A stretch of 64,000 nt of DNA, taken from the NCBI GenBank assembly GCA_000182565.2, contig KQ257452.1; one strand, 5' to 3'. This DNA comes from Spizellomyces punctatus DAOM BR117. Lineage: Eukaryota. A program made the position numbers and the translations under genes. Numbering within the stretch: the first letter of the stretch is position 1; each line of letters opens with the position of its first letter. The notes below the pieces were generated by a model. That model saw only the letters and a list, made by a program, of their open reading frames with translations. It did no database searches and had not been told where the DNA came from. Below, one piece after another: positions 1-64,000 of the stretch.

Positions 1-1
1 T

Positions 2-858
2 TTTGGAGTATTAACGACCACTGACAATGCCGCTGCAGTGGCATTCTCTCAAGACCCAAAAAATGTTACAACACCGGCAGATTTGGTCATGCTGGCCGTG
101 AAACCCCAGATAATGAGGGATGTCGCCCAAGGAATTGCCCACGCGGTGCAAAAGCACAAGCCTGTTGTGGTCACCATTGCGGCAGGAATAACGCTGAAGG
201 ATTTAGCAAAGTGGTTGAGCTCGGACGCGCAGGGTAACGACATATCAGGCGCTCGATCACCCGCTTTGGTGCGAGTCATGCCCAATACGCCAGCACTGGT
301 GTTGGAGGGCGCTACTGGTCTGTTTGCAAGCAGCGAGGTGACAGAGGAGCAAAAGACATTGGCATTCAATGTCTTGGGGGCAGTTTCTAAAAGTGCTTTC
401 TGGGTGGAGCGAGAGGAGCTATTGGACGTTGTCACTGGATTGTCAGGTAAGCAGCCTAATATGGAAGCGTTCTCCATTAATGACCGTAACCCTATCGCAC
501 TTTAGGATCTGGACCGGCATATTTCTTTCTAATGGTTGAATGTCTTGCAGCTGCGGCAACGGAGCTGGGTTTGCCATCTGAGGTTGCACAAGGTCTAGCA
601 AGACAGACGTGTCTTGGTGCAGGCAGAATGCTAGTGGACACTGCTGAAGACCCGGCAGAACTACGGAGAAAGGTGACTTCTCCCAACGGTACAACGCATG
701 CCGCCATTCAATCGCTAGAGGCAAGTGGAATGCGGCAAGCTTTCAAAGATGCCGTTGTCGCTGCCACTAAGCGGGGGGAGGAATTGGGAAAGATGTTCAG
801 TCAGGTAGGACCTCCATCGCCTTTTCCGGTCATCGTCGATGCTAACAAAACCTTGTAG
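2..858 (+). CDS. PRO3: Pyrroline-5-carboxylate reductase, 5'-truncated by window edge; intron 447-505
   Basis: Motifs LAVKPQ, VRVMPNTP, TGLSG|SGPAY (across intron), LRRKVTSPNGTT. Confidence 0.95.
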
Positions 859-1744
859 TAGCCAACGGTTAGCGGACCAAAATTGTAATCTGTTTGATGC
901 GTTCATAGATCCGTAACTGCTCCAAAATATATACTCTGTGCGTTTGAGTATAAACCACACAAGGAAGCCGTGTGGAAGCTGTGGGATATGATATTCACAA
1001 AATATCGCCCTTTTCTCCTACACGTTGCCGTATTTACACCATTGACCCAGCTACCATATTACGGTCTTGCACCATGACCAATCTGACTAGTACATTAAAA
1101 ATCGCTCGTTCACAATTGCCGCCGACTTGTTACAGAATGGTTCGACTTTCGGCTGTTCACATCAACGTAATGGTACACGACAATCAATCCAAACACCAGA
1201 GCGCCGAGAAAGTTCACTCCTGCCGCTAGTTGATCGTCTGTTATCATGGCCAATACAATACGTAGCCTAAAAAGGGACTGCTCAATACGGCGAAAGACAA
1301 GATGACTTGGTTCTGGTCACTGCACGCGGGCCAGATGCCTCCGTTGCTCACCTTCCACACAACAACTAGAGTATTAGGCAAAAGTAACGTATCAGACAAT
1401 GTATCTTGCAGCGTCCGGCTGGCTACAAAGGGCAGAGTCGTGACGATCAAAAAGAGGATGGAAATGCGCGAGCGGTGAGTTTGCCCGCGTCCGCCAACTT
1501 GGGAGCCAAGCATCACGTGATTTCGAGGCTTGGATGGAGGTCCCTCGTCAGCCTCCCCGTCCCAGCATCGGATGGTGAATACACAGATCTATCACCGATT
1601 GTGCCCCATGATATTACATTTGCGGGTGACATTGAGGCGACCGCAGTGTGACAGAATTTACGGTCCTACTTACCACTTTCTTACCTTCATCTTCCTCGGC
1701 GCACTGCAAAGAGAGCTTCGGTATTGACTTTTGGATACAGGGAG

Positions 1745-4700
1745 ATGGGGGACGAGGAGGAGGCTCCACGAAAGGGCGTGGGGAGCCTGGCAAAGTTTTT
1801 TGAATCCCAAATGCCCACTACTGACACATTATCGGCGGACCGAGGTCATAACAGTCATCACATACTACCAGGCTCCAATGTGGGCAGCAGACGCGTATCG
1901 ACTGTGGGGCGATTCACAACCTCTTCAGTACCAAAAAGGACATCAATCTACGAGCGCTCTGGAGTTTCGCCACCGATTGAGCGATCAATAGGGGGTTGGC
2001 CAAATGGGCCGCTACACGGCAGTTCGCCTATATTGAATGCTGGCATGGGATCTCCCGACACTGTGTTTGGGCGGTCAAACGGGTCGCATGGGGATTTGAG
2101 ACATGGAGGAGGCAGTACGGTAGTACCTCGACCACGACGTGAAAATAACGAACAAGCAGATGACTCTGCGTCAGGGAAGAAAAGAATATCGGTGTCCCGA
2201 TTGAGTCAGTTTTTTGAAAACGCCATTGATTTGCATACGCCTTATCCGCCGAGCTCTGGTGCTCCAGGAGTAATATCCCGTAATACTACATATGTTGGGA
2301 TTCCAAAGTCTGGGTCAACAGGAAACCTTCACGAGCATCATAGCCGACCACTGGGGAACAAACCTCCACCGCCGTTACGACAACAGCGTCTTGGTGCATC
2401 TGCCTCTGCCGAGCATTTGCCCAACCATGCACGACCGGGCTCTGGGGCAGATGGCTATATTAATCCCTTTCTGGCAGACGAAGAGCGATCACTGGAAACG
2501 TTGCTCTCATCAGATAATATTGAAGTACCTAAAACAGTGCCAGTTTCGCAGCGCATTGCTTCAATATCAGCGGCCATATCTGCCACCCATGGTGAGCGTC
2601 CGTCTTCTATTTACACTCCACCGCGTTCTCCACTCTCTGAATCCTCGATGACATCACGCAATACCTCACCTTCTACGCGCACGTTCAGTCCCGTACCGCC
2701 CCCTAGCTTGCCTTCTTCACCAGCATTCAAACGTGCCCGGCCACCGGTTGTGCCGAGCCCGGCGGCTTTGGGTATGAGAGATTTTTCATCGACTCCATCA
2801 CTATCTGTTGGCGCACCTATGGATGCCGCCCACAAAACACGCCCCCCATCAACAATCATCGTCATGCCTGACCCGCGAAGTACTTACCTTCCCAACCAAT
2901 CCCATCACGACACTCCCATACATGATGCCCCCGTCCCACAACCTCCCAATAGAGCCCATTCGAGTCAGGCGCTTCTTTCCGTTTCTGAAGAAGGCAGCAG
3001 AACCCCAAGTCCGCTTCCAGATGGCAGCAGAGGGGAAGCGAAACGGGACCATGTTGTCCGCGAGATAATTTCAACCGAGAAAGGGTTCTTGAAGGACATG
3101 GAGGTGCTAATGGATGTAAGTGGAGTGCCATCAATTTTTGAATATCGACAAGATTACCAAGCGTATCCTCAACTTAGGTGTATGCACTCCCGGCATCGCA
3201 CGCACAGGTGCTGTCACAACAAGACCTCAAGCATCTTTTCTCTAATTTGGACGTAGTCATAACAACGTCTAGAGCGCTACTAGAGTTGCTAGAAGCGGCA
3301 GCAGGAGCACCGGATCAATGGATTGGTGAAGCCTTCAATCAAATGGTACGTTCGTACGCTCAGTTGACGTGGGCGAACGACGCTCATACAGTGTTGCAGA
3401 TGCGGAAGATTGAGACCACATATTGCGAGTATTGCAAGCATAACGAGGCTGCCATGACGAAGCTGGCCGAATTCGCATCACCGGAATGCCCGCCGCAAAT
3501 AAAGGACTTTCTCAAGGTTCGTCACATTGGAAATCTGTTCAACTTGTTTAATATCTTTAGAGTACTGATGCCGGGTTTAGGACTGCCAAATGAAGCTTCA
3601 AGGTCGAACCGGCGCTTGGGACCTTGGGAGTTTGGTCATTAAGCCAGTTCAGCGCGTACTCAAGTATCCTTTACTTATCAAGGTACTACATAGTGGAGCA
3701 GATATGATTACTACGTTTGCACTCGGGCACAGCCTGAGAACAAAGAATCTATTTATATGAACATTTGGATCCATAGCAACTGCTGAAAGAGACACCTCCG
3801 GCGCACCCCGATTTCGAGCAGCTTTGCAAAGCCGCGGAGGACATTGAACTTGTGGCCGAGAAGATCAACGAGGTCAAGAAACGCAAAGATCTCGTTGAAA
3901 AGTACGTCGATGGGAAGGGGAACGTGAACGTAATGTGAGTATTGGGTATCTAGTCGAAACTTGAAACTATTGATAAAACTGGATAGTTGACACGCTCTTG
4001 AATCCAGACATGGAATTACGAAAAAGTGGACACGAGGCACTCAACAGGTACGCCTGTGAAGCCATATTTCAATAATTCAGCAATCCGTATTATTTAGTGA
4101 CCGCTACTTTGGCTGACATTAGCTCAAAAAAGCGACCGGGCTAGCAGAGCCCGTTACCACTGTGCGTAAATATTCGTGCCTCATCACCTAGAACTATTAC
4201 ATATTAGCTCATTGTGCTTGCATTTTAGTCGGACGCATTGTATGACGCTCTAGTTGACAAACTAGATCAACAGTTCCGCGGCGTGCAGCAATTAGGGAGT
4301 GACCTCGCACAGTGGTTAGCAAGGGTAAAACGTATGTATTTCCGTCGGTAAACTCGGTCAATTATGCTCGCCGTTAGCGATTTGCAGCTCTGACATTGTG
4401 ACTTTCTCCCTTTTCTCGCATTCTTGACTGGTAGAGTTGTTTGATCTTCAGGAGACCATCGCTACTGCGTTTGAAGATGTATATGTCATGGAACGCTCGA
4501 CTTCATCTTTGGAGGGTGGTGATGACTTTTTTCCCATTCAAGAATATCAGAAAGCGTGTGTGCGCCATACTATTGGAACATGGAGAGATGCGGTAGTGTT
4601 TTGGTGAAGGGCATTGTCATTTATTCGTGCATGGATCTGACAGTAGCATATTGTCATTCCCAGGAGAATCAAATCAAAACCGTCATTCAACCTGCCCTGG

Positions 4701-5907
4701 ATACGTTGCTGAAAAAGTTCAAAGATCCGCAAACGGTGATGCGAAAGCGGGAAAAGAAGTTGCTTGATTACGAGCGCGCGATGGCGATCAAAGCTCGAGG
4801 GGAGCAGGTAAGGGATGCTTCAATTTACATAAACGCAATCACAGTGTCGCCTCGATGGATCCTGACGCACTCTGCCAAGGTGGACAAAACACTCAACGAC
4901 TCTGCCGAAGCGTATAGCTCCTTGCATGCTCAGCTGGTGGAGGAGCTTCCACAGTTTCTAGACTTGGTCGCGAAATATATCGACGTCGTGGCTGTGTATA
5001 TTGCAGACCTGCAAGCACAGGTTCATGCGAGTATTGTCTCCGAGCTAAAGCCGATTTTGGAATTGACGGGAGGGACTAACCAAGATATTATTGGGGGTTA
5101 CCTTGGGGCCATGGAAACCGGGGGAAGGGTTGACGTCATTGCGAGAAATGTTAATCTTCTCGCAAGGTGGAGAAGTGACATATGGGGTCCCGAAGCAGCG
5201 GTACGAAAGTCACAGGACGAGAATGGATGGGACAATGTACCTCGGCCGAGAGCAAACACTATTGGTAAGTAGATTCAACTATCCTGTTCATTTTAATTGC
5301 CATGTATCCTCAACAGCCAAATTGTGTAGCGACACCAGCGTCCATCGAAAGTGAAATGCAACGAGGATTTGCTACCAACCCGCAGAGTCGAAGCTCGCCA
5401 AATGTCTTCCGAAGCGGTTCGGTAGGGAGGATGGCGGGAGAAAACGAGCCAAGCATTCTTGTTAACGCTGAAGGTACCTTTGACTTTTCATTTGCTCCAA
5501 TGTATATTCCGGTGCTTCGTGTTGACTTTGCTTCGTTACCCTCACCAGATTCTGCTCATCCCAATACATTCCTCGGCTCTTCCATCGCTCCTCTCACTCC
5601 CTCGCCTTACGTCTTCTCAAGTGGAACCTCACCATTGCCCTTGGAACCCACGTCAACAGCCGCTCTCCCTGTTCCCGATATCACTCAAGACCCAGCACCA
5701 CCACCCACTCCAGACACGTCACCAGAGTTTGATGCGGTGGCCTTGTATGATTTCGAAGCTGATCTACCAGAAGAGGTCGATCTAAAGGCCGGCGATCGAA
5801 TTGTAGTGTATGAGGCCGACGGGCGCGGGGGGGACTGGTGGTTCGGTTATGTGAATGGGAAGGAAGGCTGGTTTCCGGGGTCGTATGTATCTCGCGTGGA
5901 AAAGTAA
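1745..5907 (+). CDS. RhoGEF with DH, BAR-like and C-terminal SH3 domains (DNMBP/Tuba- or Gef1-like), multi-exon
   Basis: DH motifs VVREIISTEKGFLKDM, LFSNLD, LVIKPVQRVLKYPLL; BAR-like KREKKLLDYE...QLVEELPQF; SH3 ALYDFEA...WWFG...EGWFPGSYV. Confidence 0.85.
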
Positions 5908-6181
5908 CGTTTCCAGACAAGGTTCTCAGCTTTCGAGTCCTTGTTTCTTCATTTTTGGTGACTATTTTCCTTGTATTGACATGCTACCATAGTGTATTCA
6001 TGTAGTGTAGGCCAAAGCTTTAAGAATTTTGGGCGGCCTTTTTTGTCAAATTTCAACTATTTTTATCTATTGTCTGCCTCTCGCTCTACATACTCTAAAC
6101 AAAGAAGCACACAGCAAACTACAAAAATAACTACTTTTCTCTTTGGAGAAGATTCTAATTACAAGCTAAAACTATCTAGTA

Positions 6182-7255
6182 CTATGGGGAAGGCGGTACG
6201 GCCTCACTTGAGGGCGGTACGTTTACTCGTTGTGGGGCCACCGGAGCACCGGCGGCAGATGAGGTAGCTGTGCTCACTGCGGGTGCCGCAGCGGGTGCTG
6301 CAGCGGGTGCAGCCGTTGCAGGAGACATTGGTGTCGGAGCCGGTACGCCAGCCGGCGCCCCCATAGGTTGAGATGTATACTGCTGACCATAGTCTTGTGG
6401 GCCATAGCCTGGTTGTACATATCCATAAGGTTGCTGTCCATATCCATATTCCGGTCCGTAAGCATACGGCTGTTGCCCGCCGTATGCAGCCGGGGGAGGA
6501 GGATAAGGTTGCTGTACATATGGCTGTTGTTGCTGCCAGTACATTGCATCACTTTGCATAGTTGGAGGTCCACCCTCATAGCCACGAGTATAACCTCGCT
6601 GTTGCAAGGGGACATCATCTTCATAAAGCTCCTCCCATTTTGCCACCTTTGGCGGAGGTACGGGAGCATTCGTTGGTCTCGATCCAGCGTATTTCCTAGT
6701 CAATGTCCGTCGGATCGCTCCCATTGCACCGCCACTGGCAGCCGCACCGTCCGCATCAAGTTTCGCAGCTGCCTTTCTCGAGCTCCGCACAAAACACGTC
6801 ATGACACCGAGTGCTGCAAAGAATCCTCCGACGACACCGGCCGCAATACCAATGGTACGTCCTGTTGATGAACCGTTATCTTCGGACTTTACGGGCGCAT
6901 TTGTGGTGGTTGGTGTGCTTGTCGTTGCCGTGTCCGATGCTGTTGTTTCTATTGACCGAGACTGAGTTGACGAAGGGACTTGAGAGACAGTTGTTACAAT
7001 CGTTCTGGACACTGTCGCCGATGCGGAGGGAGGTACAGTTATCGAAGGTTGCGAGGATACCGTCGAACTAGGAACGGAACTAGGAAGGGGAGTTGGAACG
7101 GAGGAGGGAGCACTTGACGGAAGTGGTAGCGAGCCCGTAGGAAGGGGAAGAGGAAGGCTGGACGAAGGGGTCGGTTCTGGTGAAGGTCGACCTCCGCCTG
7201 CCTGCACACCCAAACTGTACCCGGCGAGCACAACGAGAAGCGAGACGATACGCAT
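6182..7255 (-). CDS. Single-pass membrane protein: signal peptide, Ser/Thr/Pro-rich ectodomain, TM helix, Gln/Pro/Tyr-rich tail
   Basis: 357 aa intronless ORF; N-terminal hydrophobic segment; TM IGIAAGVVGGFFAALGVMTCFV followed by RSSRK. Confidence 0.75.
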   Translation of the reverse strand: MRIVSLLVVLAGYSLGVQAGGGRPSPEPTPSSSLPLPLPTGSLPLPSSAPSSVPTPLPSSVPSSTVSSQPSITVPPSASATVSRTIVTTVSQVPSSTQSRSIETTASDTATTSTPTTTNAPVKSEDNGSSTGRTIGIAAGVVGGFFAALGVMTCFVRSSRKAAAKLDADGAAASGGAMGAIRRTLTRKYAGSRPTNAPVPPPKVAKWEELYEDDVPLQQRGYTRGYEGGPPTMQSDAMYWQQQQPYVQQPYPPPPAAYGGQQPYAYGPEYGYGQQPYGYVQPGYGPQDYGQQYTSQPMGAPAGVPAPTPMSPATAAPAAAPAAAPAVSTATSSAAGAPVAPQRVNVPPSSEAVPPSP

Positions 7256-7778
7256 AGCCTACAGAATGTTGCCCAACCAAAAAGTCTAGAAAATCTCTAT
7301 TGGAAAAGATGGGCAATCACCGACATGCCCAACGGGTGAAAAAAGCTACTTTTCCCTTGTGCTCCCCCTAAAAGTCCACCACTTGACAAACTCCGTGTTG
7401 AAGCGGCCGAAAGGGAAAAATTGCGATCGTTTCGCATTTATTTCGTACGAGTTTGTATTTTACAAGGTACGTTATTGGTAGTTGATCTGTGGTTGGCCTA
7501 GTGGTCAAGCGCAGAGATTGGGATCGCGCAGTAGCGAGTTCGATTCTCGCCGTGATCCATAGGACGGAGCAGGTAGTTTTTTTGATCTGACGTGGCACAT
7601 TCAGTTTGGGGACCTTTGCCTGCACGTTGCTGCAGTGTTGGACATTTCCAAACCAATCATTACCGAGTCCTGACGCAAAAAAAAGGGTCGACGGGTGCTT
7701 GAAACTGCAAAACTACCGGGGTGGTCAAAGTCGCTAGCGGACGTTTTTTTTGTCACCGTTTCTCTGCTTCTCCTCAAC

Positions 7779-10700
7779 ATGGGCGGGGACACCACTGAAA
7801 GCCTTGTTCCAAGCAGCAAGACTCCACAATGTAAGCGATAAAGGACTACTCGACTCACAGGCAGTCGTCACCATGAACTATGTAAAGCTGATGTTGACTT
7901 TTGACAGGGGTCATTGGAGTGTGTGCAATGGACACAAAGGGTACGGCTACTTGAGCAAATTGGTGGAAACTCTGGCATGGCAAAACATCTTATATTTGGT
8001 TCTGACTAATAGCACGATCAAAGCCCATGAGAAACATTCTCAATCGATTGCTTTCGAGTGGTGATTTTGAAGCAGTGGTATTTGGTGACAAGGTCATTTT
8101 GGATGAAGGTAAACTAAAAAATATTTGATGCTTTCCCATGCTGGTCCCCCCGCGCGCGCTAAGATCCAAAACTTTTAGATGTTGAAAATTGGCCAAGCTG
8201 CGATTTCTTCATTTCCTTCTTCTCCAATGGATTTCCGCTACAAAAGGCTATTGACTATGTGCAGCTCCGTCGACCCTTTTGCGTCAATGACGTTCCCATG
8301 CAACAGGTCCTGTGGGACAGACGCTTGGTCTTGCAGATCCTGGATGCTGTTAATGTACCTACGCCGCGCAGATTGATCACCCATTGTGGTGATGATCCCG
8401 TTGTTCCTCAGAATACTCTGGATCGGCTCAATAAGCTTGGAATACAAATTCCGACTGGTCCGCAGCCAGTGGTTCATGCGGAAATGGTTGATGAGGATAC
8501 GATAAGGGTTGGAGACCAGCTTATTAAAAAGCCTTTTGTGGAGAAACCAGTGTCTGGAGAAGATCATAATATCTTCATTTACTACTCTCGAGCAATGGGC
8601 GGGGGAGTTCGTAAACTCTTTAGAAAGGTAGGAGCGTTGACAAAGGCCCGGAAGCGGAAACTATGGTTCAATACATTTCTCTTCTTGTCATGGTAGGTGG
8701 GGAATAAGTCAAGCGAATTTTGCCCGGAACTTGTTGAGATCAGAACCGATGCCTCCTATATTTATGAAGAGTTTATGAATGTCGACAACGCTGAAGACGT
8801 CAAAGTTTATACTGTCGGTGACAGGTACAATCATGCGGAAACGCGAAAGTACGTATAATTATCTGCTCTCGCCTCCAATGATTGCGTGTAATGATGTTGG
8901 CGGTGGATCTTAGATCCCCGGTAGTCGATGGCATCGTTCGCCGTAACGCCGAAGGCAAGGAAATCCGTTACGTGACACCGTTGAACCCAGAGGAAGTGGA
9001 GATGGCGAAGCGCGTCACACTGGCCTTTGGTCAGACCGTATGTGGCTTCGATCTGCTGAGAACTAACGGAAAATCCTACGTGATCGACGTGAACGGGTGG
9101 TCCTTTGTAAAAGGCAACGATGATTATTACGATAAGTGCACAACCGTGCTTCGTCAACTGTTCTTGGAACATGCCGCCACAGTTCAGCCTGGCAAACTGC
9201 ACAAGGAGCCTAGCATTGAGAACCAATGGAAGTTGAAAGCGTTCCTGTCCGTATTACGGCATGCCGACCGAACTCCGAAGCAGAAGATGAAGGTACTATG
9301 ATGTAGCGTTCTGGACCGTTTGAGGAGGACGCTGATCAAGGCTTCAGTTTATCTTCCGCAGCCCACCTTTTATGGACTTGCTAGACAAAGGCGAAGGCGA
9401 GATGGTCTTCAAGAAGCCTGAGCAGCTTCAACGTGTTTCCGATGCGTGTCGTCAAGCACTAGAGGAAGGATTAGAGGACAAGAGTATTCTAGAACAGCTC
9501 CGTGAAGTGATGACAGCTAAGGCACATCTGTCAGGAACAAAAGCTCAGATAAAGCCTTTATTCAACAAGGCAAGCAGGATGGTTGACAAAGTCCAGCTCA
9601 TCGTCAAGTGGGGTGAGGGTTCAGCATCCGTGTGTGCGTCAAAACGTTGTTCATCGCTGATTACTTGCAACAGGCGGCGAGTTTACCCATGGCGGACGAC
9701 ATCAGACCAAGGATCTGGCAGAGAATTTGCGGAAAGATCTCAAGATTATCAACCGCGATCTTCTGGAAGATGTCAAAATATACAGTAGCTCCGAACAGCG
9801 CGTTACAGCCACAGCCGACATCTTTATTCGATCCTTCCTCCACCTTGCTGAAGCACCGCAGAACTCTATCGTTGTAAGCAAAGAGATGCTGGATGATTCC
9901 AATGCTGTGAAGGAGCAAACGGAGGCCGTCAAAGTCAGGCTCCAGGAGATCTTGAACCCGAATCATTCTGCAACTTTGCCTTTGAACGACCTTCCGCCGG
10001 ACGTAAATCCACCCACATATGTTCAGGATATGATTGATATCCTGAAAACATTACGGGTCACAATGAGGGAGAACTATGAAAGACTGGAAGTGGAATCTAT
10101 CCAGCGACGATGGTGTTGTGCAGAGACGCCCTGGCTATTCAAGGTTTGTAAAATGATCATGGCGAATATATACGATATCCTTTCTCATTTGACCGGGCTT
10201 AGGAACGTTGGGAGAAACTCATGAAAGACTTTTGCGACGTGGAGCGAAGCTCTTTTGAGCCTTCAAAAGTTTCGGAACTTTACGATTCGCTAAAGTATGA
10301 CCTGATACATAACCGTGATTTTTGTGAAGGTATGCTCCCTAGTTTTCTTTGAAGATTGAGTATTCTATCGCCGTACTGACTGCTGTGGTGATTGCAGCCA
10401 TCTTTGCGTCAGAAGTTCACGGCCGTGATTTACTTAAGCAGCTGTATTACAAGTCCAAAGTGATGTTTGACTTTGTTGCCCCGCGAGAGTACGGCATTGA
10501 GGTTAGTTACTGCTTGACTGGGATGCCAGAATTTGTTGATTAATAATTAAAGTTTTATTCTGCAGGATAATGAAAAGCTTGAAATTGGCGTTCTCAGTTC
10601 CGTTGTCCTACTAAGACAGCTTGTGGCGGACCTCCAAGCGGCGCGCTCTTCACCAAAGCCGAGCACCAGATTTTACTTTACAAAGGAGAGCAAGATTATT

Positions 10701-11240
10701 TCTCTTTTAAACATTGTCCTGCTGTGTGGTTTGCCTACCCGAGTTGAGAAAGTTGATGAGCTTGACTGTAAGTGTACCAGCATTGGAATATTAACATATT
10801 CCCTTGCAAACGTTTCTCACCTGCTGTCGTCGTGCAGACTTGACTCAGATTACCTTTGAACTGTATGAGCGTCATCGCGGTCTGGGGGCGGATGACCCCG
10901 ATACGAGCGAGTTCTCACTTCGTATTGGGTTCAGCCAAGGTAAAGCAGCATGGAGGTTCAAGAATGTAGGATTGTAATTGCTAATGCTTGTTACTTCGTA
11001 CCAAAGGTGCCCATAGTCCGAACCTTATTGATTTGCATCTGGATAGTCGACACTCTCTATCTGTTGCACCCAGGATGTAGGTGCAACCAATTTCAGCATC
11101 GATTCAAAGGCAAAAGATTAACGGCTTTTTTTCTTCTCTGATGCAGATGGATAAGCGATCATGTTTCTCTGGATGAAGCCCTTGGCTTCCTCACACCGCG
11201 TATCAGTGGAAGTAATAGCCCGAAAGAAGGACGACGCTAA
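7779..11240 (+). CDS. VIP1: Inositol pyrophosphate kinase/phosphatase (PPIP5K), multi-exon
   Basis: [50 protein letters not shown], phosphatase motif [10 protein letters not shown]. Confidence 0.95.
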
Positions 11241-12449
11241 ACCTTGTCCCTTCCGCATATTATTTATTTATTACACATGGTGGGCAGCTTGTGAATTGCA
11301 TGCACAGGACTGTCCCTACATAATACATACACATCTTTGGGCATGCTATCTCTGTATTGCAGACGAAACTGTTCAAACTAGGCCTCACGTAGTGTAGAGG
11401 TGACAGAAACTGGCACTAGCTACTACACCAGGGAATAAACCGGCGACAACCGGTTCGGAAATGCTAACTAACTACTACTAGGCAATTATACACGCAATAC
11501 GTAACGGTTGGTTCTAACCGGATAATTGCCCACCACCACACGCGGTCCCTACTAGGCCTTGATCTGGAACTCTTGAATGGCATTGAAGCCAGACTCTTGC
11601 ATCCAGGAGCGAATCGACTGGGCAGCGTCACAAGCCAGAGGATTTTCAGTAACAAAGGCTTGGAGACTAAAACTGCATGTCAGCGAGATGACAGAAATGA
11701 CAAGATGCAATCAGTACATACCAACCAAGCTCAACAAATGTGGCAGCATAATAGCAGTTTTGTTAGCAGATCCGATTGGTTGCCGCTGGTTCTGATCACG
11801 GTTGTTGTCGGGCGGTCGAGGTCCTCGGCAACACCACATCGGCATTCTCATGATTGATGAGAGTTGGGCAGATGCTTGTGAGTCGAGGATGGGTAAAGAG
11901 GAAAGAGGGAAGAGACAGCTAAGGCCGCCCTTTTATAGACCTTCCACATGCGCCTCACCGCAATTTAAAAAAAAAACATTACATGCATGCCACACCAATC
12001 TGAGCGATAGAGGGGGTGCTGATTATGCGATATGACAATCCGGATAATATTGGTCCTAGTGCCATTTTCAATCACCTCCACACTTTGTAAGCAAACACCA
12101 CGTGATTGATGACTCAACGATCGACGATGCCTTTCCCCAAGCTCATTGCGTTTCCTTGCTCTTGATGACTTTGCTATCGGCACCGAGGAGAAAGGGCATC
12201 TGACAGTGGTATGTGCTCGAGTGGGATAGTTTTGCTCGACATAGAAACTCCAATGTCTTGTATCATCTCCTAAGTTGTTTGCATTTCGACTAGAGATCTC
12301 GCGATTTCCGTTTACTACTGGCACTACCAAGTACCGAAAAGCTTTGAGATCCCTGATACAGCAGAAGCAGTGCGAAGAGTGACCGGAGTATCTTTAGCCA
12401 CTTGGTTGTGTCTGTCACGCCGTCAACATCCATATCGTTGACTTCAACA

Positions 12450-13551
12450 ATGGCAGAAGCCGTTCTCGCATCGTCCACTTCCGCACATCTGGAACCTTTC
12501 CTATTGCTGTCCAAAAATGCAAAGGGCGCTGCTTGCGTACAACTTATTCAAGATGCCTTATCGGCTCCCGGAGTGTATGTCTTTTCAGAGCTTCTGGAAA
12601 TGCCGACGGTGCAAGAGGTGCGATTTGGTGCATGCATGTAGACTGTGGTTATCACCGACATTTGATGACGCAGTTGCACAGTTAAGTCAAAATCCCGAGC
12701 AAGAACCTTACGTGAATCTTCTTCGTCTGTTTGCATACGGCACGTATCAGGATTATAGAGGTGTGCATTGTACATGATGCTATCACAACCCGGTCTTTGT
12801 GCTGATGCTTGGAATTATAGCAAACGCGGCATCTTTACCTCCGTTGAATGATGCGCAATTAAAGAAACTGAAGCATTTGTCCATTGTCACATTGTCTGGC
12901 GACAACCGCGTATGTTAGGCCACAACAGCGGTCCGGATGTTCACCTTCGAACTGAGTGTTCTTTTGCAGACCTTAAACTACGACCTTCTTCTCCAATATC
13001 TCGATATCCCAAACGTGCGAGAACTGGAGGATCTAATTATAGACGCAATATATCAAGACTTAATAAGAGGAAAGTTGGATCAACAGAAAAAGTGTCTCGA
13101 CGTAGAGTATGCGATGGGACGAGATCTTCGACCGGGCCAGGCGGACAGGATTTTGGTGGTCTTGGGTGCCTGGTATGTCAACCTGTTAGTTTGATGCGTG
13201 GGCGGATTACTAATAAATCTTCCAGGGCCCGGACATCAGAAACTATACTGACAAATATTGACGAGAAAATTGGACACATCACACAATGGAACGCAATGCA
13301 CGCAAGAGAACAAGAGGAATATGAGAAGCTGATTGAGCAGACAAAGAAAGAGGTGCGGGAAAAGGGTGCTGAGAAGCACAACCGACCCGCACCGCCAGAT
13401 TTCAGCGATTTTGGGGAGTATGCGGAGGAAGGAGGGCGGAAGGCCGGCAAAAGGTATTTGCTGACATTTTAGTTTGTTTATTGGACTTTGATTAACTGCA
13501 GCTACGAATAGGTCCAGTAAAGGGAGATATGGCGGACCCAGCCGGCGATGA
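12450..13551 (+). CDS. CSN7: COP9 signalosome subunit 7 (PCI domain)
   Basis: [16 protein letters not shown]...[42 protein letters not shown]...GKLDQ, GRDLRP. Confidence 0.9.
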
Positions 13552-13659
13552 TGTTCTCTCCCTTTGTTTAAACGTGGATAATAAAACGTGCTCCTGTTCT
13601 ATTCTGACTACTTGGAACCTACAGCTCAAAATTGCTAGCGTGCTCTGACTATTACGGAA

Positions 13660-16204
13660 CTAACGTTCCGAAGCTGCGCTACCTATGTCAGGCAGTTTCT
13701 TAAATCTCTGGAGAAGCGGAGCTTTTCCGCCTGTTACTGTTATTCGCGGGCCTAATGCCTGTTGTGCTGCGTCTGTTGATTGGGTTTTAAGTTTCATCTT
13801 GAGATCCAAGGCTTTATCAAGCAGCTGTTATATTAAGAATTAGATTTAGCTCGATCCGAGGGACTGAGGTGACAGACTGGGGATACCTGAAGCTTCTGTG
13901 CGCGGAGCGCATCGTTTTCCTTTTGAAGCTTCGCAATCCTTTCCTCTGCTACTCGCAGCTGTTGTCTGAGCTCGGCACCTACCCCGGCGCTCTTTGCAGG
14001 AAGCTAAATGGTGGAATGTAAGCTGTGACTGGCGCATCTGACAGTATGTTGTAGAAGCCTACCGGTGGGCGGGTCTCGATTTGCGACAGCTTTTCTTGTA
14101 GGTACGTGAGGGTCTTTGTGAGGTCTTGAACCTCCTGGAATAGTGCTTGCTTTTCTGATAGTGCGAGAGACAAGTCCCTAGACAGTTGTTCGTTGTTATT
14201 TGTCAGGTTAGTTATGGTTGCGATGTGTATCGTCCTTTCGGCTTCCAATTGCAAAACGCTTCCACGTAGCTACTCGAGCGGGAAAGCCGAATTCGTTAGA
14301 AAATTGAGCGACAGATTATATGACATTCGCAAAACGACGGCGGCGGCTTACATTAGCTTTCTCTGCATTCAGCACGTCAAGCTGTGCCTCTAGCGCTCGT
14401 AGGACGTCCATGGGCATATCAAGTGATACTGTGGAGCTCATTGTGCCAGTTCTCATTCCGCCATCCAAATACTCTTGTTCGGTGGTCCCTTGACTGGACT
14501 GCTGCTGGTCAATTAATTCTTGTGAAGGATTTTCACTGGGTTGGACAACTTCATCGTCAGAATTTTGATTCTCCACCAGTTGACTTGGAACTGCCGAATA
14601 CGGTCGCTCACCACCGTTGAGGGTCTCTACTGACTGTCCCAACGTTGATTCTAGGTTGAATTGTTCGTCAGTTCCGGCGGGCACCATATGGGACGAGGGG
14701 CCTTCCCCTATAATTGCACTCGCGGTGGATTCTGCCGTGTTCACCCTTGTGCTTTCCCCAGGAACCGCGCTCTGTGACTGGCTTTCCTCATTTGGTAGAG
14801 AGGCATATTGACTCGATACGATTTCATTAGCCATATTTTGATCAGTCTCGGCAGGTTCTGATGTCTGCGGTGCATCCACATCTGCGCCAGGTAAAATGTC
14901 AGGGTCACCCGATGACGGCGGTCGGGAAATTACGGTGCGCAAAGTCTGGGAAGCCACCTTCTCCAAAAAGGGTCGTTCTTCTGAAGCCGATGGGGTAGGT
15001 GTCGGAACGTCTTTCGACTGGACAGCGAGACCATCCTCCGTATCCTTATGCGGTGCCTCTTTTGCTTCACGTTCGTTTTCTTCATCCGTGGTATCGATGC
15101 CCTCGCCCTTGGTGCCACTTTCCGATTCCGGGACCTCTGTACTGTCAACAGTCTGGTCATGCGGTTCAACAGATGATTCCTCAGCCGGCACGCCTACTTC
15201 CTCCTCGGTTGTTGGATCTTGGCGTTCAATTGGTGGTGGAATTAGTGGCAGAGGTGCATTTAGCTCATTGTGCTCCTCTTCGCCTACACCCGATTGATTG
15301 TCGTGTATGACCTCCGCAAGGGTTTCGGTACCTTCCAATCCCGCACTTGGTTCACCTTCCTGCGGTAACTCGCGATCATCAGTTTTCCCCACTTCTCCGT
15401 CATGGGAGCTCGTTGTACTTGATTCATCTCCATCAATACGCGGGAGCTCGCGATCATCAATATTTCCTACTTCTCCGTCATGCGAGCTCGTTGTACTTGG
15501 TTCATCTCCATCAATACGTGGTAGCTCGCGATCATCAGTATCCCCCACTTCTTTTTCGTGAGATTCCGTTGGTGCGTCTCCTATCATCACAGACACATCC
15601 ATTTTATTGCCTTGAACCCGAATCTGTAAATAAGAGGCGACTTACCTTGTTCGGGTGGGAGAATGCGGTCCGCGCCAATATCAGGCTCTGCTAATGTAAT
15701 CTCACTTTCCTTGTTGATGGGGTTCACTGGATCTGGCGCTTCCTGATCTGCACTGGCTACATTTTCTAGTTGGTCGTTGATTTCTATCGAGTTTCTCTCC
15801 ACAAACTCTTGGACTGATCCCTCCTCCGCAGTGTTTACTGGGGGTTCCTCCTCCGTTTCTTGCTCCTCCATACTCGCAGGAAGGTTATCTGTATTGGCAT
15901 CAGGCGCTTCAGGTTCCAAATGGGGTGTCTCTTGATTGAACTTTGTCGACGAGAGTTGTAGTTCTCTGGCTTCAGCCCCATGTGCTGATCCTACGTTTCT
16001 GAGATTTTCGGCGGGGGAACTATCATCGGCAACATTGGCATTATCTTCATCTGCGGAATGCGCAATGTTTTCAGATATATCTGGTCTTTGTGTCGTTTGC
16101 TCTTGTTCAGCATCTTCAGCTATGTCATCTGTAGTTGATATTTCCTGCGCTTCAGTGTCGGCAATAGCATCTATATTGGTTGTGTTCTCAGATTGTTCTG
16201 CCAT
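13660..16204 (-). CDS. Large acidic low-complexity protein with C-terminal coiled coil, function unknown, multi-exon
   Basis: Long Glu/Asp/Ser-rich ORFs 15587-16297 and 14316-15602 joinable via GT-AG introns to heptad-rich exons (13979-14254); last exon ends ...GSAASER*. Confidence 0.65.
15364..15552. repeat. Coding tandem repeat, 78 bp unit, ~2.4 copies
   Basis: CTCGCGATCATCA recurs at 15369, 15447 and 15525; encodes 26-aa unit DDRELPRIDGDEPSTTSSHDGEVGNI. Confidence 0.9.
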
Positions 16205-17462
16205 TGCACAATCTGAACAGGGAAACACGTTATGGGATGTACACGAAATTCTGGCTCCGAAAAGTCCGGATGAAAACGTTCCAATGATTGCCTCCAATGC
16301 TTAATACTGACACAGCTGGTCAATGCAACGTTAAGATGATGACCCCAATCCTCGGTTGGGGAGAGGATCCTGGGGATCATGAATGGACTTTTACAGAATA
16401 AGGCCATATTTTGCGGGTTTAGTGTTGTGGAAAATATTCCAAAATGTGCATACGCTGTGATGTTTTACTGAATAGCTCAAATGCCCGCAGATGAAATATA
16501 ATAAGAATAGTATCTTGCTGCAGAAAGTAGCCTTGTTATCCTTCCATTTGCCTGAATTCAATATTTGAAATGTCAGCTAGATGACCCTAATTTTACTAGT
16601 CTCAAAGTTATAATTGTCACATACTTGAGTGTAAACACCCTTCAGTGTATGGTGATTCACAGAATAGTCGCTTTTACGATCTATTTTAGTTTGGGACATA
16701 TGGTGCACAGTGTCGTTTTGAACCGTCCAAGATCTTCACTTCAACCTCATCAACTTTCCGTTACTTGTGGTAAGTGAACTGATAGTTATCAAGCATATCT
16801 TGGTAGTCAAGCAAAGAAGAGGTGGTTATGGTTAAAGTTCCGTGTATGCCCCTAGAAATTGGTCAATTTGTCCATATCCTCGCGTAGTGTCATGTAGGCG
16901 ACATCTATCTTTTCATTTCACTGAATCTATCTGTCCGTGATCCCTCTACTGGTCGCTCTTTTTAACATCCGCTTCGTCCACATTGACCACAACATCATAC
17001 GGAGCTACTGGAAAAGAAATCGACCTGTAGCATAATACGCTGACGACTTCGCCCTGGTCTGTTAGTGTACGTTCGACCTGCCATCACGCCTCAGAGCAAC
17101 CCGCGAGCATCACTTTACGCATGCAGCAATCAACGGGCTAACGTCACCCCAAGCCTGCCGCTCTTTGGCAAAGACCAACTAAGGGCCCGTATCTACTTCG
17201 TTCTTTGGACTTGGATCGTTATTAGACATTTGTATTTATAATTGGTTACAGATGGCATATGAGTAAAAATACGTCTATATTATGTGGTGGAGTTGGATGC
17301 TCTCACTCTGTGTTGCCGAGCACATTGTTTTCGTTTACGAGCAGCTGCCAAAACGGTTGAGTTTTGACGCGCTGAAAGTTGAACTTCAAGTTTATGTCAC
17401 GTGCTCCGTGAGACTTGGATTTCAGAACAGTTTCGGAGCTTTCGCGCTGAGACTCCAAGGTC

Positions 17463-19245
17463 ATGATGCGAGATCGGTTCGTTCACACAGACGCTGCACC
17501 CCCGCCAGAGGACGAGGTGAATGGGGGTGAGTAGATGCAGGCAGGCTGACTAGCTTTTGCCTAATGGACTACTGAGCATGATACTGCACAGAATGGGAAT
17601 TCAAGGCACTCAAAGCTAAACGATTCGACCAGTCATCGGGAGTATGGAAGTACAGGGTCGCATGGAAGCCAACCCTTTATCAACAGGACGGCCGAACTTG
17701 GGGTATGAAAGAGCTGCAAATGGAACCCCCTCCCTGTTTTGATGTAGCCGCTTAAACTATTCCTTGGTTTTCAGTCAAGTGTTGGTGTAAATATTTTGGT
17801 CGCTTTGAAAGTTCAATTTTACCGGCCGAATATTGACCTTGTGCACTTTTGGTTTACAGTGGATACTTGGGAACCTGGTTAGTAAAAAGTCGTTACTCTA
17901 TGTGTTGATCTGTACTTAACGTTGACCTGTCCTTTCACATGGTACCCAGCCGAGAATATCGTTAGTTTCTTATTGTACGCATTGCTTTGCGTGGCATTAT
18001 GATACTCAGTGCAATCAATTCTAGCCCAAGGAATTCCGGGATGAATTCAACGACCTCTCTATTGTGGACGACGAGGAGGTCAAGCTGGACATGGCGCACT
18101 GTGCAAACTGCGATCAGCGCCTTGTATCGCATGATCTGAAGCGACGATCGCGGGCTGTAGATGGTGTACTTTGCTACAATTGCAATGCCTCCCTTGTGCG
18201 GACGGGTAGGCTTCCATTGTTAAAAAAAAAGGATCCAAGTAAAAAGAAGTCGATGACGAGGATGAATGGAGCGTTACAATCTGGGAAACCCTCTACAAGT
18301 CTGGTCCCAACTGGATCAAGTACTACGAAACGATCTCAGGACATGGATCTTGATATCAAAGCCCGTCGTCTTGCTGCAAAGGCTGGCTCGAAGATTCCTG
18401 ACAGAAAGTCCCATGCTAGTGGTAGCACGTCGCCACAGCGTCGGCCCTTGAAACGTGATAGGAGCCCCGATCGCTCGGCAAGTCCTGAGAGAAAACGCTT
18501 GAAGAAAAGAACAGGAACTGGCGCCATTGAAGTTCCAGTGGATGAAATCATGGAAAAGTACAAACCGAGTGTACCTAGGGGAGTCTTCAATGCTCACTCA
18601 GACGCTGTTAGTGTCAAACTCAAGAATATCTGGTCTGGCGACGTGGCTCAGTCTGAATCGCATGACTGGAACCTATCTTTCTTTGATGACGTGAACAAGA
18701 CGCTCAAAAGCATTGATCCTTCTGGAAAAGTGAGAAAATATAGAGCAGATCCAAATGTTGGGAAATGAACTCACCATAATTTTCAGAAACCTTCTACCTT
18801 GAAGAATAGTCTGTCGCGTAGCACAGCAAGCAAAGTAACGTATCTGTTCTACTCGAACCACGCTTGCCCTTTTAAATTGACATTTTGTTTTACAGAAAAA
18901 GGCGGTTGCTGCTCAGATAAAAGGACATCTGGTAGATAGGCGTTACTCTGCGACAGTTTTGAGACACTATTCACTGATATCTCTCGATAGAGTACGGCCG
19001 TACAAGTTCCACAAGCAGTTATTCACAAAAGCAAAGAAGAAAGCCCATCTGGATATGGCAAGAGGCAGCCATTGACAAAAACAAGAGTATCTGCGATGGA
19101 CGACGTGGAAACGGCGGCGATCAAGAAGAAAAATCTTCAGGGCAACCCAGAGGTTGTCTGCATGTGGAATGGCTGTGGAACAAGGTTTCGGTCTCAAGAG
19201 GAGCTGGCTACTCATTGCAAGGCTGTTCACTTTAATGTACCCTAG
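17463..19245 (+). CDS. Chromodomain protein with a central Cys4 (GATA-like) finger and a C-terminal C2H2 finger; includes micro-exons
   Basis: Spliced translation EWEFKALKAKRFD...KYRVAWK...VDTWEPAENI; CANC...CYNC; CMWNGCGTRFRSQEELATHCKAVH. Confidence 0.7.
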
Positions 19246-19622
19246 TGGATGGTGTTGCGTAATAGGGCACTTATTTGTAAATATTCAATAGCAGATGAAA
19301 TATATATTGACCCATGTTCGTGTATAATGCCGGTAGTTTCTAATAGCAGTGTGCATCGGTCAAGAAAAGGAGAAAGCTGGACGGACGGGCTTTCAACGAC
19401 GGGGGCGAAAACAACTCAAGTGTCACGTGTCAAAGTGCTGCGCAATTGCTCTCAGGGCCTGCCATTGAGATTGGCAAACCCAAGATTGCCGATTTCATTT
19501 TGGCAAGAAGCGAGGCACTTACCAAGAAGGGGGCTTGCATTGACGCATAAAGTAGCTGCGGCGCTCTAGCAGGAACTTTCTGTGAGCTCTTGCTCGCTGC
19601 ACGAGCGACTCTGTCGTCGATA

Positions 19623-22295
19623 ATGGAATCAGCGCCGAGAGAGTCTTTGTGTCGAAACCTTCCTTCTCTTTTCCAAAAGTACATTTGCAATACACACCAG
19701 TCTTTTGAGCCGTTCGACTTTGGTCTCAGATTCATAAAATCAACTTTGCTCGCACTTGAAACTGACTGGCGCTCCAAACAAGAAAACGCTCGCCCCACAA
19801 TCACGGCCATCCTTTTACCACTCTTCTTCTATCTTGGAGTACCGGTGATTTTGACCGGTGTCTACGTTTTGGCCAAAAAAAAGCTCAATACATTGGCACC
19901 GGCTGCTACTCCTTTGGAACGCCAAAAGGTATCAGGTCAGAACGAGGCCAAAGTACAGCGACAGAGAGCTACAGAGCCTGACGGCTCGCGAAGCAAAGAG
20001 AGAAGCGACGAGTCAGTTCCTCGGCCGCAAAAGAGCGCATTGCAGCCAATTACCAACCATTATACCTCAACTTCTCAAGGTATTTGGAGAAACGATCGGA
20101 ACGCCGGTGAAACCGATCCAATGCTAACATATGTGGTTTTGATTGCCTTCGTCCAGCTACAATGGCAAGTCATAATATGGTGCGAACACGCGCGGCGAGT
20201 TCTCCTTCACCAGCGTTGGAACAACACAAAGCGCTGGCGGATCAGGCATATCGCTCCATCACACTTGGCCTGGATTGTGATGATAAGGGTGATAGACCTG
20301 GTGCTCTGGAACACTACAGAAGGGGCGTTAAGGAGTTAAAAAATGCCATTGAGCTGCCGTTACCAACGAGACAAGACAGGTATGTGGTTTTCATTGCAGC
20401 GGAAAGTAATATGCTAGAGTCGATTAGAGTCGTTCATCATTTTCAGGCTTTAACATCGGTTTCTCATGCAGGGAAAAGGCCGAATCACTCAACGCCAAAA
20501 TGAGGGGAAATCTTGAGCAGATAGAGAATCGTGTCAAAGAGCTTGTACAAGCACCAGGTTCGGGGTAGCTGTTAATACCTATCGACAAAGAGTCGTGCTC
20601 ATACTTATGGGTAGCAATGGCATCAACGTCCGCGCCTCCACGAAATGCCCAGAATGTAAAGCCACGAGTCCCTTCAGCAAACGTCAAGAAAGCAGTCCCT
20701 AAATCAGAGGTGTGCACGTCCGCGCAAGATGCTGCTTCAAGCATAGATTTAAATTATTATCTGAATGGTTGCAATAGGCGCCAAAGACTTCTTCAAATAA
20801 GCTCAAAGTGAGCAATTTAAAGAATGTCGATACAGCAATGGCGAACCGAATTTTGAACGAGATCGTCATTGACAAGCCATCTGTCACTTGGGAAGATATA
20901 GGTAATTCTCGGCGGGATTCCATCTTTAGACCGGCCTGACCAAAGCTCACCCAGTATATTTTTCATTCAGTTGGTTTGGAGGGAGCCAAGACGGCTCTCC
21001 GCGAGATTGTGATTTTACCCACACTTCGACCTGAGCTATTCACTGGTCTAAGAGCTCCCGCAAGAGGTGCGAAGGAATGGCGTCAGCGTGTAGTTGCGGA
21101 GCATGTTCTCAATGGTACGTATATCTGCAGGTGTACTATTATTTGGACCTCCGGGAACTGGAAAGACGATGTTAGCAAAGGTAAAGTGGAAGAGTCTGAA
21201 AGCAGATTGAACAAATAACTAAATGCGGTACTATGTCTCCAGGCTGTGGCGCATGAATCGCAAGCGACGTTCTTCTCGATCAGCGCGTCTTCGTTGACAT
21301 CCAAGTTTGTATGTAATCGTTCACCCAACTAACGCTAGGTTTAGCTCATATCTTCGTGATCATTAGGTGGGTGAAGGTGAAAAGATGGTGCGGAGCCTAT
21401 TCGCCATGGCCCGACAGCTGCAACCGGCGGTCATATTTATTGGTATGGTGCGCATTTTACATGGTCCAGAGGAACGACTGATGGACCGCCGTGACTTCAG
21501 ATGAGATCGACTCTATCATGACAGAGCGAAGTGAATCTGAGCATGAAGCATCTAGAAGACTGAAAACCGAGTTCCTTTTGCAATTTGATGGCTTAGGGAG
21601 CAGTTCCGATGATCGATTATTAGTCCTTGCTGCGACCAATCGTCCTCAGGAATTGGTATGTCTTGATAAGAGTGTAGATTGTATGGATCAGGCGCTGACG
21701 TTCATATGGCCTTTCCTGCTTGAAATTAGGACGAAGCTGCACTGCGTCGTCTGGTATGGCTCTTTTAGCAGAGACGTGTCTTATGATGTTGATCCTCATT
21801 ATGGAACGAATAGGTGAAACGCATTTATATCCCGTTGCCGGAGGCTGCAACTCGAGCTGCTTTGATTGGAGCACTTATTCAAGGCCACAAGCATGAGCTA
21901 TCAAAGACAGATCTGAACCGTTTGGTTGCGTCCACAGAAGGTAGCGTCCAGTAGACAGGACATGCGATTTGACACGTTATACTTATGACATTGGACAGGG
22001 TATTCGGGAAGTGACATTACAGCATTGGGTAGGGTCCCATCTTTGTATAGTCTATATCCCTTTTGTTCTATCACTTTGTCATTCTAATCATCTTATGCGT
22101 ACAGCGCGGGAAGCATCTCTTGGACCCATACGAGAATTGGGAGACCGCTTGATGTCAACTTCCGCAGATGCCATTCGGCCTATCAATCTGCGGGATTTCG
22201 CCGCAGCCTTGAATATCATCCGCCCATCCGTATCACATGGAAGTCTCAAGCAATATGACACCTGGAATCGGAGCTATGGTACCTATGGGGCTTGA
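19623..22295 (+). CDS. SPAST: Spastin-like microtubule-severing AAA ATPase (hydrophobic N-terminal segment, MIT-like domain, AAA domain)
   Basis: [15 protein letters not shown], Walker A GPPGTGKT, Walker [30 protein letters not shown]. Confidence 0.85.
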
Positions 22296-22683
22296 TCTCT
22301 CCAAATAGTTTTGTATATACACACCCTACGCCGTCGCGTTGCATATTGTAGAATGTATACAGCAAATACCATAGGCCTAGATGCTTCGTGCTGTATTACC
22401 ATTTCCATTTATGTATTGAGATGCAGTGTTGGTAGTTACAGCATCAGGAATTTCAATCATCCATGTTCGTAGCACCAACGAACGAGAGCTTTTAATGATG
22501 CGTTAAGCGCTTACGCGAGACGCGATCGGTAGGGCAAGCCTCCATGTACGGATGACGTGTGTTGGGACATGCGACTTTGAGGGCGTGAAGGAAGGGTCTT
22601 CCGTCTCAGCGACCGCCAACAAACAGATAGAAAGAAACTGTTTCTTTTTTGTCTGCTACCACTCCCAGCGAACCTCGAAAAAA

Positions 22684-23761
22684 ATGTCCACAAACCCAAG
22701 CACAACCTCTCTTCACTCTGCCGGTTCAAACACTATTGACACTCAATGCAACCCGCATGTTGACCCGAATGCAAAGATTGCGCTTATTGTCGGCGATGGT
22801 CCGTAACCTAGTGAACTTCTTTCTGGCTTTAGGCACCGGGCTGACGAAAACTATTTCGCTCCCTGTTCCTTCAGATATCAAAACGATGAATGCTACAGCC
22901 CACACATTTATGCAAAAAGGATACGCCGTCGTCACTGCTCGTTCTAAACCAGAGTCCACGGTTGTCAACGTCCGCTCTCCATCAGGTTCCACAACTGGTA
23001 CATCTCCAGGGGAGGCTAGTCAGTGGATTGTGGAACATGTGGATGACATGGGACATGTGGGATCTGTTGAGAAGATGTTTGCAGATGTAATCCGGAAGGT
23101 AATGCATTTCTGCCGTAATATGGCAGATTGGGACATGGTTACAGGTTTGAAAACCTTTAGGTTGGTACACCCAACGTGGTTGTGATTGATACCATCACCT
23201 CCACTGTTGGAGCGTCCGCAGAAGAGAAACCATTGTTGGTAACGACGTTGAACATTGACGCCTTTATCAAAGACTTTACGAGAAGAGTTGTTGCTGCGTG
23301 TCGGTAAGTATGATGTGTCGGGCCACTTGTTTGCAGGAAGGTTTATGGTGATGGTTTCGTTACATCATTCATGTCCTTACATTTCACACGTAAGGCTTGC
23401 CCAGTTGGCCATCATTGGCTTTCGCAAACGGCAATCTCACGCTTCTCAACTACAAAAGCACATTCTCCTTTTCACAATTGACAAAACTAGAAACCCGTCA
23501 CTGTCTGTCTGCAATGCGTCTATCAAGTCGCTGGCGGAGTCATTTGCCAACGAATGCCGCACAGATAGTGATGGGGGACGCCAACATATTAATGTGTGCG
23601 TCGTGGACGCGGACATGCGTGCAAGTGCTGAGAAACTGGCTGACGCTTATTGGAATTGTTGCGCTGGCAATCCATCTCAGGCTGACAGTGGTATTGAAGG
23701 GAAGAAAACGGGACTCCACTACGAGCATGTCGACGCGCGACCTTTTGCGGTTGAGCAGTAA
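22684..23761 (+). CDS. Divergent short-chain dehydrogenase/Rossmann-fold-like protein
   Basis: ALIVGDGP, KGYAVVTARS, ASIKSLAESFANE...INVCVVD resemble atypical SDRs; catalytic motifs not evident. Confidence 0.45.
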
Positions 23762-24006
23762 GCAGGTTGAAGGAATACCATTGCCCTTTCACATTTCCAA
23801 TTTGTATCATGTCCAAGCTCTATGATCTGTAATATAAGGAAAACAGAATGTAAATCACGACGGTCGTAGAAGCATTTTGGTATGGCGATTGAAAGATGAT
23901 TGCTTATTACGTAAATCCCGGATCTAATGGGATCGAATGCAATCTTTTCTGTGGCTTTGCTGTTTCTCGTAAGTCGAGTTGACGATCGTTTGCGTTTGCA
24001 CTCTAG

Positions 24007-25393
<1,387 letters not shown>

Positions 25394-25409
25394 CATCGCG
25401 CTCACGTCC

Positions 25410-25686
25410 NNNNNNNNNNNNNNNNNNNNNNNNNNNNNNNNNNNNNNNNNNNNNNNNNNNNNNNNNNNNNNNNNNNNNNNNNNNNNNNNNNNNNNNNNNN
25501 NNNNNNNNNNNNNNNNNNNNNNNNNNNNNNNNNNNNNNNNNNNNNNNNNNNNNNNNNNNNNNNNNNNNNNNNNNNNNNNNNNNNNNNNNNNNNNNNNNNN
25601 NNNNNNNNNNNNNNNNNNNNNNNNNNNNNNNNNNNNNNNNNNNNNNNNNNNNNNNNNNNNNNNNNNNNNNNNNNNNNNNNNNNNNN
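25410..25686. other. Assembly gap (N run)
   Basis: Continuous Ns. Confidence 1.
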
Positions 25687-27100
25687 GTTTCTCTGTAAAT
25701 ATCCAGATAGCGGATGTTGTTCCGTTCGTGCAATGTCCACACCGTTCATCTCTTTATCATGTAGCGCTGATCGTCATTGCAAATACAAGGATCCTTTCAT
25801 GAGTATGGCTGGGCTTGACATCGCAGCTGAGGTAGTTTTGATCTTTATAAAGCGCATCTGCACACAATTTATAGAGTGATTCTTTTCATATACACGGAAC
25901 AATCCTTCAAGGTCAAAGCAGAAAATCGGTTCTGGATCACCATCTGGAAGGTCTGTTGGTCGTGTAGGCATCTTTGACAACCTTTCCAGACATAATCACA
26001 GCATGACTGAATAGTCGTGTTTACGGGCATCTTGACCATATTCCGAAGTATTGATGTTGATGTAACTTTGAGGGAGACAAACATGTAGCCAATCGTCCAC
26101 CTAACTCTAACCTAAACCTACCCTATGCCGCCCAAGACTTTTTCCTCTACCACCTCCCACTCCCTGTCAGGGGAAAGTCACTACCCGCTCGTCCATGAGG
26201 TAGAAAAGATCTTTGACTCGTACTTTTGACACGATACCCTGAATCAGTCCGTAAATCGACGCATCTCTAGCCATTTTCCCAACAAAACTGCTGCCAAAAC
26301 AGCTAAAGGTCTTCCTTTCTTGCTGGATGTCTTTATGTATGGAGGAATATCTCTTCACGAGAGCAGTTGTTGATTCGAGTGACGTTTCCCGTTTCAATGT
26401 ACTCGGCATCCAACCTTTTTGAAATTTTTGCCTTTTACCTGGTCGCTTTTTGAGATGGATCTTCCAAGGTATTTCATCAGGTATCCCATGAGATCATATG
26501 CCACTCCTACCGGGAATCTATCGTCAGATGGAACACGTTCAAAGGTGAATAGGTAGTTGCAGTGGTTGTTGCGTAAGATGGAAGAAGCGAGTGGGTCAAA
26601 GTAGGAAAGTTGGGGGCACAAACTTGAGTAGTCATTCACTTCCCTTTTATCATCCGGAGTAATTTAAATGACATGGATTGGGGCTTTTGGCAATCTTACA
26701 ATATATCTATCCGTGATGTTGAGGTCACCGGCGTCGGACTTGCGATATTCAATTGCCATATTCGATTGCGTCGACATTTTCATCGCGTCTGGACATGTTC
26801 CTCCTCTGTTAACGCGATTGGGTTTGTTATTGGTATCACTAATCCGTACGGAATATCTTTAACGATGTAAACAAGTGCATATACGAGTCCTTTGTTAAAC
26901 AAGACTCAAAGGAGTAAGATGGCACTCCATGTCGACTCGTACAAGCAAATGATTCTTGAAGATTGTGGCAAGGCTCCCAATGGAGCTCGATGAAATTGCA
27001 AGTTTAATGCTCTTCAAGCAAAGGATCTCCTTGCAACATGAAGGACACAGGAACTAGAAATTTGTGGTGAAGGAGCAGAATACCATTAGATTAAAATTCG
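25687..27100 (-). pseudogene. Possible decayed coding sequence of unknown identity
   Basis: Chain of short same-strand ORF fragments separated by stops/frameshifts, with no recognisable motif or clean intron structure. Confidence 0.3.
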
Positions 27101-27290
27101 GTGTTGATGGAGGTTTGATGCGTGGACGATCTTTGAAAGATTCGCTGTCTGCAAGAGATAGCCACGGGCTGGATCTTAATCGTTTTAAATCATATCACAT
27201 TGGTCGAAATACCAATTACAACACTAAAGCCATTACAAGAATACTACTTGTACTATATTATCTATCGACCATGTACATCTCTTATTTAGA

Positions 27291-27617
27291 TCACTCTCTA
27301 ACTTCCCGACCGCATTTTGAACACTGATGACCGTGGGTGGCGCCCCATACAAGATCAATAAAATTGCAGTGACGGCATTTGAGATAAAATGCCCCAGGAA
27401 TGTTATTCTTTGCCGTTTCACGCTTGCACCCGTCACACTTGTGGAAACGTGTGCCGCCATCGACTTTGTCGACGCGACCGCAGTGAGGGCACACGACGCG
27501 ATACGTTCCCAAAAGGTGTCCTGCAACCATTTCGCCGATGCGAAGGACGCCAGGAATGATGACATCTTTAAAACCAGCGGCAAGGAGAGCCGCGGCGATA
27601 GCGGATTCAACTGCCAT
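27291..27617 (-). CDS. Small intronless double zinc-ribbon protein (108 aa)
   Basis: Four CxxC pairs (CPHC, CDGC, CRHC, CSKC) in two similar halves; CAA-rich leader; TATAAAG about 95 bp upstream. Confidence 0.7.
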   Translation of the reverse strand: MAVESAIAAALLAAGFKDVIIPGVLRIGEMVAGHLLGTYRVVCPHCGRVDKVDGGTRFHKCDGCKRETAKNNIPGAFYLKCRHCNFIDLVWGATHGHQCSKCGREVRE

Positions 27618-28149
27618 TGTTTTGTCGAGTTGTTGAAGTTGTTGTTGATGATGTTGTTGTTGTTGTGACGAGCTTTGTTAGGTGCAAAATGGGACGAGGT
27701 GCATGTTCGTGCCTTTATATACGAAATGGGGACACCACATAAAAGGCCATGAAAACAATGGAATCATAGTGAAGCATATGCTCACCGTGAAATGGAATAT
27801 TGCCAACTGTGGCTGCTATATTATTTTTTGGTGGGGAAGGAAACAAACAACAGCCCATAATGGAGCGGGATAGTCTACTGCTACCTCAAATGTCTTGCAT
27901 ATCTTGCAAATGCGTGGCTTTACCGCCTTTGAATATCAAAATACTCACTGATTGAAAGCTCGTACTGCGGCCGAGGTGCCTATTTCAATCCTGTTGACAA
28001 GCTGTGAATGATTTCAAGCATTGGAAATGACATTATAATGTACAAAAGAAGAAGATCATATTGTGACAGATGTATTCAAACAGCCAACCCATTTCCCGCA
28101 CTCACCGTCCGCACCCTCCGACACCCATCCGTCCATCCACGCTTTCATA

Positions 28150-30269
28150 GTGCGGAGCCGATGGGTATTGGCACTAGTACAAAGATTCCAACCAATTTAA
28201 TCATAATTTTACTCGATTTAGACTCATGAACTATGGTTTGATTCAAAAAATCCTATGTAAGTCATCGTCCATTTTCCCAGGCTTTCATCTTTTTCTACAG
28301 ATATCATCATGCCACCAAAGAAGAAGCAAAAGCTCGAAAGGCTCGAAAAACTTGACAAACCTACTTGCTTACATACCTGCAACAAGACGTCCTTCACAAA
28401 GGCTTTCTTGCCTAATGAGACCTACCGGCAGCGTCTTCTAGATTACATCGCCATCATCCATCAACTCGCTGACCATGCTTCCCACGCTCTCAAATTCTAC
28501 ATCCTATATGCACCAACCTTTCCCACGGTAAATGAAGATACAATCGAAGCGATTCTCTATCTTCTCAACAAGGGGGAGGCTTGGCATCCAAGAAAGGAAG
28601 CAAAGAAGGCATGGCGGGATTGTTTGCTGCCATATGTTCAACGGTACTGCCAAATCATCGGCTTTGTTCACCCAAATCTACGAGGCGAGCAGCAATCAGT
28701 CAATTATCTGACAGCGAGTATGATGACAAATCTGAAGGTCAACGTCCAGGAACACTTCATGACGATGCTGCTCCGGTACATCAATCTGCGGCTCGATGTG
28801 AAGGGACAGAAGCAGCGACTGCCACTGAAAAGCGATGCGCGAAACGCTTTCTTTGCTCGTCTTCGCTACTTGAAGTCAATTTTCCTTTTTGATATCGTGC
28901 CCGAGTCGCTTGATGACTTGACTGCTGAAGAGAGTGAACTTCTAGAAGAGATTTGGTCCCTTAACATTCCCCTTTCTGACGACCAGCCACTCGCATATTC
29001 GGTTGCTGTAGACCCTCTCGCCTTCTTTCCTGCATACTGCAAACTCTCTGGGCTGTATGAACGACATGGCTTCCATCAGTTCAGCGCGATACCTCTGCGT
29101 CGCTCGCTCATCCAAAGCCATGTGCGGATCGACACCATCATCCTCTACTCTCACCTTCTTTGCATCACACGACGAGAAGCGGAAACTGTCGAAAAGGTCG
29201 ATTTATGGTTGCGCGTGTGCAACCTGCGGAACAAGGCTTTTCGGTCTCGCCGCGGTATGCAGTTTGAAGGCTCGGTCACGACGGATGGAACCTCGGTGTC
29301 TGTATACCTAAAGCACCCAGAAGCTGACAAGTATGGAAAGCGCAGCGGAGGGAAAAAGTCAGCAAACACGACGGAGGCAGAGGTTAAAGCACAATATGTG
29401 GAGAAAAACTTACCTGCTTGTCGAGCAGCAGAGAATGTTGTTGTTATCGACCCAAACAAGCGCGACATTCTCTACTGCCAAGACAGCAATGGTACAATGT
29501 TCCGTTACACCGCCAACCAGCGAGCCGTGGAGACTGGAAGCCGTCGATTTGCAAAAGAACGGCAGCAGATGAAGAAGGAAGCGGGAATGGACCTCATAGA
29601 ATCACGTATCCCTAGTCACAAGACAATGAACCTCATGGACTTCATGCGCTATCTCCTTGTTCGGCGCGCTGATTGGGATCGTCGCAAGGAATTCTACTCC
29701 ACCCTGCCCACACGCGATGGAAATGGCACTCCTTCATCAATCGGCAGCGAAGCGAATCAGACCTCATATCCAACATGCGCAACAAGTTTGGGAACTTTAC
29801 CGTTGTGATGGGTGATTGGAGCGACGCCGGTCGAACTGCGAGATTTCAGACCTCATCAAAGACAAAAGGCTGGCGCACCCTCTTTAAGCGGAACAGGATC
29901 AACTGCTTCCTTCTCGACGAGTACAAGACCTCATCTGTCTGCCCTCACTGTTCCTCTGGCGTTGAAAAAGGCTTCAAAACACGACCTCATTCAAGACCTT
30001 GGCGCCGTCGCGAAGGCAAGATTGAAAAAGTCCACGGATTGCTGGGTTGTACCAACCCTAACTGTTTACAGCAATCCTGGACGATGCGCTACTGGAACAG
30101 GGACACGCTGAGCACCTGCAACATGCTGATGATTGTGCAATCAATGTTGGATGGGCACTGTAGACCAGAAGTGTTCAGCAGGAGTGTTCCAGCCGTAGCT
30201 TAGATTGGTTAGATTAGGTTTTCCGAGCCGGTTGTCGCGCGGTTCAATCCCTGGTGCGGGTGTCCGCAC
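28150..30269 (+). mobile_element. Non-autonomous Fanzor1-carrying DNA transposon (Spu-1-like), ~2.12 kb, TA duplicated at both ends
   Basis: Left end TA|GTGCGGAGCCGATGGGTATTGGCACTAG; right end ...TCCGCAC|TA (inverted match); sole cargo is a TnpB-like RuvC ORF. Confidence 0.9.
28309..30203 (+). pseudogene. Fz1: Fanzor1 RNA-guided endonuclease (SpuFz1-like), ~631 aa if the 1-nt frameshift near 29700 is repaired
   Basis: TDGTSVSV, RuvC-I VIDPNKRD, VVMGDWS, LLDEYKTSSVCPHC, CTNPNC, RuvC-III WNRDTLS; two overlapping ORFs join at FYS|HPAHTRW. Confidence 0.9.
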
Positions 30270-30286
30270 TATGAAATCCTATTGTG
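30218..30286 (+). ncRNA. Fanzor omegaRNA: scaffold (internally deleted) followed by a flank-derived guide starting at 30272
   Basis: GTTTTCCGAGCCGGTTGTCGCGCGGTTCAATCCCTGGTGCGGGTG-TCCGCACTA lies just downstream of the Fanzor stop and runs to the element end; ends are approximate. Confidence 0.75.
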
Positions 30287-30837
30287 CAGTCGTAATTTCA
30301 ATGATGATCGTGCATGTGTAAGTACTAAGCCGCAATTGGGTTCCGATCGACACCACCCATCATCGCTTTCCATCTGTCCGTCCATTCTTCACTCGCACCT
30401 TGCGTCGAATAGTGTCAACAGTGCGAATCCTTTGGCAACTCTTTGATCAACTTGCTCTTGATGCCCGGGAAACTCACCTGGGCTATCTTGCATGAATTTG
30501 ATATACATTGGGTAAAGATCAATGAGGAGAATAACCATTTTCTAGAGCCCCCACCATCTTTTTCCTCAATAACCTGCCATACAGTGTTGCTCTTGTTTTT
30601 GTGTTTCTAAATCATCCTGTCCACCTTCATGTCTTTCATGTCTGTATTTGCGGTAAATACTCCATTAGATACAGCATAGACATGCTTCTACGTGGTGGTC
30701 AATTAACGATCTCGACGCGTTTTCTTGACACGCCCAAAGTCGCTGCCCCACACAAGTTGCAAGTTTCTTTTTTTTTGCTTCAAAACAAACGGACGGAATT
30801 TGAAAGCGCCTTACGAGATATTCTAAAGATATTCTTC

Positions 30838-31589
30838 ATGACCGAGTTGAGCAAGGCAGCATTTTCAAGAATATGTTTTGCTTTGGGTAATGCGATATAA
30901 TGGATTTATGCTTTCCTGTTCATACACTAAACCCATAACATGCAGGGAAACCCATCGCCGTCCTCCCAAATCCCCAGGCACGCATTCCTGCATATTTACT
31001 TCATTATGAATTCTCTCTGGCGCTCCTTTCTTTGCATTCCAAGCAGCACTATGTATCATCCGCTCAATTGACGCACCAACATACTGCCGAGGATTTGGCA
31101 ACGGCAGAACATCTTCTCTGTGTCATAAATTTTCCACGCAAGCAGATAGGAAAGTTCAAGTCGGATTGCCTCACCACAGGCGTGCAAGACGATCAGGCAC
31201 CAGATCCTGTAAAGAAGCGAGAAACGACCGTTGCCGTGGGTGTCCTCAACATGGCTGAGTCAGGCAACAACAACATCTTGCCTGGATCTAGAGTGCACAT
31301 AGACGGTCGTCATGAAGTCGTTGACACGAATGATAGAGATTTATCTTGGGAAGAGTTTTGTCAATTTGAGATTCGTGTCGGGACGGTCCTATCTGGGGAC
31401 GGAAATGTAGATTTTGGGGAAAACTGGGGTGTTCGCAGATGCAAGTCTGCCATTGAACTTGGAATTTACACGGGAAAACAAGTTTTGGCCGTGCTGAATG
31501 TAGAGGATGGGCCGTGGGTTTTAAGTGTTGGAAAGACTGGATTAATAGGACCGCTAAAAAAGGTCTCTAACGGGATCCGCTTGGCTTGA
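30838..31589 (+). CDS. Protein with two tandem CsaA/Trbp111-like OB-fold (tRNA-binding) domains; one intron
   Basis: SSAQLT...CVINFPRKQIGKFKSDCLTTG...PGSRV; second unit SWEEFCQFEIRVGTV...VDFG...KQVLAVLN...VSNGIRL. Confidence 0.75.
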
Positions 31590-31962
31590 TTTTAAAAAGT
31601 TTCATCCGAGTTTTAGTGTCCTGTACATGGTGAGCTATTAATGAAGAAAGGGCGCTGCAATCCTTCCATCTCCATGGGACGATGCTTCAATGACATGGCC
31701 GAAAGCATTGCCCGACTTTTCATGTTTGATGCGAGGCGAACCGTTGCTAGGCAACATTTATGAACATCGGAATTTCGGAATGGCATCTGATTGGCTGGCC
31801 GGCACGTGATGAATCAACGCGGCTATAAAAGGAGCCCACCGCGTCTTCCCACACTCTACTTTTCCCCATCAGACTCAAACAACGACCGTCGCCGGGACGG
31901 ACTTTTTCTCTAGGTGGGTGGGGGACAACCATGGTTGCTGAATCGGCTTGCAATTCCAAAGT

Positions 31963-32221
31963 CCTGCTGGGGCTGCAACACGCCAGTTTATGGCTGGCCC
32001 TGTCACAGTATCTATCGTGCCTTTTGGCTGCTGGGGCTGTGGTCGGTCCGGAGCACGGCTGCCCTGTTGTGGTATCTATCGGGGATGGAGGGTTGTAAGC
32101 AGCCTGCTGGGGCTGCAACACGCCAGTTTATGGCTGGCCCTGTCACAGTATCTATCGGGCCTTTTGGCTGCTGGGGCTGTGGTCGGTCCAGAGCACGGCT
32201 GGCCTGTTGTGGTATCTATCG
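31963..32221. repeat. Intergenic direct repeat, 2 x ~119 bp (period 140), built of four related subunits
   Basis: 31963-32081 and 32103-32221 are near-identical. Confidence 0.9.
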
Positions 32222-32623
32222 AGGTGTGATCCTGATCCTGCTGGGTCGGCAAGTCTACTTGTGGCATTGGTGTATCATGGTCTTTTGGCGTGAGCTAACT
32301 TCCACCCACTTCTTTTTTAGATTTCGTGTTTCTCTACAATTTCATTCAGCTTTGCTTTATGTAAAATATACATGACGTTGAATATATTGATTATTGTTTA
32401 TTCCATATCGAACAGTCTATTTAGACGGTTACCGCCGTGTATTTTCTACTGTTTCTCATTTCCCAACATATCCCAATACTCATCCTATCAGATCATTATC
32501 GTAGTGTTGGCATTGGTTTAGTACAGGCATACCAGTTTTTGGGTAGGGTCGGTGCTTACATAATCACATGGTCAAAAGGCTTTGATTCTAAACTTTCTGG
32601 AGCGATGGGCCAACGGGGCAACA

Positions 32624-34869
32624 ATGTCAGCAATTCCACCCGCGTCGCCGGGCAAGAAGCGAACACTCCCCGATATTTCCGCTCCGATTAGCGGGTCGCA
32701 GGGCGGGTCTGTGTCTCCATTAGGCAAGGCTGCGGGTCAACCGAACTCGCCTTGGTCGCTGATTAGCTCCGCAAAGAATGTCAGAGCGGCAGGATCAACG
32801 TCATCCTTCTCCTCGTCTGTATCTTCGCGGTCGTTTTCACTTCGAGGCCCTCCATCTGCATATGGAGTAAGATCGCATCTCCCGCCTGTTCCAGGAGGAT
32901 GGGTTTCATCATCATTGATTACTGGGCCAATCTCACGAAAATCGTCAGAAATATCGATTCGGCATGGCGGAGTAGAGAGGGACAACAGCAGTTCTGCCAT
33001 ACTAGCTGGGAATGATAAGCAGGACGTGTTAGGGGCAGACATTACTGGTAGCAAAACTGCAATGACTGTCAGAGCCGCATCAGATCGACGACCAACCATG
33101 ACGAAAGGACAGGGCAATGGTCTCTCACACCTACCGTTTGGTGTCCAGCAAGGTGTTTTACTTCCGGGTCTCCGAGCTGGAACTGCCCCGTCCATCCATG
33201 GTCGCAAGTCATTAGTTCCCCCACTACATTCGAGAACCGCCAACAACCACGTTCGTGGTGTCATGGCTGCACTTGCACACTCTGAAAACACGCGTGATCA
33301 ATGGCAGTATGCGCGGGACAAGTGGAAATTGGCCATTAATGCTATCCGGCGACTTGTCAGAGCCACATCCTTGTTTCGGTTGGGACCTATGGCGAGCATT
33401 CTGCCTGCGTTTATCCAAGAAGAAAACAATAATCTTGCCAAAAAGGCAATCAAGCCGCCTGAAGCGGTGGCCAAATCGAAGGTGAGCTGACGTGAGGTGA
33501 GGAGGTGTGACCAGATCAGGTCTTTGGTCTGTCTGTGATTATATGCTGCTCGTCTTGTTGGTCTCATCATCCGCTGCACCGCAGATTCACCTCCTCCTTT
33601 CAAAACCTCGCGGCCTTCGAACAAACGCTGATTTTGCTGTAGTCGATCCGTATCTTGTGAAATTACTCCCATGCCTACAGCGCCTTAGTTCCGCCCAACG
33701 CAAGCAAATGTATTTAGGTTCCCTGTCTTACGAAGTTCACCCCCCGCGCACAATGATACTCCGCGACAGTGGCACTGCAGAGAGTGTATATTTTGTTCTC
33801 TCAGGCTCTGTAGAAGTTTATAAAGACCATCGTGGTGTCCGGCTAAAGCAGAACTTGGTTGGTCCGGGTGGAATTGTGGGAGATGTTTCGGCGCACCATT
33901 TACTCGCTGGAAGTGGTACGAAACGATTCATGAACGTGATATGTTTAGGTTTTTGCGAGTTTCTGCGAATGGATCTGGGTAAGTTACTATTACACATGTA
34001 TGAATATCCTTGGCAATGCTCAATAGTTGGGTTCTATTGCTATTCGTATAGATGAGTATGTTCATATCATGTTCGGGCACGATGGTAGCAACATTGACAA
34101 TCTTGTTAGCCTTCTCAACTCTCACCCCATATTTCAAAACGCCTACGAAACAACTCTACTTAAAGCCGCGCAAAATTCCGTTCTTGGCACTTTTCCCGCT
34201 GGTTCAACCATCATTAGCCAAGATGAAGTCGCGGAGCGCATTTTCGTTCTTTGTAAAGGGACCGCGAGAGCCGTTCGAGGCGTTCCGTTCGTTCGAACGC
34301 ATACCGTGCAAACTGGTGCAGGAACGGTGATACCACAGCAGGTCATACAGCCATTCAGCGGAGATAGAGATCCCAAAACAGGCGAGGAGCTGTTTGTCGA
34401 GGAAGTGTTTGTTTCCAATATCGGACCTGGGGGCACGTTCCCTGCCTTGACATTGCCCGTAGGAATGACATTGGATCCGACAAAAGCTAAAACAGCCGAA
34501 TTTTGGCCTCGATCTCAACCCGCCCCTCAGCCCAACCCCATACCAAACCAGGTCCCTGCACCGAGTCGCACCATCACTTTTCAACAAGATCCAGTTCCCC
34601 TAAACTTTGCTGATATAACTGTATACGCTGAAACCGAAGTTCAATGTGCTGTCTTTACGGTAGAGGCTTTCCTCAAACTGGCAACAAATGAAATGGTGGA
34701 CTATGTGTTACAGCAGTCGAAAGAGTTCAAGATTCCGGTGGAGGCTTTACAGGAACAATATTTACGGGAGCTCCGCGCTGGATTGGGTTCAGACGCCGCG
34801 AGACTCTCTGGCGAGCTGGGTGGGGGTGTGAGTATCCTCATGCCAGAAGGGCGAAGAGCGGTGAAATAA
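32624..34869 (+). CDS. Protein with two cyclic nucleotide-binding-like domains (CNBD2-like)
   Basis: SVYFVLSGSVEV...GGIVGD...KRFMNVIC; second domain FPAGSTIISQDEVAERIFVLCKG. Confidence 0.7.
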
Positions 34870-34958
34870 GTATAGATTGTACATACATCATTTTGACATC
34901 CTTAATCTATTGACTTTAATGATACAGTTACTCCCTATGATACAGCTATGCAAAGAAT

Positions 34959-36615
34959 TTACAAAGAGCGTAGCGAGCTACGCTCGCCCTCATAGTAATT
35001 TGCAATCATGAAGGCAATATCTAATGATTGTTCATAGTTCAATCTGACGGGGGTGATAACCAAGAGTTTACTAGGCAGTAGGGATTATCGGACAAATCAA
35101 GTGCGCGCTTACCTAGGATCACAAAACGTCTGATAGTTACGACTGAGGTCGGCCTCCTGCAGGTTCATCGACCCACCAATTGTCTCTGTAACAGGATCAC
35201 CAGTCAACTCAAAGTGAACTCCCCCGAGCTTGGATCCACACTCTTTATGAATCCGGAAGGCTTTGCTGAGCTCCTCGGCGATGTGATTAAAGCGTCTGGT
35301 CTTCACCCCCGTAACGGTGGTTTCTGTGTTACCATGCATAGGATCGCAGCACCAAACCACTTTATGCTTCGTAGCACGGACCGCTTGGATGTGAGCGGGA
35401 AGATAGGTGAAGATCTTATCATGACCATATCTCGTAATCAGGGTCACCTTCCCAGGTTCAAAGTTTGGGTCAAGAATATCTAACAGTGGTGCGAGCTCTT
35501 CAGGCTTCATAGATGGCCCAACTTTCACGCCAATCGGATTTACAATTCCTCGAAAGTACTCGACGTGACCCCCATCCAATTGTCGTGTGCGGTCGCCAAT
35601 CCAAAGATAATGTGCACCCAGATTGTACCACTCTCCATCAACTTTCCTGGTGAGCTGTTGTTCGTATTCGAGTAGAAGCCCCTCATGCGACGTGAACATA
35701 TCGACCGTCCGAATGGCGTCTCTTGAATTATCTTCAGAGTCAGCTCCAATCGTACGCATAAAATCGAGAGCATCATTTAAGCGACGGACAATCGCCTGGT
35801 ACTCGGCCCGTACGGTGGGGTTTTCGACATGTCCAAAGTCCCATGATTTGAGATTCCAAGACTCAGGATGGTGCAAATCAGCAAAATCGCCAGCCAGTAA
35901 CGCTCTGACGTAATTAATAGTCGCTGCCGAGTGAAAGTAAGCTCCTAGGAGACGCTGTGGATCCGGCTTGCGCTCGGCGAGATCAATGCCATTCACATTG
36001 TCGCCACGGAAAGCGTTGTACTCGACACCGTCAATAACTTCAGTAGGCTTTGATCGCGGCTTTGCGTATTGTCCGGCCATTCTGGCTATTCGTGTGACTG
36101 ATGTCCGCCCACCCCACACAAGGATCAGTGACATTTGTAATAGGACCTTTAGCTTGTTTTCGATCGGTTCCTAAGCAATACCCAAACCTTAAGTATCAAT
36201 TGAGTAAGGCGAATATGGTACGATAAAGACCAACCTGCGAGCAATAGTCAAATAGTTCTGCACAATCACCCCCCTGAAGCAAGAAGCGCTTGTTCTCTGC
36301 TACTTCGGCAAGCTGCTGCCTCAACTTTTTGATCTAGAACCAATTCCCAGATGAGTGTCGATAAACATGCTCAACAAAAGCAATGCGCATGCGGTCTGCG
36401 AGATCATGAACGATTTCGACCACCGTGGTTTGTCTGCTAACCTCTTGGTGACTGACCAATGGCGGCAGGCGATCCAGCTTTTGCAGCACTTGCTGTAGTT
36501 GTGCAGGATTATCATATGCAACGTCCTGAAGAACCTTCTTGGATCTCCAAGAAGCAGGACTCCAACTGTTCATTTCTGCGTCACCATTTAGGTGAGTAGA
36601 TTGACTCTCTGTCAT
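34959..36615 (-). CDS. Class II DAHP synthase (3-deoxy-7-phosphoheptulonate synthase)
   Basis: LLQGGDCAE, RMAGQYAKPRS, TSHEGLLLEYE, LWIGDRTRQ, CDPMHGNT, GGVHFELTG, CDPR|LN. Confidence 0.95.
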
Positions 36616-36840
36616 AATTGCACAATGATCGCCAGAGATCCCTGGTCGGCAAGAGTTTGAAACAGCGACCGGCATCGAGTTGTTGGCAGTTGAAGCAACC
36701 GATTTCATTAAGCCGTTTATGTCTATTATGAATTTACCAGCCACACAGCTGGTGAACGGCTTCGAGACGATCTTACGATCTCTTGATTGTTAAATGAGTG
36801 CCAACGCCCAAGCAGCATCTGAGCCAGAAGCCGATCGACC

Positions 36841-38922
36841 ATGGCTGTAGATACAACGTAAGTTCTTGAGACAGAGTCTAATTTGTTGGGTAGCACCTTC
36901 TAACATGCACTTTGGGAGGCAGAATTGTGTCCGCTCCGGGAAAGGTACTCTTGACAGGAGGGTACCTCGTGCTTGATCAACGGTATAAGGGATTGGTCGT
37001 AGCGACAGACTCGCGGTTCTATGTTGCTATACGCCAAAGGAGCAAGCAAGACTCTCCTTTCCCGACCATCACCGTAAGGTCACCACAATTTACGGATGGA
37101 CGCTGGACCTATCTCGTAAAGTCCCGCGAAGATGGAAGCGGAATCGAACTGACTTCTATCGAGTGAGTAGGTTTTCAAATATCAAATACAGACTCTTCTG
37201 CAATAATCTGGTCATCAGCTCACCGCTAACTCCCGCACTTCAGTCATGACACAGAAAATAGATATGTTGAATGCACGCTGAGCCATACGTTAGAGGTTGT
37301 TGCGGGGCTGGTGCCTAATTGGAAAACCAAGATGTCAGCTGGAATGGATATTGTCATTGTTGGAAGTAATGACTTTTATTCGCAAAGGGAGCAGGTGAGG
37401 TCGACCATCTCAATGACATATATTATTCACGGAACAGCTGACAAGCACGCTAGCTTAGGAGCCGGGGCCTGCCCTTGACGAGTGCTTCTCTTTCATCCCT
37501 ACCGCCGTTCTGTAGCACGCTTTGCAGTATACGTGACGTTCATAAAACCGGGCTGGGTTCATCGGCTGCCATGATTACATCTCTGGTTGGAGGGATTCTT
37601 AGTCACTTTGGTGCCATACAGCTCCCTGCTGCTTCTATATCAATGACCGGAAACTCGAATAAGATTTCCGAGGTTGAGCGGTACGCCTTGTCGCTCGCCC
37701 ATAATTGCGCACAACTGTGCCACTGCCTCGCTCAGGGCAAAATCGGGAGCGGCTTTGATGTCAGCGCTGCAGTGTTTGGGAACCATTCGTACCGAAGGTT
37801 TTCGCCAACAGTCCTGGATCCATTGATGGAACATAAAAATGCGTCCCCATCATCAAGACTTAGAGACCTGGTCGATACAATTGACCCTAAGCGATCACAT
37901 AGGTATGGATCTTTGGTGATGTACCGTGGATGTATTGTGCCTCGTGACAAAATAATCCGACCATTTTGTCCATTTCAGCTGGGACAATGAAGTGAGTCAG
38001 TTCCACTTGCCGCCCAATTTCACTCTGATGCTGGCAGACATCGACGCTGGGAGCAGCACGTACAAACTCGTTTCAGAGGTTCTTAGATGGCGACGAACGC
38101 ACACTGACGAGGGTATTACGTAGTATTGACTGATATGACCGGACGATTCCTAATTGGTTTCCGGTTCATGTAGCGGATGCCTTATGGACGAAGCTTGATC
38201 TTGAAAATGCACGCATCGAGCAGTGCATGCGTGATTTAAGCCGAATTGCAGAGCACCAGAAGGCGGGGTATGAATCTGTACTTTCGATGTGCGCAGAAGT
38301 TAAGGCATCGTTGGTAAGGTGCATCCCAAAATCGTACAACGTTGCGGATATACAATTGACTACGCCCCCTGGTAGTGGTCCAATCTTGATGTCAATGACG
38401 ACCTTGTAGACGTTAAGAACATCTTCAGTACGGTCTATGAAACATTTCAGGTATGTGCATAAGAGGCGCAATCTGTCGCTCCAGTAAGTTTTTTCAGCAG
38501 CCCTTGGTTTGCTTATGTCAAGATGCCGCGCCGTAGAATGTACGAAAGTACCTGCGAGAGATGTCTGTGAAAGCGGGCGTGCCAATAGAACCTCCAGAGC
38601 AAACGCGACTGCTAGATGCGTGCCTTGACGTTCCTGGAGTCGTAATGGCAGGCGTACCTGGAGGTAAGGCTTATTCTTGCTGTGAGCATGTGAGTGGATA
38701 AGCCCATTGAGTTGACGTACATCATTAGCTGGTGGGTACGATGCAATTTTCTGCTTGGTCATCTCCGAAACGGCGCGGCATGAAGTGCGACAGCTGTGGA
38801 GTACTTGGACGGAAATGGCGGTTGGGCCATTATTGACTCAGCATAGTAGTACAGGACTGGTTAGAATAGATAGACCAGGAGATATTCCTGGCTTAGAGAA
38901 AGCAATGTGTACATTCGAATGA
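36841..38922 (+). CDS. ERG8: Phosphomevalonate kinase
   Basis: SAPGKVLLTGGYLVLD, KTGLGSSAA, AQGKIGSGFDV, PIEPPEQT, GVPG|AGGYDA. Confidence 0.95.
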
Positions 38923-39050
38923 AAAACTAGAGTGTGGTGGGCATTTGATCACTTTTAACATTTCTTAGACGGTCTTCAAACAACGACCGTAATTCCTATC
39001 TAGAGTGTATCTAGTAATCCTCACCTCGAACATCGTCACCATTCTAACGC

Positions 39051-41847
39051 TCATGCTTTTACTGGTCGCCTGAGCAGCCAGCTAAACAAAGTCTCAGTAT
39101 TTTGACCTGCCAATCTTAGTATTGTCCCAGACTTTTCGTCACCGAATCGGACATCGCCACTGACACCAATCACCGTCAGACCTGCGCCGTCTTCTCGGTC
39201 GACGATAGTGACGAGTCCATAGCAACTTCCATGTACTGCGACAAACGCTCGTCGAGCAAGGTCTTGCAGATCCATTTGGAGAATCAGATCATCCGGGTGC
39301 TTCATTGGCTTGTACCGATCGTCAGCGTTGGCAGTTATGCTTCCTGTAACTTGCTGACCTTTCGCCTTGCCGATGGAGATGATGCTCAACTTTCGGACCA
39401 CGCCCAAGATTCCGTTGGCGTTTTCTTTGGCATCTTTCGTGCCAAGATCGAGTTTGACGGGAGGAAAAACTATAACATCCGCGAAAGGGTCTCGAGCGTC
39501 CCCTGCAACTAACACCATGTACTCGGTACCCTCCACAAAATCTTCCACCAGCCAATCCTCGCCTTCGGGTAGCTCAGCTAGAAGATCTTTTAATTCTACC
39601 TCATCTTTAACTTTTTGCCCTGAATTTTGTCGAATATGCTTCCGCATGCTTGGTTTGATATAGACTGGGAATCGTATGCCATCTGCAGACATTGCCTGCA
39701 TAATTTCTCCTACATCTTGTCCCCTACGGGCAACCACGGCGCTTGATACGCTGAGCCGGTTTTTGAGGAGGCCTTGGCGCATCGCTTGTCTATCCCGGCT
39801 CTCGACAAAGAATCGTGCGTTTAACCCTACCGTATGAGCAAAACCAATTTCTTCGATAATTCGGGCAACTTCCAGACCATCATCACCCAAGCAGGCATTG
39901 AACAGAAGGTCCTCATCTTTGGAAAGCGTTCGTAGTGTACCCTCTACATCATCCACATGGTAAAGGTGGACAATCGGGTCGTAGTTCAGGGTCCTGAAGA
40001 TTGACTCGAGCTCGCTCACGTATTCAACGTCCTTGCCGTAGCTGACGGCCAGCTTCCCCTCAGGATCAGGTATGCAAGATTCGGGATCAACGAGAACAGC
40101 CGAAACAATAACGTGCACAATAGGGTTTGGAACTAACGCCAGACTAGGATTTCTGATCAACTTGGCCACCTTTTGCTCAACTTCGAGTGGCAAAACCGGT
40201 GCAAGAGGCGATACATTATCCTGTGCTTCAGCCTTCTCAAGCGCGACCGCAGAGTCTGGCTCCGCTGTGATGAGTTCGGCATAGCTTCCAGAGGTGCTAG
40301 CAGCAGGTTCAAGGGGCTTGAGGGCAGAGCTCAGGAGGATTTGGAAAAAGTCCTGAGTCGTCTGACCAGCGAGTTGCAAAATGAATTCGGACGATGAACC
40401 TTTGCCAAGGCCGCAGGATGCATTGACCTCCAGTACATAAAATTTGCCTAGAGAGTTAATAGTCATGTGTTTAAGCAGGAGAGCAGCATTGCGGCTTCTC
40501 AATTCCAGAACCTACCGCTCACGTCTCGCTTACGAATATCCTGCAATAGTGACACAAGTTCACGGATCAACAAGTTGTGTAATTGTCTGTCGCGTGGACA
40601 TGCATCCCTGCAAGCTGACATGAACCCACCACACGACCGTAACAATTGCCGGATACCGCCGCATAGGCACGACGAGCAAGATCCTGTAGTGCTGCGTAAT
40701 CAATTGGGTCCTCAACGCGCTCATAATTATGTGCATACTGGGCTTCGTCCCAATTGCGAACATATGAAATGAAGCGCTTGAATCGGGGGAGCTCCTTGTT
40801 GAAGGCCCGCTCTGAAAGATGTCTGATTTAGGACGTTTCAGCATTTTTCTTTCCAAGCTCACTACATACCAGCTGGAGGGTATACGATTACTGTCTGGTT
40901 TTCGTCACGGCAGTTTCCTGAGACTAGCACCTGATACGTCTTACATTAGCAGAGTTGATGTCGGGTGATGCGCTCAAATGCTAAAGTATTACCGAGTACT
41001 CTTGTCCATCAATATATTCTTCCACGGTCAAATTTTCAAACTCCTTTAGCAGCTCTGTGCATTTCTTCTGAACTTGCTCATAGTCATGACAAACCGAGTT
41101 ATCGTCCAGTCCGACAGAACCGTAGCTATCGGAAACTTTAACAAAAAGTGGATACACCATTCCCCAGTCCTCAATCAATTTCGCCAAGTCAGAGGTTTTG
41201 GTTACAGCAATACCGGGCGGCGTGGACACAAGGCTCTCTCGAAATAGCTCCTTCATTCCGTTCTTGGTCAACGTATTGTTAATGAAAATGGAGTCGCACC
41301 CGACTACATTTGGGTAGTTCTTCTTTTCGAGATATGCAGCTGTCGCAGTCGATTAATTTCACGTTTGGCACTACGTAAACAAAAAGGATAGGTACGCACC
41401 TACGCTAGGGCCTGGAACTCCATCAATATCACTCCCATCGCAAACATTCATAATAAGGTCATCCAAAGGAATTTCATCAATTTGTGCTTCAATGTTGCTC
41501 AGTCTTAGAAGGTGTACAACGGGATCAAATTCCAGTTCCGTAGCCAGGGTTTTCAGCTCTTGAATGTAGTCTTCTTTTTCAGAGTTGTGGGTAAGCTTTT
41601 CCGCTGCGCTACGTACAGCAACATCGTCCTCGACAACGTCCGGAACCAAGATATGCTGTGAAAAAAAGATGAAACGTCTAAGTTCTGCTGCGGCGCTCCT
41701 TCATGTTGAACAGGTATTGTATGAACCGTTCATGTTCGGGAAACTGCATACCAGCTTTTTGCCTTTGACATTCAACCTGCGAACCGGGCCATCTGCCTGC
41801 GAGTAGCGTTTGGTGGCCGCTTGCAAGTCTGGTTTTGCTTTCAGCAT
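39051..41847 (-). CDS. D-Ala-D-Ala ligase-like ATP-grasp protein with two tandem modules
   Basis: NVCDG, YPLFVKVSDSYGSVGL, EEYIDGQEYSV, YVLEVNASCGL; second module FPVYIKPS...EDFVEGTEYMV. Confidence 0.75.
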
Positions 41848-42179
41848 ATTTCGTGTTTAATTGTGTGAGTGTGAAATGAGAGAAAAGCTTCAAGTGGTTT
41901 CGACCAGCCGTGACAGCAAGCTGCAGCAGGGAGGCTGCGAGACGCGAGGTGTGACGCGCTCGTCCTTACGTGAGCTGGCCATGATCAGCGAAACCTGTGC
42001 GGGTGGGGGAAGCAACCACCGCCCAGTACAATGCCCCAGGTCAATCGCCGTAACAAGTGGCTGTTTAAAAAAGAAAAAAAGAAGAAAGACTATAAGTTGT
42101 CTGGTGAATTGCCCAAAAATTCATAGCGGACAATGCTCAGTAATGGAAAGAAAAAGAAATGGTGGTCCTATCATAGAAG

Positions 42180-42261
42180 CGACGCGAGCAGGACTTGAAC
42201 CTGCGCGGGCAGAGCCCAATAGATTTCTAGTCTATCGCCTTAACCACTCGGCCATCGCGTC
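42180..42261 (-). tRNA. tRNA-Ser(AGA), 82 nt, intronless
   Basis: GACGCGA acceptor stem, TGGCCGAGTGGTTAAGGC D arm, ATAGA-CT-AGA-AA-TCTAT anticodon arm, long variable arm, GGTTCAAGTCC T arm. Confidence 0.97.
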
Positions 42262-42467
42262 TCGATATCATGGTAAAGATCCATTTGAACAAGTCCGCAT
42301 TTTACCTATAAAGCAATCCTTGTAATTCCGCCAAATAAAGGTAAATTGCGAGAGTCCGAAATGGGTGACGACTTGACTGAGAAAGATCGACCAGCAGCAG
42401 ATCTTCGCAGCATTTTCATTCGCGTCGCGTCTTTCCGTCGTTTGGCAGCTGCATATAGTCGAACACT

Positions 42468-45400
42468 ATGCAGGATGTGACGGATACGACAAGCTCCGAC
42501 TCGGCAGAAGCCTTACTTCTTGCGTTGAGCAGTCCTGGTCAATGCACGGGCGCGCTGTCAATGCGAATTCGTGCGTTCCTTGCTCCAGCACTGCAGCACG
42601 GTGATGTGTCGGGGCTATCAAGCACAGCTGGTGGAGGGTCTGCAACAAGGATACCAAAACGTCGGGGCACTGGAAGCAAGGTCACAGTTGGAACTACGAC
42701 CACCCGCGCATCATTAATGCAGCCGCTTGAAACGATAGCGGCTCGACTAGGACCGTTTGCCATGAAAGTTCTTAACCAAGCTGTCAGAATGCTGACTGCG
42801 TGTGCAAACGAAAAGAATGCCAACAAGGTATCATCCACGCGGTCCGTTCCGGCAAAGCCTGCAGAGGTATCACCTGCAACGTGTGCACCAGTTCGAAAGA
42901 CCAAAACGGCCACAAAGACACGTCCCCGGTTTGACTCTACGGCGACAACAAAGGCTGGAAGAACGACAATGGCTGACAGAAACGGCGTAAATTTGACAGT
43001 GGAGCAATGCCTCGCTGACTGCTCAGAGTGCTCTCTGGAGGCATTGAGTATTCTCCAAAGATACCTCACACTCAACTCTTTGGATCTTGAGAAGGTGGCC
43101 TGCAACATAGCCTCACGACTAGTGGATCTTGGAGAGGTTCGTATTTGAATGACACTCGGCGCCTGCGAGTTCTGTTCCTCATAATTTTCTCAATAGCTTG
43201 ATCGTGGATTGAAGCTGCTCATGTACATACATCGCCGACTTTGGATAGAAAACTGCACATCTCCATCAACAACTCCGTCACTAAATGGGCGGAGACGGCC
43301 AGCTGCCTCTACACGAGGGAGAAAGTTGGGCACCACGATCGAGTCCCGTTTTCTGAAAAGTGCAAAGGGGCAAAGCTCCAGTAGCAGTAAAACTAACTGC
43401 AATAGAGAAGGAAAAGAACCGAGAAAGGGGTCCATATCAGAGTCGCTTTTACAGCTGCCATCTATATGCTCTCCGGACTCGTGTTCCGCTCGACTGTCGC
43501 TAGGTCTAATGTGCATGACTGTTGCACTGAAATGCTGGCTACTGGATCAGGCAAACAGAAATGCAATCGTAAGTACAAAGCTTTTATTCAGCAGGTAATG
43601 GGCTAGCAACTTCCTATCTGTAACTTGACATGGCATGGTTAAGGTAACGGAACAGCTGCTAATGAAGCCCTTCGGAATATATTCATTGTGTAAATTGCTC
43701 AAGACGATGGATGAAGTTAATGGCGCCAAGAGCTCTGAGAATGTGTTCCGCCTTTTATACAGAACTTCGCTCAACGAGAACGGTAAGGGACACAGTGCCG
43801 TACGTTCTACATAGTCCACTCTTTAATCACATATCGATATGCAGAGTGGGATCCTCAAGCGGCATTGAATCTGCGAAAATTGGCGCTTGCTTTTTATGTG
43901 GAATCTTCTGGCGTCACGTACGCCAACTTTGCGGAGCAAGTTTTCAAATTTGGGATGGCGTTTGAGCACGCGGGAAAGTCGTTGGGTAATTGGGGCAGGA
44001 TTTTCCAGTGAAGTTCATGCGGGTCACTAAATCTGCATATGACCGCAGATGCAAATCAGAGGGCCGCTGCTCTATTAGACTTTTACATCGCATCGCTGGA
44101 TCTCGCCGAGAAACTACTGGAAACGGGGCAGCGACCCCAACTGGCTTCTTGCAAGTGGTGCGATCATTGTGTTTATGTTGCGAAAAAGGTATGGCCAAAG
44201 GAGCTGCACCTTCCGTCCTTCCGGAAAGCTCAATTTTATTTAGATGAATCGAGCGGATATTGTGACACGAACGCTGAAGCACGCGCGGATGGTCATGAAA
44301 GCAACGGATGATCGCATTTCAACTGATATTGCATCGTGCGCGTTTTTGACGTTTAACAGATTAGAGGCGCTGGCGTTGAAGTTCACTGGTGCTGGTGAGG
44401 ATGCTGGTGTGATATATTATGTTTCCGTTTAAATGACGCGTTCTCATGTAGTTTTCCCTTAGTGGTCAGACAGAGCGATCCCGAGGAAGCATATGCAGCG
44501 GCGGATGAGTTGGAATCTAGTCTGAGAGAACTTACCAAAACCCTGCAAGTTGGAGAATGTGCAGAAGGGACCGCACAGACGGTTCAACATTTTATTCGGT
44601 CAATCGATACTGTGGTTAAAATGTCTGGGGAAATCGCTAGCAAACCTGATTTTGATGAGAACAGTCTGATCCAGAAATTGGAGACACGGTGTTGGAGGCC
44701 AGTATTTATGGGTCTTGTTCAACTGAACGAAATATTGCAGACGAAGGTGGGGGTTGACTTCCAGTTTTAAACAGGTCAGGTCGTGTCCGTTTTTTAACGA
44801 TATTTCAATCAGAATGCGGAAAGTGGAACAGTCTCGGACGCGGACCTCCGGAAACTGGTACCTGGCATTGTCGCCTGTTTCAATACGTTAGGGCGGATCG
44901 ATAGTGGATGTGGTTTGCAAGGAAAGGGCCCTTTCCTGGATCATCTGAAAGCAGCGGCCGCGCTTTCAGCAAAACACGCATTCGAGGAAGGTCTCAGATC
45001 AACCGCAAATACCTGCTACTTCCTTGGCGGCATATTCTATAAAGAGAAGCACTGGGAGATGGCTGGGACACTCTTTAGCCTCTCATGCGACGTTCTTGGT
45101 AACTACCTGGACGGGGTGACGGAATCGCATAAAACGACAAGTGCCGAAGTCCAACTGCAGGTTTCCAAGCGATATGAGCTCTGCTCCATATGTTACAGTA
45201 TGCTACATGATTATGAGGTATGATTTGCTATATGCTCATTAAAAACGCTCTGCTGCGCTTGACTGATTGTGACGCTGGTTGTAGACTTCGCTGATGTTCA
45301 TCAAGAAAGCTATATTGCAGCTTCTGTCGCTCCCCGTCGTGGAATCAGCCGAAGACTCTGCACCTCCTGATCCGGCTTTACTCAGACTGGTTGATCGCTA

Positions 45401-48400
45401 CGTGAAAACCAGAACGCCAAGTCGTCCTTATATCCCTCTCATGGAATTCGTCGGCGGATCCGATTCTCCTGGTCAAATGGAAAAAGTAATCCCCTTAGCG
45501 GAATATGAATTGAAGCTATTACAGGGGATCGAAGGCAATCCCGGAATATATTCAGGACAAACACGACTTATTGATGGACTTTTGGATTGGTATCAAGAAC
45601 AATCCTTCCCGATACGTCGTTCCAGGTCAGCATCGATGATTTCATTACGATTGCATGATTATTTTCCTCAGTCATAACTCGCCTATCCACCAGAATGCTC
45701 CTCGAGAAGGCCGAAGTTCTGCGAACATGTGATATTGAATCAATAGGCAGTGTATCCGATGCTGAAGCTTTATGCAAAGCTGCCATAGAGCTCTTAAAAG
45801 CATCGGTGTGTAGAACGCTATTGTTTGTTGGATGACGTCGACCATTGTAGACTCATGAGCAATGGGTTTTTCTCGGAAGAGATGTAATGACAGTTACGGC
45901 AATGATCGGGATCGAATCAATGAATGTGACAACGACCTAGCGCTGGCGTATTCTTATTTAGGGATGTGTATGAACGATCAGGACCGGTATCAAGTCAAAC
46001 CTTTCACCATTGCTTTGCAAATATGGAAGAGATTACTGGTTCGCGTTCCACAGTACACTTATAGTACGTTCAAGTGAAAACCATCAGTTATGAGGGAATT
46101 GTCCTGCTCACTGTTGTGCTCCACTCGAATAGACGCCAAACCAGGACCGAAAAAGCCAAAAGCCAGCGCCTTTTTCGCGGACTTACGCGCAACGTACCAC
46201 CACATTCGTATGGTTCTTTCAGTTGATAGTTTGCCTCCGAATCCCGCTCACCGCGCAGACATTTATCTTATATAGGGAGGTTAACCGATTACTTTGAAAT
46301 GTTGAACCAACCTCTCAATCGCATCTTGTGCGGACGCCTGCTTCTTCGGTTGACGACGTTGCTGAGAGATACCGATGATTTACGAAAAGGTACATTGCAC
46401 CGGGCTGGCAAGAGAAGACACAGAATTGAACTTGACTTCTTACGCATTTGCTCTTCGGTCAGAGGCCGCCACGTTATACGGTGAAATTGGGTTCGCCTAT
46501 ATTCTTCTCGGATATACCGGTCAAGCGGGAGTTGCCTTGGCTCATGGGCGAATGTTGGTGGACTCTGGCCAATGTACTACCGAAGGGTCCACATTTTGGC
46601 AACTTTGCTACTCATTCTACTTATGTTGCATTGGCAATCAAAGCAAAAGGTTGGCTGTATTGTGCCGTTTGCATCTTCAACCCTGTCAAACTTATATTAG
46701 CTGCACCCTAATATAACAGCGAGACAACTTTCAAAAAGGTGAAACCTCCTCAACCGTCATCTCAGAAGGATGGACGTCGCCATGTCGTTTTTGGCACCTT
46801 TTCGCGGAGTGTCCACACCTCGTTGCCGGCGTTTGCATTCTTTGTGCACGCATACATATGTTTTGGATCGGTACGTGTTGAATGACAGTATAGCAACTAG
46901 AAAGAATGGCAGGGCTGAAATGTGTCATTGTAGGGAAGTCTGGCTGGGGCAATCGCAGATGCAGAGAGATGCCTTCGGCTGTTGAGCAAAGAAGTGAAAT
47001 CGTTGAAGTCTCGATCGGAAGGCTTGTCCGAAATCACCAATGCAATGAGTACTCTCAGTCTGACGGGGTCTCAAAAAGGTTCCAAAGCCGAGGCGCTCTA
47101 CGGAAAAATTCTGTGCTCTGCGCAATGGCATTTTGTGCATGTGAGTATTCGTGGCGGCCATTCCAATGCAGTGACCCAACTAACGGTGTCCTCCGGCTTT
47201 CCTTACAGCGCTTCTTAAGCTGTTACATGTGGTTGGGACAACTATACGTCCGGCAAGGTTCGGTAATGGAAGCCGAACATTTCTATCGCGAAGGATTAGA
47301 ACTTGCAACCCTGGTCCACTCCCAAATCTTCATGAGCGCATTCTTGCTTGGCCTGGCCGAAGTTGACTATCGTTGCTATCGCTTAACTGAGTCTGCACAG
47401 CAGATTGACACAGCGGTGGAATGCCAGGAAAACGTAACGTGGCGTTCGCATCCTCCTGGCTCCGATCTTACCAAATGTTGAACACTCTACATCTACAGGT
47501 GTCGCCGGATGTGACAGTACGAGATGTTGTCCAGTCGAAGATACATAAAGGGGATCAGCAGCTTCGTGGAGAGGAGTACGACGAAGCCCTAAACTGCTTT
47601 TTAGAAGCAGAGATACTATTGGATGAGGCGATGACCGATGCGGTCATTACAAATCTCGAGGAAAAGGACTTGCGGTAATTGGCACACGAAAGATAAATCA
47701 GAATGTTTATCTGAATTAACATTCATGACTAAAACTCAGTGGTACGGAGACACCGCGGGAAAGGAAAATCATACATCTTTCACCCGCGAAGCGGAAGGCT
47801 CTCAGTTCGTCGCGACTTGCTCAAGAAAGTATGACTGCAGCCGCCCTTCGTGTTTCGCGTAGGGTCCTCACAATTGATTTTTCAGAGTCTGATATTCAGT
47901 ATGAATGCGCTGTACTATCGGAAAAGAAAGTCGAAATCATATCCCGTATTGGTAAGACCTGGATTCGTCACAGTGACATTCTGACGTTAACCACGGAGCT
48001 CCCGCTAGGTTGGGCTCTCTGTAAACAAGGAAAGCTGGAGACGTCCGAGAAGAAACTGATGAGTGCTGATGACTTCCTCCATAGAGGCCTGGGACAGGTG
48101 ATATTACATTTCGTTGTTCCCGTGTCCTGTGCAAATCTCATCATTGTTTTGTGTAGGCGGAATACACCGGTGCTCTAGCCAAAGTTAAACTTCAAAAGCT
48201 ATTGCAAGCTTTACGGACTAATCCGTTGTTTACCATGTTTTCTGATTCTGGTTGGTTAACGCAGACTATCATTGTGTGACATGACTGGCATTGCTAACTC
48301 GATTTATTGTTCAGCTTTCTCGCTGCCCTGGTGCGTCTCAAAGCGAGTTACCACAAGTTCCTCCAGGCAAACCAAAGCATTCAAAGCTGCGGTGGCAGTC

Positions 48401-50595
48401 CAGCGAACCATCGCACAAGTACAGGAGTTATTTAAAGAAGCCTTTGCCTCTGTTTATCCGTACGGTTCTCCTCAACTGTGCCATGAGATATCTCACGGGC
48501 TGGCACTCTTGAATGTGATGCGGGCTTACCTGACTGGCGGTACCGATGATTCGGACGCATCGGACTTGGCACTCTCTTCAGCATTGTATTTAGGTGAGAC
48601 TAACGTTTGACACTGCGCAGGGGCAGCATTGGATTAATTATTTTTGGTAAAAGAGCTGTCAAAAGGATTGACGTCAAGACGTGAAATGCTTGCATCCGTA
48701 CGTGATAAACTATTGCGACGATCGGGCCAGTCATCTTGGCCTGTCCCCATGAGCGAGATTCGTGCTTCCATCACAGATGGTGAAGTGGGATCAGCCGCAA
48801 CAGAAAATATTGCAGAAGAATGCACTCATGGTTCGACGATGACTATATCTGAGTTTCGTGATGACATCATAAACGCTCTTCCCGAGGATTGGATAGTCTG
48901 CTCGTTGTCCGTGGATTTGGAAAGAGAGGACATGTACCTAACCCGATTAGAAAAGGGCTCATCTCCGGTTGTGGTTCGCTTGCCATTAAAACGGCAAGCA
49001 ATGAGGGAAGGAGAAGACAATGGTTTGCTATATGGGGAGGTCATCGGTGAGCTTCAGGACATTCTGACAGCAAGTAATGCAACAACCGAGAACGCGGATG
49101 CATATGTCACAAGGGAGGACAAAGCCGAATGGTGGAAGAAGCGAAAGGAGTTGGACCAGCGCCTGAAGGCTTTACTCGAGGAGATAGAACTTGTTTGGTT
49201 GGGGGCGTTCAGAGTATGTTTTGCGATCTGGCAATGACAGATGGTGTTTTGCGCTAACAAGCTGAAAACAGGGACTACTGATTACAGACGAGTACGACTC
49301 ACCTTCATGCACTGATGTTCTGTTGGAATTCAAAGAAAAAGTTGAGAAGATCATTTTCAAAGCGGTGTCAACTAAAGCTGGAAGGGGGAAGCGAGCTAGC
49401 GTCTTACCCATTGATTCTGACCTTTGCCGGATGCTGCTACGGCTTGGACCGGATCCATCGCCTGACGACATTGAAGATGCTCTATTTCATTTGATGGACG
49501 CCTATCAGTACAGTGGAACAAACGTTGATTATGACGAGCTGAACATTGACTTGGTAAGTGCTGGGCCAAGAATCCTGCTCATATCAAGAACTGTCGTGGT
49601 AATTTGTTTTGGTTAGATGGAATCTGATATGAGGGATGCTCTTGTCGCGTTCCACGAGACATATCAAAACGTCATGGGCAACACTTCGGCTCGAAACAAG
49701 CCGTCACGCCATTTGATTCTGATACCCGACAAGCATCTACACATGATTCCATGGGAGAGCTTACCTGTTCTTCGAAATCGACCTGTATGCCGGCTACCAT
49801 CTATTTTCTTTTTGCAAAACATCCTTTTGCAATTGAAGAAGCAAAACCTTGTCGTAGACCCGCAAAAGACATACTACCTGCTGAATCCCAGTCAAGATCT
49901 GGTTCGCACTCAGGAACAGTTTCAGGAAATGGTGACAAGGTAAGGAATCAGGTTAAGGCTGTTTCTACATTGGGAGGCGCCGCTGATGACTGTTGATTGG
50001 TTATAGTCAGGAAGGGTGGTCAGGATTAATCTCCCGCGCTCCAAGCGAGGATGATTGGGCGAGTGCGTTATCAAGCAAAGATCTATTCATGTACGTGCTG
50101 CTTATCACATTATTATGGCGACTAAATCTAATGGACAACTTCAGCTATTTTGGCCACGGCGGAGGCGAGCAATATATACGAGGCCATCGTGTACGAGAAC
50201 TGGATAGGTGTGCAGTAACTCTATTATTGGGTTGTAGCAGTGGATGTTTACGTCCAGCTGGTGAATTCGATCCACATGGAACACCATTGAACTACATATT
50301 AGGGGGAAGGCAAGTGCATTGGCGTAAGATTTGATGCCCATGCGACGCTGATCTGACATCTACTTGCAGCCAAGCCATTGTTGCAAACCTTTGGGACGTA
50401 ACCGATCGCGATCTGGACCGGTTTAGCTGTGCCATGTTCGAGAAATGGGGCTTGGTCACGTCAAGAGAAACAGGTCATATTGACCGCTCATCAATTGCAG
50501 AAGCTGTGACGACATCTAGAGATGTCTGCACCCTGAAGTACTTGACGGGAGCAGCGCCAGTGGTCTACGGAGTGCCGGTGTACTTGAAGAGATGA
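42468..50595 (+). CDS. ESP1: Separase (peptidase C50), many exons
   Basis: WWKKRKELD, IPWESLP, YYLLNPSQDL, catalytic YFGHGGGEQY and LLGCSSG, ANLWDVTDRDLD, GAAPVVYGVP. Confidence 0.95.
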
Positions 50596-50863
50596 GGTGA
50601 TATATTGGTTGCACTTAAATAGATGATTCTGTAAATCTAGGTAAATATATAAGACACTAATAGAAGCTATACCAAAGAAAGTCATAAGGTTTACTGAAGG
50701 ATGCCTGTAACGCAGGTTGTGCTTCTTTTTGAAAAACACTCAGCAAGAGGACAGTACTCTTCAGGGGTACTTTGAATAACAATGGAGTGCCAACCCTACA
50801 TACTCAATGAGCAGAAAAGCAACATCGCAGAATCACATATATTGCAACTGTACAAATATATCA

Positions 50864-51658
<795 letters not shown>

Positions 51659-52073
51659 TTTGAAAGAGAACGGATTTATAAAGAAGTCTCTTGTTCAGCT
51701 GTGGGCAATCTCTGGCGACCGTGAGATGGCAAACGATAGAGTTGGAGGCAGCATTGCAGTGAGTGCATAACGATCCGAAGAGCCACGCACCAGCCATCCA
51801 GCTGTGGCGTCGTGGCGGAGCATCCGAAAATGAGTCAAACCAGCGCTGCTTGTGTGTGTCTTTGTTGAGGTGGATCGTAAACTTCTACTCAAAAAGTGCG
51901 AGAATAAGCAGGTACGATACACCCGCATAACTCGAAGTAATGAGCTAGCGCGGAGAGGATGCAGTGTGGACAATTGGGATCTTGCATGAGTGGCAGATAG
52001 TCTTCGGCGGCGTTGACACAACATGATCTAACGTTCCATCTAGGTTATTTTATCATACCGATAAAGTAATACC

Positions 52074-52936
52074 ATGGCTGCCACCGACAATTACGAGATG
52101 GCTGTAGATCTGGATCCCGGAGCGGATGAAATGGTGGTTGATGATGGTAAGGCCATTTTCACTCAAGTGACGTGCGTGACCAACTGCTCAACTGCTTTGT
52201 GGATCTCTCTAGTCCCAAGAGACGATACAGATCGCCTCAAATCTAATGCTACGAAACGAAAGGGTCGTGGATTCTCGGAAAGGCGTGCTGGTAGGATGAC
52301 TGGATTTCGAGCTCTATAAACAAGTGGCGCTAAAGTCGGGTCTGGTAGGTGGAGTCGACAATGACGAATTTACTTCTGGGCGGTTCGAATCCTTGGAAGA
52401 CACTGCCACGGGACAAGCACAAAGATGTAAGTATATAGTCAGCATCGCAAACTGGGGGCTATACAGCTCACTGCTTCCCAGCTGTTGAGGGGTGGATTGT
52501 GTTGATAACGGGTGTACATGAGGAGGCCAACGAAGAAGATGTCTCAGAAAAGTGCGCTGAATATGGCGAAATTAAGAACCTGCATCTCAATCTTGATCGT
52601 CGAACGGGTTACGTCAAGGTATGCCTTGGAATTCTGTGGAGGTACTTGGAAACGGTATATAAACACGACCATTTAGGGTTACGCATTGGTTGAGTACGAG
52701 ACATTCAAGGAGGCCAAAGCTGCCATTGATGGGCTTAACGGCAGTACACTATTGGATCAAGTTATCAAGGCCGATTTTGCATTTGTTCGTGGGGCAAGTG
52801 CTAGCACAAGCGTTCAAGAGCGGGACACTAGGTAAGACTTCCGCCGTCATGTACGATCCACATGGTGTTTTAATTATATTACTTTCCTAGGCGGCATCGT
52901 CGTGGTGGTGATCGTAGAGATGAACGTCGCCGATAA
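52074..52936 (+). CDS. RBM8A: Exon junction complex subunit Y14 (RRM)
   Basis: [43 protein letters not shown]. Confidence 0.95.
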
Positions 52937-53280
52937 GTTGTAATGGTAGTTGCACGCATGCGAGGCTGGGGCGGAACCTACCCAATTGTAGCATAGTTTG
53001 TATGGCCCGCTTTTGATCGCTACCTTTAAGGAGAGTCTTTGTGTGGTAAATGAATGATCGGTACTACTAAAGGTGACGCACACGAGCAGGGCGGCTCTTC
53101 TAGGTCATTCTTTTTTGGCTGGAGGGCTGATGCCGCGGCGAGTGTTTTGAAGGAATTATATTTCATCCCTCTCCAATAGACTGTGCTACTATACGTGCAG
53201 TTCCTTGTCATATGCGTGAAACTGCTTCAGTTTGACCTATCGTAGGTAAGCATCTACAAATTTGTGATTGTAGCAGCACA

Positions 53281-53950
53281 TCACTTCATAAGACGACTGT
53301 CCAAGCTGTGGGTGTTCTCACTATGGACGATGGGAACAGGTGAGATACTGTTCCTAAGGACGATTGCAGGTTTTACTTACGCGAGCATGTCTTCAAACTT
53401 GTCAACTTCTGCCATGGTTTGAGCAGCTTCAGAATTCGGATCCACATAGCCTTTGTTGCGCAATTCTTCTTTATAAAGCTCCGAAACATGATGTTTGGCT
53501 GCTCCCAGAAAAGCAGCCGGGTCGCCGCGTCTGAGAGAAGATGGATTAGAATAAGCGGCTACAAAGGCTGAAACTGACCGTACTCTCTGTTCAATTCAAT
53601 TGCTTGAGAAAAGGCCAAGGCGGCATCAGAATCTTTCGGAATCGTGCCCCCGTGCTTGCGAGCCTCTTGGCTATAAATTCTGCTCGCGAGATGCTTGGCC
53701 ATGGTTGGAATGTCCGAGGTGGACAAGACTTCTTTTTTATTGGAAATAGCTGGTCGTGGACAATTATCAAGGTTCGATAGTGGAAGCAGATACTTGTTTC
53801 TAACAAGACAAGATACGTACGGTCTTCGTTGTGTAAAAGACTCTCCATGCGGTCTGGCCGAGTGAATGGTGGTTCTTTCGCTAAAACTTTTTCATAAGTC
53901 GGCACCACATTTCTGATACTCTTGTTGGGATTATTGCTTGCAGCACTCAT
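53281..53950 (-). CDS. Small spliced protein with SMP/LEA-like repeats (tentative)
   Basis: Spliced frame ASRIYSQEARKHGGTIPKDSDAALAFSQA and a second similar unit KEELRNKGYVDPNSEAAQTMA. Confidence 0.45.
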
Positions 53951-54610
53951 GACGCAAAATGAAGCAGAGATTCCACTAGCTTGAACCAGGAAAATAGATT
54001 TATGGGGACCAACAGCTATAATAATAGGCAGCAGTCGTGAACCTGAGGGCATTTTCATTACGGCGAACCGACGATGACGAGACAAAAACTTGGTCGCGCA
54101 ACTAAGCCACGAAGACCATGCTCATCAGGACAGTTTGCAGTTTGGCGGACAAGAATCCAAGGAAATTAGATACTGTCTTACGCTTGCATACTAGCCTGGA
54201 CCAACAGCAACAGCGTCTAACGGTATCAATGGGATTGCTCCGTTTAGTTGAGATCTGATATGTAGACTGTCGCTCAAACCAATCTATGTGATGCTGATAG
54301 GTATGCTCATTACAAACGCCATTCAACGTGCGCCTTCACTCGGCTGTCCTGCAGCTCTTCCCATTATCTACATCTGGTACATTTCGTATTTCCCTTTGGA
54401 CTTGATAAAAGTCGCTGAATGTCCACTTTCATCTCGACCCAGCTGAAACGTTGTGATAATGGAACCATTGATTGGAACCGGTGCGATTTGCTAATAATCG
54501 AACGGTCCGCTCTTGTAACGATGTCATTTGCACTTACAAACTGAACTGAGAATAACCCATTAAGTGCGTCTTCCCCGCATTGTAGTCCCAGCCGCCAAGT
54601 ACCAGGAAGC

Positions 54611-57231
54611 ATGTCTGGGGCTTTTCGGCGGCGGGGCAACAGGTTTGATGGTCGCGATAGTCCTCTCCCTCAGTCCAGGACGACGACGACAAGGAAAGGC
54701 AGGAGCTACAAATGGTCCTTTTCCCTTTTCGTCTTGGGACTTGGGACTCTGATATTAGCTTGGAAAGCACTCTTTAAACTCGATGCCGTAGCTGGACCAC
54801 CTGAGAGCGTCCCCGTGGAGCGAGAAACGGCCCGTGCTGAAGTTCTCGTTGCCGAAGTGCAACCTCTGTCTTCGCCGACCATCACAAACCTGCCTTCAAC
54901 GGCGTTGCAGAAAGTGCAGAAGGTCAGCCACGCAACAAATGACGCTGTGGAGACTGCAACAGTGACAAATAGACTGCCGACAAACAAGAAGTTTGAAAAG
55001 GATAATCCTGTCAGTACTACGGTGGTGTATACGACACCGTCCGTTGATCATGCACAGAAGCAGGTGGCGCATGCAAATGCCACGGAGCTCAATCAAAAGG
55101 CAGAACTTGACGACAAGCGTTCCCAGCAACAGGGCGATATGGTTAATCAAGCACGTTTGAGTAGCAACGTCAATCAGACGCTTTCGGAGGACGATCGCAA
55201 ATGGCTGGAATCACAAGTGGAATATGAGCTGGACGATGACGCAGCTCAGCAGGCCCGCTTGGAAGAAAATAAGAAGAATGGTTAGCATCTATGTTTTGCA
55301 GAATGATGGACCATTGGATGTTGACGATGTATTTCATTACTTGCAGCAGAGAAGAAGAAGAAGCTGGCGCATGTTAACAAGAAGGACAATACAGCTGCCT
55401 ATATATTCCCTACCTTACCGTCCTCTTCAGTATGGTGTTATGGGGAAGACCGTGCATCCCGTATCTGCCGCTTTCGCAATCTCTGCTATCTTCCCTCAGA
55501 AAAGCAGTGGTTCATCACGCAAACCAATCGTACCATTCAGTCCAATGTCCCTTTGCACCGTTTCGCTGACGGTCTCCTAGAGCTCTCCACCGTAGAGGGT
55601 CACACACTATTCCGCTTCAATTTTGTTGAAGTCAGTCCGTACAACCCGCGCTTTAGAAATCTACCTGTGCGATATGAAGAGAAGCTCCACTTTATGTTTT
55701 CTCGCTTGCATCCGAACAACATCATGCACAACTTGCACGATGACGTATTGGGAATGTATTTTGTTCTTAAGGAATTCGTCGGAAGAGGATCTCAGCGACT
55801 GGGCATGCCTTTCTCACTGGATACACACCGTGTCTTGATTTACGATGGTTACGGGGCATCCCAGGCGACGCGGCCATTCCAGTATCTATCGAGTAAGCCG
55901 CTGCGCTTCAGAGCCTATCTTGATCAAGATGAAGATATCGTTACCTGTTTCCGGGATATCGTACTTGGTAATAGCAAGCAAACAACCTGGTATCAGTACG
56001 GATTTGAAGAACCTCAGGGACCAATACGAAACAAGACGCCGAATGGCATGCTTATTAGGGAGGTGTCAGAGTGGTTTACCAGGAGAATGGGCTTGTCATT
56101 AGGGGAAGATGAACAGTACGATAAAGATTCGGGCAAGTCAGAGGCAACTGCTAATAACGCCCCTGCTGAGCCCGTTGCGTCAGTGGACTTTCCAGAAACG
56201 GATTTAATCGTTATCATGGGCCGCCGGAGCAATCGCCTCATCTTGAATGAACGACAATTGAAATCTGCGCTAGCAGCTGCATTCAACCTTAAAGTGCAGG
56301 TTGTGACAAACGAAAAACACAGTTTTGAAGAGCAGGTGGCATTTATGCGCCGTGCTCGGGTCGTGGTGGGTACGTCGCCTTGGCCGATAAAGAACCACCG
56401 CCGCCTCTGCTGTTGCTTACCCCACGTTCTTTCCTAGGTATGCATGGCAGCATCTTAGTCATGGCTATGTTTTGCAGAAGGGGAACAGTTTTGCTGGAGA
56501 TGTTTCCTTTTGGTGTCCCAAGTGAAAATTACACCCCGTATCGGACCATGGCTGATCTGCCGGGTATGGCGTTGGTATATCGAGCATGGGAGGTACGTTA
56601 TGACAAACATTTGTTCCCTTTCAGCAGGTTGCAGTTGGCAGAAACAGCTTAATTATTCAATTCCTTTCAGGCGTCAGTCGAGTCTGAATGTGTCCCTCAT
56701 CCTGAAAATCATCCCTTACTTGGAGGCATCGAACATCTGCCTTCAGACAAACAAGTGCTAGTGCGTGAGATGAAACGTGTCCCAAAGCACATTTGCTGTG
56801 ACAATCCTTTCTGGTTGTATAGGATTTACCAAGACACACGGGTGAACATTACAGAGGTTATATCACTCATTGAGTCTGGTCTTCAGGAATCCAGAGGGCT
56901 TCTTTCTACCGTGCGGGTCACAAATTGGGAAGAAACTGAACTGCTTCCACCGCCCGTGAAGGGGATCGAATGTCTGGATGGTCCCACCCGCGATCCTGGC
57001 GAATTATGGGTCAAATGGGCACTGCCTTGGACCGGAGCCGCAGTGGATCAATGGAATGTGCTTATTTCAGTTCCTGACGATGAACAAAGAGGGAGCGAAC
57101 ACTGGGTCCCAGGAGATAAACCAGCTTTGTCAGTCAAAGGATTCAAAGCAGGTCAGCGTTTGAGGGTTTTCATCCGGCCAGTGGTAGGCTCTTTTACTGG
57201 TGAATGGAGCAAAGGTCGGTGTATTGTTTAG
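54611..57231 (+). CDS. Type II membrane GT61 glycosyltransferase with C-terminal FnIII-like domain (POMGNT2/GTDC2-like)
   Basis: N-terminal TM; CRFRNLCY, PNNIMHNLHDD, TTWYQYGFEEPQGP, NRLILNE, GMHGS, YTPYRTMADLPGM, CCDNPFWLYRIYQDT. Confidence 0.85.
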
Positions 57232-58062
57232 AAACGGCACATAGATATCTTGTGACATAATAGAATGCAGTTATTTAAGCAAGGGGATTAACGAGCGCCC
57301 ACCTAAATGCCAACGCAGGAGCGGATACTTAATTTTACTCCCGTTGCCATGCACCTGGCACATCATGCAGGTTAAAACTGAAACTGTTACATCTCATTCT
57401 GGCAAGCATGAGTTTTATCATTAATCTGTAACTCCCTTATTGTTAACAGATTATCAATCCGTTCAATTAGTATGGCTCTACATGAAATGAACTTTGGATG
57501 AGCTGATTTTCATAACGTTCGGATTTGTCGTTCAGTCAGTCTTTCTCATGCAAAAACATTCACATGTGAAGCAAGAGTTGAAAGGTCAAGCCATGCGAAT
57601 AATGTACACAGTCAACTGATGCTCCTCTTGACCAGTTCACAAAGTGTGTCGTAGTCACTCTTTCTTCCCAACAAAGACAATCTCGCTTACTGTTGGATTT
57701 ACTGCTCCACAATAGTTGTCGTTGACACATCCATATCGTTCATTACCAGTATGCAGAATGCGCCCATCACTCCACAATATCCAATGACATGCGTGCAGCA
57801 GACTTCTCAAATTGCCACGGAAAAGTTTTTGCGCTCCGCTTCCGGTGGCTTTGCAGTGTTTGGGAGACAAAAACAAATTAAGGTTTTAAAGCTCTCCGAA
57901 ATTGCTCCATGCGTTGAGACGCGGATGCGGCCATATTCGACCATCCGCATAAGCAATCTGTCATCTTGTATATCAGCTATTTAACGAGCGAAAGGTTGCT
58001 TCCTCCCCTTCTTTCAGATTAACAGCCACTGTCAATACTCTAAAACCCACCAACAGTTGACT

Positions 58063-58518
58063 ATGACGACCGCCAAGCCCTTTGACATCGTTGCCGCCGC
58101 GCGCAAGGATCAGCTCAAGATGCGTGACTTTTATCTAGGCCTGTTCAAAGGCGTCCACTCTGATGAAGTCATCCTCGAAGCTGCCAAGACTTTTGCCCCT
58201 AATTTCAAAGCAATTTATTTTTGGGGAGACGTCGTGGACGGGGCTGGCTGGATCGAAAAGACAAAGTGGATGCGCGAAAATTGTCCGCAGGACAGTACCC
58301 AAAAGTGTATCGAGTTGCAGTACGAGGTCGTGTGGCAGACTGAGGACCATTGTCAACTCTTTTTCAAGGAAAGTTGGGGTGGTGAGGGTCAAGATGGGGT
58401 TCTTGTCACTGATTCGACGGCGGTGTACAGGAGGGACGCTTCAAAGCCAGACGGTGTCGCTTTGCTGTACTACCAAGAGACAAAGGTAGACGCAGAGACC
58501 ACCATGAAAATGTGTTAG
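58063..58518 (+). CDS. Small intronless protein, possibly NTF2/SnoaL-like fold
   Basis: 151 aa ORF; FAPNFKAI..WG.VVDG pattern and terminal LLYYQET strand resemble DUF4440-type folds. Confidence 0.5.
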   Translation: MTTAKPFDIVAAARKDQLKMRDFYLGLFKGVHSDEVILEAAKTFAPNFKAIYFWGDVVDGAGWIEKTKWMRENCPQDSTQKCIELQYEVVWQTEDHCQLFFKESWGGEGQDGVLVTDSTAVYRRDASKPDGVALLYYQETKVDAETTMKMC

Positions 58519-58934
58519 CTAGTTGGGTAGCTAGCTGACTTGAATCATATTCCATATACCGATTGCTGCTGTTCTTGTAAATATATGCTCCATATCTAGT
58601 TGTCATGTCCCTAAAGGTTGCGTGACTTGTTCGACTCCTTTTGCTCAATTGTTCTGCCTGATATCTTGTTCCTATTAGAGTAAGCGCTTCATTTTGGGGG
58701 GAAACTGACACCAGCTCACAGGAATTAGAAACGTGCAAACAATATGCCATTCAGTAGCACAATGTTCACAAGGTTGGAAGCGCTGGGGGCGATATGTTGC
58801 AATAACAAAAATCCTTTTATAATCCCAAAAAATAAGAAGTGTCGATGCATGAAAGGTACACACTATCCTATATATTACAAATCGCCTAGGAATAGGACGT
58901 ATTAATTTGTGGACACAATCAATCCGTCATGCCT

Positions 58935-60656
<1,722 letters not shown>

Positions 60657-60969
60657 TTCGGTAGTTCTTGGAGGTTAAGAGCTGTAGATCACCAGTCGGG
60701 TGATATGTGCGAGCCATAGCCGCTGAGTTGGTCAGGTCAGGTGGCTGTGCACCACCATTCCACCCAATGCGGATAGCCATTCGAACCGGCGTGATGTGAC
60801 GCATCCAGGAAAAGTTGCAGTTGTCAAGGACTTGTTTGGAGGCGAGCTCATCTTGCCAGTTGGACGCAGCACGGCGATTCGCTGGTTCGTACAATGTTTC
60901 CCTAGTTTTATTGTATCGCGGTGAGTGCTCATCCGTCCTGTTCTCTGCCGTGATTTAGGACCTAGCATC

Positions 60970-63392
60970 ATGTGGAGAACACACTGTGCTGCTGCTGGCA
61001 AGCAGCGATTTTCATCAACACGGAACGGTCTGAATCGGGTAACAAATCGTTCATGCCTTCCCTGTCCGGTAAGCAACTCTCCACACAAACAGATGGAAAG
61101 GATGTATATTCACTCAGCGTTTGGTAACCAGGCCCTTCCCATACGCACTTTCGCCTCTGGCACTTCCTCATCCACATCGTCTTCGACCCCCGTTTTTAAA
61201 TACACACTTGCTTTCTTGCTGGTTGCAGGTGCAGGATATACGGGTGCAGCATACTATGCACTTCACGACCCAGCTTTCCGGAAGATTTGGGTAGACAATG
61301 TTCCTGGAGGGGAAGGAGCGCTTCAAACTGTCTCCTCTGCCGCTGAAACTGTTAAAGGAACGAGCGTAGAGGAGGTGAAGAAAACGGCAGAAAACGTTCG
61401 TGGTACTGTAGCGGAGAAATACGAGAAGACTGTGGAAACTATCTCTGGACTCAAGGACGGTGCGACCAAAGGTTATCAGACTGCTGTAGAAAAAGTTCAT
61501 GAAACCCAGGATGCCGCTCAAAAGAAGATTGAGAACGTAACGGCTTTTGTGAATAGCATAAAAAATGATGCCGTGGCGACATATGAAAGTGCCCACGACA
61601 AGGTCAAACAGGCGGAAGCTTCGGTACGCGGTTTTGCGGCCAGTGTAGAACAAACTTACCATAACACGGTGAATAGTGTGGAGGACACATATGAAAGCGT
61701 GAAGAGCATGATCACAGGGGAGCCACCGAAACCAAAGGTATTTATTGCGTCTACTTGCTGTCCGGTTCATTGTCCGCGCACAGAGTTGATAACATTTCTT
61801 AGCCTCCAAAGCCCGTTGTTGTGGACTCAAAGCCCCCGTCCCCTCCACCTTCCCCCATTGCAACCCCCGCTCCGCCAGCTAAATCAGCGGTGAAATTGAA
61901 GTCTCCTGAAACTGTCCCTTCCGAACCCGAGGTCAAGCTTTCTCCTAAACCGAAGAGTGAACAGGAACCAGCAGCGCTCGAGGTTGATGTCGTAGTGACG
62001 GAGGAACCAAAACAGGTTGTTGTTGAACCCGCTGTACGTACTGCTATAGTTATTGAGGACGATGCACCTGCTAAGGCGGGGGTAGTGGTTGTTACGGGAG
62101 AAGGTCCCGCTATTGTACCTGCCACTGAGAAGCCCGCGACTAACGAGCCGGTTGGAAAGTCGGTGGCTGGTGATGCATTGGAAGTCTCCTTCAAAAATAT
62201 CGAGGCGGCGTTCCAAACTGCCCCCGATCGTCCGATTGCGCGAAGCCTAGCCCACTCAATCACGAGTCTGGCAGTCACACTTGGTACTCTCATTGGGTCC
62301 ACCAGTGAGGAGGGAAGAGTCAAACTTGAGAAAGCTCGCAGTGAGCTTGTTGCTCTCACGAACTACCTCAATGCCTTGGAGACGGAAGAGGCAAATTTGA
62401 TTCAAACAGCACTTCAGGAACAGGCTGCCAAGTTCGGGAAAACTTTGAAGAATCATGTTGAGGCTGCTCAGAAGGCTCTAGGAGATCAAAGCAGAGAGTA
62501 CGAGGACAGGTTTAGCAAGGTCCTCAAGGAGGACCGCGAGCGATTGATATCTGAGCACAATGCCGAGCTGGCTGAGAAGCTTTCCAAACAGGCTAAGGAA
62601 TTTCAGGCGGCCCTGGACGAAAATTTGAGAAAGCAAGCGGAGGAACTGGAAAAGCATTGGGCCAAGGAAGTGAAGACCAGAGTTGATGAAGAACGGGGTG
62701 GACGTTTGGCTCGATTGGATCATCTGGCATTGAAGTTAAAATACCTGGAGCGGATCAGCATCGATGCAGGCGAGTTGCTGGACCGGAGCCATAGACTGCA
62801 CCGCCTATGGTCAGCACTTAAGGCTGTAAATGATGTCCTTGAGCAGCCCTATCAGGCATCGCTGGCAAAGGAAGTGGCTGTACTGAAGCAACTCGGGGAG
62901 GGCTTCCCTGTTGTGGAAACCGTCGTCCAAGCCATCCCGGCGGAAGTAATTCGGGAAGGAGTCCCCACCGTGTTTGACTTGGAACACAGTTTTGAAAGGG
63001 TCAGAGACTCTGTTCGGAAGGCTCAATTCATTCCACCTCACGGTGGGCCAGTTTCCTACGCAATTTCATCTGCTCTGAGTTATGTGACTTTCAGAAAGAA
63101 GGGCCTTGTTCCTGGGGACGACGTCGAATCGGTTTTGGCACGAACAGAATTCTTTTTGAGGGAGGGTGATGTGGATACTGCTGCTCGGGAGCTGAACCAG
63201 CTGAAGGGGTGGCCTCGAGCGCTGGCAAAGGACTGGTTGAAAAGCGCAAGGAGGTACCTGGAACTGAAGCAGGCTTTGGAGGTAGGCATCTAAATACGTA
63301 TTGCTGCTATGGTGTTGCCATGCTAAGGAAAACATTTTTGTTGACAGGTTGTGGAAACTCATTTGAGTCTAATGAGTTTGGGGGCTGTGTGA
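60970..63392 (+). CDS. MIC60: MICOS subunit Mic60 (mitofilin)
   Basis: Presequence-like N-terminus, single TM, coiled coil, mitofilin domain GDDVESVLARTE...AARELNQLKGW...AKDWL..ARRYLE. Confidence 0.93.
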
Positions 63393-63616
63393 GGTCGGTT
63401 ATCGGTGTAGACAAGAGTTTCTTTGTATTTTCGATAGAGTAAATTGGCATTGGATAATATCGCTTGATATCTCATAGGCCATTTTGAAAGGTTATACCGA
63501 CTCGAGAGCACACTCCCCCGTCATATGAATAAGATTATGCAACTCTAATGCTCTATACACTATGTGCCGCATCCCGCATACAAGTCAAATGCCATGACTC
63601 CCACTACAATTAGCAG

Positions 63617-64000
63617 CTATGGTACTCTGTCCAGCAGTAGCGACTCAATATCTGGCGAGCAAACAAATCTCTTCGATACATCGCCAAGGATATAACAAGC
63701 CGGTTTCTCCGCGTCAACCGCGACCACGTTTTGCAAGAAGCTCGTCTCAGGCCCTGGCGTAACCTGTGCATATGCAAGTCTAATGAGCTCCAGTTCTCAA
63801 CAATAGATCGCGAAGCGATACTCACGTCAAACATGATATTGCCCATTTTTAGCTTCATCTTGCCCGATCGATATAGCACCAGTTTGCCCACTCTACCATC
63901 GGGACCAACTGACTTTTGCGCCGCATCTGGATCGGTTTTTATCTTTGGGTCTGCCTTTACGTGCACAGGCCGTGAGTCTGTGGAGACCTGTGCTTCGACC
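63617..64000 (-). CDS. RPC53: RNA polymerase III subunit RPC4/C53, 3' part only
   Basis: GRVGKLVLYRSGKMKLKMGNIMFDV|...SFLQNVV...LGDVSKRFVCSPD. Confidence 0.88.

Follow-up and report, generated by a model that had tools for sequence, protein, structure and literature searches.

The window analysed here, a 64,000-nucleotide stretch of DNA from Spizellomyces punctatus DAOM BR117, carries on its plus strand, at 28146-30286, an element that opens with CATA and a left inverted repeat of 30 nt, followed by a Fanzor1 gene, an omegaRNA scaffold and, derived from the flank, a guide (Table 1). The same window holds a shorter, ORF-less relative of this element on the opposite strand, which we refer to as the ghost; Pfam searches with three ORFs in it and with four flanking ORFs gave nothing above the cut-offs.

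Table 1. Features of the Fanzor1 copy and position of the ghost in the window.
Feature	Position (strand)	Remarks
CATA	28146..28149 (+)	Conserved left-flank CA plus TA; SpuFz1 TAM
Left inverted repeat, 30 nt, intact	28148..28177 (+)	Aligns with both repeats of the ghost (alignment A3)
Fanzor1 ORF, first frame	28309..29699 (+)	Codons 1-463 and two bases of codon 464; WED/REC, RuvC-I
Frameshift site	29699..29700 (+)	One base absent, between TC and CAC; other copies have an extra G, reading Ser-His
Fanzor1 ORF, second frame	29700..30203 (+)	167 codons and TAG stop at 30201-30203
omegaRNA scaffold	30218..30271 (+)	54 nt versus the published 75 nt
omegaRNA 5' tail, 7 nt	from 30218 (+)	
Stem-loop 1	30225-30245 (+)	nt 8-28
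Linker, 6 nt	30246-30251 (+)	nt 29-34
Stem-loop 2, shortened	30252-30271 (+)	
21-nt deletion junction	30262..30263 (+)	Canonical omegaRNA nt 46-66, inner 21 nt of the right repeat
Right inverted repeat remnant	30263..30271 (+)	9 of 30 nt left
Predicted guide, 15 nt, TGAAATCCTATTGTG	30272..30286 (+)	Right flank; from published scaffold and guide lengths, register 30218
Ghost SPu-1 element, ORF-less	11390-12085 (-)	16 kb from the Fanzor1 copy

The first reading frame of the gene starts at the ATG at 28309 (MPPKKKQKL...) and closes at 29808 after 499 codons, so that an uninterrupted ORF of ~630-638 codons is absent; the gene call at the locus itself is also 499 aa long. In phmmer searches of the PDB, the part encoded in this frame matches the S. 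punctatus Fanzor chain 8gkh_P over residues 2-464 (E 3.1e-270), and the C-terminal part, encoded in the second frame, matches the same chain (E 3.2e-102). Read through with an X at the break, the protein comprises 631 aa, and 554 of its 628 aligned residues (88.2%) are identical to P0006, a protein of 638 aa in which the published residues occur under their published numbers and that we used as the SpuFz1 reference. In this alignment, all 16 residues published for catalysis, TAM reading or RNA contact are conserved, including the RuvC residues D383 (codon 29449-29451, in IDPNKRD), N385 (29455-29457), E541 (29919-29921, in LLDEYKTS) and D606 (30102-30104, in WNRD), each in an aligned column, the TAM-reading residues R96, Q129, Q130, N133, R291 and Y345, and further W570, R414, R387, R531, H21 and T22. 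An earlier reading of the DNA, made from the sequence only, had assigned the locus to the SpuFz1 family on the basis of RuvC Asp, Glu and Asp residues at 29449, 29919 and 30102 and a zinc finger near LLDEYKTS. These residues align with D383, E541 and D606 of SpuFz1, the zinc finger is found as CPHC at 29940-29951 and CTNPNC at 30048-30065, and the assignment is borne out.

The sequence-only reading had also proposed comparing the repaired protein with both SpuFz1 and TnpB, and the comparison succeeded for the former and stopped short of the latter. Pfam returned nothing above its cut-offs for either ORF part and no TnpB or OrfB match at E <= 1, while a profile of 13 Fanzor1 sequences searched against the PDB found only three Fanzor1 structure sets and no TnpB or Cas12 structure at E <= 10; ferritin matches of the same profile at E 0.005-0.19 are spurious. 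Because these searches do not reach TnpB, the link to TnpB rests on published structures; those of SpuFz1 are available as PDB 8GKH and 9CEU-9CEZ. Most of the homologous proteins start with MPP(K/N)K, and most carry the precomputed label PF26935.1. A 5' UTR intron with an upstream exon (GT...AG at ~28258-28299) is not supported, as none of the homologues listed has a corresponding N-terminal extension.

The mention of a repaired protein merely hinted at a frameshift, which frame analysis locates to a single base missing after 29699. A G is inserted behind this position in one contig of run X8, and loose ends at 29696 in contigs of run X1 read TCG CAT CCT. Because of the shift, the protein ends ahead of E541, the zinc finger and D606, and thus this copy would by itself yield no active nuclease. 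The locus might instead harbour an intact and active SpuFz1 gene, with the frameshift, and perhaps also the 21-nt gap in the right end, representing an assembly or sequencing error or a peculiarity of the assembled isolate. Because the second frame is open for 167 codons past the shift with all catalytic and zinc-finger residues kept, the frameshift must be recent or artefactual, and the missing base adjoins a short C run. A near-identical X3 contig (565 nt, covering 29506-30067 with 2 other letters) points both ways: it is somewhere one letter longer than the window, leaving room for a frame-restoring base in the X3 strain or for an assembly error here, but it spans 29699 without the G of the other copies (0 of a depth of 5.76). 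Moreover, decay is common in the family. According to the accessible text of two earlier studies, S. punctatus DAOM BR117 has 42 Fz loci, 19 of which are full-length, and 134 "ghost" loci (Saito 2023, PMC10432273), and 9 of 17 SPu-1 copies that are full-length are intact (Bao & Jurka 2013, PMC3627910). Several of the named paralogues end in frameshifted tails, and the 21-nt deletion is a second lesion of this copy that is independent of the first. We therefore regard an intact gene as unlikely and infer from the two copy-specific lesions, the base lost after 29699 and the 21 nt lost internally from the right end, both read from one assembly, that the copy is decaying.

The inverted ends described in the sequence-only reading are present as a perfect 14-nt inverted repeat (28143-28156 and 30263-30276). 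What went unsaid is the truncation of the right repeat: a right counterpart to the full 30 nt of the left repeat is absent, so that 9-14 nt of the ends pair versus the 30 nt published. In alignment A3, 21 gap columns occur, exclusively in the right end of this copy, and in a run X1 contig of another copy (at 28177) the full repeat runs directly into the 5' arm of stem 2. We reconstructed the canonical full-length right end by combining the published numbering with the left repeat, the ghost and a single loose end of 14 letters; the left repeats of the Fanzor1 copy and the ghost differ at 8 of 30 positions. With two thirds of the right repeat lost from its inner side, mobilisation by a factor acting on inverted repeats would probably no longer be possible. 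At the left junction, the CATA pointed out earlier is found as described and equals the published SpuFz1 TAM. Its TA is either the start of the left inverted repeat or a putative TA target-site duplication. Taken alone, an 11-nt end motif is not beyond chance, given that at least two matches with at most one mismatch arise in 8 of 100 shuffles of the 64 kb; the match to the SpuFz1 protein together with the fit of 19 of 19 omegaRNA nucleotides is far beyond chance. A direct repeat shared by the two flanks (left, 28051-28146; right, 30273-30370) was dismissed as fortuitous, its score being reached in 28 of 500 dinucleotide shuffles and in 1 of 84 other segments of the window.

Downstream of the gene, the non-coding tail that had been described as GC-rich and as ending at the element border contains 34 G+C among its 54 nt (30218-30271) and indeed ends at the right border. 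The published SpuFz1 omegaRNA consists of a 75-nt scaffold and a 14-15-nt guide, acts with the TAM 5'-CATA, and is built from a 7-nt tail, stem-loop 1, a 6-nt linker and stem-loop 2 (Saito 2023, PMC10432273, accessible text). Only the register with a start near 30218, as put forward earlier, agrees with the published numbering: over the 5' part of the RNA, 15 of 15 nucleotides agree, versus 8 at the next best offset, and with nucleotide 1 at 30218 and a 21-nt gap all 19 published named nucleotides fit, versus 9 and 16 of 19 in alternative registers. The predicted fold comprises the same succession of 7-nt tail, stem-loop 1, 6-nt linker and stem-loop 2, and for the 54-nt scaffold it is statistically weak (z = -1.75; 12 of 200 shuffles reach an equal or better fold). 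The scaffold is 85.7% identical to the right end of the ghost over 49 nt. Rfam recognised no omegaRNA family in 27900-30500, where a single sub-threshold snoRNA match scored 18.9 bits versus a gathering score of 41, and a 21-nt stretch of stem-loop 1 was not found in the full-text literature; supplements presumably contain the canonical sequence of the omegaRNA. The RNA-library contig X11 (256 nt, 28448-28702, no differences) lies within the ORF and not in the omegaRNA, and its source is a root metagenome library in which DNA may be present.

The right flank opens at 30272 with TGAAATCCTATTGTG, in agreement with the guide start TGAAATCC predicted in the sequence-only reading. In the mechanism described for the family, transcription across the right end yields an RNA whose scaffold is bound by SpuFz1, the 14-15 nt beyond the right end serve as guide, and double-stranded DNA is cut where 5'-CATA adjoins a match to the guide (Saito 2023, PMC10432273, accessible text). 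Where the element is inserted, the guide is preceded by the four bases ACTA, and CATA followed by the guide would be re-formed only at the empty site, as expected if the guide targets the empty allele, which is what had been proposed. In our model, CATA and TGAAATCCTATTGTG would be joined solely in the element-free allele, making this allele the target, whereas the occupied allele would be spared. The four other sites in the window that resemble the guide have 3 mismatches each, and 0 of 4 are preceded by CATA.

Searches for relatives identified 43 homologues at E <= 1e-10, mostly named S. punctatus DAOM BR117, and dozens of paralogues are 80-90% identical. Contigs with 80-100% likeness to the element number 464 in run X1, 30 in run X3 and 353 in run X8; contig depth in these runs was not taken as copy number. 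Among the contigs listed in four sequence runs, no single one covers the whole element, and the bin 30275-30320 has no contig cover in any of the four, the 46-47-nt flanks being too short to judge the presence of the locus. Three contigs of other copies lose their likeness at 28145-28147, indicating that the left border is common to the family. The ORFs of the element include no transposase between the inverted repeats. In line with this, the accessible text on the Spu-1 elements reports no transposase in any of them and raises functions beyond transposon homing (Saito 2023, PMC10432273), and one could imagine a host gene domesticated as an RNA-guided nuclease that has ceased to belong to a mobile element. 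Yet the Fanzor1 gene is frameshifted, the copy retains the terminal repeat and CATA junction of a multi-copy family, and besides the many close paralogues there is, at a distance of 16 kb, an ORF-less relative that has the same ends, making domestication very improbable.

Altogether, we are highly confident that 28146-30286 is a decaying copy of SPu-1, a non-autonomous DNA transposon of S. punctatus that carries SpuFz1, a Fanzor1, and its omegaRNA. SPu-1 is reportedly the founding Fanzor element, dating from 2013, and the biochemistry, structure and use as a genome editor of SpuFz1 are said to have been reported in 2023 and 2024; its genomic copies have been counted. In the accessible part of its original description, SPu-1 is ~2,100 bp long with 33-bp TIRs and a putative TA TSD, and ~15% identity is given for the relationship to TnpB (Bao & Jurka 2013, PMC3627910); the later account gives the ends as IRs of 30 nt, the 5' one having CA upstream (Saito 2023, PMC10432273, accessible text). 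While the view that the family is described thus stands, the suggestion that this copy may not be is probably wrong, as the locus is very probably already among the 42 Fz loci counted in S. punctatus DAOM BR117. The locus is not new in kind but a further copy of a published transposon, broken by a one-base frameshift and a short right-end deletion and thus ordinary. As a rediscovery in the type organism of SpuFz1, it carries little weight as a discovery; it does illustrate that a Fanzor locus with its omegaRNA start, TAM and guide can be recognised from raw sequence alone.

Of some small interest, the 21-nt deletion, a natural one, falls within the dispensable part of stem 2, giving a counterpart of the engineered minimal scaffold and a case where the RNA may persist beyond the loss of the gene as well as of the transposon end. 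The omegaRNA segment C40-G70 is dispensable for SpuFz1 activity (Saito 2023, PMC10432273, accessible text), and because the deletion lies inside it, the 54-nt scaffold could still load SpuFz1 supplied by intact paralogues, as the ORF-less ghosts do. We speculate, as a possibility we hold to be doubtful, that broken Fz copies, like ghosts, keep adding guides, the natural 54-nt omegaRNA being transcribed and loaded by SpuFz1 of a paralogue. If so, nature would have arrived at a "mini-omegaRNA" design unaided.

Comparison with known systems places the copy closest to SPu-1/SpuFz1, with which it has in common the CA and 30-nt left repeat, a single ORF starting MPPKKK, an omegaRNA scaffold 3' of the stop codon and a guide taken from the right flank. 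It differs in the base missing after 29699, in seven in-frame indels of 1-2 residues each relative to the solved SpuFz1 protein, and in the 21-nt deletion that affects both the right repeat and stem 2, so that 54 nt of the scaffold and 9 nt of the right repeat remain. By published comparison, it resembles the TnpB/omegaRNA systems of IS200/IS605 elements (e.g. ISDra2) in having a RuvC nuclease, a right-flank guide and a left-junction TAM, so that cutting is confined to the element-free allele. In SpuFz1, the REC and RuvC domains are larger than in TnpB and the omegaRNA lacks a pseudoknot (Saito 2023, PMC10432273, accessible text), and unlike IS200/IS605 elements this copy contains no TnpA-like transposase. 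If the frameshift is real, the copy resembles the ghosts of Saito 2023 in being able to contribute an omegaRNA only and in needing SpuFz1 from other loci, and it shares similar ends and a similar stem-loop 1 with the ghost in the window; however, it retains a nearly full-length Fz gene and a left repeat of the Fz-locus type, and its stem 2 is shortened whereas that of the ghost in the window is full length. Finally, in comparison with the engineered 52-nt SpuFz1 scaffold (Saito 2023, Fig. 4d-f, accessible text), the 54-nt scaffold arose naturally through a 21-nt deletion (nt 46-66), and in each of the two stem-loop 1, the linker A29-C34 and the stem 2 base are retained, with U35, G37, G70, A72 and A75 present.

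Altogether, the SPu-1 element at 28146-30286 is a real finding of a kind already known, and the earlier interpretation of this main copy as a SpuFz1-type Fanzor1 locus is supported: the inverted ends, ORF, D/E/D codons, zinc finger, GC-rich tail and CATA described in the sequence-only reading are all present within 27600-30900. In a phmmer search of all PDB chains, the Spizellomyces punctatus Fanzor 8gkh_P matched both the first (E 3.1e-270) and the second ORF part (E 3.2e-102), with Fanzor1 of Parasitella and Guillardia ranking far lower. A 5.8-billion-protein collection gave 43 proteins with E <= 1e-10, the majority named S. punctatus DAOM BR117 and one of them the window's own 499-aa protein; the top named matches are 88% identical across the full query, and partial matches all reach at most 91%. 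With the break in the ORF bridged by X, the 631-aa read-through protein is identical at 554/628 positions (88.2%) to P0006, a 638-aa homolog in which all published SpuFz1 residues fall at their published numbers; the two differ by seven in-frame indels of 1-2 residues each. All 16 SpuFz1 residues checked are kept, comprising catalytic D383, N385, E541 and D606, the TAM readers R96, Q129, Q130, N133, R291 and Y345, and the RNA/DNA contacts W570, R414, R387, R531, H21 and T22. The 8gkh_P matches and the identity to P0006 thus bear out the SpuFz1-family assignment, while the proposed similarity to TnpB was not recovered by sequence (Pfam on both ORF parts; Fanzor1 profile against the PDB) and comes from published structures.

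Features of the main copy, the ghost element and the assembly gap in the window
Feature	Position	Strand	Remarks
CATA	28146-28149	+	left junction, read from sequence
Inverted repeat, perfect, 14 nt	28143-28156 / 30263-30276		element ends
Fanzor1 ORF, first frame	28309 (ATG, MPPKKKQKL...) to 29808	+	499 codons
Fanzor1 ORF, second frame	29700 to TAG 30201-30203	+	
Asp codon of IDPNKRD	29449	+	
Glu codon of LLDEYKTS	29919	+	
Asp codon of WNRD	30102	+	
Zinc finger CPHC...CTNPNC	29940-30065	+	
G+C-rich tail, 34/54 G+C	30218-30271	+	reaches right border
Right flank, starts TGAAATCCTATTGTG	from 30272	+	
Ghost SPu-1-like element, 696 bp, ORF-less	11390-12085	-	~30-nt inverted ends, omegaRNA-like right end
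Predicted ghost guide CGTGAGGCCTAGTTT	11389-11375	-	
Assembly gap, 277 N	25410-25686		

The element is multi-copy: contigs with 80-100% likeness to it came from sequencing runs X1 (464), X3 (30) and X8 (353). Copies share the left border drawn earlier, likeness dropping at 28145-28147 in one X3 contig and two X8 contigs. An apparent direct repeat of the two flanks was within chance (28/500 shuffles). Inside the ends, at unequal distances, lies an extra 14-nt inverted repeat (28187-28200 / 30200-30213; 86% complementary), which could be either a subterminal motif or a chance match.

The break in the ORF shows as ...EFYS TLP... in the first frame and as HPAHTRWKW..., starting at 29700, in the second. 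Other copies have one extra base here: one X8 contig carries a G behind 29699, and three X1 contigs have the loose ends TCG CAT CCT at this place. The missing base may be an assembly error or a strain difference, as a near-identical 565-nt X3 contig (2 other letters) has one letter more than the window at some point within 29506-30067; however, this contig spans the frameshift site without that G, and decay is frequent in the SPu-1 family, as described by Bao & Jurka 2013 (PMC3627910) and Saito et al. 2023 (PMC10432273) and seen in the homologous proteins. Taking the frameshift as such decay, we infer that the main copy cannot make an active nuclease. It has probably also lost its mobility. 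The annotated S. punctatus paralogues P0002, P0007 and P0011 end in tails (...CWVVPTLTV.SKPGRCATG...) resembling the out-of-frame zinc-finger region in the window's third frame (29809-30111), and look like frameshifted copies annotated as proteins.

The cryo-EM structure of Saito et al. 2023 (PMC10432273) names individual nucleotides, which we compared with the window (U5, C6, C7, U16-G20, G22, A29, C32, C34, U35, G37, C40, G70, A72, A75, U76). With nt 1 at 30218, near the omegaRNA start proposed earlier, 15/15 names up to C40 fit, against 8 for the next best among 200 offsets; a 21-nt gap before nt 67 lets G70, A72, A75 and U76 fit too (19/19 in total). Gapless registers fit 9/19 names (75 nt ending at 30271) and 16/19 (from 30218). 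The predicted fold of the 54-nt stretch 30218-30271 has the published SpuFz1 omegaRNA architecture: a tail of 7 nt, stem-loop 1 at nt 8-28, a linker of 6 nt at nt 29-34 and a short stem-loop 2. The fold energy is unexceptional (z = -1.75; equalled by 12/200 shuffles), and a search of 27900-30500 against Rfam matched no omegaRNA family.

Searching the window by BLAST with the element revealed an ORF-less relative, with 30208-30256 matching 11472-11426 (85.7%, E 1e-7) and the left end, 28141-28187, matching 12092-12046 (74%). In an alignment of the main left end, both ghost ends and the reverse-complemented main right end, 21 columns are missing from the main right end alone. An X1 contig lies on the left repeat to 28177 and continues with 14 letters that are the reverse complement of 30249-30262, indicating that in one or more other copies the repeat is complete and directly adjoins the stem 2 5' arm. 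Together, alignment and contig support that canonical nt 46-66 are deleted in the main copy. The deletion spares 9/30 nt of the right repeat and falls entirely within C40-G70, the stem 2 segment reported as dispensable, a result that led to a 52-nt trimmed scaffold (Saito et al. 2023, PMC10432273).

In sequence, the 696-bp relative is consistent with a ghost Spu-1 element. Its own two repeats show 5/30 mismatched positions, its left repeat differs from that of the main copy at 8/30, and its left junction is CAAA rather than CATA. The omegaRNA-like right end folds well (z = -3.81); the interior holds a TATA-like box and short ORFs, and Pfam gave no match in the ghost or flanking ORFs. Elsewhere in the window, the apparent A+T-rich dip at 25200-25800 in the composition profile is due to the 277-N run.

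The SpuFz1 TAM is 5'-CATA, with all bases required (Saito et al. 2023, PMC10432273). At the occupied allele ACTA precedes the predicted guide TGAAATCCTATTGTG, so that the only target would be the allele lacking the element (left-flank CA + TA + right flank), in agreement with the earlier proposal of a guide from 30272 directed at the empty allele. The short omegaRNA of the main copy may still work with SpuFz1 made elsewhere, as those of ghost elements do. A 256-nt RNA-seq contig of a root metagenome (X11) shows no differences from the main copy at 28448-28702, although paralogues differ by at least 10%; the match hints at the presence, and perhaps transcription, of the main copy or an identical twin in an environmental sample, but may also stem from carried-over DNA.

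Bao & Jurka 2013 (PMC3627910) described SPu-1 of S. punctatus as ~2,100 bp with one 633-aa ORF, 33-bp TIRs plus putative target-site duplications of TA, in 17 full-length copies, 9 of them intact. Saito et al. 2023 (PMC10432273) counted 42 Fz loci in DAOM BR117, 19 of them full-length, along with 134 ghost loci that lack an ORF. They also reported 30-nt IRs, the left of which has a conserved CA upstream, an 88-90-nt SpuFz1 RNA (75-nt scaffold, 14-15-nt guide) and RNA-guided, CATA-dependent cleavage of double-stranded DNA; more SpuFz1 structures followed (Xu et al. 2024, PMC11423790). Thus these studies already cover the SPu-1 family, how it works and which copies the S. punctatus genome has, and only two small lesions, the frameshift and the 21-nt deletion, are specific to the main copy.
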